This document shows, piece by piece, positions 1-64,000 of a DNA stretch of 64,000 nt. Source of the DNA: Patescibacteria group bacterium (GTDB lineage: Bacteria > Patescibacteriota > Minisyncoccia > UBA6257 > GWB1-50-10); assembly GCA_040757555.1 (NCBI GenBank), contig JBFLWN010000002.1, positions 83,116 through 147,115 on the forward strand. Reading direction: 5' to 3'. A model generated the notes under the pieces. It ran no database searches and was not told where the DNA came from. It saw only the letters and a list, made by a program, of their open reading frames with translations. The position numbers were made by a program, and so were the translations under genes. The stretch's first letter is position 1. The number at the start of each line of letters is the position of its first letter.

Positions 1-2553
1 GGAAAATTCGGTGAGCGTGCGTGTATAAAAATTTCCTTTATAAAATTCAAAGTATCCACGTAACGCCTCTCTCCCTCGTTCAAGGGTTTCCGTGTAGTCA
101 TTCTTGGAAAGCGGCTGACGATTAAGATAAAACTCGAATTTTTGAAGAAGAAAATCTTTTCCCACTTCCCGAACCTTCAAATTTTCAAAAAAATCTTTCA
201 ATGCACCATGCATTGCGATTCCGTACATCTGATGTTTTTCTATCGCTTTCGGAATGCGCAAAAGATTTGTATAGAAATATTGCCACGGACACCTCAAATA
301 ATTATTTAATCCGGTAACCGATAATCCATTTTTCATAAATATTTCGCGAATAAAATCCTTGTTGCGTATATCCACTCCCGAAGGAAATGACTCGGAAAAA
401 ATCGAAGATTTTTCGGTGTTATATTTTTCTTCATACTCCCCCGCATCCTCTTCGGCAATACACTCCGATTTTATTTCCGAAAGAAATTGTGATGAGATTT
501 TTTCCTTTCCACTCTCATCGGTACGAGCATAGGAAATATATACTTCCTTTTTTGCACGGGTGAGTGCAACATAAAACAACCGGCGCTCATCATCAATATC
601 GCTTCCGCGGACACTGTTCCCAAAAAGCGAAAATACACGCGGGACAAGCGGGAGGGTATCGGATTTTCTTTTATTCCCCCAATGACCGTCATATGCATTC
701 ACAATATAGACATATTCAAACTCAAGTCCTTTTGCCCGATGCGCTGTCATACAACGCACCCGCGAGGTGATATGCCGTCCTCCGCTCTTTTTGATGGACG
801 CCCCGTGTGCGAGAAGGGTATCGATATAGGAAATAAACAGCTCAAGATTCATCCCACGATGGACTTCGGCCATCGATTTCACCTGATCAAAAAGAGTGAT
901 AAGTTTATCCATTTTCTCGACCGAATCGGGAAGAGAAAGAATATGCGAAAGAAATCCCGATTCACGGACAATTGTTTCGAAAAGTGAAACAATATCGATA
1001 TTTTTGCTTTTTATTTTCCATCCCGATATATCCGAGAAAAACCTCTTTACTGAAGAAATATTTTTCAATCCGAGAGTATCAAGCATTTCGGGACTCTGTA
1101 TGATTGAAAGTAATGACATTTTTTCCCGATGTACGCGATCGATAAGAACATAGATATCTGCCGGATCTATCTTCAAAAAATCGATATGCATCGCTTCAAA
1201 AAAGAGTTCATTACTTCCGAATCCGTGAACTGCACGGAGTAACAGAATAAACTTTCGTATGTCGATATCACCCAACACATCCTGATCGGACTCAATGATA
1301 AAAGGGATTTTATACTTCTCGAAAATATGCGCGACAGGAAAAGCGTCACGATTATCACGATATATCACCGCGATTTCATGAGGATGAACTCCGTGTTCTA
1401 TTTGCTCGGCAATGTGTTTTCCAAGGAAAAAATACTCTATTTCGGGACGCGAAAACGCATACAGAGATAATTTCTTTTCCCCATGGGAAGTATGTGTCTT
1501 GAGGCGCTTTTCTCCCTCAATAAGACTATGTGCCGAATCAAGAATGGTCTGAGTTGAACGATAGTTTTCCTCGAGCGTGATTAATTTTGCATCGGGATAT
1601 TTTTTCTTAAAATAAAGAAAGTTTTCGAGTGAAGCCCCCTGAAATCTGAAGATTGCCTGTTTTTCGTCTCCCACCACAAATATATTCGGATGCTCGTAAT
1701 AATTCGCGAGAAGTTCCAAAATTTTATTTTGTGCATTGTTGGTGTCCTGATGTTCATCAACCAACATATATTGATGCTTTTCCTGTAACATAAGAAGAAG
1801 ATCATTATTGCGCTCAAGTGCCTCAAATACCTCCATAATCATATCGCTATAGTCGTAGTATTTCCTTTGTGCAAGTTCTTTCTGATATATACGAAATACA
1901 TCGGCAAGTTCTTCATTCTTCCGAATTTGTTTCAAAAGCTTCTGATATTCCCCCTTCATTTTCCCCGCATGTGCTCCCTTTGTGTGATAGAGATCGGGAA
2001 TTGCCTCAAATTCAAATTTTTCTTTCTTCACGATTTCGGAAAACCTTTCCGGATTTATCCCTTCTTGTTTTAATTTGTTGATGTTTGAAAGTATCCCCCG
2101 TAAATAATAAAACGGATCGCCAAAGGGTTTTAGTTCTTCAAGTGGCGACGATTCGATGATGGTCTCCACAAGATGTATTTGATCCACTTCGGTAATGTGT
2201 TGTGATCCGATAATCCGCGGAAATTCTTCCGGATAATTTTTTATCACATCATTACAAAATCCATGGAACGTATTAATGACCACTCCATATGCGGGACTCC
2301 CAATAATTTCAACCAACCTCCTTCTCATTGAAGTTGTTCCGGATTCCGTAAAGGTAAGCGCCAAAATATTTTCGGGTTGTGCATCGGTTTTTTTCAGAAT
2401 ATTCGCAATGCGAAGTGTTAAAATCTGTGTTTTTCCCGTTCCCGGTCCCGCAACCACCATCACCGGCCCCTCAATCGTGTCCACCGCCTCTTTTTGTGCG
2501 GGGTTTAGTTTTGCGTACAACTCCTCAAATTTTTGATTCCCCTTTTGCATGTC
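1..2553 (-). CDS. UvrD/PcrA/Rep-family DNA helicase, 3'-partial (runs off window start)
   Basis: Hand translation of the minus strand from ATG at 2553 gives MDMQKGNQKFEELYAKLNPAQKEAVDTIEGPVMVVAGPGTGKTQILTLRIANI (Walker A AGPGTGKT). Motif VI VALTRAKKEV lies at about 540-600. Sampled codons at 1-120 and 1501-1560 have no stops in this frame. Absent from the ORF track because there is no stop inside the window. Over 850 codons in the window implies a long C-terminal extension beyond the helicase core. Confidence 0.8.
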
Positions 2554-2617
2554 CATAAAATTTTACCACTAAAACAGAAAAGTCTGAAAAAATGAAACAT
2601 AAAAGAACAAGGAATAA

Positions 2618-2646
2618 TTGACTGATAATTATTTATATGGTATTAT
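2618..2646 (+). promoter_or_regulatory. Candidate sigma70-like promoter (TTGACT -17 nt- TATTAT) for the 2689 gene
   Basis: TTGACT at 2618-2623 and TATTAT at 2641-2646 with a 17-nt spacer, in the divergent intergenic region between the helicase (-) and a plus-strand gene. Confidence 0.3.
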
Positions 2647-2688
2647 TATAAAAACATCTAATCATTCATAAATAAGGGAGTGTGTGTC

Positions 2689-3102
2689 ATGACACAAAAA
2701 GTATCTTTTCTGGAGAAGATAAAGATAATCCTAAAAGCAATTTCTTATCATCTTTTTCCTGAAAGTTATGAGAGCCTCAAACAATTTGCTGCAGAAGCAA
2801 GAAAGAGAGGTTTCACCGTAACAATCAGAGAGCTTTTCATTCCGAACACAAATTCTCAGAACTCCAATGATTTCTGTTCGTCTGTTTCGCAATGCGTCAC
2901 AGACGGAATGGTATATCTTCATTTGAAGGGTGTTGGAGATGGGAGAAAGCGAGATATCGTGTGTGATATTCCTGTCGGATATTGCAGTCTCCAATATGAC
3001 GACATGAAACGATTTCATGAGGAAAAAGAGAAAAAGATGAAAGAGATAATGGAAACATTAAAATCTTTCATTGTCCCGGTAAAAGTTCAGGAAATTTTCT
3101 AA
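2689..3102 (+). CDS. hypothetical protein (137 aa)
   Basis: ORF with ATG at 2689 preceded by AAGGGAG (2674-2680, spacing 8). The ORF-track start at 2680 is a GTG artefact. No recognisable motifs. Followed by a hairpin terminator. Confidence 0.5.
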   Translation: MTQKVSFLEKIKIILKAISYHLFPESYESLKQFAAEARKRGFTVTIRELFIPNTNSQNSNDFCSSVSQCVTDGMVYLHLKGVGDGRKRDIVCDIPVGYCSLQYDDMKRFHEEKEKKMKEIMETLKSFIVPVKVQEIF

Positions 3103-3134
3103 TTCAGGAGGTTTTTGTGGAAGTACAAGATTAA

Positions 3135-3172
3135 GGGACTCTACGCGCAATGCGAAGAGTCCCAATTTTTTT
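3135..3172 (+). terminator. Rho-independent terminator (GGGACTCT...AGAGTCCC + T-run)
   Basis: Inverted repeat gggactctacgcgcaatgcgaagagtccc followed by aattttttta. Confidence 0.5.
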
Positions 3173-3184
3173 ATCTAAAATATC

Positions 3185-4984
3185 CTATACCACCTCCGCT
3201 TGATAACATTGTTCACAATAGACTATTTCTTTCCTTTCGGGTGCATATGATGTCTCGAATTCATTGGGGCACCTTCCTGTTCCATGTTGATGTTGTGCAG
3301 TGTTTTGATATATTCCATTCTCTGATTTTTCACCAGTACACTGACAAGCGCGATGCCAGAGCTTCATCGGATTGCGTTTGTTAAAACGTTCAAAGTGACG
3401 TGTATTCGGACATTTCCGTGGAAGCGGAATATTCATCCTCCGATAGAATGCTAACTCCTCGGGAATAATGCGAAATGCTTTTGTGCAATTATGTTCGGCA
3501 GTAACATCCAGAGAACCACGCTTCTCCCACGTTTCACATGAAATTATTTCATTCAAAATATCATCACCAATTGAAGAGATGCGTTCAGGAAGATCTTGAT
3601 ATGACTTCGTTGCAACATGTTCTTTTTCCTGCGGATCTTCCCATACATATCCAACTTTTTGAGCTTCTTCTTTTGTCATAGGAAAATGATCATATGCCGC
3701 CGTTGTATTATATGCGGAAGTGGAAAGATCGGGTGGATAAAATTCTCCAAATTTATATTCCCTCCCCTGTTTGTCCTTATACGGCATCGCATTCATGTGC
3801 TCAATAATCTTCGGAACAAGCGCTTCATATTCTTCTTTTGTGTATTGTTTATTCAGAATGCAATATTCTTTACTTTTTAATCCAATGCATCCAAATAAAT
3901 TTGAAGAGGAATAACAATTATCTACATATGTTAAGTCGTGACATGAATCCCACGTCTCGTTCGCAAAACGAATATTCGAAACATTGTATCCGCAATTTGA
4001 TGTTTCATATACAAGCTCGGTGGCTCTCCCCCAATATGAATAATCCATACAATCTTTCGCTTCAAAAATAGAAAGGAGATATTTTCCATTTTCGACTTCT
4101 CTCGACTGGTACGAGTCTTTCACCCTATTACAATTATTTAACCAATTCCCGGAAACATCGGTACTGTTTATATTGGTTACCGACTGATGAATAGTACCAG
4201 CCACAAGTGCGGAAAAACGTTCGGAAAGTTTTTGTAATCCGGCAGCGGTATCAAGATCCAACTCTTTTATCTTTTTTTCATACTCTTCCTTCGTATATTG
4301 CTTATTTAAAATTGAATATTGCGCATTTCTAAGTCCTGCGCACGCAATGCAGTTGGTACAATTTCTGCAATCGAAAAGAAAATAAGAATCGCGACACTGC
4401 TTACACTCCTGACAATATTGAACATTGTAACAATCATTAATATCGATGGATTGATACGCAAGTTCGGATTTATCTGCATTAAAACAATCGGCGCAGTCAC
4501 GTGAATTCCAGAGGAGGTATGAATAGCGGGAATTTTCATTGTAATTTGCCCGAATAAGTAAATAACAATCCTTGTTGTAACTTGCCCGATTACAATATTC
4601 ACTTCCCACAATATCTCCCTGACGAATAAGAGAGGCGCGAGGTACCCGCATTTTCATTTCCTTAAATTGCTCAAAAAACGGTTTATCAAAATTATATTCC
4701 CTTCCGTATGAAATTGGATCCCATTTATCGCTTCGATAACATTCGAGACAATACAGAGGAAAAGATGTTCCGGGCGGATACATCGCAATCATATTTTTTC
4801 CGCATAAACTGCAGGTGTTTTTATACAAATGCCGTTCATTACAAAACGAAAGTCTCCGCTGAAATCGACAGGGAGGACACCAGGTCGGCGCGGGCACTTT
4901 TATTTTTTCATAAAAATCAAAGTCCTCCGGTGCAATGGTAAACGAGTTTTTGCAGTTTTGACACTGTTTTGCCTCCGAATTCAT
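3185..4984 (-). CDS. Cys-rich multi-zinc-ribbon protein, paralog 1 of 5 (599 aa), family not recognised
   Basis: Long intact ORF. N-terminus MNSEAKQCQNCKNSF...PTWCPPCRFQRR is a rubredoxin-like CxxC...WCPxC knuckle pair. Central CRNCTNCIAC...GLRNAQYSILNKQYTKEEYE module, with a second copy degenerate (SSNLFGCIGLKSKEYCILNKQYTKEEYE). C-terminal FYRRMNIPLPRKCP...CQC...CEQCYQAEVV. About 40 Cys. No signal peptide or TM. Confidence 0.8.
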   Translation of the reverse strand: MNSEAKQCQNCKNSFTIAPEDFDFYEKIKVPAPTWCPPCRFQRRLSFCNERHLYKNTCSLCGKNMIAMYPPGTSFPLYCLECYRSDKWDPISYGREYNFDKPFFEQFKEMKMRVPRASLIRQGDIVGSEYCNRASYNKDCYLLIRANYNENSRYSYLLWNSRDCADCFNADKSELAYQSIDINDCYNVQYCQECKQCRDSYFLFDCRNCTNCIACAGLRNAQYSILNKQYTKEEYEKKIKELDLDTAAGLQKLSERFSALVAGTIHQSVTNINSTDVSGNWLNNCNRVKDSYQSREVENGKYLLSIFEAKDCMDYSYWGRATELVYETSNCGYNVSNIRFANETWDSCHDLTYVDNCYSSSNLFGCIGLKSKEYCILNKQYTKEEYEALVPKIIEHMNAMPYKDKQGREYKFGEFYPPDLSTSAYNTTAAYDHFPMTKEEAQKVGYVWEDPQEKEHVATKSYQDLPERISSIGDDILNEIISCETWEKRGSLDVTAEHNCTKAFRIIPEELAFYRRMNIPLPRKCPNTRHFERFNKRNPMKLWHRACQCTGEKSENGIYQNTAQHQHGTGRCPNEFETSYAPERKEIVYCEQCYQAEVV

Positions 4985-4998
4985 ATACCTATATTACC

Positions 4999-6696
4999 CT
5001 AAATTATCTCTGCGTTGTAGCACGTCTCGCAGTAGATGATCTCTGGCCTCTCCGACGAATAAGAAGTCTCAAATTTATTTACACATTGTCCATTATGACC
5101 GTGAGATAATTCTTTGCACATACATTGTCGATGCCAAAGTTTTCGAGGTGGACGAAGTGATATGCGCTTTCGATAGCGACATTCTGGACAATTTCTGGGG
5201 ATCGGAATATTCATTCGCTTATAAAACTCGACTTCGGGATCAACCACATTATAATTTCGATCGCATGAAATACAGGTGAGCGCTTCTTTTGTTATTGAAT
5301 CTGATACATCGACAATAGTATCGGGAATTTGATCGGGGGAAAGAGTTCCCTTTCCACGGGTTACTCGAACGTCATCCTGCCATCGAAATCCCCGAGAAAT
5401 TGCAATCTCTTTCTCCATCGGCATATAGATATCTCCATGGGTCTCGTTATATCCGAAAGGAGATAATGCGGGAGGAAAAAATTCACCATATTCTCCTCTC
5501 TTTTTCATTTCTTCAACGAGCTCACTTTTTATGTGCTCATACTCCTCTTCCGAATATTGCGTATTTAAAATACAATATTCTCCTTTTCTCACACCAACAC
5601 ATCCAAAAAGATTTTGTGAATTATGGCATGAGTCACAATAATCTATAAACGTGTTCTCATATGAGAGATGACAAAACCTCACGTTCGATGCATTGGTAAG
5701 TGCATGCGATTCATAGGTAAGCTCGGTTGTCCCCAATCCAACACTCAAAAGGTCCATCGAATCCTTCGCAATAACGATTGCGCTATGACGAACATTCTCG
5801 CTGTCGTAGGCATAATAGCCATTATATATATTTCGGGAATTATGAATTTCATCCCCCACCACATTCTGTGATTTTTCTATCTGTGCATATTTGTGTATTC
5901 CTTTATGTTGAATAATATCAATCCATTTTTTATACAGTTCCGCGCGTTCTCGATATGATCCCAAATTAAATTCTTTCAATTTTTTGTCGTACTCCTCTTT
6001 CGTCAATTGTTCATTTAAAAAACAGTATTTTTTATTCCTTAAATTCCAGCTCAAGAAACAATTTTGACAATTAGTACAATCAAAACAATATTTACACTCA
6101 ATACTGTCATGCACAAAAAAACAAAATTCACACTTAAAATCCCTATCACAATGAAAACATTCATATAAAAACTCTCCCCCTTCGTATGCAAGATTTACAT
6201 CACAGGAGTCTTTTGTGCCATTCCAACAATTGCTCAAATAAAATCCATTTTCACAATTAAAACAGTCAAATGAAAGATATACATTTTTATTGTCCGCCGA
6301 ATGGTTGGTATATTCACTGTTTACAGAATTTTTTCCAAGAAGTGCAACCCGCGGAACCTTTAATTGTAATTCTTTAAATTGTTCAAAAAACGGGCGATTT
6401 ATATCTATCTTCATTGCAAAATCCATAGGACTCCACGTATCTCCCCACCAACACGTATGACAATACACCTTATATGGTGCGTCAGGATGATAAATCGTCA
6501 CTGTTGATTTTCCACACAAATCACAGTTCCTTCGATAGAGGTTACGTTCATTTCGCCATGCATAACGCCTCATCTGCCGACAATCAGGACACCACATTGG
6601 TAGTGGAACATTTATTTTCCCGTAAAATTCAAAATCTTCACTCTCGAGGGTGAAGTTGTGTTTGCAGTTTTGACATTGCTTTGTCTCAGCATTCAT
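4999..6696 (-). CDS. Cys-rich multi-zinc-ribbon protein, paralog 2 of 5 (565 aa)
   Basis: Tandem with paralog 1 (14-nt gap). Same architecture: MNAETKQCQNCKHNF...MWCPDCR; CKYCFDCTNCQNC...LRNKKYCFLNEQLTKEEYD; CDSCHNSQNLFGCVGVRKGEYCILNTQYSEEEYE; C-terminal NCPECRYRKR...CETCYNAEII. The start codon and 12 upstream nt are identical to paralog 1. Confidence 0.8.
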   Translation of the reverse strand: MNAETKQCQNCKHNFTLESEDFEFYGKINVPLPMWCPDCRQMRRYAWRNERNLYRRNCDLCGKSTVTIYHPDAPYKVYCHTCWWGDTWSPMDFAMKIDINRPFFEQFKELQLKVPRVALLGKNSVNSEYTNHSADNKNVYLSFDCFNCENGFYLSNCWNGTKDSCDVNLAYEGGEFLYECFHCDRDFKCEFCFFVHDSIECKYCFDCTNCQNCFLSWNLRNKKYCFLNEQLTKEEYDKKLKEFNLGSYRERAELYKKWIDIIQHKGIHKYAQIEKSQNVVGDEIHNSRNIYNGYYAYDSENVRHSAIVIAKDSMDLLSVGLGTTELTYESHALTNASNVRFCHLSYENTFIDYCDSCHNSQNLFGCVGVRKGEYCILNTQYSEEEYEHIKSELVEEMKKRGEYGEFFPPALSPFGYNETHGDIYMPMEKEIAISRGFRWQDDVRVTRGKGTLSPDQIPDTIVDVSDSITKEALTCISCDRNYNVVDPEVEFYKRMNIPIPRNCPECRYRKRISLRPPRKLWHRQCMCKELSHGHNGQCVNKFETSYSSERPEIIYCETCYNAEII

Positions 6697-6720
6697 ATAC
6701 CTATATTAGTATAAAACCAA

Positions 6721-7875
6721 CTAAACAGCGAGGCGTTTTTGTATTTTGTTCTTTTCCGGAAGTGGAATTTTTGTTTTCTCTACATACTTCTTCATCGTAT
6801 CAATCGTCACATCATATGTTTTCCTATCCACAGGATATGGTGTGGCGTCTTTTCCTCCATGTGCAAATGAATATCGTGCGGGATCTTCGTACGACGGTTT
6901 TGCGCCATAAATAACCTCCGAGACAAGTGCGAGGGCGCGAATTGTTTTTGGGCCCACCCCTTCAGTTGAAAGAAGTTTTTCATAACTCTCCGGCTGTTCA
7001 TCACATAACTTCCACAAAATTTTCTCGAGATATGCGCTTTTTGAAAAATCTTCCATCACCACCGGGTGTGTCTTGAATTCTTTATTTTCGAGCTCGAGGA
7101 GTGTTAATTGCTTCCCCTCCCCGTTTCCCAATGAAACCATTTTTGAAAGCGGAGAGTAATATCTTCGAAGAAGTTGAATATCTTTCATAAGCACTCCAAA
7201 ACTCTGATGAGTAAGATCGGCACTTATTTCCCGATTCTTTTCGCTTTCATTCGCGGTCATATTCAACACATTCGGAATTTTTATCTGGCTTGAAATTCCC
7301 GAATGCGGTTCGCGAATTAAATCTTTTGCCGTTTCCGAATGCCAATGATATCGTCGTGCAGTTTGGTTTTCTTTATTCATTCCCTGTTGCACCACCGTCC
7401 ACGCTCCATTCTTTGTAAAGAAAAATGTGTGGTGATAAATCTGAAATCCATCTTGAATAAGCGCACTATCCACCTTCGCGGCCATACGCGAATTATATGA
7501 AAGTGCGCGTATGTTTTTTTCACTGAGTGCCAATCGGGACCCCCATGTAAATATTTCGTCGGGTGTTTTTCGAGATGTCTTTCCTTTTCCTCCACAAATA
7601 AAAATTCCGAGGTTACGTTCCTCCCCTCGGATTGCCTCCTTGAGTGCGGCGGTGAGTATTGTCGTAAGCCCCGAAGCGTTCCAATCAAAGGCCAAAACCG
7701 TCCCCAGGGACTGGAACCACACCGGATCCCCAATACGCCGTATAAAGGCATCTGGACCCTCTTCTGCGACGATTACGTGCATCATCTCCCGCCCCAGCAT
7801 CACCATGCGGTCAAAAAGCCACTTTGGGCACTTCCCATAATCAAGTGTAAATGTGGCAATCCCGCGCTGGATCAT
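6721..7875 (-). CDS. DUF763-family protein (384 aa), function unknown
   Basis: N-terminus MIQRGIATFTLDYGKCPKWLFDRMV resembles the conserved N-terminus of DUF763 proteins as I recall them (not a search). Immediately upstream and co-oriented with Cys-rich paralogs 2 and 1 (24-nt gap). Confidence 0.5.
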   Translation of the reverse strand: MIQRGIATFTLDYGKCPKWLFDRMVMLGREMMHVIVAEEGPDAFIRRIGDPVWFQSLGTVLAFDWNASGLTTILTAALKEAIRGEERNLGIFICGGKGKTSRKTPDEIFTWGSRLALSEKNIRALSYNSRMAAKVDSALIQDGFQIYHHTFFFTKNGAWTVVQQGMNKENQTARRYHWHSETAKDLIREPHSGISSQIKIPNVLNMTANESEKNREISADLTHQSFGVLMKDIQLLRRYYSPLSKMVSLGNGEGKQLTLLELENKEFKTHPVVMEDFSKSAYLEKILWKLCDEQPESYEKLLSTEGVGPKTIRALALVSEVIYGAKPSYEDPARYSFAHGGKDATPYPVDRKTYDVTIDTMKKYVEKTKIPLPEKNKIQKRLAV

Positions 7876-8025
7876 AGATTATCGATAACGCACCGAAACC
7901 TTTTTTCCCTGTTTTTTTGCGTGTTTCTTTTTTGCTACTTTCCGTGACTTATTCATACTTCTATTTTACCACCTATTTTCCCAATGAACAGTTTACAAAC
8001 CAATAAAAAATATTTAATTCCTTAT

Positions 8026-8098
8026 AAGCTAATTCGTACGAATGAGCTTATTCCTCTAATGACAAATTTCTTCATTTACTCATTCGTACGAATGAGTA
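8026..8098. promoter_or_regulatory. Two operator-like palindromes sharing the core ATTCGTACGAATGAG, centres about 50 bp apart
   Basis: Site 1 at 8026-8049 is AAGCTAATTCGTACGAATGAGCTT (palindrome with one symmetric mismatch). Site 2 at 8077-8098 is TACTCATTCGTACGAATGAGTA (perfect 22-bp palindrome). They lie between the recQ terminator and the start of the DUF763 / Cys-rich operon (minus strand). Confidence 0.45.
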
Positions 8099-8133
8099 AA
8101 TGATCTGAATACAAAAATATTGGAATATAACTC

Positions 8134-8160
8134 GGGGCACTATGACGCGTTATAGTGCCT
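8134..8160 (-). terminator. Hairpin terminator downstream of recQ
   Basis: ggcactatgacgcgttatagtgcc inverted repeat immediately 3' of the recQ stop. The minus-sense continuation is T-rich (tatttttgtatt). Confidence 0.4.
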
Positions 8161-8180
8161 AAGAATACATTAGTTTAGGG

Positions 8181-9371
8181 TTAATAGTTGCACACATCAC
8201 ACATCCCACAGTTTTTATCAGGATATGCTTCGCCAAAATATGCGAGCAACATTTTTCTGCGGCAATCCCCCGACGTGCAAAATTCAACCATCTTATCCAG
8301 TTGATACTGCGCAACTGCCGCACGATGTTCATTCTTGCTTTGCCGAATGAAAAATTCATGCTTCATCTTATCTCCATATCCAAAAAACAACATACAATCG
8401 GACGGCAATCCGTCTCTTCCTGCGCGTCCTGTTTCCTGATAATACCCCTCAAGATTTTTTGGAATATCGTAATGAATAACAAAACGTACGTTCGGTTTAT
8501 CAATCCCCATTCCAAATGCAATGGTCGCAACGATAATTCGCAATTTCCCTTTCTGAAATTTCTCCTGATTTTCCGTGCGTTCTTTTTGCGGAAGTCCTGC
8601 ATGATAGGGCGCCGCTTCAATTCCATCCATCATTAAATCACTTGCCATACGTTCAACCGATTTTCTGCTGTGACAATAAATAATTCCTGAATAATCGGGA
8701 TGATCTTCCAAATACGCCTGAATATAATAATATGCATTATCTTTCGGACGGATAATATAATTAAGATTCTCTCTATTAAAACTCGCACGGTGTTCACCAT
8801 ACATTCCTTCTTTGAATTTTAACTGTAGTTTAATATCATCTCTCACCTTCCGTGTCGCAGTCGCAGTAAGTGCAACAATAGGCACTCCGGGAAACTTTTC
8901 ACGAAGCATGCCGAGCTTTCGATACTCGGGACGAAAGTCATGTCCCCATTCGGAAATACAATGCGCCTCATCAATTGCAATCAGAGAAATCCCGCAATCG
9001 AGAAGAAAATCTATGAATCCCTCTTTCACCAAACGTTCCGGCGCAACATACAACAATTTCACCCTTCCACTCAATACCTCATCTTTTATCTGTCTTGTCT
9101 CTTTTACCCCAAGACTACTGTTTAAATATGCCGCGGAAATATTTTTCCCCTCAAGTGAATTTACTTGATCCTTCATAAGTGAAATAAGCGGGGATACCAC
9201 AAGCGTCACCCCCGGAAATTCAAGCGCGGGAAGTTGATAACAGAGTGATTTCCCCGCACCGGTCGGAAGCACCGCAATCACATCTTTTTTCTGAAGAATA
9301 TCGGCGATAATATCCTCCTGATATGGAAGAAATGAATGGAACCCAAAGTGTTGTTTTAATAATCGTTTCAT
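8181..9371 (-). CDS. recQ: RecQ-family ATP-dependent DNA helicase, minimal form (396 aa)
   Basis: LPYQEDIIADILQKKDVIAVLPTGAGKSLCYQLPA, DEAH box (AIDEAHCISEWGHDFRPEY), and a C-terminal zinc-binding CxxxxC...CGMCDVC. Lacks HRDC and most of RQC. Confidence 0.85.
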   Translation of the reverse strand: MKRLLKQHFGFHSFLPYQEDIIADILQKKDVIAVLPTGAGKSLCYQLPALEFPGVTLVVSPLISLMKDQVNSLEGKNISAAYLNSSLGVKETRQIKDEVLSGRVKLLYVAPERLVKEGFIDFLLDCGISLIAIDEAHCISEWGHDFRPEYRKLGMLREKFPGVPIVALTATATRKVRDDIKLQLKFKEGMYGEHRASFNRENLNYIIRPKDNAYYYIQAYLEDHPDYSGIIYCHSRKSVERMASDLMMDGIEAAPYHAGLPQKERTENQEKFQKGKLRIIVATIAFGMGIDKPNVRFVIHYDIPKNLEGYYQETGRAGRDGLPSDCMLFFGYGDKMKHEFFIRQSKNEHRAAVAQYQLDKMVEFCTSGDCRRKMLLAYFGEAYPDKNCGMCDVCNY

Positions 9372-9373
9372 GT

Positions 9374-10372
9374 TTATAGGTAACTGTATTTTTTTAATAC
9401 ATCTTCCACTTCATCCGCGCTTCTTGTATTCATAAGTTTTGTTCGCAATTCTTTTGCATTATCAAAACCGGAAACATATGCTTTAAAATGCTTTTTCATA
9501 TTATCAAAGTTTTTGAGTGATGTAGAGCGATTGATGTTTGAATTTCCAAAATATTTCTCGAAAAGACGCGCATGTTCAAGCATCGCCGATAATCGTTTTC
9601 TCAAAATAATCTCTCTCTTATTTTTTGCAAAGAAAAATGGATTTCCGAATATTCCCCTTCCCACCATTATTCCCTCAACTCCCGATTCTTTTGCCTTTTC
9701 CAATCCATCTTCCATGCTCAAAACATCTCCGTTTCCGACGATAAAAGGTCTTTCTTTCTCATCAGAAAAATATCCATCACGTAAAGAAACCGCATCGGCG
9801 ATTCTATCCCAACACGCAGAAACTTTCGACATTTCCTTTCGTGTTCTTCCATGCACGGTGATAACTGCGGGCTCCATTTCAAAAATATACGGGAGCCAAT
9901 CTTCCATCGTATCTTTGTTATATCCAAGACGCGTTTTTACCGATACCGGCAATTTTCCCGCACCGCGTTTTGTTTCTTTGATAATTTCCTGTGCAAGCCT
10001 CGGATTTTTCATAAGTGCCGCACCCGCACCCTGTTTTTCCACTGCACGATCAGGACATCCCATATTGATATCAATACCGTCAAATCCAAGTTCCCCAGCG
10101 AGTAATGCACATTCATAAAAATGTTTTGGTGTCGCGCCAAAAAATTGTGCCACAATCGGTTTCTGTTTTTTTGTATATTTCAGATCAATGAGTAGTTTCT
10201 CTTTTCCGCGTGAACACAATCCATCACACGAAACAAACTCAGTCCAAAAAACATCCGGTTTTCCGTATTTTGTGATAATTTCACGAAATGCAATATCAGT
10301 CACATCCGCCATTGGTGCAATCGCAAAAAATGGCTTTTTTGATTTTTTCCAAAATCCAAATTCCATAAGCAC
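9374..10372 (-). CDS. dus: tRNA-dihydrouridine synthase
   Basis: FAIAPMADVTDIAFREI...GFDGIDINMGCPDRAV...GAGAALMKNP, a Dus family TIM-barrel signature. Confidence 0.85.
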   Translation of the reverse strand: MLMEFGFWKKSKKPFFAIAPMADVTDIAFREIITKYGKPDVFWTEFVSCDGLCSRGKEKLLIDLKYTKKQKPIVAQFFGATPKHFYECALLAGELGFDGIDINMGCPDRAVEKQGAGAALMKNPRLAQEIIKETKRGAGKLPVSVKTRLGYNKDTMEDWLPYIFEMEPAVITVHGRTRKEMSKVSACWDRIADAVSLRDGYFSDEKERPFIVGNGDVLSMEDGLEKAKESGVEGIMVGRGIFGNPFFFAKNKREIILRKRLSAMLEHARLFEKYFGNSNINRSTSLKNFDNMKKHFKAYVSGFDNAKELRTKLMNTRSADEVEDVLKKYSYL

Positions 10373-10482
10373 TCTCTATTTTATAGAGAATAATAACAAT
10401 AACAAGTAGAAATTGACACTTTATTAAATTAATGCTAGAATACAACCAGCAAATTAACTAACTTTCTATAAGGAGATGCACA

Positions 10483-11118
10483 ATGAAAAAGGGATTTTTA
10501 ATTCTTTTGGGAATTATTTTATTTATTCTTTTGTTCTGCTCACAAACACCCGGACAACAATGCAATGGAGCAAGTTGGAGTTTCCAAATGTCCCATTTCG
10601 ACAAAATGAACCATGATGGCATGGATTATAAAAAGGGTTATACATTATATTCTCATGCACGACAACGCTTTGGTAATGTTGGAGTACTACTGATGTTCAA
10701 TTCAATTTCTGATTCTTCATGGGCAGTAGGTGCCGGACTTTCTTATTACTCGAAAACAACAACAACTGATATCGCTGCCGGTCCAAAGTATTCAATAAAA
10801 AACGGGGAAGAAGGAAGGGTTGTTTTTTGGGTTAAGGTACGAGAATATATCGCATTAACAAAAAACATCGAAATAAGAACATTCCTAGATTTTGCTGAAG
10901 TGATAAGTGCTGATGGATATATTTTATATTACTTTGATGAAAATCAAGTATGGGCACTGGGAATAACCGGGCAAACAAAATTTGGAGTTGGTGTTATCGG
11001 TCAATTATCACTAACAAATAACTTCGATATTTCAGCACGATTAATGACCGCTGGAGAAAGAGATAAAAAAGACCGCATCATACCTACTGGAGAAATAATA
11101 TTCAGAGCTACATTTTAA
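10483..11118 (+). CDS. hypothetical secreted protein (signal peptide), 211 aa
   Basis: AGGAG RBS 7 nt upstream of ATG. N-terminus MKKGFLILLGIILFILLFCSQ is a signal peptide. No known motifs. Confidence 0.55.
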   Translation: MKKGFLILLGIILFILLFCSQTPGQQCNGASWSFQMSHFDKMNHDGMDYKKGYTLYSHARQRFGNVGVLLMFNSISDSSWAVGAGLSYYSKTTTTDIAAGPKYSIKNGEEGRVVFWVKVREYIALTKNIEIRTFLDFAEVISADGYILYYFDENQVWALGITGQTKFGVGVIGQLSLTNNFDISARLMTAGERDKKDRIIPTGEIIFRATF

Positions 11119-11122
11119 CTAC

Positions 11123-11157
11123 AAAAAAAGCGCAACAAAATTGTTGCGCTTTTTTAT
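11123..11157 (+). terminator. Rho-independent terminator (gcgcaacaaaattgttgcgc + T6)
   Basis: Perfect 8-bp stem with a 4-nt loop followed by tttttt. Near-identical in sequence to the terminator at 12621-12653. Confidence 0.7.
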
Positions 11158-11223
11158 TGACTAAATAATAATTTTATTTTATAGTGGACCGAGTAAATAA
11201 AAATATAAAAAAGGAGAAATGCA

Positions 11224-12621
11224 TTGAAAATAAGTATCATAGAAGCATCGTCTGGAAATAACCAGATCTTTGGTATTACGGATATGGAGCTTATTGGACC
11301 AATTTTAATTGGTACAGTACTTCGTAATGCCGGATACGATGTAAAAGTATTCAGAGAAACTTCGTCCGGCGGTGTTGATTGGGAATGGGTAATGAATTCC
11401 AACGTCGTTGGTATTTCTTGTATGACCCCATCGGCGTCTCGAGCATACGAAATTGGAGATATCATTAAATCAAAAGGAATTCCTGTAGTTATGGGAGGTA
11501 TACACCCCACACTTTGCCCCAATGAGTGTTTGGAACACTCGGATTTTGTTGTTCGCAACGAGGGCGAAGATACTGTCTTGGAAGTTCTCGAGTTTATAAG
11601 AAACATACCAAAAAATATTAACGAAATATTGGGTATTTCTTATAAAGACACAGAGGGTAATATACATCACAATCCAGACAGACCATTCATAAGGAATCTT
11701 GATGAATATCCGATACCTGACTTTTCATTGGTAAGTGGCATAAAGAAAAAAGGGATTATTGAAAAAACCCTATTTCTTCCGATAAAACCGATTTTTACCT
11801 CAAGGGGATGTCCTTACAAATGCACATTTTGTTCTGTACGAATCATGTTCGGAGGGAAATATAGGACAAAAAGTGTCGAGAGAATCATCAAAGAAATGCG
11901 TTACATGCGACAGTTCTCTAAAAATTTCTTTTTTGTCGATGACAATATTGGAGTCGATCAAAAAAGATTGAGGAATCTGTGTAATGCAATAATCGATAAT
12001 GGGCTAAACGATTGTGCGTGGAATGCGCAGGTAAGATTGGAAATTGCCAAAGACGAGAATCTACTGAAGCTCATGGCGCGGGCAGGATGTACACGGGTGC
12101 ATATTGGTTTCGAATCTGCAAGCGATACCTCACTTGAAGCGATGAAAAAAAATCAAACTGCAGGAGAAATGAAAAAAGCAATTGCAGCATTCCATAATGC
12201 AGGAATAAAGATTCATGGGATGTTTATTCTTGGATTTGATACCGATGATGTGTCTATTTTTGATAAAACTTTACATCATATCAGAAACATCAAGGTAGAT
12301 ACCGCACACTGTACCGCACTTACTATGTTCCCAGGAACCCCTGATTACAAAGAAATACAAAAACAAAATCGACTCATCCCAGGAATACAATGGAAAGACA
12401 TGAATATGTTCAACGTGACATTTCAGCCGGCGCAGATGACCCCTCGTGAACTACAAACAGGAATATTTGGTGTAATGAAAAAATTCTATAATTTCGGATA
12501 TCTCGTAAGAAACATAAGGAGAGAAGGATTTTTTGCATTGCAGGTATACCTTTATGTAAAACTCGCCTTGAAAAAGGCAAAATCACAACTTGATGAATTT
12601 CTTCAAAGATTTAATCTATAA
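11224..12621 (+). CDS. B12-binding-domain radical SAM protein (465 aa), TTG start
   Basis: AAGGAG at 11211-11216, then TTG at 11224. N-terminal cobalamin-binding-like domain and a CxxxCxxC radical SAM motif (SRGCPYKCTFCSV). Confidence 0.75.
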   Translation: MKISIIEASSGNNQIFGITDMELIGPILIGTVLRNAGYDVKVFRETSSGGVDWEWVMNSNVVGISCMTPSASRAYEIGDIIKSKGIPVVMGGIHPTLCPNECLEHSDFVVRNEGEDTVLEVLEFIRNIPKNINEILGISYKDTEGNIHHNPDRPFIRNLDEYPIPDFSLVSGIKKKGIIEKTLFLPIKPIFTSRGCPYKCTFCSVRIMFGGKYRTKSVERIIKEMRYMRQFSKNFFFVDDNIGVDQKRLRNLCNAIIDNGLNDCAWNAQVRLEIAKDENLLKLMARAGCTRVHIGFESASDTSLEAMKKNQTAGEMKKAIAAFHNAGIKIHGMFILGFDTDDVSIFDKTLHHIRNIKVDTAHCTALTMFPGTPDYKEIQKQNRLIPGIQWKDMNMFNVTFQPAQMTPRELQTGIFGVMKKFYNFGYLVRNIRREGFFALQVYLYVKLALKKAKSQLDEFLQRFNL

Positions 12622-12653
12622 AAAAAGTGCAACAAAATGGTTGCACTTTTTTC
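12621..12653. terminator. Bidirectional Rho-independent terminator (gtgcaacaaaatggttgcac)
   Basis: Hairpin flanked by an A-run upstream and a T-run downstream. Serves the radical SAM gene (+) and plausibly the MFS gene (-). Confidence 0.65.
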
Positions 12654-12707
12654 TTTGTGTGGAATACAAAAAAATGGAATCCTCTCAACTCTTTTTTTAA
12701 CACTAAA

Positions 12708-13919
12708 TTAATCTTCAACAACCCCAGTGTTTTTGTAAACACCTGCCCTATATCTACGCGCAATGTACAAATATAACGGGAAAAGTACTAAAAATAGAAT
12801 AACTCCTAAATATAGAAACCCGTACTGATAAGACACTTTCTCAATCATAAACCCAACTCCAAAACTTGAGATTGCAGCAACAATTTGATCAATTTGTGAA
12901 CCAGTTGATAATAATGTGGCCTTAAAATTACTTGATTTGATAATATCAAGTTGATAGCCTTCATCAACTTTATTTAGCCCCCACTGAAACGCATTTATAA
13001 CAATAAAAGTAAGTACTACTATCCACCAAGTTGATGTTATCCCTAAAATAAGAATCAAAAATGTATAAACAATAAATTGGAACTTATAAAAGGAAAGTAG
13101 TGTAACATATTTTTTAATTTTTCCACTATAAGCAAGTATAAGTGAAGCAAACGCTCTTCCTATACCAAAAAACACTCCATACCAAATTACAGGTATTTCA
13201 AGAAGTATCTGATATGGAGCACGGAACCCACCAATACTAAATAATGTTCCACTAATAATTCCAGAAAATAGAGCAATACTGAAGTAATTGAGATGATATC
13301 CTTCTTTTACTACTTGCTTAAAATTTGTTGCCCCAATTTCTTTAATATGCTCCTGTGGCACAGGTGGTATCACTAAAGAAATGGCCGCCAATAATCCTAC
13401 CAAATCAACTACAAGAGCTATAAGAAATGGAGTCTTATAACTCACACCTACCAAAAATGGTATTAATACCATAAATATAATAGGAACAGCAAAACCAATT
13501 GAACTAATCTTCCCCATCACTTTCGTGTAGTCTTTTTCTCTGTTGAGACCCCGTAAAGTCTCATGCATAAAAGCACTCCCCGTGCCACTATGAAAAGCCG
13601 AACTCATACTTAAAAAAATCGCCCCAAGTATTAAGAAAATGATATCATCTGCGACAAGAAAAAATATTGTCGATAATAACATCAAAACTCGAGATATAAT
13701 CAACGCGTATTTGTGTCCGATTTTATCGGAAGCATATCCACTGGGGATCTCAAAAATAAAACCAGAAATACTTCCCGCGAGAAGAATAACTCCAATTATT
13801 TTTGGCGTTACGTCTGGTATGGTTAAATAATAAGCTCCTAAAATTGCAACAAAAATTCTCTTATTGGCAATTAACAAGAGAGTATATTTCCAAATATTAC
13901 TTTGTAGTTTCTTCTGCAT
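12708..13919 (-). CDS. MFS-type transporter (about 403 aa)
   Basis: Around 12 hydrophobic segments. The ORF-track N-terminal extension (MVECDLPKVETRVRFPYPAQKFL) is read-through of tRNA-Gly, so the start was trimmed to MQKKLQSN at 13919. Confidence 0.7.
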   Translation of the reverse strand: MQKKLQSNIWKYTLLLIANKRIFVAILGAYYLTIPDVTPKIIGVILLAGSISGFIFEIPSGYASDKIGHKYALIISRVLMLLSTIFFLVADDIIFLILGAIFLSMSSAFHSGTGSAFMHETLRGLNREKDYTKVMGKISSIGFAVPIIFMVLIPFLVGVSYKTPFLIALVVDLVGLLAAISLVIPPVPQEHIKEIGATNFKQVVKEGYHLNYFSIALFSGIISGTLFSIGGFRAPYQILLEIPVIWYGVFFGIGRAFASLILAYSGKIKKYVTLLSFYKFQFIVYTFLILILGITSTWWIVVLTFIVINAFQWGLNKVDEGYQLDIIKSSNFKATLLSTGSQIDQIVAAISSFGVGFMIEKVSYQYGFLYLGVILFLVLFPLYLYIARRYRAGVYKNTGVVED

Positions 13920-13931
13920 GAGGAATTTTTG

Positions 13932-14002
13932 TGCGGGATACGGGAATCGAACCCGTGTCTCAACCTTGGGAAGGTCGCATTCTACCACTGAACCAATCCC
14001 GC
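13932..14002 (-). tRNA. tRNA-Gly (anticodon CCC)
   Basis: Minus-sense GCGGGATTGGTTCAGTGGTAGAATGCGACCTTCCCAAGGTTGAGACACGGGTTCGATTCCCGTATCCCGCA. Acceptor GCGGGAT/ATCCCGC, anticodon loop TTCCCAA, T-loop TTCGATT. Confidence 0.85.
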
Positions 14003-14007
14003 TTTTA

Positions 14008-14289
14008 TTATTGTGTACTTGTTGCTTTCGGAGGGATCACAATAATCATATTCTCCCCCTGTTTTTTATAATTCAACTGTGCACGTAATTCTTTTACTAA
14101 ATTTTCCGGATTTTTAAAATATTCGATTTTTTCGACCAATGATGCGTTTTCTTTTTTCAACGAATCCGCGGTTTCTTGAAGTTTCTTTACTTCTGCCGTA
14201 AATATTTCTCGTTCTGTTTTCAAACGATAAAAACCCCATACAAGGATACCAAATATAACTATAAAAAGAAGAATTTTGAGAATTTTCAT
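14008..14289 (-). CDS. FtsB/DivIC-like septum formation initiator (N-terminal TM + coiled coil)
   Basis: MKILKILLFIVIFGILVWGFY is a TM segment, followed by a coiled coil (EVKKLQETADSLKKENASLVEKIEYFK). ATG at 14289 has a GGAGAGG RBS. The track start at 14298 is a TTG upstream. Confidence 0.55.
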   Translation of the reverse strand: MKILKILLFIVIFGILVWGFYRLKTEREIFTAEVKKLQETADSLKKENASLVEKIEYFKNPENLVKELRAQLNYKKQGENMIIVIPPKATSTQ

Positions 14290-14330
14290 ATAGCACAAGA
14301 GTTATCCTCTCCGCATCTGATTATATAACA

Positions 14331-14366
14331 AACCCCGACCATTTATAAATAGTCGGGGTTGTTTTG
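14331..14366 (-). terminator. Hairpin downstream of fusA (aaccccgac...gtcggggtt)
   Basis: 9-bp stem immediately after the fusA stop. The T-run is weak. Confidence 0.4.
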
Positions 14367-14381
14367 GAAATTATTTAGTGT

Positions 14382-16493
14382 TTATTTCTTTTTTCCTTCA
14401 ATAATAAGCTGAGCGACATTTCCCGGAACTTCTGCATAATGGCTGAATTCCATAGTAAATGATCCCCTTCCCTGTGTCATTGAACGAAGTTTTGTCACAT
14501 ATCCAAACATTTCAGAAAGCGGTACCTCAGCATCCACCAGACGAGCAGTGCCACGTTCTCCCATTTCATTAATCTTTGCACGCTTTGAACTTAAATCACC
14601 AGTGATGTCGCCCAAGAATTCTCCCGGAGCAATTGTCTGTATTTTCATGATTGGTTCAAGTAATACCAACTTACCGAGTTTTGCGGCTTCCTGGAATGCC
14701 ATTGCACCTGCGATTTGGAAAGCGATTTCGGATGAGTCAACTTCATGGAACGATCCATCATAGAGTGTTACCTTCACATCAGTTACCGGATATCCCGCAA
14801 GCACACCTTTCGTGATTGCTTCTTTCACTCCCTTCTCGATAGGAGCGATAAATTCCTGAGGAATGACCCCCCCTTTAATTGCATCAACAAATTCAAATCC
14901 TTTTCCACGTTCCAATGGTTCAACCTCCAATCGCACATGACCATATTGACCGCGTCCTCCTGACTGACGAATATATTTTCCCTCTCCCTTTGCCTGATTT
15001 TTGATTGTTTCTTTATATGCAACCTGCGGACGACCCACATTCGATTCCACACTGAATTCTCGCTTCATGCGTTCAACAAGTACTTCCAAGTGAAGTTCAC
15101 CCATACCTTCGATAATTGTTTCTCCGGAATCATTTCCACTCACACGGAATGTCGGATCTTCATCCGCAAGACGGCGAAGTGCAAGACCCATTTTTTCCTG
15201 GTCGGCTTTTGTTTTTGGTTCAATACGAATTGAAATAACCGGTTCTGGAAATGTAATTTTTTCGAGAATAATTGGAGTTTCCGGATCGGACAATGAATCT
15301 CCTGTTCCCGTATTTTTTAACCCAACAAGAGCTCCCAAATCTCCCGCATAAATTTCTTCAACCTCTTCTCGATGATTCGCGTGCATACGAACAATACGTC
15401 CCACACGTTCCTGTGTATTTTTCGATGAATTCAAAATATAACTTCCCCGTTTTAATATTCCTGAATATACCCTGAAGAATGAAAGAGTTCCCACAAAAGG
15501 ATCCGCTGCAATCTTGAATGCGAGTGCGGAAAGTGGAGCATCATCTTTTGCAACAATTTCTACTTCTTCGTGTTTTTGATTTAATCCTTTTACCGGAGGT
15601 TTATCGAGAGGTGATGGAAGGTACTCGATGACTGCATCAAGCACAAGCTGCACTCCCTTGTTTTTGAGTGCTGAACCCGCAAGTACAGGAACTAATTTCC
15701 CCGCAAGCGTAGCGGCACGAAGTGCTTTTTTTAATGTGGGAACAGAAATTTCTTTTCCTTCCAAATATTCACTGATTAATTGATCATCGGTTTCCGCTAT
15801 TTTTTCAACAAGCTCGTGGCGCTTTTTCTCCACAAGTTCTTTCATATCTTCCGGCACATCTCCCGATACTATTTTTTCTCCACGTTCACCCTCAAATCGA
15901 TACGCCTTTTTATCAAATAAATTCACAATACCCGAAAATGCATCTTCAGTCCCAATAGGAAGTTGAATTGCAACTGCGTTTGGAGTGAGTCGGTCAATAA
16001 TGGAAGCAAAACTCCTTTCGAAACTTGCACCCATACGATCGAGTTTATTAATAAAACAAAGACGCGGAACATTGTATTCATCAGCATAACGCCAATTTGT
16101 TTCCGATTGAGGTTCAACCCCGGCCACTCCGTCAAACACCACTACTGCGCCATCGAGAACACGAAGCGATCGTTTCACTTCAACGGTGAAATCAATATGC
16201 CCTGGAGTATCAATAAGATTGATACGATATTCGTTTTTCTTTGCATCTGGCGAATTATGATCAATATATGTGGGGGTCCAAAAACAAGTAGTTGCTGCGG
16301 AAGTGATTGTAATTCCACGCTCACGCTCCTGATCCATCCAATCCATTACGGCCTCCCCTTCATGGACTTCTCCGATTTTATGCGAAACCCCGGTATAAAA
16401 AAGAACACGCTCTGAAACGGTGGTTTTCCCCGCATCAATATGAGCGATAATTCCGATATCACGAACTCGTTCCATTGGGTATTGTCTAGGCAT
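14382..16493 (-). CDS. fusA: elongation factor G
   Basis: [14 protein letters not shown]1 motif and full-length EF-G (703 aa). Downstream of rpsL-rpsG. Confidence 0.95.
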
Positions 16494-16569
16494 AAAATTT
16501 TTATTTAATTATTTTTTATAAATATATACCAAAATAAATTTCGCATTTTCATACGAAATCTATCCGCTT

Positions 16570-17040
16570 CTATCTCACGTAACTTGCAAACGCGCGATTC
16601 GCTTCTGCCATTCGATGCATGTCCTGTTTCTTCTTAATTGCGGTGCCCTCATTTTTTGACGCCAAAATCAATTCTTCGGCAAGACGCTTCGCCATTGGAG
16701 ATCCTTTCTTCTTTTTTGCAGTATCAATAATCCAATGTGATGCAAGGAAAAACTTTCTTTCCGGTCTTACTTCACGGGGAACTTGATAGTTTGCACCTCC
16801 CACACGCTTTGAAACTACTTCAAGAAGCGGTGATGCATTCACAATTGCTTTTTCAAAAATTTCTACCGGATCACCCTTAGTAATATTTTTTACTTCATCG
16901 AGTGCACGATAAAATACTCTTTCCGCAGTCGATTTTTCTCCTCCTACCATGATGTAGTTAATAAAACGAGCCATATCGATGCGCTCATGCACCGAATCCC
17001 CCACTATTTCATTTTTTTTAAAACTTGATCTTTTTCTCAT
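16570..17040 (-). CDS. rpsG: 30S ribosomal protein S7
   Basis: S7-like sequence (GGEKSTAERVFYRALDEV...) in the str operon position. Confidence 0.9.
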   Translation of the reverse strand: MRKRSSFKKNEIVGDSVHERIDMARFINYIMVGGEKSTAERVFYRALDEVKNITKGDPVEIFEKAIVNASPLLEVVSKRVGGANYQVPREVRPERKFFLASHWIIDTAKKKKGSPMAKRLAEELILASKNEGTAIKKKQDMHRMAEANRAFASYVR

Positions 17041-17055
17041 ATTGAATAGATGATG

Positions 17056-17469
17056 TTAGCTCTTTGCTCTTTTTGCTCCATATTTTGATCGCTGTTGTTT
17101 TCGCGCATTTACTCCCTGGGTATCGAGTACGCCACGAACAATATGGTAGCGAACTCCCGGAAGGTCTTTTACACGTCCACCACGAATCATTACCACAGAG
17201 TGTTCCTGAAGATTATGTCCTTCTCCCGGAATGTATGCGGTTACTTCCATGCCATTAGTAAGACGAACCCTCGCCACCTTTCGAAGTGCTGAGTTCGGTT
17301 TCTTTGGAGTAGTAGTGAATACCTTCAAACACACCCCTCGCTTAAACGGCGAAGATGAATCAACCGGCTTATTTAATAAGTAATTAAAATAGGTGCCAAG
17401 AGCTGGAACCTTTTTCTTCTTGAGGATTCTTTTCCTTCCACTTTTGATTAATTGAGATACGGTAGGCAT
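17056..17469 (-). CDS. rpsL: 30S ribosomal protein S12
   Basis: [59 protein letters not shown]. The start was trimmed to [13 protein letters not shown]. Confidence 0.92.
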
Positions 17470-17540
17470 AAAAACACTACTGCAAGTGCAGCAGGTATAA
17501 GAATAAGGCAAAACCACTGATTTTGTCAACACGTGATGGG

Positions 17541-18164
17541 TTAAAACCCTATAAAAAGACGATATAAAAAGCGGACAACCGGAGAAAGAAACTCAACTCC
17601 CAAAAATATAAAAATCATCAATACAAAGAATCCATATCGCTCGAATGCGTCAGCGAGATGCTCATATTTTTTTGGAATAAACGCAAAGAGTATTTTTGAT
17701 CCATCAAGTGGCGGAATCGGCACCAAATTAAAAATAGCCAACATAATATTAATCATCACTATAGAGGCAAAAAGCGGTTCAAGAGTGAGCAGTGCCCCAC
17801 TCACACTTGGCACATACATAAAAAGACGATAAAAAATAGCAAATATAAATGCGACGATAAGATTACTTGCGGGACCAGCGGCGGCAATAAGCGCCCCCCC
17901 TTTTTTTGGATCTTTTAGGTTAAGTGGGTTATAGGGAACCGGTTTTGCCCACCCCAAAATAATTCCACCGGGAATGAGGGACATAAGAAGAGGAAGAATA
18001 ATTGAACCAAATGGATCAATGTGTTTTATCGGATTTAATGTAAGTCTCCCTAAATTGCGAGCAGTGGGATCCCCCAATTCTTCAGCAATATATCCATGTG
18101 ATACCTCGTGTATGACCACCGAAAATATAAGAACAATAATTTGAAACAAAATGATAAATTCCAT
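17541..18164 (-). CDS. M50-family (site-2 protease-like) zinc metalloprotease, 207 aa
   Basis: HEVSHGY HExxH motif within a TM helix; polytopic membrane protein. Confidence 0.7.
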
Positions 18165-18204
18165 GATAGGGACATTATATAGGAAAATTATTCCTCATGC
18201 TATA

Positions 18205-18864
18205 ATGAGGGATATGGAAAGAAAAAGTGTTGGTTTATATGTAACCATTGCCCTCGTTTTTGTGTTTGCACTCACTGGATTCTTTTTTGTTTTTGATTCA
18301 ATTGGAACTTTACGCGCCGATGTGAGAAATGTCGAAATGGCACTTGAGCTCGCCAATAAAGAGCGACAAGCAACTCCAGTTGAACAACCAATAAAAAAAG
18401 AGGTGCCAGAAATTAAAAATACCACATCATCGGAAGAACAAGCTCCAGAAACAGTTACCAGCGTTGCAACAGTGCCAACAGCGATTCTTATGGATGTCCA
18501 ATCAAGCCCAACACTCCTCCCACAAACAAACCTTTCTCTTTCTGTGGAGAGTATAAGTAAGAACTCAAACAATACCCTCTCGATTAATTTCAAAATTTAT
18601 ACCAATAAAGCAACAGGAAATTCATCAATCGATCCTTCAAAAATATTCAGTATCGTTGCACTCGATGGCAATAATATCGAATCGTTTAAAACAAATGGAC
18701 AGTTTTCTTCAATACCTCCCAAGAGCATGATTTCCGGAAGTATATTATTTAGAATTTCCCAAGCTCAAAATACGGTTATTCTCCAAATTGGATATGGAGA
18801 AAATATAAAGTTCTATGAAGTGAATTTTTCGGAAAAGAGTTATAAAGAAACGGTTATCGGATAA
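18205..18864 (+). CDS. hypothetical membrane-anchored protein
   Basis: Single TM (VGLYVTIALVFVFALTGFFFVF) followed by a Ser/Thr-rich extracytoplasmic region. The start is uncertain (ORF-track start 18151 overlaps the M50 gene). Confidence 0.4.
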   Translation: MRDMERKSVGLYVTIALVFVFALTGFFFVFDSIGTLRADVRNVEMALELANKERQATPVEQPIKKEVPEIKNTTSSEEQAPETVTSVATVPTAILMDVQSSPTLLPQTNLSLSVESISKNSNNTLSINFKIYTNKATGNSSIDPSKIFSIVALDGNNIESFKTNGQFSSIPPKSMISGSILFRISQAQNTVILQIGYGENIKFYEVNFSEKSYKETVIG

Positions 18865-18924
18865 TATCCCAAAAAATTTGCATTTTTTCGAAAAATAGAT
18901 ATAATACTTCTATATATAAAACAT

Positions 18925-19119
18925 ATGCGCGCGTGCGAAAAATGCGAAAAATCATATAAAATGGGAGGAACCAGAAAGCTTCTCCGTGGACATTACAATC
19001 CAACCACTTCAGGAAAAAAGAAGGCGAATTTACAATGGACGAATCTTCTTGTCCCAGGAAAACGATCGAAGGTGTGTACTACGTGTTTAAGAACACTCAG
19101 TAAGACAAAAAAGAAATAA
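18925..19119 (+). CDS. rpmB: 50S ribosomal protein L28 (zinc-binding variant)
   Basis: MRACEKCEK...NLQWTNLLVPGKRSKVCTTCLR matches the bL28 pattern (C..C ... NLQ ... VCTxCL). Confidence 0.7.
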   Translation: MRACEKCEKSYKMGGTRKLLRGHYNPTTSGKKKANLQWTNLLVPGKRSKVCTTCLRTLSKTKKK

Positions 19120-19120
19120 A

Positions 19121-19148
19121 AGAAAAATCCCCGCCTTTGGGGATTTTT
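19121..19148. terminator. Rho-independent terminator (aatccccgcctttggggatttttt)
   Basis: Stem tcccc/gggga plus T6. Lies between the convergent genes rpmB (+) and 19159-19380 (-). Confidence 0.65.
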
Positions 19149-19158
19149 TAATTAACTC

Positions 19159-19380
19159 TTATTTTTTTTCATCAGAATAAAGAGGGCCAGATATCGCTTC
19201 GTCGCCTCTATCTCCAGGATAAGACCTTAAAGGTTGTTTTTCTTCCTCGAGAAGCACAAGGCCATTTTTTGAAGAAAGAATTCCGATTGGAAATATGGCA
19301 CTAAGCTCATATTCCTCTTGTGTTTCTTTTTTTGGATCAAAGGGTTTATTTGGTCCAATTGTTTTATCCGACATATTCAC
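19159..19380 (-). CDS. hypothetical small acidic protein (73 aa)
   Basis: ORF only; no motifs. Confidence 0.3.
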   Translation of the reverse strand: MNMSDKTIGPNKPFDPKKETQEEYELSAIFPIGILSSKNGLVLLEEEKQPLRSYPGDRGDEAISGPLYSDEKK

Positions 19381-19486
19381 CTCAATATATGTTTAAAAAC
19401 TGCTTTATATTCTAAACTAAAAATACAAAAATGTCCACCCGTAACTATCAATATAATTATCTTTGAGTATAATGAAATAGATCTTT

Positions 19487-19557
19487 CGGGCTGTAGTATA
19501 CCGGTAGTACGCATGCATGGGGTGCATGTAGACCGGGTTCAATTCCCGGCAGCCCGA
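19487..19557 (+). tRNA. tRNA-Pro (anticodon GGG)
   Basis: CGGGCTGTAGTATACCGGTAGTACGCATGCATGGGGTGCATGTAGACCGGGTTCAATTCCCGGCAGCCCGA. Acceptor CGGGCTG/CAGCCCG, anticodon stem CATGC/GCATG, loop ATGGGGT, T-arm CCGGG-TTCAATT-CCCGG. Confidence 0.85.
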
Positions 19558-19600
19558 CATAATTATAAAATCTCGCTTTATGCGGGGTTTTATAATTTAT

Positions 19601-19717
19601 GATGTGTTGGGAATTGAAGGGAACCACGAGCGCATATGGGATATGAATAAGCGAGTGGTCCCTGGTTTCGAAGGAGGAGTGAAACGACGGGAGAGAAAAA
19701 TTCCCGGCAGCCCGACA
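19601..19717 (+). repeat. tRNA-Pro-linked repeat unit 1 (inverted T-arm copy at 5' end, direct copy of tRNA 3' end at 3' end)
   Basis: gggaattgaa at 19609-19618 is the reverse complement of the tRNA-Pro T-loop plus stem (ttcaattccc). ttcccggcagcccgaca at 19701-19717 is a direct copy of the tRNA 3' end. Preceded by an AT-rich hairpin at 19558-19600. Confidence 0.6.
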
Positions 19718-19744
19718 ACGGAGAGATGAAAGTTCGCACTTGAG

Positions 19745-19880
19745 TGCGAATTGTCGGAAATTGAAGGGCGGAGCGATGTGTATTCAGCAGAATGCACCGC
19801 GAGCCCGGGCTCGAAACCTTTTTGAGTGACGGCGAAAAAAGAGTTGAGAGAATTCCCCCCATACCGACATAATTATAAAA
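19745..19880 (+). repeat. tRNA-Pro-linked repeat unit 2 (diverged tandem copy of unit 1)
   Basis: ggaaattgaaggg at 19756-19768 and gaattccccccataccgacataattataaaa at 19850-19880 (compare the tRNA's aattcccggcagcccgacataattataaaa). Aligns with unit 1 along its length (GAGCG, TCGAA, GACGG, TTCCC..CCGACA). Confidence 0.6.
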
Positions 19881-19906
19881 AATCCTGTGACAAACAGGAT
19901 TTTTTA
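19880..19906. terminator. Bidirectional terminator (atcctgtgacaaacaggat + T5)
   Basis: 7-bp stem followed by a T-run. Ends the tRNA-Pro/repeat transcript and also the convergent gene 19904-20227. Confidence 0.6.
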
Positions 19907-20227
19907 TTTCATTTTCTCTATCAATCTCATAATCTCACCTCGATGTTTATTAATAATACTTGGGTCTCTAAAGTTTTTTGAAAATTCTACGAGATTGTTT
20001 ACCGCCCCCATAATTGAATCTTTTGTCGGATGATTAAAGTCACCACCAGAATCCGAAAAAGCCTTTTTTACAACTTCTCTGCAGTATAATTTACTTGCTT
20101 CGCTATCGTTTTCCCCGATATTTGCATCGAGACAATGCGCCTCATAAAAACACTGTGAAATCGCATCACGTACCATAAGTGGCGTCACGACCCCATCTAT
20201 GTCAAAACCATAAATAGACTCTCCCAT
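19904..20227 (-). CDS. hypothetical protein (107 aa)
   Basis: ORF directly upstream of ftsX on the same strand; no motifs recognised. Confidence 0.4.
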   Translation of the reverse strand: MGESIYGFDIDGVVTPLMVRDAISQCFYEAHCLDANIGENDSEASKLYCREVVKKAFSDSGGDFNHPTKDSIMGAVNNLVEFSKNFRDPSIINKHRGEIMRLIEKMK

Positions 20228-20239
20228 GTGTTTATTATA

Positions 20240-21148
20240 CTACACGTGTAAATATTTTCTGATTGCTACCACACCAGACACTATCCCCAACCCAACTCCA
20301 AATAATAACTGATAAAGAAAAAGGGAGAAGAAGTTTTCATTGAAATACGTCTTCAAATTTATCTCAGGAATAAAGTTCGAAACATACGGAGAGACAAAAT
20401 TAATGATTGGAATAAATATGAGAAATCCGATAATCGCGGCAATAAACCCATACATAAGTCCCTCGACAACATAGGGACCCCGGATAAAATTATTTGATGC
20501 CCCTACAAGACGCATCACACTGATTTGTTCGCTGTTAGAAAAAATAGCTAATCGGATGGTATTGAATGTGATCATGACTGCAAGAAATGAGAGAAATATA
20601 GTGAGTAATGCCCCTCCATTTTTCACCGTATCAACAAGTGCAACCAAACGATCAATCACCACATGATTCTGTGCATAAGTAACTTTCTCTATAAGATTTT
20701 TGAATACGGGCTTATCCAAATATTCCGCAATGGTGTCATAATGACGCGGATCATTCGCTTTAATATTTATCGATGCGAGAAGTGGATTTTCGTCGAGTTG
20801 TTCAAGAGTCTGGGTAATCACCTCCTCCTCGGCATGCGCTTTTTTAAATTCAGCAAGCGCTTCATCCCGTGAAATATACTGCACCGCCTTCACCTCAACC
20901 AACCCTTCGAGGGATCGTTTTATATTTAAAATTGAATCTTCGGCAACATTACTCTTGAAATACACACTGATATCAATCTTATCTTGTAACGCGCTTACCG
21001 CCCCCTTTGCCATTACATTAAACACAATAAGACCTTCAAACACGATGAGCGCGAGAATCATAATGCCAATTGTGGAAAGCGAAAGCCATCCATTTCTAAA
21101 AAAGTTGCTCACCCCATAACGAATAATTCTTGATATTTTTACCATCAT
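20240..21148 (-). CDS. ftsX: cell division ABC transporter permease FtsX
   Basis: N-terminal TM, large extracytoplasmic loop and three C-terminal TMs. Adjacent to ftsE. Confidence 0.8.
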   Translation of the reverse strand: MMVKISRIIRYGVSNFFRNGWLSLSTIGIMILALIVFEGLIVFNVMAKGAVSALQDKIDISVYFKSNVAEDSILNIKRSLEGLVEVKAVQYISRDEALAEFKKAHAEEEVITQTLEQLDENPLLASINIKANDPRHYDTIAEYLDKPVFKNLIEKVTYAQNHVVIDRLVALVDTVKNGGALLTIFLSFLAVMITFNTIRLAIFSNSEQISVMRLVGASNNFIRGPYVVEGLMYGFIAAIIGFLIFIPIINFVSPYVSNFIPEINLKTYFNENFFSLFLYQLLFGVGLGIVSGVVAIRKYLHV

Positions 21149-21154
21149 ATAAAT

Positions 21155-21838
21155 TTATCCAATAATAAAACGACCATTTGCTTCATCTTTAATAAGACGA
21201 CCCCCATCGACAGTAATGACTCGCTGTCCCAATGTATTTACAATTTCTTTATCATGAGTCGCGAGAATAACCGTGCTCCCCAATTCATTAATCTTCGTAA
21301 GTAATTTTATGACTTCCCATGTATTGAAGGGATCGAGGTTTCCTGTCGGCTCGTCGGCAATAATCACATCGGGGCGGTTAATCATTGCACGCGCAATTGC
21401 CACCCGCTGTTTTTCACCACCGGAAAGTTCTGCGGGAAAATTAAGCATCTTATCCTTAATTCCCACCATTTCCATCACTTGCGGAACAAGTTCATTAATT
21501 TCTTTTTGTGGACGCCCATTCACTTCAAGTGCAAACGCAACATTCTCAAATGCAGTCTTTTTGGGAAGTAAACGGAAATCCTGAAAAATAACACCAATAT
21601 GCCTTCGGAACTCGGGAAGTTCTTTAGATCTCAATTTATTTACCTCATACGAACCAAAAAACACCTGTCCCTTTGTGGGCTTCTCTTCCCCAATTAAAAG
21701 TTTAATAATAGTAGACTTTCCTGCGCCAGAACGCCCCACAATTGAGACAAATTCATTCGGCTGTATTTTAAAACTCACCTTATCGAGAGCAACCATCCCA
21801 TGGCTGTAGGTCTTCGTTACATTTTGAAAAATAATCAT
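21155..21838 (-). CDS. ftsE: cell division ATP-binding protein FtsE
   Basis: Walker [13 protein letters not shown] signature [14 protein letters not shown], Walker [12 protein letters not shown]. Confidence 0.88.
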
Positions 21839-21877
21839 AGAAAAACTCCTTTGAGGAGAATCTGAATTTATTATACC

Positions 21878-22579
21878 TTATTTCATATTCTCTAACAAAT
21901 CTAAATCCCCATCCAATACCTCTTCTACGCGAGAAATTTTAATCCCCGTCGCATGATTTTTGACTTGTTTATAGGGATGCAACACATATGATCGAATTTC
22001 ATGTCCCCACTCTGGTTTTACCTTCACTTTCAGATTCTCTATGGCGGTTTCGTGTTTTTCTTGCATAAGTGCAATAAGTTTAATCTTCAAAAGTTCCATT
22101 GCCTTATCCCTATTCGCGCTTTGTGAGCGCTCCGATTGCGAAGAAATCACAATTCCAGTCGGTAAATGACTCACCCGCACGGCAGTTTCCACTTTATTTA
22201 CATTTTGCCCACCGGGCCCCGATGAACGGAAAAAATCGGTTTTTATATCTTTCTCGGGAATCTGGATTTTTGAAACTTCCACCTGTGGCAAAATCGGCAA
22301 CACTTCAACAAGTGCAAATGAGGTGTGTCTCAGTTTTTTTGAATCGAACGGAGAAATACGTACCAAACGATGCACCCCCGATTCCCCTTTCAAATATTCA
22401 TACACCCCATCACCCCTCAGAGAAATTGTGATATCATTCACGAATTGTTTTTTCCATCCTTTTTTATCCGCGCATTTTTCATACATCCGAAGAAGCATCT
22501 GTGCCCAATCTTTTGCATCATCTCCCCCTGCCCCCGCGAGCACCGAAAGATACACGCCGTTATAATTTGTTGAATTCAT
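21878..22579 (-). CDS. prfB: peptide chain release factor 2 lacking N-terminal domain 1 (233 aa)
   Basis: SPF tripeptide (RISPFDSKK) and GGQ (SSGPGGQNVNKV). Begins at the residues that follow the frameshift site in canonical RF2 (YLSVLAGAGGDDAKDW). An in-frame stop lies 2 codons upstream and only 30 nt separate it from the upstream gene. Confidence 0.8.
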   Translation of the reverse strand: MNSTNYNGVYLSVLAGAGGDDAKDWAQMLLRMYEKCADKKGWKKQFVNDITISLRGDGVYEYLKGESGVHRLVRISPFDSKKLRHTSFALVEVLPILPQVEVSKIQIPEKDIKTDFFRSSGPGGQNVNKVETAVRVSHLPTGIVISSQSERSQSANRDKAMELLKIKLIALMQEKHETAIENLKVKVKPEWGHEIRSYVLHPYKQVKNHATGIKISRVEEVLDGDLDLLENMK

Positions 22580-22608
22580 ACTTTAAAAACTTTATGGACT
22601 TTATAAAC

Positions 22609-24387
22609 TTAAACCACTTCCGCCTGATAACAACTCTCACAATAGACAATCTCTGTTCTATCGGGAGAATAATTTGTTTCAAACCCATTTGGACAAGAAT
22701 CCTTTCCGTGAATATGTGTAGAAGTATTTTGGTATATTCCATTTTCTGATTTCTCACCTCCACACTGACACTTTCGATACCAATGTTTTATCGTATTACG
22801 ACGTTTTAATCTAGTATAATGCCGACAATTGGGACAAAGCCGCGGAAGCGGAATATTCATAAGTTTATAAAATTCAAGTTCTGACCGAATAATTCTAAAT
22901 GCTGTTGTACAATTATCTTTACATTTTCCTTCATGAGCGCACCCAATAACCTCGTCAAGGATACCGTCACCCGCATCTTTCGCATATGCAGGAAGTTCAC
23001 TTGGTTTTCTTGTAATAGAGTAATTCTTTGTATCAACTATGTGCCAATTAAATCCATTTTCCATTGCCTCTTCCATTGTGAATGGTAAATGTTCTTGATC
23101 CGGAGTCTCATTATATCCAAGGGGTGAAAACTCTGCGGGAAAAAATTCTCCATACTTGTAACTCCTTCCTATTTTATCCTTATAAGGTACCCCACTCATC
23201 TGCTGAACCAATTTTTCAACGAGTACCCCATATTCTTCTTTTGAATATTGTTTGTTGAGAATACAGTATTGTTTATTCCGAAGACCAAAACATCCAAAAC
23301 AATCCGAGGTGGAGATGCAGCTCCCACAATATTGAAGATTTTTTACATTCGTCCAACATTGAAAGCAAAATTTAATATTATATGCACCATCACCGATTTG
23401 ACTACTTTCATACACCAATTCATTACCGATAAAAGTGGAAAGATCATAACAATCTTTATTGGGGCCCGCCTGAAGATACTGACAATACTTAATATCTTCG
23501 CCATCTCTTATTAAAAATGAATTTTTTACATTTTTTGATTGATTAATATAATCCCCCGTAACATCTACATTTTTTGTTCCCTCCATAAATTTTACCGGAA
23601 AATTAAGCCAAAAATTTATTGCCTTCATTTTATATTCCTCAAACAGATCATAGGAACCAGAGAAAATTTTTTTTATTTCTTCTCCATATTCTTCTTTTGA
23701 ATATTGTTCGTTAAAAATACAATAACTTTTGTTTCGCATATTTACACACCCAAAACAATCAGAACATCCCCTTAAATTCTTCGAAAAATAAATATCAAAA
23801 CAGTCTTCACAATTTTCTGAATACACCGCCCTATTGCACCGCGTAAGCCAGAATCCTTCATAACAGAGTTCACTGTGAGAAATATGGGAGTTGTCGAAAC
23901 AACTCTTCGAATAGTCGATGCCGTTTGAATATGCAGAATCTTCCGAATAATTCCCGTTAAAACAAAGATAGCAATTTTTAAAGCCGGTACACTGATTCGA
24001 ATAATCACTTGCTACCGGGTTTATTACGCTTTTTGCGCGCCAAGGAACATCATGCCAAAGTTCAAGAATTTGTTGTAAAAAAGGTTTTGTGAAATCAATA
24101 TTTCTTCCATAATCCATTGGATCCCATTTATCAGAATTCCATATATCGAGTTCATACACCTTTATAGGTGCATCCGGAGCACATTGAGAAAAAATCATTT
24201 CCCCAGAAAAATCGCTTTTTCGCTTGTACAGAAAATGCTCATTACGAAATGCAAATCGTCGTTGAAAACGACATATCGGACACCACGTTGGTGGAGGCAC
24301 ATCTATTTTTTTGTAGAAATCAAAATCTTCACTCTCAATAGTGAAGTTATTATGGCAATTCTGACACGTTTTTACCTCCGAACTCAT
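22609..24387 (-). CDS. Cys-rich multi-zinc-ribbon protein, paralog 3 of 5 (about 592 aa)
   Basis: MSSEVKTCQNCHNNFTIESEDFDFYKKIDVPPPTWCPICRFQRR. Central CSDCFGCVNMRNKSYCIFNEQYSKEEY and CGSCISTSDCFGCFGLRNKQYCILNKQYSKEEY. C-terminal LCPNCRHY...CESCYQAEVV. The second and third N-terminal CxxC pairs are lost (SDFSGE, ELDIW). The start was trimmed from the track's 24495 because that extension reads through a tRNA-Thr 3'-end copy. Confidence 0.75.
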   Translation of the reverse strand: MSSEVKTCQNCHNNFTIESEDFDFYKKIDVPPPTWCPICRFQRRFAFRNEHFLYKRKSDFSGEMIFSQCAPDAPIKVYELDIWNSDKWDPMDYGRNIDFTKPFLQQILELWHDVPWRAKSVINPVASDYSNQCTGFKNCYLCFNGNYSEDSAYSNGIDYSKSCFDNSHISHSELCYEGFWLTRCNRAVYSENCEDCFDIYFSKNLRGCSDCFGCVNMRNKSYCIFNEQYSKEEYGEEIKKIFSGSYDLFEEYKMKAINFWLNFPVKFMEGTKNVDVTGDYINQSKNVKNSFLIRDGEDIKYCQYLQAGPNKDCYDLSTFIGNELVYESSQIGDGAYNIKFCFQCWTNVKNLQYCGSCISTSDCFGCFGLRNKQYCILNKQYSKEEYGVLVEKLVQQMSGVPYKDKIGRSYKYGEFFPAEFSPLGYNETPDQEHLPFTMEEAMENGFNWHIVDTKNYSITRKPSELPAYAKDAGDGILDEVIGCAHEGKCKDNCTTAFRIIRSELEFYKLMNIPLPRLCPNCRHYTRLKRRNTIKHWYRKCQCGGEKSENGIYQNTSTHIHGKDSCPNGFETNYSPDRTEIVYCESCYQAEVV

Positions 24388-24446
24388 ACCAAAATTATAG
24401 TAGAAAACACCATAAAACAAAAATATTTCTTTCAAAATATTTTTAG

Positions 24447-24600
24447 TTGAGCCAATGGTCGGCAATTGAACGTCGCTTTTCAAACTCCCTGACACCTTGC
24501 GGTTTCAGTGCTTCCACCACGGGAAAACTCCCGTTTTCCCGATCCCTTTCCCGTTCAAATCCGACACGCAATAAAAAATACTCTTTTCAGAGTGTTTTTT
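24447..24600 (-). repeat. tRNA-Thr-linked repeat unit (AT hairpin, inverted T-arm copy, direct copy of tRNA 3' end)
   Basis: Minus-sense order after the tRNA: hairpin aaaaaacactctgaaaagagtatttttt; then gtcggatttgaac (revcomp of the tRNA-Thr T-arm gttcaaatccgac; plus-strand coordinates 24553-24565); then a spacer; then gttcaattgccgaccattggctcaa at 24447-24471, which copies the tRNA's last 16 nt ccgaccattggctcaa. Confidence 0.55.
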
Positions 24601-24607
24601 ATTATTG

Positions 24608-24680
24608 AGCCAATGGTCGGATTTGAACCGACGACCCACGCTTTACGAAAGCGTTGCTCTACCAACTGAGCTACATTGGC
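24608..24680 (-). tRNA. tRNA-Thr (anticodon CGT)
   Basis: GCCAATGTAGCTCAGTTGGTAGAGCAACGCTTTCGTAAAGCGTGGGTCGTCGGTTCAAATCCGACCATTGGCT. Anticodon stem ACGCT/AGCGT, loop TTCGTAA. Confidence 0.85.
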
Positions 24681-24726
24681 GATACACCCTTTTAGTCCCC
24701 GACCGAAATCGTCGGGGAATACAAAG

Positions 24727-24963
24727 TTACTTTATATTTAAAAGAGACGCGATTTTTGATTTATCAAAACCAATGATAATTTTTCCATCGATATCAATGA
24801 CAGGAACTCCAAGCTGACCCGACTTCTTAATCATTTCTTCCTGTGCAGGAATATCAGTCATCACGTTTTTTTCTTCAAACTGAACATTATGTTCGGTAAA
24901 ATATGCCTTTGCCATCTTACAAAACACACATGTGGGGGTTGAATATACAATCACTTTTGCCAT
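24727..24963 (-). CDS. glutaredoxin/NrdH-like thiol-disulfide protein (CVFC motif)
   Basis: MAKVIVYSTPTCVFCKMAKAYF...GVPVIDIDGKIIIGFD is a glutaredoxin fold signature. Confidence 0.7.
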   Translation of the reverse strand: MAKVIVYSTPTCVFCKMAKAYFTEHNVQFEEKNVMTDIPAQEEMIKKSGQLGVPVIDIDGKIIIGFDKSKIASLLNIK

Positions 24964-25045
24964 AATAAATTATTTTTAAATACCGTCCGACCTCACCACG
25001 GTATGTACCGAATATATCACACCAAAATTTTTTCGCAATAATGGA

Positions 25046-25480
25046 TTATTTTAATACCATGAGTATCGCACCAATAGTCACAAAAAGCGCACCAATCCCC
25101 GATTTTAACGTGAATTGTTCACCTAAGAAAATAAGGGCAAAAATGAGTACGAATACAACACTCAACCGATCAAGTGCGGCAACTGCAGACGTTGGTCCTG
25201 TTTTTAGGGCAAAGAAATAAAAAAACCACGAAAGTGCCCCGGCAATACCAGAAAGCACAATAAAAAGAAGGGGTTTATTTCCTATAGTGGAAAGAAGACT
25301 CCCCTTTCCAAGTGCAAGCGATACACACACAAGAAAAATAGCCATTACTACCGCACGAACAGAAGTCGCAAGTGTGGTATCAACACTGGTAATTCCAATT
25401 TTTCCCAATATTGCCACCAGCGCAGCAAACACCGCCGAAAGAATTGAAAATAATATCCACAATGGCATAAATTTATTCAT
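25046..25480 (-). CDS. small EamA/DMT-like membrane protein (4 TM)
   Basis: Four hydrophobic helices and a GxxxA-rich EamA-like half-transporter. Confidence 0.5.
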   Translation of the reverse strand: MNKFMPLWILFSILSAVFAALVAILGKIGITSVDTTLATSVRAVVMAIFLVCVSLALGKGSLLSTIGNKPLLFIVLSGIAGALSWFFYFFALKTGPTSAVAALDRLSVVFVLIFALIFLGEQFTLKSGIGALFVTIGAILMVLK

Positions 25481-26030
25481 TTGTGTTAACCTGTTTTTCT
25501 TGTGCTACTCCTTTTGGTTTGTATGGATTCAAGAGAAGATACACAAGATATACAGAAACCCCACCAACAACGAATCCACCGATGATATCGAGTGGCCAAT
25601 GCACTCCCGCAATAATACGGGCACATCCGTTTACGATCGCAAATACAAAAACCCATTTTCCCCATTTTTTATCGAATAACCATAATGCAAACGCAAGTGC
25701 AAAGAAAAATGCAGCATGTCCAGAAGGAAAAGAATGACTACTTTCTTCAAGTAGTGGAACAAATCCAAGTGATTCAAATGGTCTTTGTTTCAAATAAAAA
25801 TATCGAATCACTTCCGTAAGAATTCCTCGGGAAAAGATAAGCGAGAGCACAACAAAGAAAAACATATAAAACCTCTCTTTGAGATTTTTATGGAGTAATA
25901 AAAATATCACAACCGCAATACATACAATATATGCAAGATATTTTGAAAGAAAAACAAAAAGAACGTCGAGGATTCCCGACACTCCTAAAAGTTTATGGAA
26001 AATTCCAAAGAGCGCACCATCAAAAGCCAT
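25473..26030 (-). CDS. PAP2-family phosphatase (phosphatidic acid / undecaprenyl-PP phosphatase-like)
   Basis: PSGH (SFPSGHAAFFF) and the SRxxxxxHxxxD-like RIIAGVHWPLD motif. Integral membrane protein. Confidence 0.7.
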   Translation of the reverse strand: MAFDGALFGIFHKLLGVSGILDVLFVFLSKYLAYIVCIAVVIFLLLHKNLKERFYMFFFVVLSLIFSRGILTEVIRYFYLKQRPFESLGFVPLLEESSHSFPSGHAAFFFALAFALWLFDKKWGKWVFVFAIVNGCARIIAGVHWPLDIIGGFVVGGVSVYLVYLLLNPYKPKGVAQEKQVNTNE

Positions 26031-26045
26031 AGATATATTGTAATA

Positions 26046-26294
26046 CTATCGACGTACAAATGGGAGCAATCCAGCAATTCTCGCGCGCTTTATTCCGTTT
26101 GCAAGATGACGCTGATGTTTTGCACATACTCCGGTATGTCGAGGATCGATTATTTTTGCCTGGCCAGAAACAAATCGTTTCAAAAGCTCAATGTTACGAT
26201 AATCAATTTCCTTTACGTTTTGTGAACAAAAAAAACATTGTCTCATATTTTCTAAATTATATATAATTACACAATTCACCACTCCCGTTTTCAC
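26046..26294 (-). CDS. rpsR: 30S ribosomal protein S18
   Basis: CFFCSQNVKEIDYRNIELLKRF...GVCAKHQRHLANGIKRARIAGLLPF. Sits in an rpsF-ssb-rpsR arrangement. The true start may be the internal MRQCFFC at 26246. Confidence 0.8.
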   Translation of the reverse strand: MKTGVVNCVIIYNLENMRQCFFCSQNVKEIDYRNIELLKRFVSGQAKIIDPRHTGVCAKHQRHLANGIKRARIAGLLPFVRR

Positions 26295-26333
26295 TATCCG
26301 AGCGGGAGAAAGGTTTTATTTCAGATAAAACAC

Positions 26334-26795
26334 TTAAAAAGGTATATCCTCTGCTTTTATTTCATCTTCCTCAATATTAATCTCCGGAAGTTCATCCTTC
26401 ATGTGGATACTCTGATCTTCATTATCTGAAGAGTTTCCACGATCAAATCCCCCATGTGATACCCCACTTCCTCGTGGACCAAGTTGCATTCTTTCACAGA
26501 TAATCTCCGTCGTTTTTCGCGCTTGTCCCTGATTATCCTGCCATGAACGCGTTTGTAATCTTCCTTCTATCAACACTGAACCTCCTTTTTTAAGATACTG
26601 GCCGGCAACCTCCGCCTGCTTTCCCCATACCACGACATTATGAAACTCCGCTTTCTGCTGACGTTGTCCAGATTTATCAACATAAAAAGAATTTGTTGCA
26701 ACCCCAAGTGTACATACCGACTGACCCCCTGGTGTTTGCCGAAGCTCTGGATCACGAGTGAGATTACCGAAGATAAAAACTTTATTTAGATTCAT
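26334..26795 (-). CDS. ssb: single-stranded DNA-binding protein
   Basis: OB fold (VFIFGNLTRDPELRQTPGG...AEFHNVVVWGKQAE) and a C-terminal acidic tail ending DIPF. Confidence 0.9.
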   Translation of the reverse strand: MNLNKVFIFGNLTRDPELRQTPGGQSVCTLGVATNSFYVDKSGQRQQKAEFHNVVVWGKQAEVAGQYLKKGGSVLIEGRLQTRSWQDNQGQARKTTEIICERMQLGPRGSGVSHGGFDRGNSSDNEDQSIHMKDELPEINIEEDEIKAEDIPF

Positions 26796-26844
26796 TATTT
26801 GAAAGCATTGAATATTTCGACCCTTTGTTGTTCATCATCTATTG

Positions 26845-27282
26845 TTATTGAAGAATTTCTTCCAGTTTTTCCTGCAATGCTTCATTCGAAAGCACCGCAT
26901 TGAACCCTGTTTTCTGTTTCGGTGCGCTCACCGTTCTCTTTTTTCTCTGTTGAGCTCTTCCTTCTTCGTCCAATCGAGGAGTAGTTTCCTTTATTTCATT
27001 CTGAACCCCTATCAAAAAACGAAGGATGTCGTGCTCAAGTTTTGCAGCATTAGACAACCCACGTACTGATTCAGGGGGAAGCGTACATTTGATTGTACCT
27101 AAAAATCCTTGTGTCTCCTTCTTAATTGGATATGAGAGTCTCAATTTCACAAGAGGATATTCGTTTAATATTACTCCCCCGTGCTTCTCTATAAGCTGGC
27201 GCGCAAGAACACCGTCCTCACTCTTCTGAATGAAGGAAATGTCATATTTTTTTTGTGTCTCAATAGTTGAAATATCTTCCAT
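26845..27282 (-). CDS. rpsF: 30S ribosomal protein S6 (extended C-terminus)
   Basis: YDISFIQKSEDG...GGVILNEYPLVKLRLSYPIKKETQGF matches the S6 pattern. Located upstream of ssb and rpsR. Confidence 0.65.
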   Translation of the reverse strand: MEDISTIETQKKYDISFIQKSEDGVLARQLIEKHGGVILNEYPLVKLRLSYPIKKETQGFLGTIKCTLPPESVRGLSNAAKLEHDILRFLIGVQNEIKETTPRLDEEGRAQQRKKRTVSAPKQKTGFNAVLSNEALQEKLEEILQ

Positions 27283-27328
27283 ATAAATTACTTGTACACG
27301 ATATCAGTTATTCCTCGGGCGGTCAAAT

Positions 27329-30300
27329 TTATTCCTTAGGAACCTCAGTTTGTCCGACTATTTCTTTTTCTTCCACTACGGGAGCATAGAGAAGCCTTTT
27401 TGCCTCAAGTATCTCCTCGGGGATACCGCGAAACCCAGTTCCCACAGGAACAAGTTTTCCAATAATAACATTTTCCTTTAATCCACGAAGTTTGTCGGTC
27501 TTTCCTTCTACCGATGCATTTACAAGTACACGACTTGTCTCTTGGAAGGAGGCTGCTGATAAGAAACTATCTGAGGTAAGTGCTACTCGAGTGATACCGA
27601 GAATGCGAACAATTGCTTTCGCGGGTTTTTTCTTTGCGTGTTTTACTTCCCTATTCACGCGGAGAAATCTCTGTTTATCAACCACTTCATCAACGGTGAA
27701 ATCCGTATCTCCACTATCTTTCACTATGACACGAGAAAACATCTGACGCACAATAATTTCAACATATTTATCGTTAATTGATGCACCTTCAGGTACATAA
27801 ATCTTCTGTACTTCGTTTACGATATATCGCTGTGCTTCTTCCAAACCTCTGTAAGAAAGAATTTCGCGGATATCGAGTGGACCCTCTGAAAGTTGTTGTC
27901 CTTTTGTTACCCGGTCGCCAACTTTTACAAACAAATTTATGTTGAGAGGAACCACATATTCGGTTACTCCCGCTTTCAACTTCTTTGATTTTGATGTTGT
28001 CCTCTTTGAATTTTTTATCTCAATTATTTTTGTAAGTCCAACCTCTTTAATAAATTCGACGACTCCATCTTCTTTTGCAAGCATCGCTTTTCCTTTTGGA
28101 GGACGTGCTTCAAAAATTTCTTCGACACGAGGAAGTCCATAGGTAATATCAAACCCTGCAACACCTCCGATGTGGAAGGTTCTCATGGTAAGCTGAGTTC
28201 CCGGTTCTCCGATTGATTGAGCCGCAACCACTCCAACTGCTTCTCCTTGCGCAACCATTTTATTCTTACTCAAATCCAAACCGAAACATGCTGAACAAAT
28301 TCCATCAAACGATTTACACGTGATTGGAGAACGCATTTTTACCGATTCTAATTTTGAATCCTGTATTATTTTTGCGACTTCCTTTGTAATAATTTCCCCC
28401 TCTCGTGCAATCAATTTTCGATCGATGCGAATATCCTGTGCTGTTTTTCTTCCAAAAAGACGTTCACCAAATTTATACCCAAAACTATCTCCTTCGGCGC
28501 GAACCACATCAATTCCATCGGTAGTTCCACAATCGTCTTCTTTAATAATCAAATCTTGAGACACATCAACAAGTCTGCGAGTGAGATATCCCGCTGATGC
28601 CGTTTTCAAAGCGGTATCGGTAGAACCCTTACGTGCACCGTGTGTTGAGATGAAATATTCAAGTACTCCAAGTCCTTCCTTATATGAAGATTTCACGGGA
28701 AGTTCAATCGTCTTTCCGTTTGCGTCGAGCACCAACCCTTTCATACCCATCATTTGAATCGGCTGTGCCCAACTTCCTTTTGATCCGGAATCAAAAATAG
28801 AAAAAATCGGGTTTTCTGATGTCATTCTTTTCGGAATAAGCGGAGCAATCTGTTCTCGAATATTGGTCCATACTTCAACAATTTTTTCTCTTCGCTCATC
28901 TTCGGTCAACAATCCATCTTCATAGTGGGATTCAATAAGCTCAACGCGCTTATTTCCCGCTTGAACCAATTCAGGTTTTTCCGTTGGAATAACCGTGTCG
29001 CTTATTGCCCATGTAATACCGGAATACGTTGCATACCTAAACCCTAAACTCTTTATACTATCAAGGTGTTCCTGTGATTCTTCGATTCCATGTACATCAA
29101 TAATTTCTCCCACAAGCTTTGAAAGTGTTTTCTTTGTAAACATCTCGTTCACAAAACGAAATCCTTCAGGAAGAATATTATTGAAAATCAATCTTCCACA
29201 CGTGGTTTCTATAAGCTGCCCTCTCACAATACATTTAATCTTTGCATTCAAATCAAGATATCCGTGTTCGTGTGCAAGCATTGCCTCATTGAATCCTGAA
29301 AATGTTTTTCCTTCTCCTTTTGCTCCTTCTACGACGCGAGTCAAGAAATACGAACCAAGCACCACATCCTGTGTAGGACGCGTAATAGGTTCTCCATTCG
29401 CGGGTTTCAAAAGATTACTTCCTGCATTCATTAACGTACTTGCTTCATATTGAGCCTCAACCGTAAGCGGAAGATGCACTGCCATTTGGTCTCCGTCGAA
29501 GTCTGCATTAAACGCTTCGCAGACGAGAGGAGGAATTCTGATACAAAGATCTTCAATAAGAAGTGGTTTGAACGCCTGAATACCGAGACGGTGAAGTGTT
29601 GGTGCACGGTTTAAGAGCACTTTTTTATCAGCAATCACCTCTTCAAGTATTCCCCATACTTCCGGTGATCGTTGTTCAATAAAGCGATTTGCCTGCTTGA
29701 TGTTATACGCAAGTTCTCTCTCGATAATTTTATTGATGACAAAATGTCTGAAAAGTTCGAGTGCAAGATTTTTCGGTAATCCGCATTCGTTTAATTTCAA
29801 CTCTGGACCCACCACAATAACGGATCGAGCTGAATAATCGACACGTTTCCCCAAAAGATTTTGTCTGAATCTCCCCTGCTTTCCTTTCAACATGTCCGCG
29901 AGAGATCGAAGCGGTCTTCTTCGCGAAGAAAGAAGTTGCGCTCCCGTACGTGCGGAATTATCAATCAACGCATCAACTGCTTCTTGAAGCATTCTTTTTT
30001 CGTTCGTAATAATAACCTCCGGAGATTTCAACTCGATAAGTTTCTTTAAACGATTATTTCGGTTGATCACGCGTCTATATAAATCGTTCAAGTCTGCGGT
30101 TGCGTATCGTCCTCCCTCGAGAGCCACCATTGGACGCAATTCCGGCGGAAGTACCGGCAATACGGTAAACACCATCCATTCAGGTCGAACTCCTGATTTC
30201 AAAAGAGATTTTATAAGTTGTAGTCTGCGCAATACACGTTTTTCCCTGTTTGCGTCCTTTACCGTCTCAAGTTCGTGCTTTGTCTTCTTCATCAAATCTT

Positions 30301-30970
30301 TCAAATCAATTTGCTCCAAAATCTTTCTGATTGCTCCTGCACCACGATCGGCTTCAAACACATCCCCAAATTTTTCGGCCAATGTGTAATACTCCGATTC
30401 GGTGAGAATGAGTCCTGGTTCTAATACCGATACCACATCTCTCAATCGCTCCTTGGATTCTTTTAATTCCTTTGCATTTTCATTCTTGTCCTGTTTTAAA
30501 GATTTATATTCCTTATCAAGCATTTCAAGAACACGTTTCTTGTTTTCTTCATTTACTACCGTCACGATAAACGCGGCATAATAAATTACTTTTTCGAGTT
30601 TTGGAACTGAGATGCCTAAAAGTAAACTCATCTTTGAAGGAACGTTTCGTAAAAACCAAATGTGAGTAACCGGGGTTGCGAGCACAATATGTCCCATGCG
30701 CTCACGACGCACTACTGCACGTGTCACTTCAACACCACATTTTTCGCAGACGATTCCTTTATAACGAATCTTTTTGTATTTTCCGCAGTAACACTCGTAA
30801 TCTTTAGTGGGACCAAAAATTCTTTCCGAAAACAATCCATCCTTTTCCGGTCTCTGTGTTCGATAATTCAATGTTTCCGGCTTTAATACTTCTCCATGTG
30901 ACCATGAAAGTACCTCATCAGGACTTGCAACCCTGATTGAAATTGATTTGAGATCAGCGTTTTTATTCAT
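27329..30970 (-). CDS. rpoC: DNA-directed RNA polymerase subunit beta'
   Basis: 1213 aa. [22 protein letters not shown] zinc-binding element and the [14 protein letters not shown] catalytic motif. Confidence 0.97.
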
Positions 30971-30980
30971 AGTTTTTTAT

Positions 30981-33900
30981 TTATTTATCTTCTTCGTCAT
31001 CATCAATTCGACTTTTGTCATAGTCATATCTCACATTCAATCCAAGTGATTTCAATTCGGCAACAAGCACGTTAAATGAGGCGGGAAGATTTGGTTTCTT
31101 GATTTCCTGACCTCGAATGATCGATTCAAATGCGGCAGAGCGACCCATTACGTCGTCTGATTTAATGGTAAGCATTTCTTGTAATGTGTGCGCAGCACCA
31201 TATCCTTCAAGTGCCCACACCTCCATTTCTCCGAATCGCTGTCCTCCAAGTTGTGCTTTTCCTCCGAGTGGTTGTTGAGTAATTAATGAGTATGGACCAG
31301 TTGAACGCATATGAATCTTATCTTCAACAAGATGGTTCAACTTCATAATGTAAATGTATCCAACAGTAATCGCTTGTCGAAATGGCTGGCCGGTAAGTCC
31401 ATTATAAAGTTTAATTTTTCCTTCTTCCGGAAATCCCGCAGCTTTCAATTCGTTTCGTATATCCTCTTCGGTTGCGCCGATAAATCCAGGAACCACTGCA
31501 CGATACCCTAATGTATGAGCAGCGAGTCCAAGATGTGTTTCTAAAATCTGTCCGAGGTTCATACGTGATGCAACTCCCAATGGGTTTAATACCACATCCA
31601 CCGAAGTTCCATCTTCCAAATACGGCATATCTTCTACCGGACGGACCGTTGAAATAACTCCCTTGTTTCCATATCGCCCCGCGAGCTTATCTCCTGCACG
31701 GATTTTTCTGAGCTGTGCTACTTCAACCTGAATTTTCTTTATAATTCCCGGTTCAAGCTTATCTCCCCGGTCACGTGAGAAGATTTTGATTCCAATAATT
31801 CTTCCCTGCTTTCCATGGGGAAGTGTAAGTGAAGTATCTTTTACATCCCGAGCTTTTTCACCAAAGATGGCACGAAGTAATCGCTCTTCTGAAGTAAGTT
31901 CTGATTCCCCTTTTGGTGAAATCTTTCCCACAAGGATATCGTTCTCTCGCACCTCCGCACCAATACGAACAATTCCTTCTTCATCAAGGTTTCTTAATTT
32001 ATCTTCCGAAACATTCGGAATATCTGGCGTGGTCATTTCAGGTCCAAGTTTTGTGTCTCTTACGGAGCACACAAATGTTTCAATATGAATTGAAGTAAAG
32101 AAATCATCTTTTGCTACTCTTTCGGAAAGGACAATAGCATCTTCAAAATTTCCTCCTTCAAACGGAACGAATGCAACCAACAAATTTCTTCCCAAACTCA
32201 AAATCCCATTTGCGGTCGCGGGACCATCAGCAAGCACTGTTCCTTTTTTTACTTTTTGTCCAACCTCAACAATCGAGCGCTGTGAAACACACGTTGATTG
32301 GTTTGATCGTTTAAATTTCAAAAGGGGAAACGTCTTTTTTCCCGTATCTGTTTTCACTACCACTGCATCTGCATCCACTTCAAGTACTATTCCTTCAACA
32401 TCTGAAATAATCATCTGAGCAGAATCACGTGCCGCACGCTCTTCCTGTCCAGTTCCCACAAGCGGAGCCTCCGCATAAATAGGAGGAACTGCCTGACGTT
32501 GCATGTTTGAAGCCATAAGTGCACGGTTTGCATCGTTATGCTCCAAAAAAGGAACGAGTGACGTAGAAATACTGACTGATTGATTTGGCGATACATCAAC
32601 AAAATGAACCTCTTCTTTTTCGCACATTCCCGCAATACCACCGATACGGGCAGGAATTCTTTTTTCAATGATTTTATTATGTTCGTCGAGCTTCACGTCG
32701 GACTGTGCAATATTATATTTCTGTTCGCTGAATGCATCGAGCCATACCACTTCGTTTTTCACCATACAATTTTCAACCTTGAAATATGGTGTTTCCAAAA
32801 ATCCAAATTCATTCAAACGGGCATAACTTGAAAGATAACTTACCAATCCAATACTTGACCCTTCCGGAGTTTGAATCGGACAAATTCTTCCATAATACGA
32901 ACTATGTACGTCACGAACTTCAAATCCCGCGCGCTCTCGTGTGAGTCCTCCGGGTCCCATTGTGGAAAGACGTCTCTTATGTTCAAGTTCAGCAAGAGGA
33001 TTTACCTGATCCATAAACTGGGACAATTGTGATGATGCAAAAAAGTCACGCACCACTGCGGTCAAAAGTTTATAATTGATGAGTTGTACTGGCTGAAGAC
33101 CATTTCTATCAAATGTGGACATTCTGTCTTGTACCCCCCTTCGAAGTCGCGCAAATCCAACGCGAAGTCTTGCTTGTACTAATTCTCCCACTGCACGAAT
33201 TCTTCTGTTTCCCAAGTGATCGATATCATCGGGTTTTGCATATTGATTGTTATTCAATCGAATAACTTCCTTAATAATATTTACAAGATCCTCACGATCT
33301 AAAATTCCAGCAGTTTTCTTGGTGAATCCAAGGCGCTGATTTAATTTATATCTTCCCACTTTACTCAAATCATATCGGTCAAAACGGAAAAACATCGGTT
33401 CAATAATCGAATGAGCGCTTTCGGATGTCACAAGATCTCCGGGACGAAGACGTCGATAGATTTCCATATAAGAATCTTCAACGGTCTTTGCTTCATCTTT
33501 TTTGAGCGTAGTTTCAATATATTTTATTTTTCCGGTATCCACATCGGCAAATGTTTTTAAAATTTCTTCCGGAGTTTCAATACCAAAAATGCGCAACAAT
33601 TCCGTTACCGGTGCTTTTCTTTTTCGGTCAATTTTAACTCCAAGAAATCCGTCGGCTTCCGTTTCAATTTCGAGCCATACTCCACGGTTTGGAATTACTT
33701 TTGCGCTAAATAATTTTTTTCCACGGAATACATTCATTAAGAAATATACACCGGGAGAACGAATAAGTTGAGAAATGACCACGCGCTCCACCCCATTAAT
33801 AATGAATGTTCCGCGTTCGGTCATAATTGGGAAGTCACCCAAATATACTTCCTGCACTTTTGACTCCTTTGTTTCGTGATTGGTAAGTTTTAAATTTACA

Positions 33901-34163
33901 CGAAGTGCCGCCTCATAGGTTTGATCCTTTTCCTTTGTCTGAAGTTCCGTATATTTCGGAGGATCAAATTTATAATCAAGGAAATGCAACTCGAGCTCTT
34001 CTCCGGTGTGATCTTTAATCGGAGAAATTTCATCGAAAAGCTCGCGAAGTCCTTTTTCGACAAACCACTTGAACGACTTTGATTGAATCTCTATGAGATT
34101 CGGCGACTCAAAAGATGGGCCGCGATACGAAGAGAAAACCTTTGCTTTTAAATGTTGTACCAT
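30981..34163 (-). CDS. rpoB: DNA-directed RNA polymerase subunit beta
   Basis: 1060 aa with rpoB conserved blocks (GDKLAGRYGNKGVIS, MNVGQILETHLG-like). Confidence 0.97.
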   Translation of the reverse strand: MVQHLKAKVFSSYRGPSFESPNLIEIQSKSFKWFVEKGLRELFDEISPIKDHTGEELELHFLDYKFDPPKYTELQTKEKDQTYEAALRVNLKLTNHETKESKVQEVYLGDFPIMTERGTFIINGVERVVISQLIRSPGVYFLMNVFRGKKLFSAKVIPNRGVWLEIETEADGFLGVKIDRKRKAPVTELLRIFGIETPEEILKTFADVDTGKIKYIETTLKKDEAKTVEDSYMEIYRRLRPGDLVTSESAHSIIEPMFFRFDRYDLSKVGRYKLNQRLGFTKKTAGILDREDLVNIIKEVIRLNNNQYAKPDDIDHLGNRRIRAVGELVQARLRVGFARLRRGVQDRMSTFDRNGLQPVQLINYKLLTAVVRDFFASSQLSQFMDQVNPLAELEHKRRLSTMGPGGLTRERAGFEVRDVHSSYYGRICPIQTPEGSSIGLVSYLSSYARLNEFGFLETPYFKVENCMVKNEVVWLDAFSEQKYNIAQSDVKLDEHNKIIEKRIPARIGGIAGMCEKEEVHFVDVSPNQSVSISTSLVPFLEHNDANRALMASNMQRQAVPPIYAEAPLVGTGQEERAARDSAQMIISDVEGIVLEVDADAVVVKTDTGKKTFPLLKFKRSNQSTCVSQRSIVEVGQKVKKGTVLADGPATANGILSLGRNLLVAFVPFEGGNFEDAIVLSERVAKDDFFTSIHIETFVCSVRDTKLGPEMTTPDIPNVSEDKLRNLDEEGIVRIGAEVRENDILVGKISPKGESELTSEERLLRAIFGEKARDVKDTSLTLPHGKQGRIIGIKIFSRDRGDKLEPGIIKKIQVEVAQLRKIRAGDKLAGRYGNKGVISTVRPVEDMPYLEDGTSVDVVLNPLGVASRMNLGQILETHLGLAAHTLGYRAVVPGFIGATEEDIRNELKAAGFPEEGKIKLYNGLTGQPFRQAITVGYIYIMKLNHLVEDKIHMRSTGPYSLITQQPLGGKAQLGGQRFGEMEVWALEGYGAAHTLQEMLTIKSDDVMGRSAAFESIIRGQEIKKPNLPASFNVLVAELKSLGLNVRYDYDKSRIDDDEEDK

Positions 34164-34173
34164 ATGACCTTTT

Positions 34174-35193
34174 TTACAAATATTTTGCGCGTTTTATATT
34201 GTGCTCTTCTAGCGTCTTTGAGAAGAGTGTTTCTTTGGTTTTTGAGGAAGAGAGATAATAGAGATACTGGCTTTTTTGAGGTGAAAGTGCTGCTCGAATC
34301 GCTGACTCTCCCGGATTTGAAATTGGTGTGGGTGGCCATCCCATTCGTTCATACGTATTGTACGGCGAAGCGATACGAAGATCAGAGCGAGTCACTAATA
34401 AATTCTCGCATCCCCGCACCTCTCCATCACACTTTGCATACCCGATTGTTGCATCAACTTGTAACGGCATCTTCAGGGAAATTCTTCTTAGGAGGATCCC
34501 CGCAACAATCTGTCGGTCTTCGAATTCGGGAACTTCTCTTTCAAGAAGCGAGGAAAGAATTAATGTTTCATACCAATTTTTCTGTCCCGAGAGAAGTGGC
34601 CACGCCCTTTCGGAAAATACATCAAGCATTCTTCGAACCACTTTTTCCGGAGATGAATTTAATTCAAAGTAGTATGAATCAGGAAACAAAACTCCCTCGA
34701 GAGAAGAAATGTTATTGAGAAACGGATAATCAGAGGTGAGATTCTTTATTTGAAAATTTTTAATCGTCCCTTTTTCTACAATTTTTGCATCAGCAAGAAT
34801 TACATCGATGTCCGCAAGTGTTGATCCTTCGGGAATAGTTATGAGCACATCACTTCTCCCTTTTGAGGTCAGTACATTCACAATTTGGGGAACACTCATG
34901 GTATCGGACAACATGTATGTACCCGGTTGAAATCGTTGCGCCTTCCCAGTCAAAAGTGCATACACTTTAAAAACGGTAAGTGATTTTACAACAGATTCCT
35001 GTGAAAGACGTGCTCCAATTTCCTTAAATCCTTCTCCCTTTATAATTTTGAATTCTCGTTCTGTTTTTAAAATGTTATTTGGTTGCAAACTGTAGAAAAA
35101 ATAGGCAACTACAATAATACACACCAAAATTATGGCAAGCGCAACGAACACACGAAAGTTCACCGCGCCTCCTTGTTTTAATTGAGGATTCAT
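34174..35193 (-). CDS. mltG: endolytic murein transglycosylase MltG (YceG family)
   Basis: N-terminal TM and a YceG-like domain (...NPGESAIRAALSP...YLYYLSSS). Confidence 0.75.
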   Translation of the reverse strand: MNPQLKQGGAVNFRVFVALAIILVCIIVVAYFFYSLQPNNILKTEREFKIIKGEGFKEIGARLSQESVVKSLTVFKVYALLTGKAQRFQPGTYMLSDTMSVPQIVNVLTSKGRSDVLITIPEGSTLADIDVILADAKIVEKGTIKNFQIKNLTSDYPFLNNISSLEGVLFPDSYYFELNSSPEKVVRRMLDVFSERAWPLLSGQKNWYETLILSSLLEREVPEFEDRQIVAGILLRRISLKMPLQVDATIGYAKCDGEVRGCENLLVTRSDLRIASPYNTYERMGWPPTPISNPGESAIRAALSPQKSQYLYYLSSSKTKETLFSKTLEEHNIKRAKYL

Positions 35194-35292
35194 TTAATCA
35201 AAGGGATAAAATTTGGACACAAAAATACGTGGAAAATATCTTCAAATTTGGAAAAAAATAAGTTGCGCAAAAAACAGCGCTTCCTCGATTTT

Positions 35293-36375
35293 TTAACGGG
35301 ATTCAAATTTGATATGTTCAATTATACTTATAAGTACCCCCGCCGTCAAGAGACTCGACCCCCCGTAACTGAAGAACGGGAAGGTAATCCCAGTAACCGG
35401 CATAAGCCCCAAATCTGAGCCTACATTTATAAAAAACTGAAGTGTAAAGATAATAATAGTCCCTAATAAGACAAATTTTGAATAGTTATCCCCAACTCGA
35501 AGTCCAATTTGTAATAATCGATATAAAAGGAAAAAAAATGCTCCAATAATACATATCCCGCCCAAGAGTCCCCACTCCTCCACAAATGCAGCAAAAATAA
35601 AGTCAGTTTGTGCTTCAGGAAGAAAATGGAGATGTGATTGAGTGCCAAGACCAAATCCCTTTCCAAAAAAACCAGCCGATCCAATCGCAATTTTCGATTG
35701 AATCACATTGTAATTAATCCCAAATGGATCTTTTTCGGGAAACACGAACGCGGTAAGTCGATCTTTTTGATATGGCTTCAAAAATGAAGTCCAGAGAACA
35801 ACAAAAAGAAGAATCGCCACCACGATGCCGAGAAGTAGTCTTTTCTTTTGGATACCACTTACAAAAAGAAATCCAATCCATATTCCCACAATAATGAGTG
35901 TGGAACCAAAGTCGGGATGCATAATCACAAGCCCCGCAGGAATTGCGGTATAAAAAAAAGAAAGAAAAATATTTTTTGTTTGCGATGCAGAGATGTGTCT
36001 TCGAGAAAAAAAATGCGCAAGAATAAACAATAATCCGATTTTTACAAGTTCTACTGGTTCAAACTGAAACCCACCGACTACGAGCCAACTTTTTGTTCCA
36101 CGAATAGTCGTACTCTGAAGATGAGATAACACAAGAAGTCCCACCCCTCCCCAAAATAATCCATGACGAAACCAGCCCTGCCCTCCTAACCACTGCCAAT
36201 TTATCTTTCTCCCGAAAAAAATAAGAAGAAACACTGCAATATACCAAAATATCTGCCTGCGGAAAAAAGCCATATTGGTACTTGCGAGGGATAAAAGACT
36301 TCCTGCCGCAAGAATGGAAATTGAGAAAAAGATTCCCCAATCAAGTTGTTTTCCGTGTACAATGGTCATAACCAA
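35293..36375 (-). CDS. ftsW: SEDS-family peptidoglycan glycosyltransferase (FtsW/RodA)
   Basis: 10-TM protein with a SEDS motif region (GSAGFFGKGFGLGTQSHLHFLPEAQTDFIFAAFVEEWGLLG). Confidence 0.8.
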   Translation of the reverse strand: MVMTIVHGKQLDWGIFFSISILAAGSLLSLASTNMAFFRRQIFWYIAVFLLIFFGRKINWQWLGGQGWFRHGLFWGGVGLLVLSHLQSTTIRGTKSWLVVGGFQFEPVELVKIGLLFILAHFFSRRHISASQTKNIFLSFFYTAIPAGLVIMHPDFGSTLIIVGIWIGFLFVSGIQKKRLLLGIVVAILLFVVLWTSFLKPYQKDRLTAFVFPEKDPFGINYNVIQSKIAIGSAGFFGKGFGLGTQSHLHFLPEAQTDFIFAAFVEEWGLLGGICIIGAFFFLLYRLLQIGLRVGDNYSKFVLLGTIIIFTLQFFINVGSDLGLMPVTGITFPFFSYGGSSLLTAGVLISIIEHIKFESR

Positions 36376-36380
36376 AGAAA

Positions 36381-37148
36381 TTATCGAGTACTTATGAATA
36401 CTTTCGTACGCGAGACGTCAATTTCATCGGTAATAAACTTATTTCCCGGAAATGAGATGACAAAGGGTTTTTCCTCAAGTCCACTCAAATTAGATAGTAC
36501 TGTTTGTCCGGGAAAAACCTCCATATCATATTGGTCATATAATATCGCGGTAATCCTCACCTCCGAAGCAATGATAGAACTCTGATTTTTTAGACTTCCC
36601 GATACACGCACTCCCTGATCTGTCTTTTTTGTCTCCAATCCCGATGATAACACCACATCAGAGCGAAGTGTTTCATATGCCTTTTTCCACGATACATCCG
36701 AAATGAGTAATTCGATTTTATTAATATCTTTTACAGAAGAAGAAATTCTTGGTTCAAATATAATTTTTTTCTCAAGTGCAAAAATTGCATCATTCCCTGA
36801 TATTCTTTCTATCTCGCGATTTCTTATATCATAAACGACAAATGTATACGAAAATTTATCTGAAGAAAAAAACTGATTTGAATTTAATATTTCTGCAAGT
36901 AAAATAACCTTCCCATTATCAAGCGAAAATATACGAACATCTCCCATGTGTTTTAATGGGACAAGCTCAGTAATTTCGCATTTGGTACACCCTCCCCCAC
37001 AGTCAATTCCGGTTTCGTTTTGATTTTGGATGCCATCGGAACATGTTGGCGTACCTATAATTAATCCACCGAATAACCAATAAAAAACCAATCCAAATAT
37101 ACAAAGGTAAAACATTCCATATGCAAACTTTTTTACTCCGCGTGTCAT
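36381..37148 (-). CDS. hypothetical membrane-anchored protein (255 aa)
   Basis: N-terminal TM (FYLCIFGLVFYWLFGGLIIG), a Cys-cluster (CSDG...CGGGCTKC), then an extracytoplasmic domain. Sits between ftsW and Cys-rich paralog 4. Confidence 0.45.
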   Translation of the reverse strand: MTRGVKKFAYGMFYLCIFGLVFYWLFGGLIIGTPTCSDGIQNQNETGIDCGGGCTKCEITELVPLKHMGDVRIFSLDNGKVILLAEILNSNQFFSSDKFSYTFVVYDIRNREIERISGNDAIFALEKKIIFEPRISSSVKDINKIELLISDVSWKKAYETLRSDVVLSSGLETKKTDQGVRVSGSLKNQSSIIASEVRITAILYDQYDMEVFPGQTVLSNLSGLEEKPFVISFPGNKFITDEIDVSRTKVFISTR

Positions 37149-37307
37149 AGTTTTATAATACCTCCAAAATCTATATATTCATAATACTTTCATACTATGA
37201 TAATCACCTTCCCATCAGTTTCCGAAAAAATATCTTTAACCGAAACATACCTGCCTGAAAAAGCATTCGGAAAAGAATTTTATATTTCTTAAGACGCCAC
37301 ATCATGT

Positions 37308-39125
37308 TTATAAAAATTCCGATTTGTAACAATCATGACAATATATAATTTCTTCTTGTTCGGGAGAAAATGTTGTTTCAAATTCGTTGGGACACGATTT
37401 ATCCCCATGAAAATGCTCTGTGGTATTTGTATAGGGTAATAGTTTTTGGTCTTTTATCTTCGGTTGATTACACTGACACCTTCTCCTATAAAGATGAAAC
37501 CCGTTTCGCCATGAAAGTATCTCAGCTGTTCTGCAACTGGGACAAAGACGAGGGAGTGCGATATTCATTTCCCGATGAAATGCCAACTCTTCTTTGGTAA
37601 TACGAAATGCCTTTGTACATCCATCAAGACACGCGTTGTGCTCGGTCTGCCACACATTTGTAGAATGTTCACATTCAATAATTTCATCCAAAATTGAATC
37701 AGGAACATCATTTATATGATCCGGGATATCGCCATACTTCAATGAAATTTTATAATTTCGTTCCGCTTCGTCCCGCCACTGCCATCCCTCCTCGAGGATT
37801 TCCTCTTTGGTTCTTGGATACCAAGGGAATGCTGCAGACTCGTTGTATGCATATGCGGAAAATTCTGGTGGAAAAAACTCTCCGAATTTATATATTCTTC
37901 CTTTTTTATCGATATACGGCATATCGTCCATATGTACTCGTATCACTTTGGACAATGTTTCGTATTCTTCTTTTGTATACTGTCGGTTCAATATACAGTA
38001 TTTTTTATTCTGAATTGATACACACCCGATTGAATGAGACGAATTTCTTGCCCAATCACAATACATTGTGTCAATAGAATTATTTCCTCCCGCTGAAAAG
38101 AAACATCGCTCAACATTCCTTGTCATCGCATAAATTTCATAAAGAAGTTGAGAATTTATCCCCCCTCCACCCACATCATAACTGTCTTTCAAACCCAACC
38201 CTCCAAAGTAAATATATTTACAATTTTCCACGTTATCGAGTGCGGAGAAACATGTTTTGCAATTTTTTGTATCGCGGATAATATCGCCCGTAACATTTTG
38301 ACTATTCAATACGTGGGCATATCGTCGTGGGAGAGAAAGATAAAATGCCCTAAATTTTGTTTTTGCCTCTTGAAGTTTTTTATAACTTCCCAAATCCCAA
38401 TATTTTAATTTCGAGAAATATTCCTCTTTCGAAAATTTTTCGTTAAATATACAATATTTTTGTTTTCTTAAATTCACACATCCAAAACAATCGGAACACC
38501 CGACACAATCAAAAAGAAACAGAGAATCGAGACATTCATCCGAGAAATATCCAAACTGTGTCCGATAGAGACGATTTGAGTGAAGCGAGAAATACACGTG
38601 ATCCGAATTATCGACAACATAAGAATCATACGTATCCTTTGAAAATAAAAGTCCATAATCAAACTGGGAATTCTCCGAAAAATAACTCCAAAATACATAG
38701 TAGCAATTTTTAAGACTCTGGCCCGCGTGTGAATATTCACTTTCAATAAGATTTGTACCGGTAAATGCCGGTCGCGGAACCGCTTCAAGAAGTTTCCGAT
38801 ATTGTACAAAAAATGGCTGCGAAAAATCATATTCCCGACCGTAATCCATAGGATCCCATTTATCGGAAAACCAGCATTCACGACAATACACGGTAAAAGA
38901 CGTTCCTGGGGCGTGAATAGTGATGATCTGTTTTCCGCACAGTCCGCACACGTTTTTATAGAGCGTCCGCTCTTCTCTCCACATCATTCGTCTTAAGTTT
39001 CGACACTCCGGACACCATGTCGGCGCCGGTACATCAATTTTTTTGTAGAAATCAAAATCCTCCGGTTCAATAATAAATTCCGTCTTGCAGTTTTGGCAGA
39101 TCCTATTTTCTTGTTGGTTTTCCAT
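37308..39125 (-). CDS. Cys-rich multi-zinc-ribbon protein, paralog 4 of 5 (605 aa)
   Basis: MENQQENRICQNCKTEF...PTWCPECRNLRR...CGLCGK...CRECW. CVGCSDCFGCVNLRKQKYCIFNEKFSKEEY, with the second module degenerate (SSHSIGCVSIQNKKYCILNRQYTKEEYE). C-terminal LCPSCRT...CHDCYKSEFL. Confidence 0.8.
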   Translation of the reverse strand: MENQQENRICQNCKTEFIIEPEDFDFYKKIDVPAPTWCPECRNLRRMMWREERTLYKNVCGLCGKQIITIHAPGTSFTVYCRECWFSDKWDPMDYGREYDFSQPFFVQYRKLLEAVPRPAFTGTNLIESEYSHAGQSLKNCYYVFWSYFSENSQFDYGLLFSKDTYDSYVVDNSDHVYFSLHSNRLYRTQFGYFSDECLDSLFLFDCVGCSDCFGCVNLRKQKYCIFNEKFSKEEYFSKLKYWDLGSYKKLQEAKTKFRAFYLSLPRRYAHVLNSQNVTGDIIRDTKNCKTCFSALDNVENCKYIYFGGLGLKDSYDVGGGGINSQLLYEIYAMTRNVERCFFSAGGNNSIDTMYCDWARNSSHSIGCVSIQNKKYCILNRQYTKEEYETLSKVIRVHMDDMPYIDKKGRIYKFGEFFPPEFSAYAYNESAAFPWYPRTKEEILEEGWQWRDEAERNYKISLKYGDIPDHINDVPDSILDEIIECEHSTNVWQTEHNACLDGCTKAFRITKEELAFHREMNIALPRLCPSCRTAEILSWRNGFHLYRRRCQCNQPKIKDQKLLPYTNTTEHFHGDKSCPNEFETTFSPEQEEIIYCHDCYKSEFL

Positions 39126-39149
39126 TTAAAACTTAGAATTTAAAATTCT

Positions 39150-40931
39150 TTATACTATTTCCGCTTGATAGCATTGTTCGCAATAGACAATCTCTTTTCG
39201 GTCAGGAGAATAACTCGTTTCGAATTCATTTTGACACGCCCCTTCGTGTTGATGCTTCCCGGTATTTGTGTATATTCCATTTTCACTTTTTATACCCGCA
39301 CATTGGCACGTTCGCTTCCAAAGTTTTAGAGGATTTCGTTGTTTTAGTCGAGCGTAATGACGACAATTTGGACAGAGATTTGGAAGTGGAATTCCATTTT
39401 TCTTATAAAGCTGAAATTCTTGAGGAATAATTTTAAATGCAATCGTGCATTGGTCGTTACAATTTCCTCCATGGGCGCACGCGATAATATCATTAGTTAT
39501 TGAGTCTGAAATATTATTTATATCATCCGGAATATTTTCCGATTTTATGGTTACTTTATAATCTCTCTCTTCTCTATCTCTCCAGGTATATCCCTTTTTT
39601 ATCGTCTCTTCTTTGGTGAGGGGAAAATATTCCTGCACCGCTGCTTCATTATAAGCAAATGGGGAAAATTCTATGGGAAAAAATTCTCCATATTTATATT
39701 CCCTTCCCGCCGAATCTTTATATGGATGTTCATTCATCTGAGCAATAATTTCCCCTACTTTATGCTCATAATCTTCCTTCGTGTACTGTTTGTTTAAAAT
39801 ACAATATTGCTTATTGCGAAGTCCTATACATCCAAAACAATTCGAACAATTTCTCAAAAAATAACAGTAACGAATTGAATAGCTATCCCATACATTTCCC
39901 GAAAACGCAGCGTCATGCATATTGCTCCCCGCGTCCATAACATCATAGCTCTTTTCCATATTCACCCCAACCGCATATGCATCATAAAGATCTCTCATGT
40001 CGGTAACCCCATATATTACAAAACGCGAATCTTCCAATGGCCCCTCTATATCGAAACAATCCTTGCTATTTTTTACCTCTTTCAAATAATCGCCTGTGGC
40101 ATTAACAATGTGACGTGAGTTGGAAAACTTTTTTGGATATTTGAGAACAAGAGAAGAAAATTTTTCTTTGAAATTTTCATTTCCCGTCTTTGTGTTTAAA
40201 TGAAGTGTATTTACCTCATTTTTATATTCTTCTTCGGATAATTTTCTATTTAAAATACAATACTTACTGTTGCGCAAACCGACACAACCAATGCAATATT
40301 GGCAATTTCGACAGTCATAACAATATTTCGAATCAATACAAGTATCGGAAAGAATAAGATGGTCGCTGTTATAACACCCTTCAGAATCGATAAGTTCATA
40401 ACATCCCTCATTCTTACTCGATCCAATCATGTCGGATGAATTTTTGTTTTTGATTGAATGATAAAGGTAAGACGAATCTTCATTCATATCACTCGCAAAA
40501 TTCAAATAACAGTTTTTTGATTGATAGGTGAAATTGCAATAATCACTTTCAACCCCATCAATATTAATGAGTGCGGGAGTAGGCACCTTATAAAGAAGTT
40601 CCTTCCATTGTTCGAGAAATGGACGCGATGGATCATATACCGACCCAAATTCCATCGGATCCCACTTATCACTCCACCAATATGTGTGGTCATATACTTT
40701 TGCTGGTGATTCTGGCGAATACATAGAAATAAGCATCTCCTCGTGACCAGGGGCATCACATTTTCTTTTATAGAGATTACGTTCGTTTCTGAAACTAAGC
40801 CGACGCTGTAATCTACACTCCGGACAAAACGTCGGGGCGGGAACATCCATTTTTTTGTAGAAATCAAAATCCTCACTCTCAATCGTGAACTGATTTTTGC
40901 AATTCTGACATTGTTTAGTTTCTGAATTCAT
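39150..40931 (-). CDS. Cys-rich multi-zinc-ribbon protein, paralog 5 of 5 (593 aa)
   Basis: MNSETKQCQNCKNQF...PTFCPECRLQRR. The second and third N-terminal CxxC pairs are lost (CDAPGH, DHTYW). CRNCQYCIGCVGLRNSKYCILNRKLSEEEY and NCSNCFGCIGLRNKQYCILNKQYTKEDYE. C-terminal LCPNCRHYARLKQRN...CEQCYQAEIV. Confidence 0.8.
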   Translation of the reverse strand: MNSETKQCQNCKNQFTIESEDFDFYKKMDVPAPTFCPECRLQRRLSFRNERNLYKRKCDAPGHEEMLISMYSPESPAKVYDHTYWWSDKWDPMEFGSVYDPSRPFLEQWKELLYKVPTPALINIDGVESDYCNFTYQSKNCYLNFASDMNEDSSYLYHSIKNKNSSDMIGSSKNEGCYELIDSEGCYNSDHLILSDTCIDSKYCYDCRNCQYCIGCVGLRNSKYCILNRKLSEEEYKNEVNTLHLNTKTGNENFKEKFSSLVLKYPKKFSNSRHIVNATGDYLKEVKNSKDCFDIEGPLEDSRFVIYGVTDMRDLYDAYAVGVNMEKSYDVMDAGSNMHDAAFSGNVWDSYSIRYCYFLRNCSNCFGCIGLRNKQYCILNKQYTKEDYEHKVGEIIAQMNEHPYKDSAGREYKYGEFFPIEFSPFAYNEAAVQEYFPLTKEETIKKGYTWRDREERDYKVTIKSENIPDDINNISDSITNDIIACAHGGNCNDQCTIAFKIIPQEFQLYKKNGIPLPNLCPNCRHYARLKQRNPLKLWKRTCQCAGIKSENGIYTNTGKHQHEGACQNEFETSYSPDRKEIVYCEQCYQAEIV

Positions 40932-40945
40932 TTTTTCTTTATAAA

Positions 40946-41632
40946 CTAAAGCTGTTTTGCAATTTTGATCATTTTTTGGAACTCCTTCGCATCAATACTT
41001 GCCCCACCAATCAACAGTCCTGCAATTTCTTTTTTTCTCAAAAAACCTTCTGCGTTTTTTGAATTTGTTGAACCGCCATATAACACGGGTACTGAAACAA
41101 TATTTTTTATAAATCGTGCAACACATGCCGCATCTTCCGGATCGGCATTTTTCCCCGTACCAACTGCCCAAATTGGTTCATATGCAATAATAAGATTTTT
41201 TTTGTCCTTAACAAATTTTAATTGTTTTTTTATAAATTCTTCCGTTGCCTTCTTTCCCTTTTTATAAACAGAAAGTGGTTCTCCAACACATAAAATAACT
41301 TTTAGTCCCGCGTGTATTCCCACCTTCACTTTTTTTGCAATCACCTCATCATTCTCTCCAAGGCGGCGGCGTTCCGAATGCCCAATAACTACATATTTCA
41401 CTCCAAGTTTTTTTAACATCTCTGGAGACACTTCGCCCGTGAATGCTCCTTTTTCTTCATAGAAAACATCCTGTGCGCCGACCGATGCATTCTTCAAAAC
41501 ATTTTTTACCGCTTTCAAAAAAGGAAACGGCGGTATAAGTACCGCGTTTTTGACATCACTTGCCCGCGCAAGTTTCACTGCCTCCACCTCACTTTGTGGG
41601 TTCATTTTCCAATTACCAAAAAGAATTTTCAT
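40946..41632 (-). CDS. tpiA: triosephosphate isomerase
   Basis: VVIGHSERRRLGENDE, CVGEPL and YEPIWAVGTGK catalytic motifs. Confidence 0.9.
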   Translation of the reverse strand: MKILFGNWKMNPQSEVEAVKLARASDVKNAVLIPPFPFLKAVKNVLKNASVGAQDVFYEEKGAFTGEVSPEMLKKLGVKYVVIGHSERRRLGENDEVIAKKVKVGIHAGLKVILCVGEPLSVYKKGKKATEEFIKKQLKFVKDKKNLIIAYEPIWAVGTGKNADPEDAACVARFIKNIVSVPVLYGGSTNSKNAEGFLRKKEIAGLLIGGASIDAKEFQKMIKIAKQL

Positions 41633-41641
41633 CTATTTATT

Positions 41642-42688
41642 TTACACAAAACGGGCGAGGAAGAACAACACAAGACCGAAGGTGGTCATCACCGCGGAGA
41701 TAATCCAAAATCGCATAGTAATCTGACTTTCCGGCCATCCAATTCCCTGGAAGTGATGATGGATTGGAGTTGAAAGAAACACCTTTCTTTTAAATAATTT
41801 TTTGCTTGTTAATTGAATGATCACCGAAAGCGATTCAATCACAAGAATGATTCCAAAAAACGGGAGAAAGAATGCAGTATTCGTCACCATCGCCATCACC
41901 CCAAGTGTAATTCCCAAAGACATCGAACCGGTATCCCCCATAAAAAACTTCGCCGGGTGAATATTAAACCAAAGAAATGCAAGTAATGCACCCAAAAGCG
42001 TTGCGTTCATCATCGCGAGATCGTAGCGATGCATCACAAACGAAACGATCGCAAATGCACCAAACGCCAAAAACATTACCCCCGCCGCAAGTCCGTCCAA
42101 TCCGTCGGTTTCATTTGAAGAAAATGCAGTCGCCACGATAATAAAAACGAAAAACGGAATATACCACCACCCAAGTTCGAGATTTCCCAAAAACGGAACA
42201 TAGACCGTACTCCACCCAAGTCGGAAATAAAACCACCATGCTCCAATAAGTGAAACAATGGCGTAGAGAAGAAGTTTATGTTTTACCTTTAATCCTCCTC
42301 CATGTGGACCGATTCCAAAAATACCGAACAAATCATCAGCAAGACCAACAAGTGCAGCAAAAAGAAGTGCAGCAAGCGGAACATATGTTTCGGCACGATT
42401 TACAAAATTAAAATAACTGGCGAATCCCCCAAAGGCAGCACTCGCAAGAAAAAATACAAGAGCAATTCCCACCACCGTTCCCCAAATAATCACTCCCCCC
42501 ATTGTGGGAGTCGAAGATTTATCTTTGTGATGTTGGTAAAAAACCGGAGCACTTTTTTCGTCTCTAATGTTTTTTTTATTAAAATCAAATTTTTTCAAAA
42601 AATGGAACACAAATGGGGTAACCAAAAGAGCGATGACAAAAGCCATTGCAAACATGATAAGTGCCCGTATTGCTTCAAATAACACCAT
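41642..42688 (-). CDS. mraY: phospho-N-acetylmuramoyl-pentapeptide transferase
   Basis: NETDGLDGLAAG and PIHHHFQGIGWPE MraY signatures; polytopic. Confidence 0.85.
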   Translation of the reverse strand: MVLFEAIRALIMFAMAFVIALLVTPFVFHFLKKFDFNKKNIRDEKSAPVFYQHHKDKSSTPTMGGVIIWGTVVGIALVFFLASAAFGGFASYFNFVNRAETYVPLAALLFAALVGLADDLFGIFGIGPHGGGLKVKHKLLLYAIVSLIGAWWFYFRLGWSTVYVPFLGNLELGWWYIPFFVFIIVATAFSSNETDGLDGLAAGVMFLAFGAFAIVSFVMHRYDLAMMNATLLGALLAFLWFNIHPAKFFMGDTGSMSLGITLGVMAMVTNTAFFLPFFGIILVIESLSVIIQLTSKKLFKRKVFLSTPIHHHFQGIGWPESQITMRFWIISAVMTTFGLVLFFLARFV

Positions 42689-42691
42689 AAT

Positions 42692-43648
42692 TTATTCAGG
42701 AAACGTATATGCTTCCTCGACCCACTTCAATAATGCGGGAACCTCCTCCACTCTATTTGGACTTCCGAGCACAATCACTGCAACTCGGTAGTTCTTTAAT
42801 AAGAATATTCCTAAAAAGTTCTCGTGTGAAGATTCAATAGTTCCCGTTTTTCCCCCAAGAAAATTTCTATTATCAAGAAACGGAATAATATTGGTCACCG
42901 TTCTGGTTTTCGGATCATTCATTGGTTCAACAAGAAAACTATTCGTGCGTGTCCATGAAAAAATCTCAGGGTGTTTTTCGATAATATATTTCGTCAAAAT
43001 TAAAAGATCATGCGCGGTTGAGACATTCAAATCGGAAAGCCCCGATTCATCATAAAATATCGTATCATTCATCCCCAACTCTCGTGCTTTTTTATTTAAT
43101 GCACGCACGAGCTCATCCGATCCATCCATATATTCCCCAAATGCAACAGCGGCATCATTTGAAGAAGTGAGTAACATAATTTTTATAAGATCCCTCGAAG
43201 AATACACCTCTCCACTTTTCAAATCTCCCGCAATCCCTTCAATAAGGGTCGCATTTTTACTTATCGGAATTTTTTTATTTTCTCCAATATTTTCCAATAC
43301 CACAATTGCAGTCATGAGTTTTGATATTGAGGCAATCGGCCACTGTTTATATGTATTGTAGTGAAGAAAAGGAAATCCGCTATCGAGAGATTGAATAAGC
43401 ACTGCCTGAGCTTTTATTTCCGAATCCAACACGCTCCACATTCGCATCGGAAGTTTATAATCATTTTTCGCCGTGCCAGGACGAACTCCCCCTTCATTGG
43501 TAAGAGAAGAATTTGTGTCTACCGACGATTTTTTTTCCTCATCTCTCTCAACGGGAAAAATGTTTGCTTTCCCAAAATCAGTTTTGGTAAGTGCCACTGA
43601 AATCAAGATAATAAGTATAAGAATAAGTGATTGCCAGCGTATATTCAT
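42692..43648 (-). CDS. D-alanyl-D-alanine carboxypeptidase (S11 / low-MW PBP)
   Basis: Signal-anchor and the SxxK active site (IASISKLMTAIVVLE). Overlaps scpB by 4 nt. Confidence 0.7.
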   Translation of the reverse strand: MNIRWQSLILILIILISVALTKTDFGKANIFPVERDEEKKSSVDTNSSLTNEGGVRPGTAKNDYKLPMRMWSVLDSEIKAQAVLIQSLDSGFPFLHYNTYKQWPIASISKLMTAIVVLENIGENKKIPISKNATLIEGIAGDLKSGEVYSSRDLIKIMLLTSSNDAAVAFGEYMDGSDELVRALNKKARELGMNDTIFYDESGLSDLNVSTAHDLLILTKYIIEKHPEIFSWTRTNSFLVEPMNDPKTRTVTNIIPFLDNRNFLGGKTGTIESSHENFLGIFLLKNYRVAVIVLGSPNRVEEVPALLKWVEEAYTFPE

Positions 43649-44298
43649 TGATGTGGGATATCATTCTGTTCTTGTTGAACAACTTCTTCGTTCGACTGCA
43701 CGGGCGGAACCTGAGGAATCAATTGCCCTTCTCCTTCTCGATTTTGAAATTCCTGTCGTTCATAATCTTCAAATATCTGTTTGTATTTTTCATAATCGGG
43801 AAGTTCCGAAACATTTCCAATTCCCATGTGTTTCAAAAAATCAAATGTCACCGAATACTCGTACGTATTTTTCCTTTCGGTTCCCTGTTCTCTCCCGATA
43901 AGTCCGCGTATCAAAAGATTACGGATGATGAAACTTGAATTTACTCCGCGGATATAATCAATGGTCGGACGTGATACGGGACCCAAATATGCAATAAGCG
44001 ATAATGTCTCAAGTGCAGCAGGGGTAAGTTGTTCTTTAAATTCTTCTTCAACAATTTTTCCACTGATGTGCTGATATTCCGGTTTTGTGGCTAATTGCAC
44101 TTCATCTCCATTTCTCATCACCATAAGTCCGGAAGATATATCTTCTCGCATTCTTCCTTCAAGTAATGAAACAAGTTCTGTGCATTCTTCTTCTTTTATT
44201 TTTAACATTGACGCAATACGCTTCAAAGAAAGCGGATTTCCAAAATGGAACAGGAGTGACTCAAGTTCGGGAATTTTATTTTGTGTTTCTTCGTTCAT
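43645..44298 (-). CDS. scpB: segregation and condensation protein B
   Basis: Tandem winged-helix pattern (LESLLFHFGNPLSLKRIASML...LETLSLIAYLGPVSRPTIDYIRGVNS). Confidence 0.8.
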   Translation of the reverse strand: MNEETQNKIPELESLLFHFGNPLSLKRIASMLKIKEEECTELVSLLEGRMREDISSGLMVMRNGDEVQLATKPEYQHISGKIVEEEFKEQLTPAALETLSLIAYLGPVSRPTIDYIRGVNSSFIIRNLLIRGLIGREQGTERKNTYEYSVTFDFLKHMGIGNVSELPDYEKYKQIFEDYERQEFQNREGEGQLIPQVPPVQSNEEVVQQEQNDIPHQ

Positions 44299-44316
44299 AT
44301 AAAAACTTTTTATATT

Positions 44317-45036
44317 TTATTGGCTTTTTTGCGTTTTCGCAACCGTCATCTCCGCAAAATGATTTTCCTGTTCGACGTTAATAAGCTGATCCTTAATGAG
44401 ATGGAGAATGGCAAGAAAAAGCACAACCACCTCTCCCTTTGTCTTCCCCTCTCGTAAATGTTTAAAAAGCGTCGGTGAATCAGTGAGACGAGAAAACACC
44501 TCATTAATCTTTTCTCTTAAATTAATGATCTCCGCTTTTATCACCCCAACGGGACGCAATACTTTTTGAAGCTCTCCAAATGCTTTTTGGATTGAATTGT
44601 GTAGATCGTCTACAGTAATGCGTTTCGGAGGATAAAAAAGAGGTCCCATGGTCATGAGAAATTCACGATGCATCATCTGTGGAAATTCCCTCCATCCTTC
44701 CTTTATATGTGGTTGTGCGTGTTTTAGTTCCTGATATAACCTTAATCGTGCTTCAAAATTTGATATATCGGACTCCTCTTCTTCTGTGAGTGGAAGTGAA
44801 GGAAGAAGCACTTTTGATTTTATAAGAATAAGTTTTGAGGCTACTACAAGAAAATCGGCAATGTATTCTCTTGTTTTTTCTTCTTCTCCAAGTTTTTCAA
44901 TGTATTGTAAAAAATCCCCAGTCACCTCGGCGATGTTCACTGAAGTAATTTCCATTTTTTTCTCCTCAATGAGTTCAAGAAGCTTCTCAAGGGGCCCCTT
45001 ATACGTCTCAAGTTTCAATTCATACACAGCATCCAT
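44317..45036 (-). CDS. scpA: segregation and condensation protein A
   Basis: MDAVYELKLETYKGPLEKLLELIEEKKMEITSVNIAEVTGDFLQY is a ScpA N-terminus. The start was trimmed from the track's 45171 (no support for the extension). Confidence 0.75.
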   Translation of the reverse strand: MDAVYELKLETYKGPLEKLLELIEEKKMEITSVNIAEVTGDFLQYIEKLGEEEKTREYIADFLVVASKLILIKSKVLLPSLPLTEEEESDISNFEARLRLYQELKHAQPHIKEGWREFPQMMHREFLMTMGPLFYPPKRITVDDLHNSIQKAFGELQKVLRPVGVIKAEIINLREKINEVFSRLTDSPTLFKHLREGKTKGEVVVLFLAILHLIKDQLINVEQENHFAEMTVAKTQKSQ

Positions 45037-45044
45037 ACCACCTA

Positions 45045-45434
45045 TTGTATAATGAAATGAAGAATATGGTAAAGAAATTAGAAATGCATCCAGAACACAT
45101 ATTACGACTTGGGCTGGGGCTCGTACTCGTCTATATGGGATTTTACACATTCTTTGATGGGGGCGAATCATTTTCCGCGTACGTCACATTTTTTTCATTT
45201 CTTCCCAATATAGAATTTTTTGTAAAAATATTTTCGGTATTTCAAATTATCGCCGGCATATGTTTTCTTGCTGGATTACTTTTGAGAACTATTTCGTTTG
45301 TTATCTTTTGGGAATTCCTGTTGGGACTCATCATTGGCGGAGCTGATATATCAACATATAAAGATTTCGGGCTCATGACATCAGCACTCGCACTCTTCGT
45401 ACTTTCCAAAAAAACACCTTCTTTAAAAAACTGA
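45045..45434 (+). CDS. DoxX-like small membrane protein
   Basis: Three to four TM helices (LGLGLVLVYMGFYTFFDGG...). Confidence 0.45.
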   Translation: MYNEMKNMVKKLEMHPEHILRLGLGLVLVYMGFYTFFDGGESFSAYVTFFSFLPNIEFFVKIFSVFQIIAGICFLAGLLLRTISFVIFWEFLLGLIIGGADISTYKDFGLMTSALALFVLSKKTPSLKN

Positions 45435-45437
45435 ATA

Positions 45438-45467
45438 AAAACTCCCGAATTTATCGGGAGTTTTTAT
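45438..45467. terminator. Bidirectional terminator (actcccgaatttatcgggagt)
   Basis: 8-bp stem flanked by A5 and T5, between convergent genes. Confidence 0.65.
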
Positions 45468-46483
45468 TATCCGTGTCTTATTACCATCACATCGCCATCC
45501 TGCACCACATACTCTTTTCCTTCAAGACGAAGCCATCCTTTTTGTTTTGCTTGCACCCACCCACCTGCCTGCACGAGTTTTTCATATGAAATAACTTCAG
45601 CTCGTATAAATTTCTGCTCAAAGTCAGTGTGAATGGTGCCGGCCGCTTGTGGTGCCTTTGATCCCCGCTCGATTGTCCACGCACGTGTTTCATCTTCTCC
45701 AGTCGTAAGAAAACTCATAAGATCTAAAATTTTATATGCACTTTTAATAAGTTCCGGAATTGCATTTCCCGAACTCAAATCGGCAATCACATACTCTGCA
45801 TTCATCTTTTTTATTTTTTCTTTCAATGAATCACTCACGTCACTTTCATTTCCGTTTAAAAGAAAAATTTGTGCTTTCGCAGTTAATAATCCCAAATCCC
45901 CAATGGTCTTAATACTTTCAAGAATTTCGGAATGATTTGGAAGTGTAAAAAGAGGAACCCCTTTTTCGATTTCATCTTTTATTTTTTTCAATGCATCTCG
46001 CACTACTATCATTTCTTTCTTTCCACTTCGCGCCTCCGACTCTGCTTTATGATATCGTTTCTCAACCGTATCGAGATCTTTTAATAATAATTCGGTATTA
46101 ATAATATCGATGTCACGCTCCGGATTCGTTTCACCTTCAACATGGATAATTTCTCCCGAAGAAAAACAACGGACTACTTGCACCACTGCCTTACATTCAC
46201 GAATATGGGAAAGAAATTGATTTCCCAATCCCTCACCTTGATTCGCTCCCTTCACAAGTCCCGCAATATCATAAAATTCTACAACTGCAGGGATCTTCTT
46301 TTTTGAATTACTCAATTTCGCAAGTGCATCGACTCGCTCATCGGGAACGGGCACCACTCCTACGTTTGGATCAATTGTCGCAAACGGATAATTTGCAATA
46401 TGCACCTCCTGCGCGGTAAGTGCCCTAAAAAGTGTCGATTTTCCCACATTGGGAAGTCCTACAATGCCAATTGATAATTTCAT
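45467..46483 (-). CDS. ychF: ribosome-binding ATPase YchF
   Basis: MKLSIGIVGLPNVGKSTLF G1 motif, an Obg-like ATPase with a C-terminal TGS-like region. The start was trimmed to MKLSIGIVG. Confidence 0.85.
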   Translation of the reverse strand: MKLSIGIVGLPNVGKSTLFRALTAQEVHIANYPFATIDPNVGVVPVPDERVDALAKLSNSKKKIPAVVEFYDIAGLVKGANQGEGLGNQFLSHIRECKAVVQVVRCFSSGEIIHVEGETNPERDIDIINTELLLKDLDTVEKRYHKAESEARSGKKEMIVVRDALKKIKDEIEKGVPLFTLPNHSEILESIKTIGDLGLLTAKAQIFLLNGNESDVSDSLKEKIKKMNAEYVIADLSSGNAIPELIKSAYKILDLMSFLTTGEDETRAWTIERGSKAPQAAGTIHTDFEQKFIRAEVISYEKLVQAGGWVQAKQKGWLRLEGKEYVVQDGDVMVIRHG

Positions 46484-46550
46484 TCTTGTATTGTTATAAC
46501 TTAATACTATGATAAACATAGAATTTATCAATTATATAAGGGAGGGGCTC

Positions 46551-47192
46551 ATGAAACTCAAAAATCTCATCCGATATACTCTGTTCTGGTGCGGTATGCC
46601 CAAGAGCAAAAATGAACACGAAGGAGATGTTATTCTCGCTCAATCATTCGGAAGAAATTCATTTGATGAAGCGGATATGAAAGTACTTAATGAAAAATTC
46701 GACGAATTCGAATTAGATGAAAAAGTACTTGAGTGGATACGCACAAAAAACTTTAAGCCTGGAAAACCAAACAAAAAAATTGCGGAGGGGGTAATGAATT
46801 TTATGCAAAGACACTATATCCCCGCAATAGTACAGTGGGAAGTTGCCGCCGCATTCCCAAGTGATTGGTATGAGAAAAATAAAAAATACATCACTTGTAT
46901 ATGGCCACCAGCAGGAAATAGTTATATTGATTTACATTCAGTAATTATTGAATCACTTCATGCTATGAAAGAAAAGAAATTATCCAATCCGATTGTCGCG
47001 ACTCACAAAAGACAAATTGTACGGGTGGCGTGTGTTATAAAAAAGCTTTTCGGAAAATTCCCGTTTATCTCGGAAGTACAACCAAAAAACTTTGACAAAA
47101 ACTCTTTGAAATGGGAAACACGAAATTTATTGTATTGGTCACTCAAAGAACCTTTTGTCCGCATGTGCTACATCGTAAAACGATATGTATAA
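46551..47192 (+). CDS. hypothetical protein (about 213 aa)
   Basis: GGGAGGGG RBS then ATG at 46551 (MKLKNLIRY). No motifs recognised. Confidence 0.45.
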   Translation: MKLKNLIRYTLFWCGMPKSKNEHEGDVILAQSFGRNSFDEADMKVLNEKFDEFELDEKVLEWIRTKNFKPGKPNKKIAEGVMNFMQRHYIPAIVQWEVAAAFPSDWYEKNKKYITCIWPPAGNSYIDLHSVIIESLHAMKEKKLSNPIVATHKRQIVRVACVIKKLFGKFPFISEVQPKNFDKNSLKWETRNLLYWSLKEPFVRMCYIVKRYV

Positions 47193-47227
47193 AAAGACGC
47201 CCATCACATCATGCAGCGTCTTTTTTA
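47193..47227 (+). terminator. Probable terminator (agacgc...gcgtct + T6)
   Basis: 6-bp GC stem with a large loop then tttttt. Also adjacent to the end of the convergent gene 47225-47665. Confidence 0.4.
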
Positions 47228-47665
47228 TAGCAAACTTTTTATTTCCATCATCACATCTTCCGGAATTGGATCTCGTTCTGAACTTTTCCCGGGATATCGC
47301 CAGGCCGTGATAATGCGAATTCTCTTTCCCGTATTTCCCAGAAATTTTTGGACATTATCAAGCGAACTCTCTTTCTTATTATTTTCTCCTTTATTTAAAA
47401 CTCGAAATTTAGAATTCGAAATTCCTTGTCGTTTATTAGCGACAAGGCTATACATCACCCATATTTCTTGATAATTTTTTGTTCCTGCGGGCTGCATCAC
47501 CGCAACCGTTTCATCCGCGACTCCCTCTTCAATACGCGTTGGAAAACGGATAATACGTTTTATTCTCCCCTCGGAGATTCCATAATACTGCATTTTCTCC
47601 CACGCATGCCCAGTCCATTCATATTTTGAATCGTTCTGTGGCTGCTTCATAGAAATAAAACTCAA
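47225..47665 (-). CDS. hypothetical protein (146 aa)
   Basis: ORF only; vague resemblance to small toxin-like DUF domains. Not assignable. Confidence 0.35.
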   Translation of the reverse strand: MSFISMKQPQNDSKYEWTGHAWEKMQYYGISEGRIKRIIRFPTRIEEGVADETVAVMQPAGTKNYQEIWVMYSLVANKRQGISNSKFRVLNKGENNKKESSLDNVQKFLGNTGKRIRIITAWRYPGKSSERDPIPEDVMMEIKSLL

Positions 47666-47668
47666 AAT

Positions 47669-48142
47669 TTAGAGATTTGAATTTTCCTGCCTCTTATATT
47701 TTCCCATAAGATCTGTTCGTGCAATCACATGACTTTCAATCGCTCGTTCCAATTCCGGTTTTTTTGTGTCAGGAGGAAGATCAAGTACAATATCGAGTGC
47801 ATACAATTTGAACATATAGTGATGCGCGTCTGCACCGTGCGGCGGACATGGACCCCCATATCGCGCACTCCCCCAACTGTTTATCCCGATCACCGCATCG
47901 AGAGGAAGTGAATCTTCCGAAATATATTGTGTCTTTGGATTAATATTCCACATCACCCAGTGATCCCACACCTTTCCGTTCGTTGCATCGGGATCGTCCA
48001 TAATAAGCACCAAACTTTTTGCTTCTTTGGGCACTCCCCTAATTTCCAAAAGCGGGTTTATATTTTCTCCATCGCACGTGTATCGCGTAGGAATCATTCC
48101 ATCCTCCTTAAATAATGAGCATTTGAGTATAAAATCTGCCAT
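47669..48142 (-). CDS. YbhB/YbcL-family PEBP (Raf kinase inhibitor-like) protein
   Basis: DPDAtnGkvWDHW and GPCPPHGadaHHYmF PEBP signature motifs. Confidence 0.8.
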   Translation of the reverse strand: MADFILKCSLFKEDGMIPTRYTCDGENINPLLEIRGVPKEAKSLVLIMDDPDATNGKVWDHWVMWNINPKTQYISEDSLPLDAVIGINSWGSARYGGPCPPHGADAHHYMFKLYALDIVLDLPPDTKKPELERAIESHVIARTDLMGKYKRQENSNL

Positions 48143-48229
48143 ATGTGATAAGTATACGGCATTTTACACGAAGTAGTAAGTATCGCTCCTCCTTTATGCA
48201 AAATATAGAATACGATATACTGGATGCAT

Positions 48230-49336
48230 ATGCCGATTGCAATATATCGAAAATATCGCCCCGCAACATTCAATGACCTCTTGGGACAGGAAATTATTGT
48301 CCGTATTTTAAAAGAAGCGGCAAAGCGGGATAAACTTTCACATGCATATCTTTTTGCGGGTCCGCGTGGCACGGGAAAAACAACGACCGCGCGTCTTATC
48401 GCAAAAATTGCAAACTGTGAGGCACGAATAAAAGATCCGGTATTTAAGAAAAAAGGAGAGCCGTGTAATGAATGTAAAACATGTAAAGAAATTGATGAAG
48501 GAAGAAATTTGGACACGATAGAAATCGACGGTGCATCAAACCGTGGAATCGATGAAATCAGAAACCTGAAAGAAGGAATTCGCGTCGGACCAAATATGGG
48601 GCGATACAAAGTGTTCATCATCGACGAAGCGCACATGCTTACGAAAGATGCATGGAATGCACTTTTGAAAACACTTGAAGAACCACCGGAATATATTGTG
48701 ATTGTGCTTGCGACTACCGAAGTGGATCGCGTACCCTCCACAATCAGCTCACGCACACAGCAATTTTTCTTTGAGCGAGTCACGGTAAAACAAATCATCG
48801 AAAAGCTCACAAAAATAATCAAAAATGAAAAAATAGAAATTTCTCCCGATGCGCTTGATCTTATTGCGACTTCAGCGGAAGGAAGTTTCCGCGATGCTGA
48901 ATCGCTTCTTGATCAACTCATCTCATTCGGAAAAGGAGAGATATCGCTTGAAGATGTAGAAAAAACAATCGGAAAAGTTGGATTTGGAAAACTTTCCGAG
49001 TTCGCGGAATTATTAATCAAAAAAAATCTTGATAAATCACTTGTCGCACTTTCGCATATCGAAAACGGCGGGTACAATCTTCCGCAATTCACAAAAGACC
49101 TTCTCCAATATCTTCGCCGTGTTGCAGTCTTGAAATTTGCGCCAAGCATGGCGGATCTTATGACGAAAGAACTTTCGGAAGATCATTTGAAAATACTTCT
49201 CGCACACTCAAAGCTCTTCACCGACGCGCATATCGGACTCATTCAATCGCTCATCACCGCCTATGGTCAGATGCGCTACAGCCAATTCCCTATCATCCCG
49301 CTTGAAATCGCAATCATCGAAGAATTGAAAAAATAA
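48230..49336 (+). CDS. dnaX: DNA polymerase III gamma/tau subunit, short form (about 368 aa)
   Basis: YRPATFNDLLGQE, Walker A GPRGTGKTT, zinc module CNECKTCKEI, sensor motifs. Stops after domain III with no tau C-terminal domains. Confidence 0.88.
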   Translation: MPIAIYRKYRPATFNDLLGQEIIVRILKEAAKRDKLSHAYLFAGPRGTGKTTTARLIAKIANCEARIKDPVFKKKGEPCNECKTCKEIDEGRNLDTIEIDGASNRGIDEIRNLKEGIRVGPNMGRYKVFIIDEAHMLTKDAWNALLKTLEEPPEYIVIVLATTEVDRVPSTISSRTQQFFFERVTVKQIIEKLTKIIKNEKIEISPDALDLIATSAEGSFRDAESLLDQLISFGKGEISLEDVEKTIGKVGFGKLSEFAELLIKKNLDKSLVALSHIENGGYNLPQFTKDLLQYLRRVAVLKFAPSMADLMTKELSEDHLKILLAHSKLFTDAHIGLIQSLITAYGQMRYSQFPIIPLEIAIIEELKK

Positions 49337-49361
49337 CGGAGAACTGGTAGGTTTTAATAGG

Positions 49362-49432
49362 TTAGTTTATTGGGGGATCGTCTAACGGTAGGACACCGCC
49401 CTTTGGAGGCGGGTATCGGGGTTCGAATCCCT
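49362..49432 (+). tRNA. tRNA-Gln (anticodon TTG)
   Basis: TGGGGGATCGTCTAACGGTAGGACACCGCCCTTTGGAGGCGGGTATCGGGGTTCGAATCCCTGTCCCCCAG. Anticodon stem CCGCC/GGCGG, loop CTTTGGA; close to canonical bacterial tRNA-Gln. Confidence 0.8.
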
Positions 49433-49477
49433 GTCCCCCAGCAAATATAAATTAGGCACATCTTTATGGTGTGCTTA

Positions 49478-49609
49478 ATTTATATCTCGTTGAAGGGATT
49501 CGAACGGAACTTTTGCGCATGCATTGCATGAAAAAGCAAAAGTCCGTGGCTTCGGAGGAATCCCGCCATCGGCGGGATGGAGGAGAAGGAATCCCTGTCC
49601 CCCAGCAAA
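49478..49609 (+). repeat. tRNA-Gln-linked repeat unit (same organisation as the Pro and Thr units)
   Basis: After an AT-rich hairpin (aaattaggcacatctttatggtgtgcttaattt) comes ttgaagggattcgaacgg (T-arm-derived, 49484-49501), then an internal hairpin aatcccgccatcggcgggat, then ggaatccctgtcccccagcaaa at 49588-49609, which copies the last 22 nt of tRNA-Gln plus trailer. Confidence 0.55.
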
Positions 49610-49610
49610 A

Positions 49611-49645
49611 AAAGAAAGCGACACAAAATGTCGCTTTCTTTATAT
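49611..49645 (+). terminator. Rho-independent terminator (gaaagcgacacaaaatgtcgctttc + T-run)
   Basis: Hairpin at 49614-49638 followed by tttatatttt. Confidence 0.6.
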
Positions 49646-49658
49646 TTTATTCAGTTAT

Positions 49659-50822
49659 CTATTTCCATTCCTTCACTACTTGCCATTTTATATTAAGTGC
49701 GGCACCAAGAGTTATCGCTACCGCAATAGATGTCACAATCCAACCCAGGAAAGGTATCGCACCAAGAAGTACATATACTATCGTGCCAAGTAATATGGTT
49801 TTCCAATTGATAATATAATCCGATTTTTTGAATATCCACTTGTACACGAGAGTGCCCATAACTATCGGAGTGATTATCGCCGCATAGATGCAAAGCATTA
49901 CAAAAGAAAGTAGTCCGAGTATACCGAGAGGAATTCCTATAACAGAAACAAGAAGAATAATCGAAAGCACCGGAAGCACAATGAAAGTAACCACACCACG
50001 CCCAAGTTCCTTGAGTGGGTTTGTAGTGGCTTTTTCCACGAGTTCCTTGCTGTACCGACGGAACATAAGTCCGACGATAAGAGCTGCAACCAATAACATT
50101 ACAAATTTTGCGAGAAGCATCAAAGTAAAGAACCCAAATATTCCCTTTCTTGTATCTTTCTTCATTCCCTCACTCCCTTTTAATTGGGTGAAAACAGTTT
50201 CTCCCCGTACCTTACCTCCCTCTTCTATAACGACGGGATTTGGTGATTCATATTTAAGATTACCTTTTATGTCCGCATCCGGTCCCAAAGTTAAATTTCC
50301 GGCTTTGATATCCACATTGCCTCCGATAGGCGCATTCACATAAACTTTTCCACCGGCAATTTTTACACTTCCCTTTACTTCGGAATCCATTCTCACGGTT
50401 CCACCTGCCATTACTGCATCTCCACCTATTAATTTACCCGACAGGATTAGTTGTCCTCCGCCCACAAGAACATCACCCACAACATCACCATTCACCGTGA
50501 TGTTTCCCCCACCCACGCGCATATCTCCAGAAACCTGACTCAAAATTGTTATATTACCGCCTACGACAAATAAATCGCCTGCAATCGGCCCCGATATGAG
50601 TGCTGTGCCACCGGCGACCAAAAGATCCTTATCTACGCTTCCCGCACTAATAACGGTTCCACCTGCCATATACAGATTCCCTTCTGTTTTTTCTCCAGAA
50701 GTGAATGCTGATTGCTGTCCCGCTCTGAATTCCGCGGCAGATACCAAAACGGGAAACACAAATACAAACAAAGCCAATACCACGAGCACCTTGTTAAAAT
50801 TTTTCATATACATATTATACAC
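49659..50822 (-). CDS. bactofilin-like beta-helical repeat protein with signal peptide and C-terminal multi-TM domain
   Basis: Signal peptide (KVLVVLALFVFVFPVLVSA). More than six GD..VxGG..xI/V repeats typical of polymer-forming bactofilin (PF04519-like). C-terminal about 150 aa with 4-5 TM helices. Confidence 0.5.
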   Translation of the reverse strand: MYNMYMKNFNKVLVVLALFVFVFPVLVSAAEFRAGQQSAFTSGEKTEGNLYMAGGTVISAGSVDKDLLVAGGTALISGPIAGDLFVVGGNITILSQVSGDMRVGGGNITVNGDVVGDVLVGGGQLILSGKLIGGDAVMAGGTVRMDSEVKGSVKIAGGKVYVNAPIGGNVDIKAGNLTLGPDADIKGNLKYESPNPVVIEEGGKVRGETVFTQLKGSEGMKKDTRKGIFGFFTLMLLAKFVMLLVAALIVGLMFRRYSKELVEKATTNPLKELGRGVVTFIVLPVLSIILLVSVIGIPLGILGLLSFVMLCIYAAIITPIVMGTLVYKWIFKKSDYIINWKTILLGTIVYVLLGAIPFLGWIVTSIAVAITLGAALNIKWQVVKEWK

Positions 50823-50850
50823 CCAGAAAACCTAAATCTCATATATTAAA

Positions 50851-50876
50851 AAACGACACAAAGTGTCGCTTTTTTA
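50851..50876. terminator. Bidirectional terminator (cgacacaaagtgtcg)
   Basis: Hairpin flanked by A6 and T6, immediately downstream of glutaredoxin (-). Confidence 0.6.
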
Positions 50877-50883
50877 TCCCCTT

Positions 50884-51123
50884 TTATTTCCCCAACAATT
50901 CTTCAAAGACATCGGGTCTGAATCCTATTATGATTTCCCCCTCAATATCGATTACGGGCACCCCCATCTGTCCGCTCTTTAAAATCATTTCCTGTGCCGC
51001 TGACCTGTCCTCTCCCACATTCTTATCTTCGAAAGAAATCCCCTTTTGTTTGAAATAATCCTTCGTATACACACAATACGGACATGTGGTGGTTGAATAC
51101 ACAATCACTTTTTTATTTTCCAT
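50884..51123 (-). CDS. glutaredoxin (CPYC active site)
   Basis: VIVYSTTTCPYCVYTKDYF...GVPVIDIEGEIIIGF. Paralog of the gene at 24727-24963. Confidence 0.8.
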   Translation of the reverse strand: MENKKVIVYSTTTCPYCVYTKDYFKQKGISFEDKNVGEDRSAAQEMILKSGQMGVPVIDIEGEIIIGFRPDVFEELLGK

Positions 51124-51146
51124 ATTTTTTAATTAATAACGACATT

Positions 51147-51419
51147 TTATTTATATTTGCAGATAAACTTTTTTAAATCCCTCACAAAGACCCCCTTGGG
51201 CAATGTATAGCAGATCTTTTTCCCTTCGCGCACCGGAACAACCAATTTCTCTCCCGACATAACCCGAAGATGGTGGGAGGTGATTGCAACACTCGCGTGA
51301 AGAGTTTTTGCCATATCCGACACACATACCTTCTTCCTTCTGAAGAGTACACATAAAATTCTAAGCCTACTTTCATCCCCAGCGGTACGCATTAATTGTG
51401 CCAACTCATTCAAATGCAT
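51147..51419 (-). CDS. ArsR/SmtB-family transcriptional regulator
   Basis: ESRLRILCVLF...VCVSDMAKTLHASVAITSHHLRVM is an HTH_5 pattern. Directly upstream of glutaredoxin. Confidence 0.7.
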   Translation of the reverse strand: MHLNELAQLMRTAGDESRLRILCVLFRRKKVCVSDMAKTLHASVAITSHHLRVMSGEKLVVPVREGKKICYTLPKGVFVRDLKKFICKYK

Positions 51420-51525
51420 ATTTGAATGCTATATTTTCTATTTATTTTGTCAATAGGATATGAAATAAAAAATACCACACGGTTGTATTACTTATGAAAG
51501 GTCGATTCGGTTCATACAATGGAAC

Positions 51526-51909
51526 ATGATTATTATGAACAAAACAAAAAAAACGGTATTGAGCCTTGGAATGATTGCATTAGTGATGGGCGTGACCATG
51601 ATTTTTGCTGAATCAGTAAGTGCATATCAAGGAGATCCAGCAACAAAAGGTCCCAACTATTCGACAGAACGTCACGCTGCGATGGAAAAAGCCTTTGAGA
51701 CGAATGATTACACCGCCTGGAAAAACCTTATGCAAAACAAAGGTAGAGTTACGCAAGTTATCAATAAAGACAATTTTGCAAAATTTGCCCAGGCGCATAC
51801 ATTAGTGGAAAAAGGCGATATGGTTGGAGCTCAAAAAATAAAACAAGAGCTCGGATTTGGATTGAGAAATGGTGGAGGAAAAGGAATGAGAGGTATGTCG
51901 CAAAAATAA
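51526..51909 (+). CDS. hypothetical secreted protein (127 aa)
   Basis: Signal peptide (TVLSLGMIALVMGVTMIFAESVSA) and a Gly-rich C-terminus. Confidence 0.45.
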   Translation: MIIMNKTKKTVLSLGMIALVMGVTMIFAESVSAYQGDPATKGPNYSTERHAAMEKAFETNDYTAWKNLMQNKGRVTQVINKDNFAKFAQAHTLVEKGDMVGAQKIKQELGFGLRNGGGKGMRGMSQK

Positions 51910-51920
51910 AACCAAATAAC

Positions 51921-51951
51921 AAAAAAGCGACACCTTGTGTCGCTTTTTTGT
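51921..51951. terminator. Bidirectional terminator (agcgacaccttgtgtcgct + T6)
   Basis: Near-identical hairpin family to those at 49614 and 50854. Confidence 0.65.
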
Positions 51952-52160
51952 TATTCCTCTTCAATCTCCCGTTTTATATCTTTAAACTCGTTTTCAACTT
52001 CTTTCAATCTCGTTTTGCTGAGCTTGATGAGTGCCGATGCCTGTTTCACTTTTTCGAGTGCCTCCTCAACATCCAATTCCTCTTGTGCATTAAACCACTC
52101 GAGAATCTTTTCTATCTCTTTTAATTGATCTTTAAATTGTTTTGATTCTTTCTTTACCAT
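51951..52160 (-). CDS. xseB: exodeoxyribonuclease VII small subunit
   Basis: 69 aa helical protein (QLKEIEKILEWFNAQEELDVEEALEKVKQASALIK) downstream of xseA. Confidence 0.8.
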   Translation of the reverse strand: MVKKESKQFKDQLKEIEKILEWFNAQEELDVEEALEKVKQASALIKLSKTRLKEVENEFKDIKREIEEE

Positions 52161-52162
52161 AA

Positions 52163-53296
52163 TTATATAGTAACACGATCGACCGTTGATTCGACACTTC
52201 CGTCGCTCAATTGCACATTCAACGAATCCCCTTTTTCCAAACCACGAGCATTTTTCACCACCTTCCCTTCTTTTCGCACTATTGAATATCCAAATTTCAA
52301 TTGGCGTGTCGGATCATTGAATTTTATCGTCTGCTCTGCAAACGCAATTTTTTGTTTTATTGTTTCTATCCGCTCTATCACATGATCAATAATTGAACTC
52401 CACGACAAATCCACATCCGCATAAATTCTTTTGATCTCCTGTGCAACGCGCGTGAGTATTTGTGACATCTGACCGATTTTTGCGTATGCCTCCTGCCACG
52501 AATAATTAATAAGATGTGTTGCGGCAGTGGGAGTCGAAACCATCACATCCGCGGCAAGCGCCACAAGCGGAACATCTTTATCGTGTCCAATCCCCGCAAT
52601 TACAGGAACCGGAAAGTTCACCACTTCCCGCACCAGTGCCTCATTATTAAATGCCTGAAGTGACTCCAACGACCCTCCTCCGCGGATAATCACCAACACC
52701 TCAATATCTTTTTTTTTCAACGTGTGTATCGCTTCAATGAGTGATTTCACCGCCTGCTGTCCCTCCACTCGTGAATCCACTAAATTTACTTGATATCCAA
52801 ATTTCCCCAAATTGTTTATAAAATCGTGAATCACGGCTCCTTCTCGAGATGTAATGACTCCAATTTTATGAATAAGCTCCGGCAATGGGCGTTTTCGCTC
52901 GGGAGCAAAAATTCCCTCCCCTTCCAATTTCTTTTTCAGCTCATCATATGCTTTTTTAAGTGCCCCTTCACCGCGAAGTTCAATTGTGTCCGCCACAAAA
53001 GAAAATCTCCCCGTTGGAGCGTATATTTGCGGATGACCCGTGAGTAACAATTCCATTCCTACCTCCATATTGATTCCACACCGCATATAATTCCCCTTCC
53101 ATATAACGGAACTCATCACCGCATCACTATTTTGATCTTTTAGCGAAAAATACACATGACCCGATACCGCTTTCTGCACCTGCGAGACTTCACCGATTAA
53201 TTTAATTTCCTCGCGTTTCAAAAACGTGTTCAGTATCTCAATGTATTCCGAAACAGTAAAAATTTTTTCTTTCTGATCTTCCATAGATATTTTCAT
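52163..53296 (-). CDS. xseA: exodeoxyribonuclease VII large subunit
   Basis: N-terminal OB fold (EVSQVQKAVSGHVYFSLKD) and a catalytic core (VITSREGAVIHDF, IIRGGGS). Confidence 0.88.
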   Translation of the reverse strand: MKISMEDQKEKIFTVSEYIEILNTFLKREEIKLIGEVSQVQKAVSGHVYFSLKDQNSDAVMSSVIWKGNYMRCGINMEVGMELLLTGHPQIYAPTGRFSFVADTIELRGEGALKKAYDELKKKLEGEGIFAPERKRPLPELIHKIGVITSREGAVIHDFINNLGKFGYQVNLVDSRVEGQQAVKSLIEAIHTLKKKDIEVLVIIRGGGSLESLQAFNNEALVREVVNFPVPVIAGIGHDKDVPLVALAADVMVSTPTAATHLINYSWQEAYAKIGQMSQILTRVAQEIKRIYADVDLSWSSIIDHVIERIETIKQKIAFAEQTIKFNDPTRQLKFGYSIVRKEGKVVKNARGLEKGDSLNVQLSDGSVESTVDRVTI

Positions 53297-53475
53297 TATA
53301 CCCGAAATCGAATTTCAACCTTATCTTTTTCCTCCACTTTATCACCAAGCACCGCACACCTCCCATTTATAAACACCCGTTTTTTCTTAATCAACTCATC
53401 AATCTCCCTTCGCGTGGAATTTTTCTCACGTGCCAAATATTTATTCACCCGCATTGGAAATATTGATTCCTCCAT
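53296..53475 (-). CDS. S4-domain RNA-binding small protein (58 aa)
   Basis: Hand-translated MEESIFPMRVNKYLAREKNSTRREIDELIKKKRVFINGRCAVLGDKVEEKDKVEIRFRV. Not in the ORF track (under 60 aa). Its stop overlaps the xseA ATG (TAATG). Confidence 0.55.
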   Translation of the reverse strand: MEESIFPMRVNKYLAREKNSTRREIDELIKKKRVFINGRCAVLGDKVEEKDKVEIRFRV

Positions 53476-53477
53476 AA

Positions 53478-54737
53478 TTATTTTTTATGTTCCGCCGATG
53501 CCGTTCCCGCGACAAATCCGGTAGTCCAGCAAATCTGAAGACTATATCCGCCTGACGGCCGATCAATATTCAATACATCGCCCACAACATACAAATTCGG
53601 AAAAAGCCGAGAACGCATTGTTTTAAAATCTACTTCATGAAGCGCGACTCCTCCACTCGTTACAATCGCTTTATCGACTCCAAGAAGCTTACTCACATGC
53701 ATCGGAATACCTTTCAATATCGTGACAAGTTTTAAACGCTCTTCCCGTGTGACGCTATTACACTGGACATCCGGATTAATGAGAGAAAGTTTCACAACAA
53801 GCGGAACCATCGCGGAAGGAATAAGATTCACGAGGGCATTTTGAAATTTTTTCTTATCATGTTCCCGAAATAAATCCTGAAGCTTTTTATTCAATGTCCC
53901 ATAATCTTCCTTTGGGAGTAGATCAAGTGAGAGCACCACATTCCCATATCTCAATAATTCTCCAACATCTTTACTCATGTTGAGCACCGTGGGGCCACTT
54001 ATCCCTACATGCGTAAAAAGAATTTTCCCTTTTGTCACATTTTGTTTTTTTTCATCAAGAAACACCGTGAGCTTAATATCGGAAAGACTCGTTCCTGAAA
54101 GTCGTTTCACCCACCTGTCTTTTATCGCAATCGGCACGAGTGAGGGGGTTGGGGTAATAATCGTATGCCCAATTTTCTTGAGCCACCTAAATCCATCTCC
54201 TGTTGAACCGGTTTCCGGATGCGATGTTCCCCCTGTTGCAATAACAACAGATTTTCCCCGTATAAGTTCTTTATTTTTTAGTGTTACCCCAATAATCTCA
54301 TTTCCCTTGCGCGTTATTTCAGCCACAGGCGAATTGGAAAATATAGTCACTTTATTTTTCTGCATATACTTCACAAGCACATTAAGTACGGACTCAGAAG
54401 AATTTGACATGGGAAATGTGCGCAAGCCCTCCTCCACTTTTGTTGCCATCCCCTTTGCATGAAAAAAATCTAATGTTTCTTTGACACTCCACTGAGAAAA
54501 AGCTGAGAAAAGAAATTTTCCATCACTTTTAAATTTTTCAAGAAGTTTGCGATTGTCGAATTCCGAATTGGTTAGATTACACCGCCCCCCGCCGGTAATC
54601 AGAAGTTTTTTGCCGAGTGTTTCATTTTTTTCAATCACCACCACTTTTGCTCCTTTTTCTGCAGCAACTCCAGCCGCCATCATACCTGCCGGCCCCCCTC
54701 CCACCACAATCACATCCCACAACTTTTTATCGTCCAT
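53478..54737 (-). CDS. HI0933/BaiN-family NAD(P)/FAD-dependent oxidoreductase
   Basis: DVIVVGGGPAGMMAA dinucleotide-binding motif and family-typical length (419 aa). Confidence 0.8.
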   Translation of the reverse strand: MDDKKLWDVIVVGGGPAGMMAAGVAAEKGAKVVVIEKNETLGKKLLITGGGRCNLTNSEFDNRKLLEKFKSDGKFLFSAFSQWSVKETLDFFHAKGMATKVEEGLRTFPMSNSSESVLNVLVKYMQKNKVTIFSNSPVAEITRKGNEIIGVTLKNKELIRGKSVVIATGGTSHPETGSTGDGFRWLKKIGHTIITPTPSLVPIAIKDRWVKRLSGTSLSDIKLTVFLDEKKQNVTKGKILFTHVGISGPTVLNMSKDVGELLRYGNVVLSLDLLPKEDYGTLNKKLQDLFREHDKKKFQNALVNLIPSAMVPLVVKLSLINPDVQCNSVTREERLKLVTILKGIPMHVSKLLGVDKAIVTSGGVALHEVDFKTMRSRLFPNLYVVGDVLNIDRPSGGYSLQICWTTGFVAGTASAEHKK

Positions 54738-54796
54738 TAGCGCTATCCTAACAGAAAAGCGAGGTTGATTCCATCAAACATTTATACAAGGTATTG

Positions 54797-57475
54797 CTAC
54801 AAGATTTTTTCTTTGGAACGATTTTTGTATAATAGTTTTCTAATTTCCTCACATACAAGAATAGTAGCTCCGACTAATACCGCGTGAATCCACTCGGAAA
54901 CAGAAAGCGGGGTAGTATGTAAATATTTCTGCATAAACGGATGATATATAGCAAAAATCTGAAGTACAATAACAGTGATTGTCGCATATACTAAAAACAT
55001 ATTTTTAAATGGATTGAGAGTAAATATTGACCTATCTTCGCTTTTACAATTCCACGCATTGAACCACTGAAATACTGCAAGTGTGGTGAGCGAAATAGTA
55101 ATCGCCTTTTCTATTCCATCGTCTAAGTATTGCGAAAAAATAAAAATTGTTCCAAGTGCAATAATACTTCCCATAAAAAACATTCTTTTTATTGTGAACG
55201 AATCAAGGATATACTTAGGCGGCTTTGTATAATGTTTTTTAAGTAATCCATCTTCTTTTGGCTCCATAACAAGCGATACATCAAGAAACCCGTCGGTAAC
55301 AAAGTTAAGCCATATAATCTGTGCGGGAAGAATCGGCAAGGGAAGTCCAATAAAAATGGCGCCAGAGATCGTCAGCACCTCTCCAATGCTAGTTGAGAAA
55401 AGATAAAGAATAACTTTTTTTATTGTCTTATAGATACTGCGTCCCTCTTCAACCGCAGCGATAATATTCCCAAAGTTATCATCCAAAAGAACTAAATCCG
55501 CTGCCTCTTTCGCTACTTCAGTGCCAACTCTTCCCATTGCAACTCCAAGATCTGCTGCAGCAAGAGATGGCGCATCATTCACCCCATCACCAGTCATTGC
55601 GACGACCTCTCCACGTTTTCTGAAAAGTTCAATAATTCGAAGCTTGTGTCTTGGGGTTACCCGAGCAAACACATTACAATTCTCAAATTTTTCAAGAAGT
55701 TCATCATCGGAAAATTTATCAAGTTCTTCTCCGGTAATAGTGCCCTCCATATGATCCGTTAACCCAGCCTCATCGGCTATGGCACGTGCAGTTATTTTAT
55801 GATCACCCGTTATCATAACAACACGTATTCCCGCATGATGAGCTTCTTTGATGGCAATGATTGCTTCTTCCCGCAAAGGATCTTTCATTGCAAAAAAACC
55901 GCAAAACGTAAGTTGTGGGAGATCATCACTTGAAACAACTGGGGAAACATCATCATTAATAGCAAATGCAAGAACACGGAACCCCTGTTTAGATAGATCA
56001 GAAAAAACCCCCTCCAATTCTTCCCTTTCCTCATTTGAAAGTTTTTCAGATTTGTTTTCACTCCACACGCGCGCGGAAGATTCAAAAATTTTTTCAGGAG
56101 CACCAACTACAGTCAAAAAATTCTTACCTTCAAGTTCGTGTATGGTGAGATGATATTTTGTAAGATAATCAAACGGCAATTCAAAGATTTTTTTTGAATC
56201 TTGTGCCGAATTTTTGAATCCAACTTTTGATCCGAATATTCCAAGTGCTGCCTCTGTCGGATCGCCGGATACTTTCCACATCTTTGTGTCTTCAAAATAC
56301 ATTGCGTTCGCATTAGAACAAAATGATGCAACTCTTCCCGCAAGCATAAGATCTGGATGACTAAGTGGATCTATAATTTTATTTTCAAGGTACACCTCTC
56401 CTTTTGGCTCATACCCAGAACCATGAATATCAAAAAATTGCCCGTTTATGTATACCCTTTCGAGAACCATCTCGTTTTTTGTTAACGTTCCAGTTTTATC
56501 CACCGCAATTATTTTCGCCTGCCCAAGTGCTTCAACTGCCTGTAATTTTTTAACAAGTACATTTCGTTTTGTCATCCGCCATACACCAGTGGCAAGTACC
56601 AACGTCATTACAATCGGTAACCCCTCGGGAATAATTGAAACAGATAAAGAAACGACGATAGCAAACATTTCTCGCAATGGCTTTCCAGACGCGACACCAA
56701 ATATCATAAGCACCGCACTTATAATAAACACAGTAATAATAATCAATTTGGAAAGAAAACGAATGTTTTTTTTGAGTGGAACTTCTGTATCAATAGAAGA
56801 AATTGTCTGTGATATTTTTCCTATCTCAGTTGAAATCCCAGTTTCTACAACAATTGCGGTTCCATTTCCACCTACAATATTAGTCCCTTCGAACACCATG
56901 TTTTTCTGATCATGCGGAGGTAAAAAGGCATCGGGTAATACATCAATAGTTTTCGCTGCTGGAACTGATTCTCCAGTAAGACTCGATTCATTCACCTTAA
57001 GTGAATTACTGATGATAATTCGGGCATCAGCGGGAATTTTATCTCCTTCTTGAAGAATAATAATATCCCCAGAGACAATTTCCTTGTCTGGGATAACGAT
57101 AATTCTATTATCGCGTAATACCGACGCGGATGTTTCAACAAATTTTCTAAGTGCAAGGAGTGTTCGTTGGGCCCTCCCTTCCTGGATCGTTCCCATAGTT
57201 GCATTAAATATGAGCACGAGAAAAATAATAACCGCATCAACGGCGTTACCTATAAAAAAAACAATGATTGCGGCAGTGATAAGTATATAAATAAGCGGAC
57301 TAAAAAACTGTGAAAAAAATACAAAAAAAATACTTGGCACCTTCGATTCTGGAAGTGAATTCGGACCGTTTTTAATTAAACGTTCCTGTGCTTCTTTTAT
57401 ACTGAGTCCAGACTCTGAGGAGTTAAGTTCTTTAGATATTTCAGAAAATTCTTTTGCGTACCAGAAAACACTCAT
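54797..57475 (-). CDS. P-type cation-transporting ATPase (type IIA/IIB, Ca2+-like)
   Basis: DKTGTLT phosphorylation site, TGDHKITARAIA, MTGDGVNDAPSLAAADLGVAMG; 892 aa with about 10 TM helices. Confidence 0.9.
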   Translation of the reverse strand: MSVFWYAKEFSEISKELNSSESGLSIKEAQERLIKNGPNSLPESKVPSIFFVFFSQFFSPLIYILITAAIIVFFIGNAVDAVIIFLVLIFNATMGTIQEGRAQRTLLALRKFVETSASVLRDNRIIVIPDKEIVSGDIIILQEGDKIPADARIIISNSLKVNESSLTGESVPAAKTIDVLPDAFLPPHDQKNMVFEGTNIVGGNGTAIVVETGISTEIGKISQTISSIDTEVPLKKNIRFLSKLIIITVFIISAVLMIFGVASGKPLREMFAIVVSLSVSIIPEGLPIVMTLVLATGVWRMTKRNVLVKKLQAVEALGQAKIIAVDKTGTLTKNEMVLERVYINGQFFDIHGSGYEPKGEVYLENKIIDPLSHPDLMLAGRVASFCSNANAMYFEDTKMWKVSGDPTEAALGIFGSKVGFKNSAQDSKKIFELPFDYLTKYHLTIHELEGKNFLTVVGAPEKIFESSARVWSENKSEKLSNEEREELEGVFSDLSKQGFRVLAFAINDDVSPVVSSDDLPQLTFCGFFAMKDPLREEAIIAIKEAHHAGIRVVMITGDHKITARAIADEAGLTDHMEGTITGEELDKFSDDELLEKFENCNVFARVTPRHKLRIIELFRKRGEVVAMTGDGVNDAPSLAAADLGVAMGRVGTEVAKEAADLVLLDDNFGNIIAAVEEGRSIYKTIKKVILYLFSTSIGEVLTISGAIFIGLPLPILPAQIIWLNFVTDGFLDVSLVMEPKEDGLLKKHYTKPPKYILDSFTIKRMFFMGSIIALGTIFIFSQYLDDGIEKAITISLTTLAVFQWFNAWNCKSEDRSIFTLNPFKNMFLVYATITVIVLQIFAIYHPFMQKYLHTTPLSVSEWIHAVLVGATILVCEEIRKLLYKNRSKEKIL

Positions 57476-57557
57476 TCTTTAATCTTAACAGAAATAATTC
57501 AGTTCAGAAGGGTTCAATAAAATTGATAGAATATGTTTCATATATTATTATTCCTAT

Positions 57558-58127
57558 ATGGGAAAAATAAAACTTGCGGTGTCAGGAGAAAGTGGATCAT
57601 TCTCTGAAGAAGCCGGACTTATTTATGCACAAAGATCAGGAAAAGAAATGGAATTTATATTTGCCATTGATATGGAAGGAGTGCTTTCTCGCGTGGAAAA
57701 AGGTGAAGTTGAATTGGGAATTTTTCCGGTGGTAAATTCACGCGGTGGACTTGTGCAAACCGCGTTTGAAGCAATGGGACGTCACCTTTTCACGATGATC
57801 GATGAAGTGTGGCTCGATGTACATCAATGTCTCATGGTGCTTCCGAATGTAAAAAAAGAAGAAATAAAAAATATCACCAGTCATCCGCAAGCACTCTCAC
57901 AGTGTGAACGATATCTCTCAAAAGAATTCAAGGGTATTCCGCTTACCGAATGGGAAGATACCGCGAAAGCCGCAAAAGATCTTGCGGAAGGAATTCTCCC
58001 GAAAGACACCGCTGTTATTGCTCCTGCCCGCTCGGCGTATATTTATGGACTCTCAATTATCGCGCCAAGTATTCAGGATAATCATCCAAACCTCACCACA
58101 TTCATTGTGGTGAAAAAAACTTCGTAA
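57558..58127 (+). CDS. prephenate dehydratase catalytic domain protein (no ACT domain)
   Basis: Aligns to the PheA PDT domain by eye: LAVSGESGSFSEEA, VELGIFPVVNSRGGLV, ITSHPQALSQCERYL, and NLTTFIVV (the TRF motif region). Confidence 0.65.
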   Translation: MGKIKLAVSGESGSFSEEAGLIYAQRSGKEMEFIFAIDMEGVLSRVEKGEVELGIFPVVNSRGGLVQTAFEAMGRHLFTMIDEVWLDVHQCLMVLPNVKKEEIKNITSHPQALSQCERYLSKEFKGIPLTEWEDTAKAAKDLAEGILPKDTAVIAPARSAYIYGLSIIAPSIQDNHPNLTTFIVVKKTS

Positions 58128-58155
58128 TTATCCCCTGCAGTGATAAACTGAATAC

Positions 58156-59061
58156 ATGCAATGGTTTTGGATCGCACTTGCTGCCCCAATGCTTTGGGGA
58201 ATGGTGAATCACGTTGATAAATTCATCATTTCAAAATATTTCAGTGGAAAGGGAATCGGCTCTCTTGTCATATTTACAAGTTTGAGTGGGTTTTTATTTT
58301 CCATCTTTATCGCATTATTCTATCCGAGTGCACTTTCAATAACCCTTTTCAACGCGATAATTATTGCCCTTAATGGAGCGCTTCTTGTCGCCTCATTTAT
58401 TCCCTACCTTCACGCACTTGAACACGAGGAACCCTCAATGATCACCGCACTTTTCCAGATTATTCCCGTATTTAGTTATTTCCTCGCTCTCTTTTTTCTA
58501 GACGAACATTTAACCATAATACAAATTCTTTCATCTCTCCTTATTCTCGCAGGGGGCATTGTGATTTCCCTTGATCTCTCATTACACATTCGATTCAAGT
58601 TAAAACCATTCTTATGGATGCTCCTTTCCACATTTATGCTTGCGGTAAACGGACTTATTTTTAAAATAGTTGCACTTGATGAAAATTTCTGGGGCACCGC
58701 ATTCTGGGAATATATTGGCGGGGCGATGTTTGGTATATTCCTTCTCGTGTTTATCCCACTTTATCGAAAACAGTTTTTTGCAACAATCGAAAAAAGCAGA
58801 GCGATGGTGCTTGGACTAAATTCTATCGCTGAACTTTTAAATATCATCGCAAAACTTCTCGCAAATTTTGCCAGTCTCTCAGCACCACTTGCACTTGTCT
58901 GGGTCATCAACGGCGTACAACCGCTTGTCGTATTTATTTATGGAGTTATTCTTACCCTCTTCTTTCCGCAAATTGGAAAAGAAACACTCGATAGAACAAC
59001 CATTGTTCAGCGAGTATTCTCAATTATTCTCATCTTTACTGGAGTGTATTTCCTTTTGTAA
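58156..59061 (+). CDS. EamA/DMT-family transporter (10 TM)
   Basis: Two EamA-like 5-TM halves. Confidence 0.65.
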   Translation: MQWFWIALAAPMLWGMVNHVDKFIISKYFSGKGIGSLVIFTSLSGFLFSIFIALFYPSALSITLFNAIIIALNGALLVASFIPYLHALEHEEPSMITALFQIIPVFSYFLALFFLDEHLTIIQILSSLLILAGGIVISLDLSLHIRFKLKPFLWMLLSTFMLAVNGLIFKIVALDENFWGTAFWEYIGGAMFGIFLLVFIPLYRKQFFATIEKSRAMVLGLNSIAELLNIIAKLLANFASLSAPLALVWVINGVQPLVVFIYGVILTLFFPQIGKETLDRTTIVQRVFSIILIFTGVYFLL

Positions 59062-59065
59062 ATAT

Positions 59066-59707
59066 TTAAATAATTTCCCCTATTCTTTTTACCGCCAATG
59101 GCATGTTTCTCATTCCCTGCCCAACAGGATAATAAATGGGATATATATCAAACATTTCTCCCTTTATAAAAAGTTTTTCTTTTTTTATACCCTTATAATC
59201 TCCCACTTTTATCGGTTTTTTAAGAAGTATCGAACTTACTTGATTTCCAAATGTAATAATCACTTTCGGTTTTATAAGAGCTATTTCCCTGTACATTAAT
59301 TCAAGATAGTCCTTAAATACTGAATCATTTAATTTCCGTGCATCAATTTGAGTGCATTTTGCGAGATTTGTTATAAAAATTTTATTTTTTGCAATTTCTC
59401 CATAAAGTTTGGTTGAAAATTCAGGAGTCCAATCATCTACTTTAAGACTTAGTATTTCTTCAAATGTCTTTTTGGAAATAAATCCAACTGCATAAAATAA
59501 TCTCCAGATATTTTTTGTACCAAGCCAAGGTGCCCTTATCCCACTCCATTTATAATTCGTCGAAACATTTCTCCCTGTTGGATTCATGAATATAAACATA
59601 ACCCGCGGACGTTTTATGCACCCAGCACCATAAATCGAAGAAAGGTGTTTTGCTCCGTGTATATTATGGAGCTTATCAAATGCAGCGTGAAGAGTTTTGA
59701 TCTGCAT
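59066..59707 (-). CDS. uracil-DNA glycosylase superfamily protein
   Basis: GAGCIKRPRVMFIFMNPTG resembles the motif-A region of UDG superfamily members (SMUG/family-4-like). Confidence 0.45.
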   Translation of the reverse strand: MQIKTLHAAFDKLHNIHGAKHLSSIYGAGCIKRPRVMFIFMNPTGRNVSTNYKWSGIRAPWLGTKNIWRLFYAVGFISKKTFEEILSLKVDDWTPEFSTKLYGEIAKNKIFITNLAKCTQIDARKLNDSVFKDYLELMYREIALIKPKVIITFGNQVSSILLKKPIKVGDYKGIKKEKLFIKGEMFDIYPIYYPVGQGMRNMPLAVKRIGEII

Positions 59708-59713
59708 ACGCTA

Positions 59714-60634
59714 CTACCTATCAAAGATAGAAACAAGATATAAATCGATTTCGCGTTGCGTTAGATCATAAAAATATTTGTTCTCATCATGAAGTCTTTT
59801 TGCAAGTTGAATTCCCACAAACCGCCAATGCCACGGTTCATATTGATAATATGAGTTCCCCTTCGGATATGAGAGCACAAATCCAAATCGATATGCATTC
59901 TCAGTGAGCCATTTATACGCCGGATCGCTTTCGAGTTGTAATGAGAGAGTTTTTAATTTTGGCGTAGTGAAATCAATCGTCGTGCCAAGTTGGTGTTCCG
60001 AATATCCCTGATCGGCGGAAAATTTATTCGCTCCCGACCCATATATGACCTTATATCCTGTCTTTATAGAAATCTGTTCATCAAATGAGCGATATGCAGA
60101 GACAATTTTCAAATCAACCCCAACACCACTTGCGGTTTTTATCATATCCACAAGAAACGGCTCTACTCCTGCGTGAATCTTTTTTTCGACACTTGAATCA
60201 TATAAATAATCCTTAAAAATACCCGTGAGCCTCGAGGGAATATAATTTTCGCTTAAAAAATAAACTTTCGAATATTTCTGCAGGAGCTCCTTATCGGTTT
60301 GACTCAATTTCTGAAGCGTCCCCACGGTTCCGGAAATATCCTGCACCATCCCCGAAAGTCCAACAACTTGTGATTCAAGACTGGTATTTTTATCAAGTTG
60401 TTCCTGAACGGTCTGAGAAAGGTTTCTATTTCTGTCGCTTAAATCAATGTTCTCGTTTCTCGCGCGAAGAAAATTCTCTTTATTAAATTTTAGCGATTCG
60501 TTAATTTTGGATATTTCGTCCCTCAATATCAGATTTTCGTTATAAAGATTCCAGAAAAGATATCCCCCACTTCCGGCTGCGCTCAGTAGTACAAGTGTCC
60601 CCGCTATAATAAAAAGACGTTTCTTATTCACCAT
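59714..60634 (-). CDS. M15-family D-Ala-D-Ala carboxypeptidase (VanY-like), membrane-anchored
   Basis: N-terminal TM and coiled coil, then SAYRSFDEQ...SEHQLGTTIDF VanY/M15B motifs. Confidence 0.75.
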   Translation of the reverse strand: MVNKKRLFIIAGTLVLLSAAGSGGYLFWNLYNENLILRDEISKINESLKFNKENFLRARNENIDLSDRNRNLSQTVQEQLDKNTSLESQVVGLSGMVQDISGTVGTLQKLSQTDKELLQKYSKVYFLSENYIPSRLTGIFKDYLYDSSVEKKIHAGVEPFLVDMIKTASGVGVDLKIVSAYRSFDEQISIKTGYKVIYGSGANKFSADQGYSEHQLGTTIDFTTPKLKTLSLQLESDPAYKWLTENAYRFGFVLSYPKGNSYYQYEPWHWRFVGIQLAKRLHDENKYFYDLTQREIDLYLVSIFDR

Positions 60635-60721
60635 GTCCTTATACGCCTATAATATCATCTTTTACGAACAATAAAAAATAATATATACTTTGGAAAGTAA
60701 ATAAAAAAAAGAGGTAATCAT

Positions 60722-61459
60722 ATGTCACAATGTCTTGCAATTCACAAAAGTAAAATAGAATCATTGGATGTGTGGAAGAAAATAACCAGAGAAAAAGAAT
60801 CTTCCGAAACACTTTCCGTGTTTCTTCCACTCGAAAAAGAAGAAATAGAAAAACTCATAAACGCCATACAAGAAAATAAAACATTTAAAGAGCGACATGG
60901 AGAAAACGGAGTTGAATCCGATTCTGAATGGCAGCAAATTGTCTTCTATGGACTTATTGTCAAAGGAAAAAAGTTTTTTACCTATACAAGAGGTACCCCC
61001 GAAAAAAACAAGGGATTTGGAGATAAACGTATTGCCGGGAAAATAGCCGTTGGAGTAGGTGGGCACATAGAACCGTTTGATACAAACTTCACTGATTCGC
61101 TCTATCGGGAGATAGATGAGGAGGTGGTGTTTGTAAAAAACAATACTCGTCTTGACTTTAGGAATGGAAGTAAAGATGTGGATATCTCACTTCTCAATAA
61201 AATCATCTCTGTGGAAATAAAGGGAGTTATAAAAGATGATTCGGATGACATTGGAAAAGTACATTTCGGAATTTTTTATGTCGCCCGTATTTTAGATAAT
61301 TCAATTGATGTCGAAGTTAGAGATGATTACGAAAACGAATTTGGATCACTTGTTGATATGGAAGAATATATCACCCTCACCAAACGCGGAGGAATCCCAG
61401 AATCTTGGACAGAGCTTGTTATGAAAAGTGATTTTTTCAAATCAAAAATAATCAAATAA
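60722..61459 (+). CDS. hypothetical protein with a loosely Nudix-like segment (245 aa)
   Basis: GVGGHIEPFDTNFTDSLYREIDEEVV only partially fits the Nudix box. The assignment is weak. Confidence 0.35.
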   Translation: MSQCLAIHKSKIESLDVWKKITREKESSETLSVFLPLEKEEIEKLINAIQENKTFKERHGENGVESDSEWQQIVFYGLIVKGKKFFTYTRGTPEKNKGFGDKRIAGKIAVGVGGHIEPFDTNFTDSLYREIDEEVVFVKNNTRLDFRNGSKDVDISLLNKIISVEIKGVIKDDSDDIGKVHFGIFYVARILDNSIDVEVRDDYENEFGSLVDMEEYITLTKRGGIPESWTELVMKSDFFKSKIIK

Positions 61460-61488
61460 AAAATTCCCCTGCTCCAGGGGAATTTTTA
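61460..61488 (+). terminator. Rho-independent terminator (ttcccctgctccaggggaa + T5)
   Basis: 8-bp stem with a 3-nt loop and a T-run. Confidence 0.7.
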
Positions 61489-61499
61489 TTATATGAGCG

Positions 61500-61694
61500 C
61501 TAACCTCGTATACGTAGATAGTGCTCATCGATCGGATAATAATCTCCATCAAACGATCCTTGTATAGAGCGTTGAATGAATTCGGAAAAAAGCGAAGTAT
61601 TTTCTTCGGGTTTTTTCTCTTTTTCATTCCCAGGGGATTTATTTGTGTCATCTCCCTGAGAGAGATTATTGTGGTTTTTTTCATCTGCAGCCAT
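61500..61694 (-). CDS. hypothetical small acidic protein (64 aa)
   Basis: Strong RBS (GGGAGG, 5 nt before ATG). Preferred over the overlapping ORFs 61442-61711 and 61521-61757. Confidence 0.35.
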   Translation of the reverse strand: MAADEKNHNNLSQGDDTNKSPGNEKEKKPEENTSLFSEFIQRSIQGSFDGDYYPIDEHYLRIRG

Positions 61695-61790
61695 GACATC
61701 CTCCCTTCCATTTTTATTTATAAAAGATCTTCAGGTTTATTTTTCCCTGAGAGATAAAAAGAATATATTCCTTCCATTTCTCAGATAAAA

Positions 61791-61829
61791 ACAAAATTTC
61801 CCGGATAAACCGGGAAATTTCTGATTTTG
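61791..61829. terminator. Hairpin terminator (atttcccggataaaccgggaaat)
   Basis: 9-bp stem flanked by A- and T-runs, downstream of the gene at 61991-62422 (-). Confidence 0.5.
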
Positions 61830-61990
61830 CTTTTTATTCTTATAAAATCACAAGTTCCCGGTTCATACCGAAATAATAAGGACTACAAGAATAAGAACGA
61901 CGTTCGTCGCAATTATTGGTATTCGATATTTTGTGGAAACTGATTTCATATCTATTTTATTATTACAGAAAATGAGAATAAAAATCAATA

Positions 61991-62422
61991 CTACCTAACT
62001 GTTGATAATGGGATTCGTAGTTGAACCGATCCCGCAGTGACACTTCCATCAGAATTAGTGGTCCCAGTTATCATCACATTTTCTCCCACAAGAAGATCAG
62101 CGGATGACCCCTGCACCGACTTCATCACTGGTGTGGAACTCGAAAGAAAAACTATTTTTGACCCCCCGTCACCCAGCTTCACCGTTATGGTAGTTGCGTC
62201 TTTTGATATGATTTCTCCACTCAAAAAGCCCCCTCCCTGGCCCCTTTGTCCCATCATGGCATTCCCCCCTCCTTGTCTTAGATTTTGCCCCCCAAGCTGC
62301 ATTCGTCCGTTTGTTGGTACATTCCATTTATTTCCTCCATACTTTGTACCTACGTAAAACCCTATCGCACCGACAATACACACGATCACAATGACTGGTA
62401 TTATCTTTTTTATATCTTTCAT
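61991..62422 (-). CDS. hypothetical secreted/membrane-anchored Gly-rich protein (143 aa)
   Basis: N-terminal TM/signal anchor (IIPVIVIVCIVGAIGFYVG), a Gly/Gln-rich linker, then a beta-rich domain. Confidence 0.45.
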   Translation of the reverse strand: MKDIKKIIPVIVIVCIVGAIGFYVGTKYGGNKWNVPTNGRMQLGGQNLRQGGGNAMMGQRGQGGGFLSGEIISKDATTITVKLGDGGSKIVFLSSSTPVMKSVQGSSADLLVGENVMITGTTNSDGSVTAGSVQLRIPLSTVR

Positions 62423-62481
62423 ATTTTTTCTTTTTTAGAAATCATCGACGAATGATTCCGTTATGTATATATAATTTTTAT

Positions 62482-63705
62482 TTATTCGTATCTCAATGCT
62501 TCAATCGGATTCAATGATGCGGCTCGACGAGCAGGATAATATCCAAAAATAATTCCAATACCCGCAGAAACACCAAACGCAAGCATCACCGATCCGGAAG
62601 AAATACTCGTCGGAATTCCAGCAAGTTGTGTGGTAAGAAACGCAAGAAACCATCCAAATAACACACCAACAATTCCTCCGAGAAATGTGAGTGCAACGGA
62701 CTCGGTAATAAACTGAATGGTGATATCAATTTTTTTTGCACCGATTGCTTTTCGAAGTCCTATCTCACGCGTACGTTCAGTAACTGTGGTAAGCATCATA
62801 TTCATAATTCCAATACCACCGACTAAAAGAGAAATCCCACCAATCGCTCCAAGAAGAATGGTGAATATTCCAGTCACCGATGACGCAGTAGCAACGATAT
62901 CGGCTTGATTTAACACACTGAAATCCGCAAGTTGTGGATCAGAAATTTTATGACGTTGCAGTAATAAATCGGTAACTTGTTGCTGGACGTCACCCATGGA
63001 AGTTTGGTCTTGAGCTGCAATACTTATTGACGTTACATAAATATCCCCAGCGAGGAATCGCTGCGCGGTCGAAAGCGGAACAAATGCCATATCATCTTGA
63101 TTTCCAAATCCGCTTCCTCCTTTCGATTTTGTAATTCCAATAACTTTAAAATCAACTTTATTTATTCTCACCGATTGTCCAATTGCCTCAGCCCCGACAC
63201 CAAATAAATCATCACGAGTGGTTGGACCAAGTACCACTACACGTGCAAGGCTACTCACCTGCTGATCGGTAATAAATGAACCGGTATCTATTTCGATATT
63301 ACGCACATCTGGATATCTTGATACCGTCCCTATTACTTGTGTATTCGTATTGGTCCCCTTTGCGGTAATTTGATATCTGCGGGAAACTTCAGGAGCAATG
63401 GCTTTTACTAATGTAACATTTTTTGTAATTGCATCGGCATCTTCTTGCGTAAGTGTTTGTGCGGATCCGCGCCCAGAACTCACTTGTACGCCCGCACCAC
63501 GTTGTGTCCCAGGAGATACGATAATCAAATTTGAACCAATTGATTGAATTCTTGATTCGATTGAACCTTGTGCCCCTTGTCCAATCGAAACCATTCCAAT
63601 CACAGAACCAATACCAATCACAATACCGAGCATTGTGAGCCCTGTTCGCACTTTATTCACGGTAAGTGAAAAATATGTTTCTTCTATTAAATCAGATATC
63701 TTCAT
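62482..63705 (-). CDS. ABC transporter permease (MacB/FtsX-like)
   Basis: N-terminal TM, a large periplasmic domain and three C-terminal TM helices. Confidence 0.8.
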
Positions 63706-64000
63706 GTTATTGCGTTATGGGTATGTGCCACCCGTTTATGAATATTCTTTTTATCCTCGAGAATCGCACCATCAACAATATGAATGATTCGATCCGCGTG
63801 TTCAGCGACATACGGTTCATGCGTAATCAAAATAATAGTGTGATTATGTTTTCGATTTAATTCCTGAAACGTGCCGAGAACAATTTCACCTGTTTTTGAA
63901 TCGAGATTTCCCGTTGGTTCATCTGCAAAAATAATACTTGGACTATTTACAAGTGCCCGTGCAATTGCAACACGTTGCATCTGCCCTCCGGAAAGTTGAT
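63702..64000 (-). CDS. ABC transporter ATP-binding protein, 5'-partial (runs off window end)
   Basis: ABC signature [15 protein letters not shown], Walker [13 protein letters not shown] and H-loop ITHE. Overlaps the permease by 4 nt. The N-terminus lies beyond 64000. Confidence 0.8.

Follow-up and report, generated by a model that had tools for sequence, protein, structure and literature searches.

The gene at positions 39150-40931 (-) of the 64,000-nucleotide stretch of Patescibacteria DNA analyzed here (the window) encodes a 593-aa cytoplasmic, non-enzymatic-looking repeat protein, with finger pairs at both ends and two tandemly duplicated narrow beta-solenoids between them. The best explanation of the whole, in which we place about as much trust as doubt, is a Zn-fingered double solenoid whose cysteines serve as core packing and which acts as an adaptor or cargo for a VirD4-like ATPase. 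Clustering at 50% identity divides the family into more than 5,000 clusters, all in Patescibacteria (ultra-small CPR bacteria), and its genes often occur in tandem arrays of 2-7 copies. There is no Pfam or NCBIfam model for the family, nor a relative of solved structure. Scans of Pfam, NCBIfam, PADLOC, and PHROGs yield only sub-threshold zinc-finger matches or nothing, PDB sequence searches with the full protein and with a profile of the first solenoid (M1) yield nothing significant, and the family was not found in literature on zf_Tbcl-type Pfam names or on CPR cysteine-rich, zinc-ribbon, or paralog families. The domain map of two double zinc fingers and two Cys/Ser-ladder solenoids is new. 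A weak PDB match to CutA was judged to be noise; CutA1 genes are found near family arrays in 7 loci.

The gene under study is one of five old paralogs in the window. Paralog D (37308..39125 (-); 605 aa; 41% identical to the gene under study) lies directly downstream on the same strand after a gap of 24 bp. Paralog A (3185..4984 (-); 599 aa; 45% identical) is in tandem with paralog B (4999..6696 (-); 565 aa; 38% identical), and paralog C (22609..24387 (-); 47% identical) encodes 592 aa from an ATG at M37. The mechanical open reading frame of paralog C runs to 24495, from a GTG start. The window paralogs are regarded as old because they share 50-79% identity with members in other genomes as compared to 37-47% with one another. 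Between paralogs the termini are 52-57% identical and the solenoids 29-32%. Patescibacteria genomes are tiny, yet about 9 kb of this 64-kb window consists of five copies of the family gene, neighbored by housekeeping genes. A phage or mobile-element origin was rejected, given these neighbors and a single partial match in 2.9 million viral contigs versus at least 590 matches in genome contigs.

Counts out of 140 refer to diverse homologs, and structural descriptions are based on an AlphaFold2 model built from 140 diverse sequences (pLDDT 94, pTM 0.92). This model replaced a first one from a 60-sequence alignment, in which the solenoids had a pLDDT of 53-70, no strands, and no PDB matches. The N-terminal treble-clef zinc finger (residues 1-57; 40761..40931 (-)) has the ligands C8, C11, C36, and C39, all four of which are Cys in 132/140 homologs. 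In the model, strands span residues 4-7 and 14-17, and a helix (residues 37-46) begins at the second Cys pair. Next comes an Arg-rich helix (R40, R43, R44, R48, R51, K55, and R56) in which K/R conservation is 70-96%. The C-terminal treble-clef finger (residues 482-541; 39309..39488 (-)) is homologous to residues 1-57 and draws its ligands from C485/C491, C495, C520, and C523. C485 is 100% conserved and C495, C520, and C523 are 81-84% conserved; the C-terminal Arg-rich helix includes R524 (100%), R528 (96% K/R), R532, and R540. Secondary-structure elements follow the same order at both termini, and the terminal domain superposes on models of a phage “putative zinc-ribbon domain” with an rmsd of 0.6-0.7 A over about 40 columns. 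The initial annotation likened the terminal cysteine knuckles to rubredoxin-type metal sites. Metal sites they almost certainly are: the terminal CxxC/CPxC pairs, of which C8/C11/C36/C39 are all Cys in 132/140 homologs, are predicted from sequence to bind Zn. The likeness to rubredoxin falls away, as the model places the first Cys pair between two short strands and the second at a helix N-terminus, which is a treble clef.

Each treble clef is paired with a second finger. At the C-terminus, a zf_Tbcl_2-like finger (residues 542-593; 39153..39308 (-)) carries C542, C566, C584, and C587, which are 97-99% conserved. A subfamily-specific accessory ligand set is also present in this region: C544, H560, and H562, together with H487/C491. 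C544/H560/H562 are jointly present in 91/140 homologs or jointly deleted, and they co-occur with H487 and C491 in 45/48 cases. At the N-terminus, only a degenerate remnant of the second finger remains (residues 58-90; 40662..40760 (-)), with C58, P61, D81, and Y84 at the ligand positions. The intact N-terminal second finger of other members has the form CxxC-x19-CxxC. In 69/140 homologs, positions 58/61/81/84 read CCCC, and in the others they are lost jointly; within the window, the full CCCC set is kept in paralogs A, B, and D but not in paralogs C and E. Overall, finger ligand sets are either 94-100% conserved or lost as a set, and the protein studied here would hold about 3-4 Zn per chain at its terminal fingers.

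The four peptides on which the initial annotation rested its claim of internal repetition are all present in the 39150-40931 (-) translation, at residues 21-58, 505-544, 206-237, and 361-389, and both of the homologies it drew from them are borne out. At the termini, residues ~10-59 match residues ~494-543 in profile-profile alignment (hhalign; probability 99.1%, E 5.9e-19, 50 columns). Direct comparison of residues 1-70 with residues 481-593 gives 42% identity over 57 aa (E 7e-15, in a small search space) and a Smith-Waterman z of 18.8, a score reached by 0/2000 composition-preserving shuffles. The terminal homology runs weakly on into the second finger (YxPxxxxxVY[C/D]xx[C/Y]; profile-profile probability 54%), and the terminal repeat is present in 5/5 window paralogs (z 15-24). 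In the center, residues ~136-243 match residues ~284-395 (hhalign of M1 against M2; probability 99.9%, E 4.4e-33, 107 columns), with 34% identity over 98 aa (E 4e-18; z = 18.3). This central repeat was scored in the three window paralogs in which a motif search found both caps, with z of 14-18. The repeated module proposed earlier is real but larger than was thought: the unit is a domain of about 110 residues rather than about 30, and the quoted motif is its C-terminal tip. Of the two four-cysteine clusters proposed, the first is found at C207/210/213/216, but in this paralog the second copy has L359 ahead of C362/365/368.

An ancient duplication of a combined zinc-ribbon and cysteine-cluster module does not account for this arrangement. 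The observed domain order is mirrored, Zn-M1-M2-X-Zn, where X is a unique domain, and a single tandem duplication of such a module cannot produce it, since the outcome would be Zn-M-Zn-M. The observed order requires that the solenoid was duplicated in tandem and, in a separate event, that the finger pair was copied to the opposite end. The second finger also stands on its own in neighboring ATPases.

Solenoid M1 (residues 131-231; 40239..40541 (-)) consists of about seven coils of 12 residues with the consensus [S/N/C]-x-[N/D]-[C/S]-[Y/F/L]-x-[C/S/L]-[F/Y]-x-[S/V/C]-x-x, and ends in the CxxCxxCxxC turn (C207-C216) followed by the cap GLRNxxYCILN. Solenoid M2 (residues 266-383; 39783..40136 (-)) is a copy of M1 that has diverged from it; its coils are 13 residues long, and it ends in L359-C362-C365-C368 and the cap GLRNKQYCILN. 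The solenoids are mildly acidic. Every third residue is C, S, N, L, or V in a strict ladder about 90 residues long; the autocorrelation of Cys reaches about 3x the expected value where the lag is a multiple of 3 and stays at <0.13x elsewhere, and that of the column profile has its maxima at lags of 12, 24, and 36 in M1 and of 13, 26, and 39 in M2. DSSP assignment of the model gives the pattern “E--E--E--” over M1 residues 139-226 (pLDDT 95-98), with a beta-bridge at every third residue. The bridge pattern of M2 is similar and less regular, with a pLDDT of 73-82 at residues 290-360. A Foldseek search with the high-confidence model retrieves weak matches, all to beta-helix proteins. In the model, the CxxCxxCxxC run is the last and most Cys-rich turn of the roughly seven-turn beta-solenoid ladder, and the size and conservation of the ladder residues suggest that they line the solenoid core. 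A collagen- or PPII-like triplet repeat was rejected, as the repeated position holds Cys/Ser/Asn/Leu instead of Gly and beta-bridges are present in the model. Position 225 switches among C, H, and Y, a variation that might point to a ligand.

The remaining segments are helical linkers and domain X. A conserved helical linker (residues 91-130; 40542..40661 (-); WDPxxYG...PFFxQxxEL...VP) leads into M1, with model helices at residues 92-95 and 105-115; in this region D88, W90, F105, and P117 are invariant or nearly so. Two helices link M1 to M2 (residues 232-265; 40137..40238 (-); model helices 233-243 and 248-264). The helix that follows the M2 cap, TKEDYEHKVGEIIAQM (residues 384-401; 39729..39782 (-); model helix 385-401), is the counterpart in profile alignment of helix 233-243 after the M1 cap. 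Domain X (residues 402-481; 39489..39728 (-); PYxDxxGRxYKYGEFFPxExSPFAYNE...FPLTKEE...GYxWxD) is unique, conserved, and acidic, with a net charge of -6. G415, F417, P419, S423, Y427, N428, G447, and W450 are nearly invariant. Domain X has no internal repeat, and profile-profile comparison found no likeness to the other blocks.

The genomic setting of the family suggests a possible role beside a VirD4-like ATPase. An orphan T4CP-like ATPase (VirD4-like; PF10412, PF02534, PF12696) is present in 31/80 related loci (39%), and 37 of the 39 ATPase-family gene pairs separated by a gap of <=800 bp are co-directional. A CxxC-x17-CxxC finger is carried by 14/46 of the ATPase-cluster open reading frames; one tested example matches zf_Tbcl_2 at E 3.5e-15, and the ATPase finger shares 39-45% identity with the second finger of paralogs A, B, and D. 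Linkage to the ATPase is common without being obligatory: the 64-kb window contains five family genes but no T4CP-like ATPase. Maximal 19-residue hydropathy of the protein is 0.63, so it is neither Sec-secreted nor membrane-bound, and no catalytic-looking set of invariant residues is visible in the family conservation. A non-enzymatic role as adaptor or cargo for the ATPase would be consistent with these features. The conserved basic finger modules may dock onto a common partner, while the diverged, mildly acidic solenoid surfaces would give each old paralog its own specificity. The partner would most likely be the orphan VirD4/TrwB-like coupling ATPase that adjoins the arrays in many genomes, with nucleic acid as the alternative, and family members would be adaptors or cargo for this translocase. 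Against the cargo view, folded proteins that are stabilized by zinc would be difficult for a secretion ATPase to handle. The role of the orphan VirD4-like ATPases was left open by a 2025 survey, and the family is a frequent genomic partner of these proteins.

A narrower form of the cargo idea holds that the proteins are secreted effectors, which the VirD4-like ATPase would pass to the type IV secretion system of Patescibacteria for delivery to host cells, with paralog diversity reflecting host interaction. The tight co-directional linkage to T4CP-like ATPases, the lack of a Sec signal, and the multi-copy tandem arrays with variable central surfaces would all fit this idea, as would the proposal that the Patescibacteria T4SS seems specialized for something other than conjugation (PMC12102498). 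We nonetheless consider it unlikely: the paralogs are old and conserved across genomes rather than fast-diversifying, T4CP genes are mostly distant from virB4, transport would require the unfolding of several zinc sites, and the window copies lie among housekeeping genes without an ATPase nearby.

Those same housekeeping neighbors, and the missing ATPase, would suit a stand-alone nucleic-acid binder (an RNA or DNA chaperone, a nucleoid protein, or a DNA mimic) that works independently of the ATPase, with Arg-rich treble clefs as the grip and acidic solenoids as a spacer or mimic. The Arg/Lys-rich helix behind each ribbon shows 70-100% conservation, the terminal domain is similar to phage zinc-ribbon and HNH-associated fingers, and the solenoids are acidic; other beta-solenoids, such as pentapeptide proteins, serve as DNA mimics. 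This role is distinctly improbable, however, as the protein matches no recognized nucleic-acid-binding family, at least five old paralogs per small genome would be unusual for a general nucleoid or chaperone protein, and the ATPase linkage in 39% of loci is left unexplained.

The preferred reading, of adaptors or cargo for the ATPase with cysteines as core packing, also differs from a more speculative one in its view of the solenoid interior. The two solenoids might represent an undescribed fold, a cytoplasmic beta-helix of 12-13-residue coils with a continuous reduced-thiol ladder as its core. Such a ladder could accommodate a row of soft metal ions (Zn, Cu(I), Fe) or serve as a zipper switched by redox state, and the orphan VirD4-like ATPases might have in this family their missing cargo or the partner that recruits their substrates. 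As a whole we regard this combination as a long shot; if true, it would tie the unexplained expansion of ATPases in Patescibacteria to a concrete protein family. The family is kept as 5-7 old paralogs per ~1-Mb genome, and the orphan VirD4-like ATPases are found in thousands.

The proposal in the initial annotation that the CxxCxxCxxC runs could ligate Zn or an Fe-S cluster fares poorly against the conservation data. The last turn of M1 is CCCC in 80/140 homologs (57%), CCCS in 17, and LCCC in 15, whereas in M2 CSLC is the commonest form and CCCC occurs in 13/140 (9%). Central cysteines are exchanged singly for Ser, Leu, or Val across the family, and they belong to the 90-residue every-third ladder. 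Such single exchanges and incomplete sets fit a core ladder rather than an obligate Zn or Fe-S site. Core packing is the more likely function of the central Cys runs than metal or iron-sulfur binding, and the solenoid cysteines would serve chiefly as small residues that pack the core. The last M1 turn (C207/210/213/216) is CCCC in 57% of family members, with C210/C213 being 90-95% conserved, and a Zn site or disulfides may exist there in some members. A regular i/i+6 disulfide pairing of the TmAFP (Tenebrio molitor antifreeze protein) type was rejected, as Cys occupancy across the coil is unpaired. It is very improbable that Fe or Fe-S is bound by these runs, and perhaps by the knuckles, in a rubredoxin- or ferredoxin-like redox protein derived from a [Zn-ribbon + cluster] duplication: the Cys content is high (32 in this protein; family median 37), the conserved M1 turn has four Cys at two-residue spacing, and the host lineage is presumably anaerobic, but the four-Cys turn is incomplete in so many homologs, the ladder positions are shared with Ser/Asn/Leu, the spacing differs from CxxCxxCxxxC, the domain order is mirrored rather than tandem, and Pfam and NCBIfam give no Fer4, rubredoxin, or radical-SAM match at E<=1.

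The terminal finger is like zf_Tbcl (PF13451, “probable treble clef domain”) of small bacterial and phage zinc-ribbon proteins, and is a remote relative. Both have two CxxC pairs, of which one lies within a beta-hairpin and the next where a basic helix begins, and share the motif CxxCxxxFxIxxxExxFYxxxxxxxPxxCxxCR; conservation and the model show the hairpin knuckle and the helix N-terminal pair at both termini of the family protein. Scores fall below the zf_Tbcl gathering threshold of 24 bits (18.5 bits for paralog D; no match at E<=1 for the 39150-40931 paralog), and 10/60 family members reach E<=0.01, with a best value of 3.5e-4. Unlike zf_Tbcl, the family finger is present in two copies, one at each end of a protein of ~590 aa, and either copy is paired with a second finger. 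The CxxC-x17-CxxC pattern of zf_Tbcl_2 (PF23477) and TIGR04272 is shared, at about that spacing and with homology to bona fide members, by the C542/C566/C584/C587 tail and by the N-terminal second finger of paralogs A, B, and D. PF23477 matches residues 565-590 of the protein at 15 bits (paralog D, 21.3 bits), below its 27-bit cutoff, and TIGR04272 scores 14.8-18.6 bits, below its 36-bit cutoff. Unlike zf_Tbcl_2, the N-terminal copy is lost in the 39150-40931 paralog and in about half of the family. Rubredoxin-type Fe(Cys)4 sites have both CxxC knuckles on beta-hairpin loops, whereas the second Cys pair lies here at a helix N-terminus, and ferredoxin [4Fe-4S] sites have an invariant CxxCxxCxxxC(P) rather than an incomplete set of CxxCxxCxxC.

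The solenoids have two structural analogs. TmAFP has a 12-residue coil in which every third position is Cys, Ser, or Ala, small residues that fill a narrow core with no room for large side chains. The coils of M1 in the family are likewise 12 residues long and place a small residue at each third position, as indicated by the 3/12 periodicity and the DSSP bridges, with the inward orientation of these residues being probable. The TmAFP structure (PDB 1EZG; Pfam AFP, PF02420) is the third-best PDB sequence match to the M1 profile, a non-significant one (E 2.3). Unlike TmAFP, the family is cytoplasmic and bacterial, with 13-residue coils in M2 and no regular i/i+6 Cys pairing, and it has no Pfam AFP match, TCT ice-binding array, or signal peptide. 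As there is no significant sequence or Foldseek match to TmAFP, the likeness is one of analogy, not homology; a 12-residue solenoid would be a rare fold outside insect antifreeze proteins. The left-handed beta-helix hexapeptide proteins (e.g., GlmU, LpxD, and gamma-carbonic anhydrase) are the only PDB folds that Foldseek retrieves (E 5e-4 to 1e-2), which supports assignment to the solenoid class. Their alignments to the family model have TM-scores of about 0.1 and an rmsd of 9-20 A, their coils have 18 residues with the motif [LIV]-G-x4 as compared to 12-13 residues in the family, and the family protein has no Pfam Hexapep match.

The survey of orphan VirD4-like T4CPs (PMC12102498) leaves this cysteine-rich family unmentioned; the word “zinc” occurs zero times and “cysteine” only in the context of VirB1. 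These T4CPs, themselves FtsK/HerA-type ATPases, are frequent genomic partners of the family and share its second zinc finger. Together, the domain map and this frequent ATPase partner offer concrete starting points for tests on a major part of CPR “dark matter”.

The gene at 39150-40931 (minus strand) consists of one open reading frame with an ATG start that encodes 593 aa, and its product is identical to a protein in the public collection, 'hypothetical protein AB1333_01655 [Patescibacteria group bacterium]'. It belongs to a very large, Patescibacteria-specific and uncharacterised family: a word-indexed search returned at least 7,853 hits, and an exhaustive profile search matched 5,266 sequences, each representing one 50%-identity cluster, at E<=1e-3 (2,246 at E<=1e-30), mostly 550-600 aa long. 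Scanning one genome per species gave at least 590 family loci, of which 80 were kept. These carry Patescibacteria-type labels (Nomura-, Staskawicz-, Lipton-, Giovannoni-, Jorgensen-, Niyogi- and Sungiibacteria, Paceibacterota, Minisyncoccia and generic Saccharibacteria); a few short contigs with a family locus were binned outside such labels. Among 2.9 million viral contigs there was one family match, and it was partial. Fifty of the 80 loci hold 2-7 copies within about 14 kb, and the multi-copy arrays are wholly co-directional, with the single exception of L038.

Four further family copies lie within the window, every one on the minus strand: paralogs A (3185-4984) and B (4999-6696) in tandem, paralog C (22609-24387, counted from its likely start, M37), and paralog D (37308-39125), immediately downstream of the 593-aa gene. 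The mechanically called ORF of paralog C (22609-24495) has a GTG start 36 codons upstream of an ATG (MSSEVKTCQNC) that lines up with the start position of every other paralog; 24387 is probably the true start. Pairwise identity between the five window paralogs is 37-47%, whereas the closest relatives of each in other genomes reach 50-79%, which on sequence grounds indicates that the paralogs are old. Identity between paralogs is 52-57% in the finger modules and 29-32% in the solenoids. The solenoids have a mildly acidic character and the C-terminal module a basic one, and no hydrophobic segment was found in the family protein.

The genes around these copies are housekeeping genes (triosephosphate isomerase, a glycosyltransferase family 4 protein of MraY type, D-Ala-D-Ala carboxypeptidase, ScpA/ScpB, FtsW/RodA, YceG, RpoB/RpoC, an EF-G-like protein, a RecQ-type helicase at 8181-9371, and Dus). 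A DUF763 protein (PF05559, E 6e-124; 6721-7875, minus strand) is encoded directly upstream of tandem paralogs B and A. A release-factor-like ORF of 233 aa (21878-22579, minus strand) matches only the final PCRF part (profile positions 98-194) and RF-1; since it begins 30 bp past the paralog C stop, a normal N-terminal domain cannot fit, and the ORF may encode a short factor like PrfH, or else be a prfB that is truncated or frameshifted. Downstream of paralog D, a 255-aa ORF (36381-37148, minus strand) without a Pfam match shows a hydrophobic segment at its N-terminus together with a CSDGIQNQNETGIDCGGGC motif. Beyond four tRNA genes (Gly-CCC, 13931-14002; Pro-GGG, 19487-19558; Thr-CGT, 24607-24680; Gln-TTG, 49371-49442), nothing in the whole window reached an Rfam gathering score.

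The domain order of the protein is as follows: a finger pair, a linker, a Cys-rich solenoid module (M1), helices, a second such module (M2), a helix, a unique domain X (residues 402-481), and another finger pair. Each pair consists of a terminal zinc finger and a second finger of the form CxxC-x17-19-CxxC. The initial annotation had pointed to internal repeats, quoting peptides that fall at residues 21-58, 505-544, 206-237 and 361-389, and both repeats were borne out. The two ends align over 57 aa at 42% identity (Smith-Waterman z = 18.8, score reached by 0 of 2000 shuffles; profile-profile E 5.9e-19, probability 99.1%), and in the profile comparison the homology runs on weakly into the second finger; all five window paralogs have this repeat (z 15-24). 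The central segments align over 98 aa at 34% identity (z = 18.3; profile-profile E 4.4e-33, probability 99.9%, 107 columns), with z 14-18 in the three paralogs scored, those with both caps by motif search. The extent of the central repeat had been underestimated: it is a domain of about 110 residues, the quoted motif is merely its C-terminal tip, and in this protein four Cys are present in the first copy only, the second beginning with L359. The observation was confirmed and its interpretation supported only in part. One tandem duplication of a zinc ribbon plus a Cys-cluster module, the origin first proposed, would give the order finger-M-finger-M. The mirrored order seen instead calls for two events, one that duplicated the solenoid in tandem and another that added a second finger pair. 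Sequence comparison indicates that the second finger is a mobile module by itself.

Conservation was scored on 140 diverse homologs, 34-52% identical to the 593-aa protein. All four Cys of the N-terminal finger (C8/C11/C36/C39) are present in 132 of 140; in the C-terminal finger C485 is 100% conserved and C495, C520 and C523 are 81-84% conserved, and in its second finger C542, C566, C584 and C587 reach 97-99%. Positions 58/61/81/84 of the N-terminal second finger are CCCC in 69/140 and elsewhere lost jointly; they read C-P-D-Y in this protein, S-S-E-I in paralog C, and CCCC in paralogs A, B and D. An accessory set (C544/H560/H562) is jointly present in 91/140 and otherwise jointly deleted, and occurs together with H487 and C491 in 45 of 48 cases. 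Such all-or-none ligand sets are the behaviour expected of real metal sites. In paralog A, Thr replaces the second Cys of the CPxC pair in the C-terminal finger (KCPNTRH), leaving three Cys with a His nearby in what may be a ligand swap.

The high-confidence structure model places each finger's first Cys pair between two short strands and its second pair at a helix N-terminus, so that the terminal fingers are modelled as treble clefs rather than rubredoxin-type double knuckles. The helix past each second Cys pair is conserved and Arg/Lys-rich (R40, R43, R44, R48, R51, K55 and R56; R524, R528, R532 and R540). The only family-library matches, all sub-threshold, were zf_Tbcl (PF13451), zf_Tbcl_2 (PF23477) and TIGR04272.

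The central modules are predicted to be narrow beta-solenoids. Across residues 131-220 of the 140 sequences, Cys-Cys spacing is about 3-fold enriched at each lag divisible by 3 and below 0.13 of expectation at the remaining lags. The M1 family consensus, in seven rows of 12 from residue 138, is [S/N/C]-x-[N/D]-[C/S]-[Y/F/L]-x-[C/S/L]-[F/Y]-x-[S/V/C]-x-x, and column-profile autocorrelation peaks at 12, 24 and 36 in M1 and at 13, 26 and 39 in M2. AlphaFold2 left the solenoids uncertain when run from 60 close homologs (pLDDT 53-70); from the 140 diverse sequences it gave pLDDT 94 and pTM 0.92. On the latter model DSSP assigns 'E--E--E--', every third residue a beta-bridge, over about residues 139-226, with a similar, less regular pattern at 272-378.

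C207/C210/C213/C216 occupy four consecutive positions of this every-third-residue ladder and form the one turn that closes M1. These positions are CCCC in 80/140, CCCS in 17 and LCCC in 15, followed by further single swaps; the M2 counterpart (359/362/365/368) is most frequently CSLC (39) and CCCC in 13/140. Earlier ladder positions are Cys in 30-77% and otherwise Ser, Val or Leu. Ladder Cys are replaced singly, whereas finger ligands change in concert, a substitution pattern that argues for core packing over an obligate Zn or Fe-S site at CxxCxxCxxC. A Zn site or disulfides are possible in the last M1 turn of CCCC members.

When all ORFs of the 80 loci were clustered, the sole often-recurring non-family cluster comprised 46 ORFs in 31 loci: FtsK/HerA-type ATPases matching TrwB_AAD_bind, T4SS-DNA_transf, TraG-D_C and DUF87, together with their N-terminal membrane modules, separate or fused. 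These orphan VirD4/TrwB-like coupling ATPases directly adjoin the family arrays (e.g., L018 2828-4321 and 8172-10586; L055 2506-5904; L001 1207-3579). Of 39 ATPase-family gene pairs at most 800 bp apart, 37 are co-directional and 23 have a gap of at most 107 bp. A CxxC-x17-CxxC finger occurs in 14 of the 46 ORFs; one tested matches zf_Tbcl_2 (E 3.5e-15), and the second finger of paralogs A, B and D shares 39-45% identity with the ATPase finger. In some ATPases a C-terminal zf_Tbcl_2 finger precedes an extended low-complexity tail, some are encoded by two genes, one for the membrane module and one for the ATPase, and one also matches phrog_5156 (unknown function; 2.7e-60). No ATPase of this cluster was found within the window. 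Genes for CutA1 (7 loci), DnaJ (11) and DnaK (9) also recur near the arrays (e.g., L012 3862-4203, L039 511-1641 and L011 3760-5667), which may reflect lineage synteny rather than functional linkage. A 2025 survey of 2,918 Patescibacteria genomes put the number of VirD4-like coupling proteins at 5,713, of which just 148 lay near virB4, and its authors could not rule out exaptation of the ATPases (PMC12102498). Its text contains 'zinc' zero times and 'cysteine' solely in the context of VirB1, so the Cys-rich family is apparently not described there.

Alongside the documented architecture, periodicity, ligand conservation logic, distribution and gene linkage, a mechanism can be proposed in which the fingers of the 593-aa protein would bind about 3-4 Zn per chain and the solenoid Cys would serve as core residues. 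Family members would dock through their conserved basic finger modules onto a partner that they share, whether the VirD4-like ATPase, nucleic acid or both, and the variable solenoid faces would supply paralog-specific recognition. Rival explanations are that the family proteins are secreted cargo, or that each is a stand-alone nucleic-acid binder; the Fe-S/redox role initially suggested is the least supported.

With respect to known systems, the family terminal domain superposes on phage 'putative zinc-ribbon domain' models at 0.6-0.7 A over about 40 columns (Foldseek, viral models). Against the PDB, Foldseek found no close structural relative of the pLDDT-94 model; all its matches were left-handed beta-helix proteins (GlmU, LpxD and gamma-carbonic anhydrase), each weak (E 5e-4 to 1e-2, TM ~0.1). 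These matches place the fold in the solenoid class. Among 12-residue beta-helices the Tenebrio antifreeze protein, whose TCTxSxxCxxAx coil has a small residue at every third position, appears to be the only well-known case. In the PDB sequence search with the M1 profile it ranked third, with a non-significant E of 2.3, and the likeness is best regarded as analogy only. No described relative was found for the architecture or the coil geometry in which the family combines known types of element, treble-clef fingers and a beta-solenoid.

Follow-up and report, generated by a model that had tools for sequence, protein, structure and literature searches.

The tRNA-Gln gene described here raises the question of how a copy of its own 3′ end came to lie downstream of it, behind a structured segment that contains no gene, and what that segment is. 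The locus is part of a 64-kb stretch of DNA, which we refer to as the window. The window encodes rpoB/rpoC, fusA, dnaX, ftsEX and ssb and represents a chromosomal stretch from the Patescibacteria (CPR), the closest relatives of its dnaX and FtsX being found in MAGs labelled Patescibacteria, Paceibacterota or Saccharibacteria. Four tRNA genes were located with ARAGORN, for Gly, Pro (19487-19558), Thr (24607-24680) and Gln, all of which have CA rather than CCA after the discriminator. In tRNA-Gln, where CCA is likewise not encoded, CAAA comes after the discriminator G.

The segment downstream of tRNA-Gln

The 3′ end of tRNA-Gln is repeated exactly over 21 nt (gaatccctgtcccccagcaaa, at 49425-49445 and 49589-49609). 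The repeat spans the last four bases of the T-loop, the 3′ strand of the T-stem, the 3′ strand of the acceptor stem, the discriminator and four bases of the trailer, and its two copies are separated by 164 nt from start to start, with a gap of 143 nt between them. An earlier note on this DNA had described a copy of 22 nt derived from 49411-49437; the existence of the copy holds, although it is shorter by one nucleotide, because the preceding base differs (c against g), and the source range was ~8-14 nt off. The features of the locus are as follows, with S denoting the 14-nt segment of tRNA positions 61-74 that is duplicated downstream in every unit and in every one of the nuclease cassettes described below.

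49371-49442, plus strand: intact tRNA-Gln(UUG) (ARAGORN; Rfam tRNA, 60.2 bits at 49371-49441)
49429-49442, plus strand: S0, tRNA-Gln positions 61-74, 14 nt, ccctgtcccccagc, within the exact repeat 49425-49445
49445-49485, plus strand: H0, an 18-bp terminator-like hairpin with loop tctttatg, directly 3′ of tRNA-Gln (fold of the alignment with locus L195)
49494-49505, plus strand: antisense arm, AGGGATTCGAAC, the perfect reverse complement of tRNA-Gln positions 54-65 (T-loop and 3′ strand of the T-stem)
49504-49547, plus strand: P2, a long hairpin with an A-rich internal loop (folds; A-U to U-A and C-G to U-G relative to L195)
49546-49561, plus strand: mid, gtggcttcggaggaat, a degenerate sense copy of the 5′ strand of the T-stem and the T-loop (read from the sequence)
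49560-49578, plus strand: P3, a perfect 8-bp hairpin, atcccgcc-atc-ggcgggat (fold)
49579-49592, plus strand: purine-rich tail, ggaggagaaggaat, adjoining the copy
49593-49606, plus strand: S2, the 14-nt copy of tRNA-Gln positions 61-74, within an exact repeat that extends over 49589-49609
49611-49641, no strand assigned: bidirectional terminator-like hairpin closing the locus, shared with a convergent gene at 49659-50822

The long hairpin H0, which separates the tRNA from the remainder of the unit, had been overlooked in the earlier note. It is kept in L195 with compensatory changes (G-C to A-U and G-U to A-U; alignment fold, pairs 3-43). A terminator-like hairpin does close the locus as had been proposed; the co-transcription of the unit with the tRNA that was read from it is doubtful, given that the 18-bp H0, conserved in L195, intervenes.

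The motif that opens the unit (49490-49507) had been taken for a T-loop in the sense orientation. This was not borne out, as 49494-49505 is antisense to tRNA-Gln. The orientation is hidden in the Gln motif because TTCGAA is palindromic; the T-loops of tRNA-Pro and tRNA-Thr are not, and their units therefore prove that the arm is antisense. For Gln the assignment is based on a match length that was reached in none of 2000 shuffles, on the RNA fold and on a self-inverted blastn match over 49421-49505. The arm could pair either with the downstream copy, forming a helix P1, or with the tRNA's own 3′ part across H0. A reversed tRNA pseudogene was considered as its source and rejected, since no minus-strand equivalents of the T-stem or the anticodon arm are seen beyond the arm itself.

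Further into the unit, the GGCTTCGGA...GAAT motif of mid is also present in the leaders of the GIY-YIG cassettes, and the purine-rich tail resembles the tails of these cassettes (gtaggata, gaaggata). The internal GC hairpin noted previously is confirmed as P3. A small ORF starting at 49577 is not credible, as it runs through the terminator.

Units at the other tRNA genes and in relatives

Searching the window with 16-mers of the tRNA 3′ ends upheld the observation that three of the four tRNA genes carry units, with two in tandem behind tRNA-Pro and one each behind tRNA-Thr and tRNA-Gln (U4); no downstream copy of the 3′-end 16-mers was found for tRNA-Gly. The exact or near-exact 16-mers begin 142 (Pro), 142 (Thr) and 148 nt (Gln) past the end of the tRNA.

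19559-19717, plus strand: Pro U1, with terminator hairpin, antisense arm gggaattgaa (19609-19618), P2, mid, tail and copy
19718-19869, plus strand: Pro U2, in tandem with U1 and of a different core type, with short hairpin (loop ttga), antisense arm ggaaattgaa, P2, P3 and decayed copy
24448-24606, minus strand: Thr U3, with terminator hairpin, antisense arm, hairpins and copy

The copy in U1 is exact over 19 nt (19699-19717, matching the tRNA-Pro 3′ end at 19541-19559), while that in U2 is decayed (ccccccataccgac, 19855-19868) and that in U3 (ccgaccattggctc, 24462-24449) has an indel in its T-loop part. In every unit the parts follow in the same order, namely hairpin, antisense arm, P2, mid, P3, purine-rich tail and 3′-end copy. 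The first hairpin is terminator-like in U1, U3 and U4 and short, with a TTGA loop, in U2. The antisense arm spans the junction between positions 60 and 61 (60|61) of the cognate tRNA and matches it perfectly, over 10 (Pro), 13 (Thr) or 12 nt (Gln); the Thr arm, gtcggatttgaac (24565-24553), is antisense to tRNA-Thr at 13 of 13 positions. It remains exact to the functional tRNA where the distal copy has decayed (U3 and, in a relative, L084), and that of U2 still matches the T-loop of tRNA-Pro despite U1 lying in between. By pairing back over the first hairpin to the 3′ part of the tRNA itself, the arm can make up an interrupted palindrome of ~85 nt. In the predicted fold it pairs with S over 8-13 bp of T-loop/T-stem sequence, closing a three-way junction, so that inverted copies of the target would recreate the target duplex. 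The RNA folds of the units are more stable than those of shuffled sequences (z = -3.2, -2.8, -3.4 and -1.6).

The Gln unit and Pro U1 share a homologous core, consisting of a P2 apex, GCGCAT-N7-ATGAAWAAGC, with covarying stems, the sequence TGGYTTCGRAGGA and the tail, whereas their ends are specific to the respective tRNA. The three core types as a whole could not be aligned consistently with MAFFT. No match to the P2 core motif was obtained in a scan of viral contigs or in the first 160 loci collected.

The repeats and antisense arms are tRNA-specific and far beyond chance. Equally long matches at random positions, which the earlier note had named as the outcome that would speak against it, do not occur: exact 16-mers of the 3′ ends of the unit-bearing tRNAs are found nowhere else in the window on either strand, where ~1e-5 chance matches are expected per window and ~1e-8 per 400-nt downstream zone. 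Of 2000 shuffles, 3 gave an inverted match as long as that of Pro (10 nt), 1 as long as that of Thr (13 nt) and 0 as long as that of Gln (12 nt).

Comparison with related genomes indicates that these units are gained and lost. At the ftsX locus, neither U1 nor U2 is found in the nearest relatives (L081 and L082, ~87% nucleotide identity). In L082 there is only a 44-nt insert after tRNA-Pro, and L081 has a different tRNA-Pro with what is left of a window-type 3′ end behind it. Behind the tRNA-Pro of the more distant L084 lies a U2 homolog; the two have 40 predicted pairs in common, 10 of them with double compensatory changes, and the antisense arm of L084 tracks its own T-loop, which has G57 instead of A57. 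At the dnaX locus two sequence variants of tRNA-Gln replace each other in close relatives, with 3′ remnants of the other variant left behind (L003, L161). A match to the antisense motif in L051 proved to be a minus-strand fragment resembling the 3′ end of a tRNA-Ser and was not counted as a unit. For the gene-less units, occupied and empty sites can be compared across species only, L082 being without U1 and U2 and L162 without the Gln module.

The arm, its span across 60|61, the conservation of P2 across different tRNAs and the exchangeability of P3 (see below) point to a folded single strand, of RNA or DNA, that matters to the module, although some of the compensatory changes could, without any selection, come from templated correction within palindromes.

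Nuclease cassettes in the same slot

Behind the tRNA-Gln of locus L162 (dnaX 89% identical) come an ORF that matches the GIY-YIG family (Pfam PF01541) and then ccctgtcccccagc, the 14-nt copy of positions 61-74. The GIY-YIG protein of L162 was used as a query and contigs encoding its relatives were fetched. A cassette of this kind is ~350 bp long, encodes a GIY-YIG protein of 83-108 amino acids and contains no other gene; it is found singly, in tandem copies or in tandem with a gene-less module. A local HMM placed GIY-YIG ORFs beside tRNAs in most of the fetched loci, and such an ORF sits in the slot in L195, L162, L173-L176, L185-L194 and L202. The sites are tRNA-Gln, in several sequence variants and as both UUG and CUG isoacceptors, and tRNA-Asn. 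In L162, L173/L174, L185, L195 and also L202 the conserved leader of the cassette follows directly on tRNA position 74, and at the other end the tail runs up to an exact 14-nt copy of positions 61-74. The copies flanking decayed tRNA remnants are partial in L177 and unclear in L163; truncated forms of the cassette include a shortened copy in L196 and a remnant consisting of the leader only in L202.

In L195 both kinds of insert are present. A tRNA-Gln that differs by 1 nt is followed by a GIY-YIG cassette, S, an ortholog of the window module and S again, in a genomic context that differs from that of the window, and the cassette is inserted exactly at the end of the tRNA. The module is 92.5% identical to that of the window over 133 nt, with H0, the antisense arm, P2, mid and tail all present, and all six substitutions that fall in predicted stems preserve pairing. 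P3, on the other hand, is replaced wholesale by an unrelated AT-rich hairpin of 35 nt between identical flanks. With a cassette and an orthologous module at the same tRNA in L195, the Gln locus of the window is therefore a cassette-free version of the L195 locus.

Tandem arrays of module, 14-nt copy, cassette and copy follow tRNA-Gln in L173-L176. The module here comprises an equivalent of H0 with the same 8-nt loop, a perfect antisense arm of 13 nt and two hairpins. L174 corresponds to L173 with one additional 371-nt cassette-plus-S unit directly 3′ of the tRNA, giving the array tRNA-(cassette)-S-module-S-cassette-S, and the flanks are 100% identical over 1470 and 1973 nt. Since L173 could stem from L174 by deletion between S repeats, the comparison is no proof of insertion.

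The sequences of the units and the cassettes have little in common beyond the slot, the S repeat, the short GGCTTCGGA motif and a similar tail. No significant homology of the cores of U1, U3 and U4 to the cassettes was detected with tblastn or with Smith-Waterman alignment against shuffles, and the idea that these cores are decayed GIY-YIG coding sequence was dropped. The 44-nt insert of L082 did match the end of the L162 ORF (score 22, 0 of 500 shuffles). The same 45-nt motif recurs in L196 beside sequence resembling the 3′ end of a tRNA-Pro, however, which weakens the match, and it may be a non-coding motif linked to tRNA-Pro.

Origin of the units

On balance, the Gln unit is probably a non-coding member or derivative of an insertion system that targets the 3′ ends of tRNA genes, in which duplication of the 3′ segment keeps the tRNA intact and no integrase takes part. 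The slot would be the space that separates the intact tRNA from a displaced copy of positions 61-74, sometimes with a few more bases. The point of insertion would be the T-loop/T-stem junction or a position immediately 3′ of it, which is equivalent to insertion directly behind position 74. Because the insert has a copy of these last 14 nt at either end, the tRNA would remain functional. The distal copy, no longer needed, would then decay, as is seen in U2, U3, L084 and L195; repeated insertion beside the tRNA would lead to tandem arrays such as Pro U1-U2 and L174. Decay of the distal rather than the proximal copy fits with the former being the displaced original end. That the extent of 14 nt is fixed at tRNAs of different sequence suggests that the duplication is made at insertion. 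Alternatively, each insert may carry a matching 3′ end; the 14 nt are the minimum common to units and cassettes, the exact repeats in the window measure 19-25 nt, and the segment may be carried by the element.

We infer that a single insertion system comprises both the gene-less units and the nuclease cassettes. The GIY-YIG protein would presumably drive insertion through repair of a break, in the manner of homing, with the module either moving or being co-converted and the duplication arising at insertion. By analogy with homing, the protein would cut unoccupied sites, and repair templated by an occupied copy would propagate the insert and, along with it, linked tRNA variants. Since the module keeps its helices under substitution, it would not be random debris but either a non-autonomous passenger that relies on one of its strands folding or a non-coding component that the system maintains. 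Observations that count against such a system include the local HMM search, which detected no GIY-YIG ORF in the 64-kb window, and the antisense arm, which is found in every gene-less module and in no cassette and is left unexplained by it. On another reading, which we regard as improbable, the modules would be self-addressed non-autonomous elements, inserted by the GIY-YIG protein or another host enzyme at a matching tRNA with a 14-nt duplication. The 10-13-nt arm across 60|61 would then be a re-writable address, which might pair with the target strand or fold with S into a copy of the target duplex, and the inserting enzyme might be a structure-specific small GIY-YIG nuclease or another enzyme of the host.

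Alternatively, the unit could be a structured RNA that serves the host, transcribed with or after the tRNA, the tRNA-derived arms existing to fold or to pair with the tRNA; such a 3′-trailer RNA, with its three-way junction and tRNA-like tail, could act in the processing, stability or regulation of the tRNA. The folds that outdo shuffled sequences (z = -1.6 to -3.4), the G-U pairs on the tRNA-sense strand, the substitutions that preserve pairing and an arm that stays perfect to the functional tRNA even when the distal copy has decayed are all consistent with this, as is the lack, in the type-B units (U2, L084), of a terminator separating the unit from upstream sequence. We nevertheless consider a host function unlikely. 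Units are missing at the same tRNA in the nearest relatives (L081, L082) and from most of the Patescibacteria tRNA loci examined, tRNA-Gly manages without one, and elsewhere they stand in tandem or alternate with nuclease cassettes. P3 has been exchanged wholesale between orthologs, and a terminator-like hairpin precedes three of the four units of the window (U1, U3, U4). Nor does any match a known RNA family: Rfam 15, applied to the whole window at gathering thresholds and to the three unit loci in E-value mode, returned tRNA only, with even the best non-tRNA matches well short of the cut-off (sraL, for instance, scored 22.7 bits where 39 are required), and inspection by eye for the core motifs of hammerhead and other small ribozymes found none.

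The repeats could also be attL/attR scars, left where a tyrosine-integrase element entered the T-loop region, supplied a replacement 3′ end and was later mostly deleted. A direct repeat that begins in the T-loop and ends just beyond the tRNA 3′ end, as seen here, is the usual signature of tRNA-targeting integrases, integrative elements also accrete in tandem, and fragments of tRNA 3′ ends are common debris in these genomes (L051, L085, L161). Against this, Pfam searches of 20 ORFs of the window, including those flanking all three unit loci, gave no integrase, recombinase or other mobile-element domain, and the precomputed Pfam matches of the loci fetched through the nuclease protein contained no recombinase. 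Four independent deletions would not yield the same ordered structure of 145-165 nt, the unit has no core site resembling the 5′ strand of the T-stem directly beside the copy, and the complete inserts of ~350 bp hold a GIY-YIG gene alone. This origin is accordingly quite doubtful, and of the systematic process proposed earlier the non-chance family with a common architecture stands while the integrase type is not supported, no integrase having been seen near the sites. Least probable, to the point of being hardly credible, is that the units are a neutral by-product of local mutation with nothing mobile about them, template switching at the terminator hairpin extending a palindrome into the antisense arm and slippage duplicating the 3′ end. 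The tRNA 3′ part, H0 and the arm do combine into a single long palindrome with interruptions, compensatory change can be imitated by correction templated on a palindrome, and other tRNA remnants also contain small palindromic insertions (L003, L081, L084). Such events would not, however, provide the Pro and Gln units with a homologous internal core that derives from neither tRNA, place the same module behind tRNA-Gln in the different genomic context of L195, or produce the same 14-nt duplication at at least five different tRNAs, matching that of the nuclease cassettes.

Among described elements, the insertion system favoured here is closest in several respects to free-standing homing-endonuclease genes of the GIY-YIG type. 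These include the Seg genes of phage T4, with SegB in a tRNA cluster, and the mobile ORF at the mitochondrial atp6 gene of Allomyces is reportedly another that brings with it a replacement 3′ end for the host gene. As in these, the cassettes of the relatives place a small nuclease ORF at the end of a conserved gene, the 3′ segment of the host gene is duplicated with its function kept while the displaced end decays, the cassette is polymorphic for presence and absence (L173 against L174), and linked variants appear to be co-converted, as the swapping of tRNA-Gln variants suggests. The window has an insert flanked by 3′ segments behind an intact tRNA, with the exact 21-nt repeat, but the insert contains no endonuclease ORF. 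The candidate nuclease of the relatives is a bare catalytic domain of 83-108 amino acids, and we take these single-domain proteins to be without the DNA-binding domains of the classical homing enzymes. The constant duplication of 14 nt at different tRNAs and the gene-less modules with antisense arms in the same slot are further differences.

With the tRNA sites of tyrosine integrases and with cis-mobilisable elements the units share the tRNA 3′ repeats that flank the insert, the preserved tRNA and the tandem arrays. The repeat runs from inside the tRNA to its 3′ end as it does in such elements, yet the 143-nt insert encodes no integrase; the inserts are only 150-550 bp long, the repeat has a fixed length from the T-loop/T-stem junction, and intrastrand structure is conserved. 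Folded single-strand attachment sites are known from CTX-phi attP(+) and integron attC, and the modules may be analogous to these in that inverted target copies ~90 nt apart could fold to recreate a duplex target (arm plus S) and in that structure seems to be kept more than sequence. Here, though, the target is the T-arm of a tRNA and not dif or attI, the predicted fold is a three-way junction, and no link to Xer or an integron integrase was found. Casposons make duplications of 14-15 bp at tRNA 3′ ends, and like these and MITE-like elements the units are short and gene-less, with inverted ends, several copies with related cores and possibly a target-derived duplication of fixed length. Their ends, unlike the element-specific terminal inverted repeats of MITEs, are tRNA-specific, arm and S differing from copy to copy and matching the local tRNA; no transposase or Cas1 was found, and there are four copies in 64 kb. 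A literature search returned no account of GIY-YIG cassettes at tRNA ends with a 14-nt duplication, nor of gene-less companions bearing an antisense arm, which is weak evidence, and the conserved helices and tRNA-matched arm of the gene-less modules are explained by no described element type.

If the units do belong to an insertion system, tRNA genes of Patescibacteria would be recurrent landing sites for minimal selfish cassettes that do not inactivate the tRNA and appear to carry tRNA sequence variants between genomes. This would bear on the turnover of tRNA gene sets in reduced genomes and on tRNA annotation, 3′ fragments and pseudo-copies being frequent. Were the modules in fact self-addressed, they would represent nucleic-acid-programmed targeting of tRNA genes by an element of ~150 nt. 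The insertion system would also bear on the role of the very common small single-domain GIY-YIG proteins. Such an ORF also lies beside an Acidobacteria tRNA-Ser gene, the 3′ end of which recurs exactly, over 12 nt, at a distance of 333 nt downstream.

Encoded 3′ ends and surroundings of the window tRNA genes

The four tRNA genes of the window encode CA(A/T), rather than CCA, directly after the discriminator, so C74 is encoded in each of them and the remainder of the CCA end is not.

tRNA genes of the window (window coordinates)
13931-14002, tRNA gene, CA(A/T) after the discriminator
19487-19558, tRNA gene, CA(A/T) after the discriminator
24607-24680, tRNA gene, CA(A/T) after the discriminator
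49371-49442, tRNA gene, CA(A/T) after the discriminator

A perfect GC hairpin (ccccgac-gatttc-ggtcgggg, 24694-24720) is positioned directly upstream of tRNA-Thr. Downstream of the gene-less structured unit that follows this tRNA, a 628-residue open reading frame (22609-24495) gave no Pfam match, and it adjoins a 233-residue frame (21878-22579) with the PCRF and RF-1 domains of a release factor, for which it is apparently short.

Insertions and duplications in tRNA remnants

The displaced downstream copies of the tRNA-Pro 3′ segment in a near relative (L081:5880-6700, minus strand) and in a more distant genome (L084:2470-2520, minus strand) are both interrupted by a hairpin insert of 30-38 nt at position 65|66, the boundary between the T-stem and the acceptor. 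The two inserts are mutually related, both fitting the pattern tt[ag]cccgtccg...gaagg[ct]ggg, and are a second type of small insertion within tRNA remnants. At L003:5494-5511 the D-loop of a second, disrupted copy of tRNA-Gln holds an inserted perfect 18-nt palindrome (cctgcctgcgcaggcagg); the intact copy at this locus has a GIY-YIG reading frame directly upstream. Another tandem tRNA remnant is found in a Patescibacteria contig (L152:1114-1185), where a degenerate duplicate of tRNA-Gly(CCC) lies 5 nt beyond the gene.

GIY-YIG cassettes and a possibly tRNA-Pro-linked motif

Small GIY-YIG reading frames also lie immediately 3′ of tRNA genes outside Patescibacteria-labelled MAGs (L035:1280-1651 and L080:6471-6821), one at an Acidobacteria tRNA-Ser, where the T-loop of the displaced copy is interrupted by a GC-rich hairpin insert, and the other at a tRNA-Gln whose MAG bears the label Gammaproteobacteria. 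In L163 the GIY-YIG cassette sits after a decayed tRNA, not an intact one, and in its leader (L163:1900-1990) a 27-nt sequence (ccacattcccaagtttagaattgcatg) is repeated three times in tandem.

A motif of about 45 nt, cgaacgWaggYgagg.ag.tactgagc.cag.ag.gcgaatgt.cc, is common to L082:5963-6012, after the 3′ end of tRNA-Pro, and L196:2903-2948, after a tRNA-Pro-like remnant. It contains a covarying 4-bp hairpin, and the leader of U2, a tRNA-Pro unit of the window, is similar to it (19718-19755).
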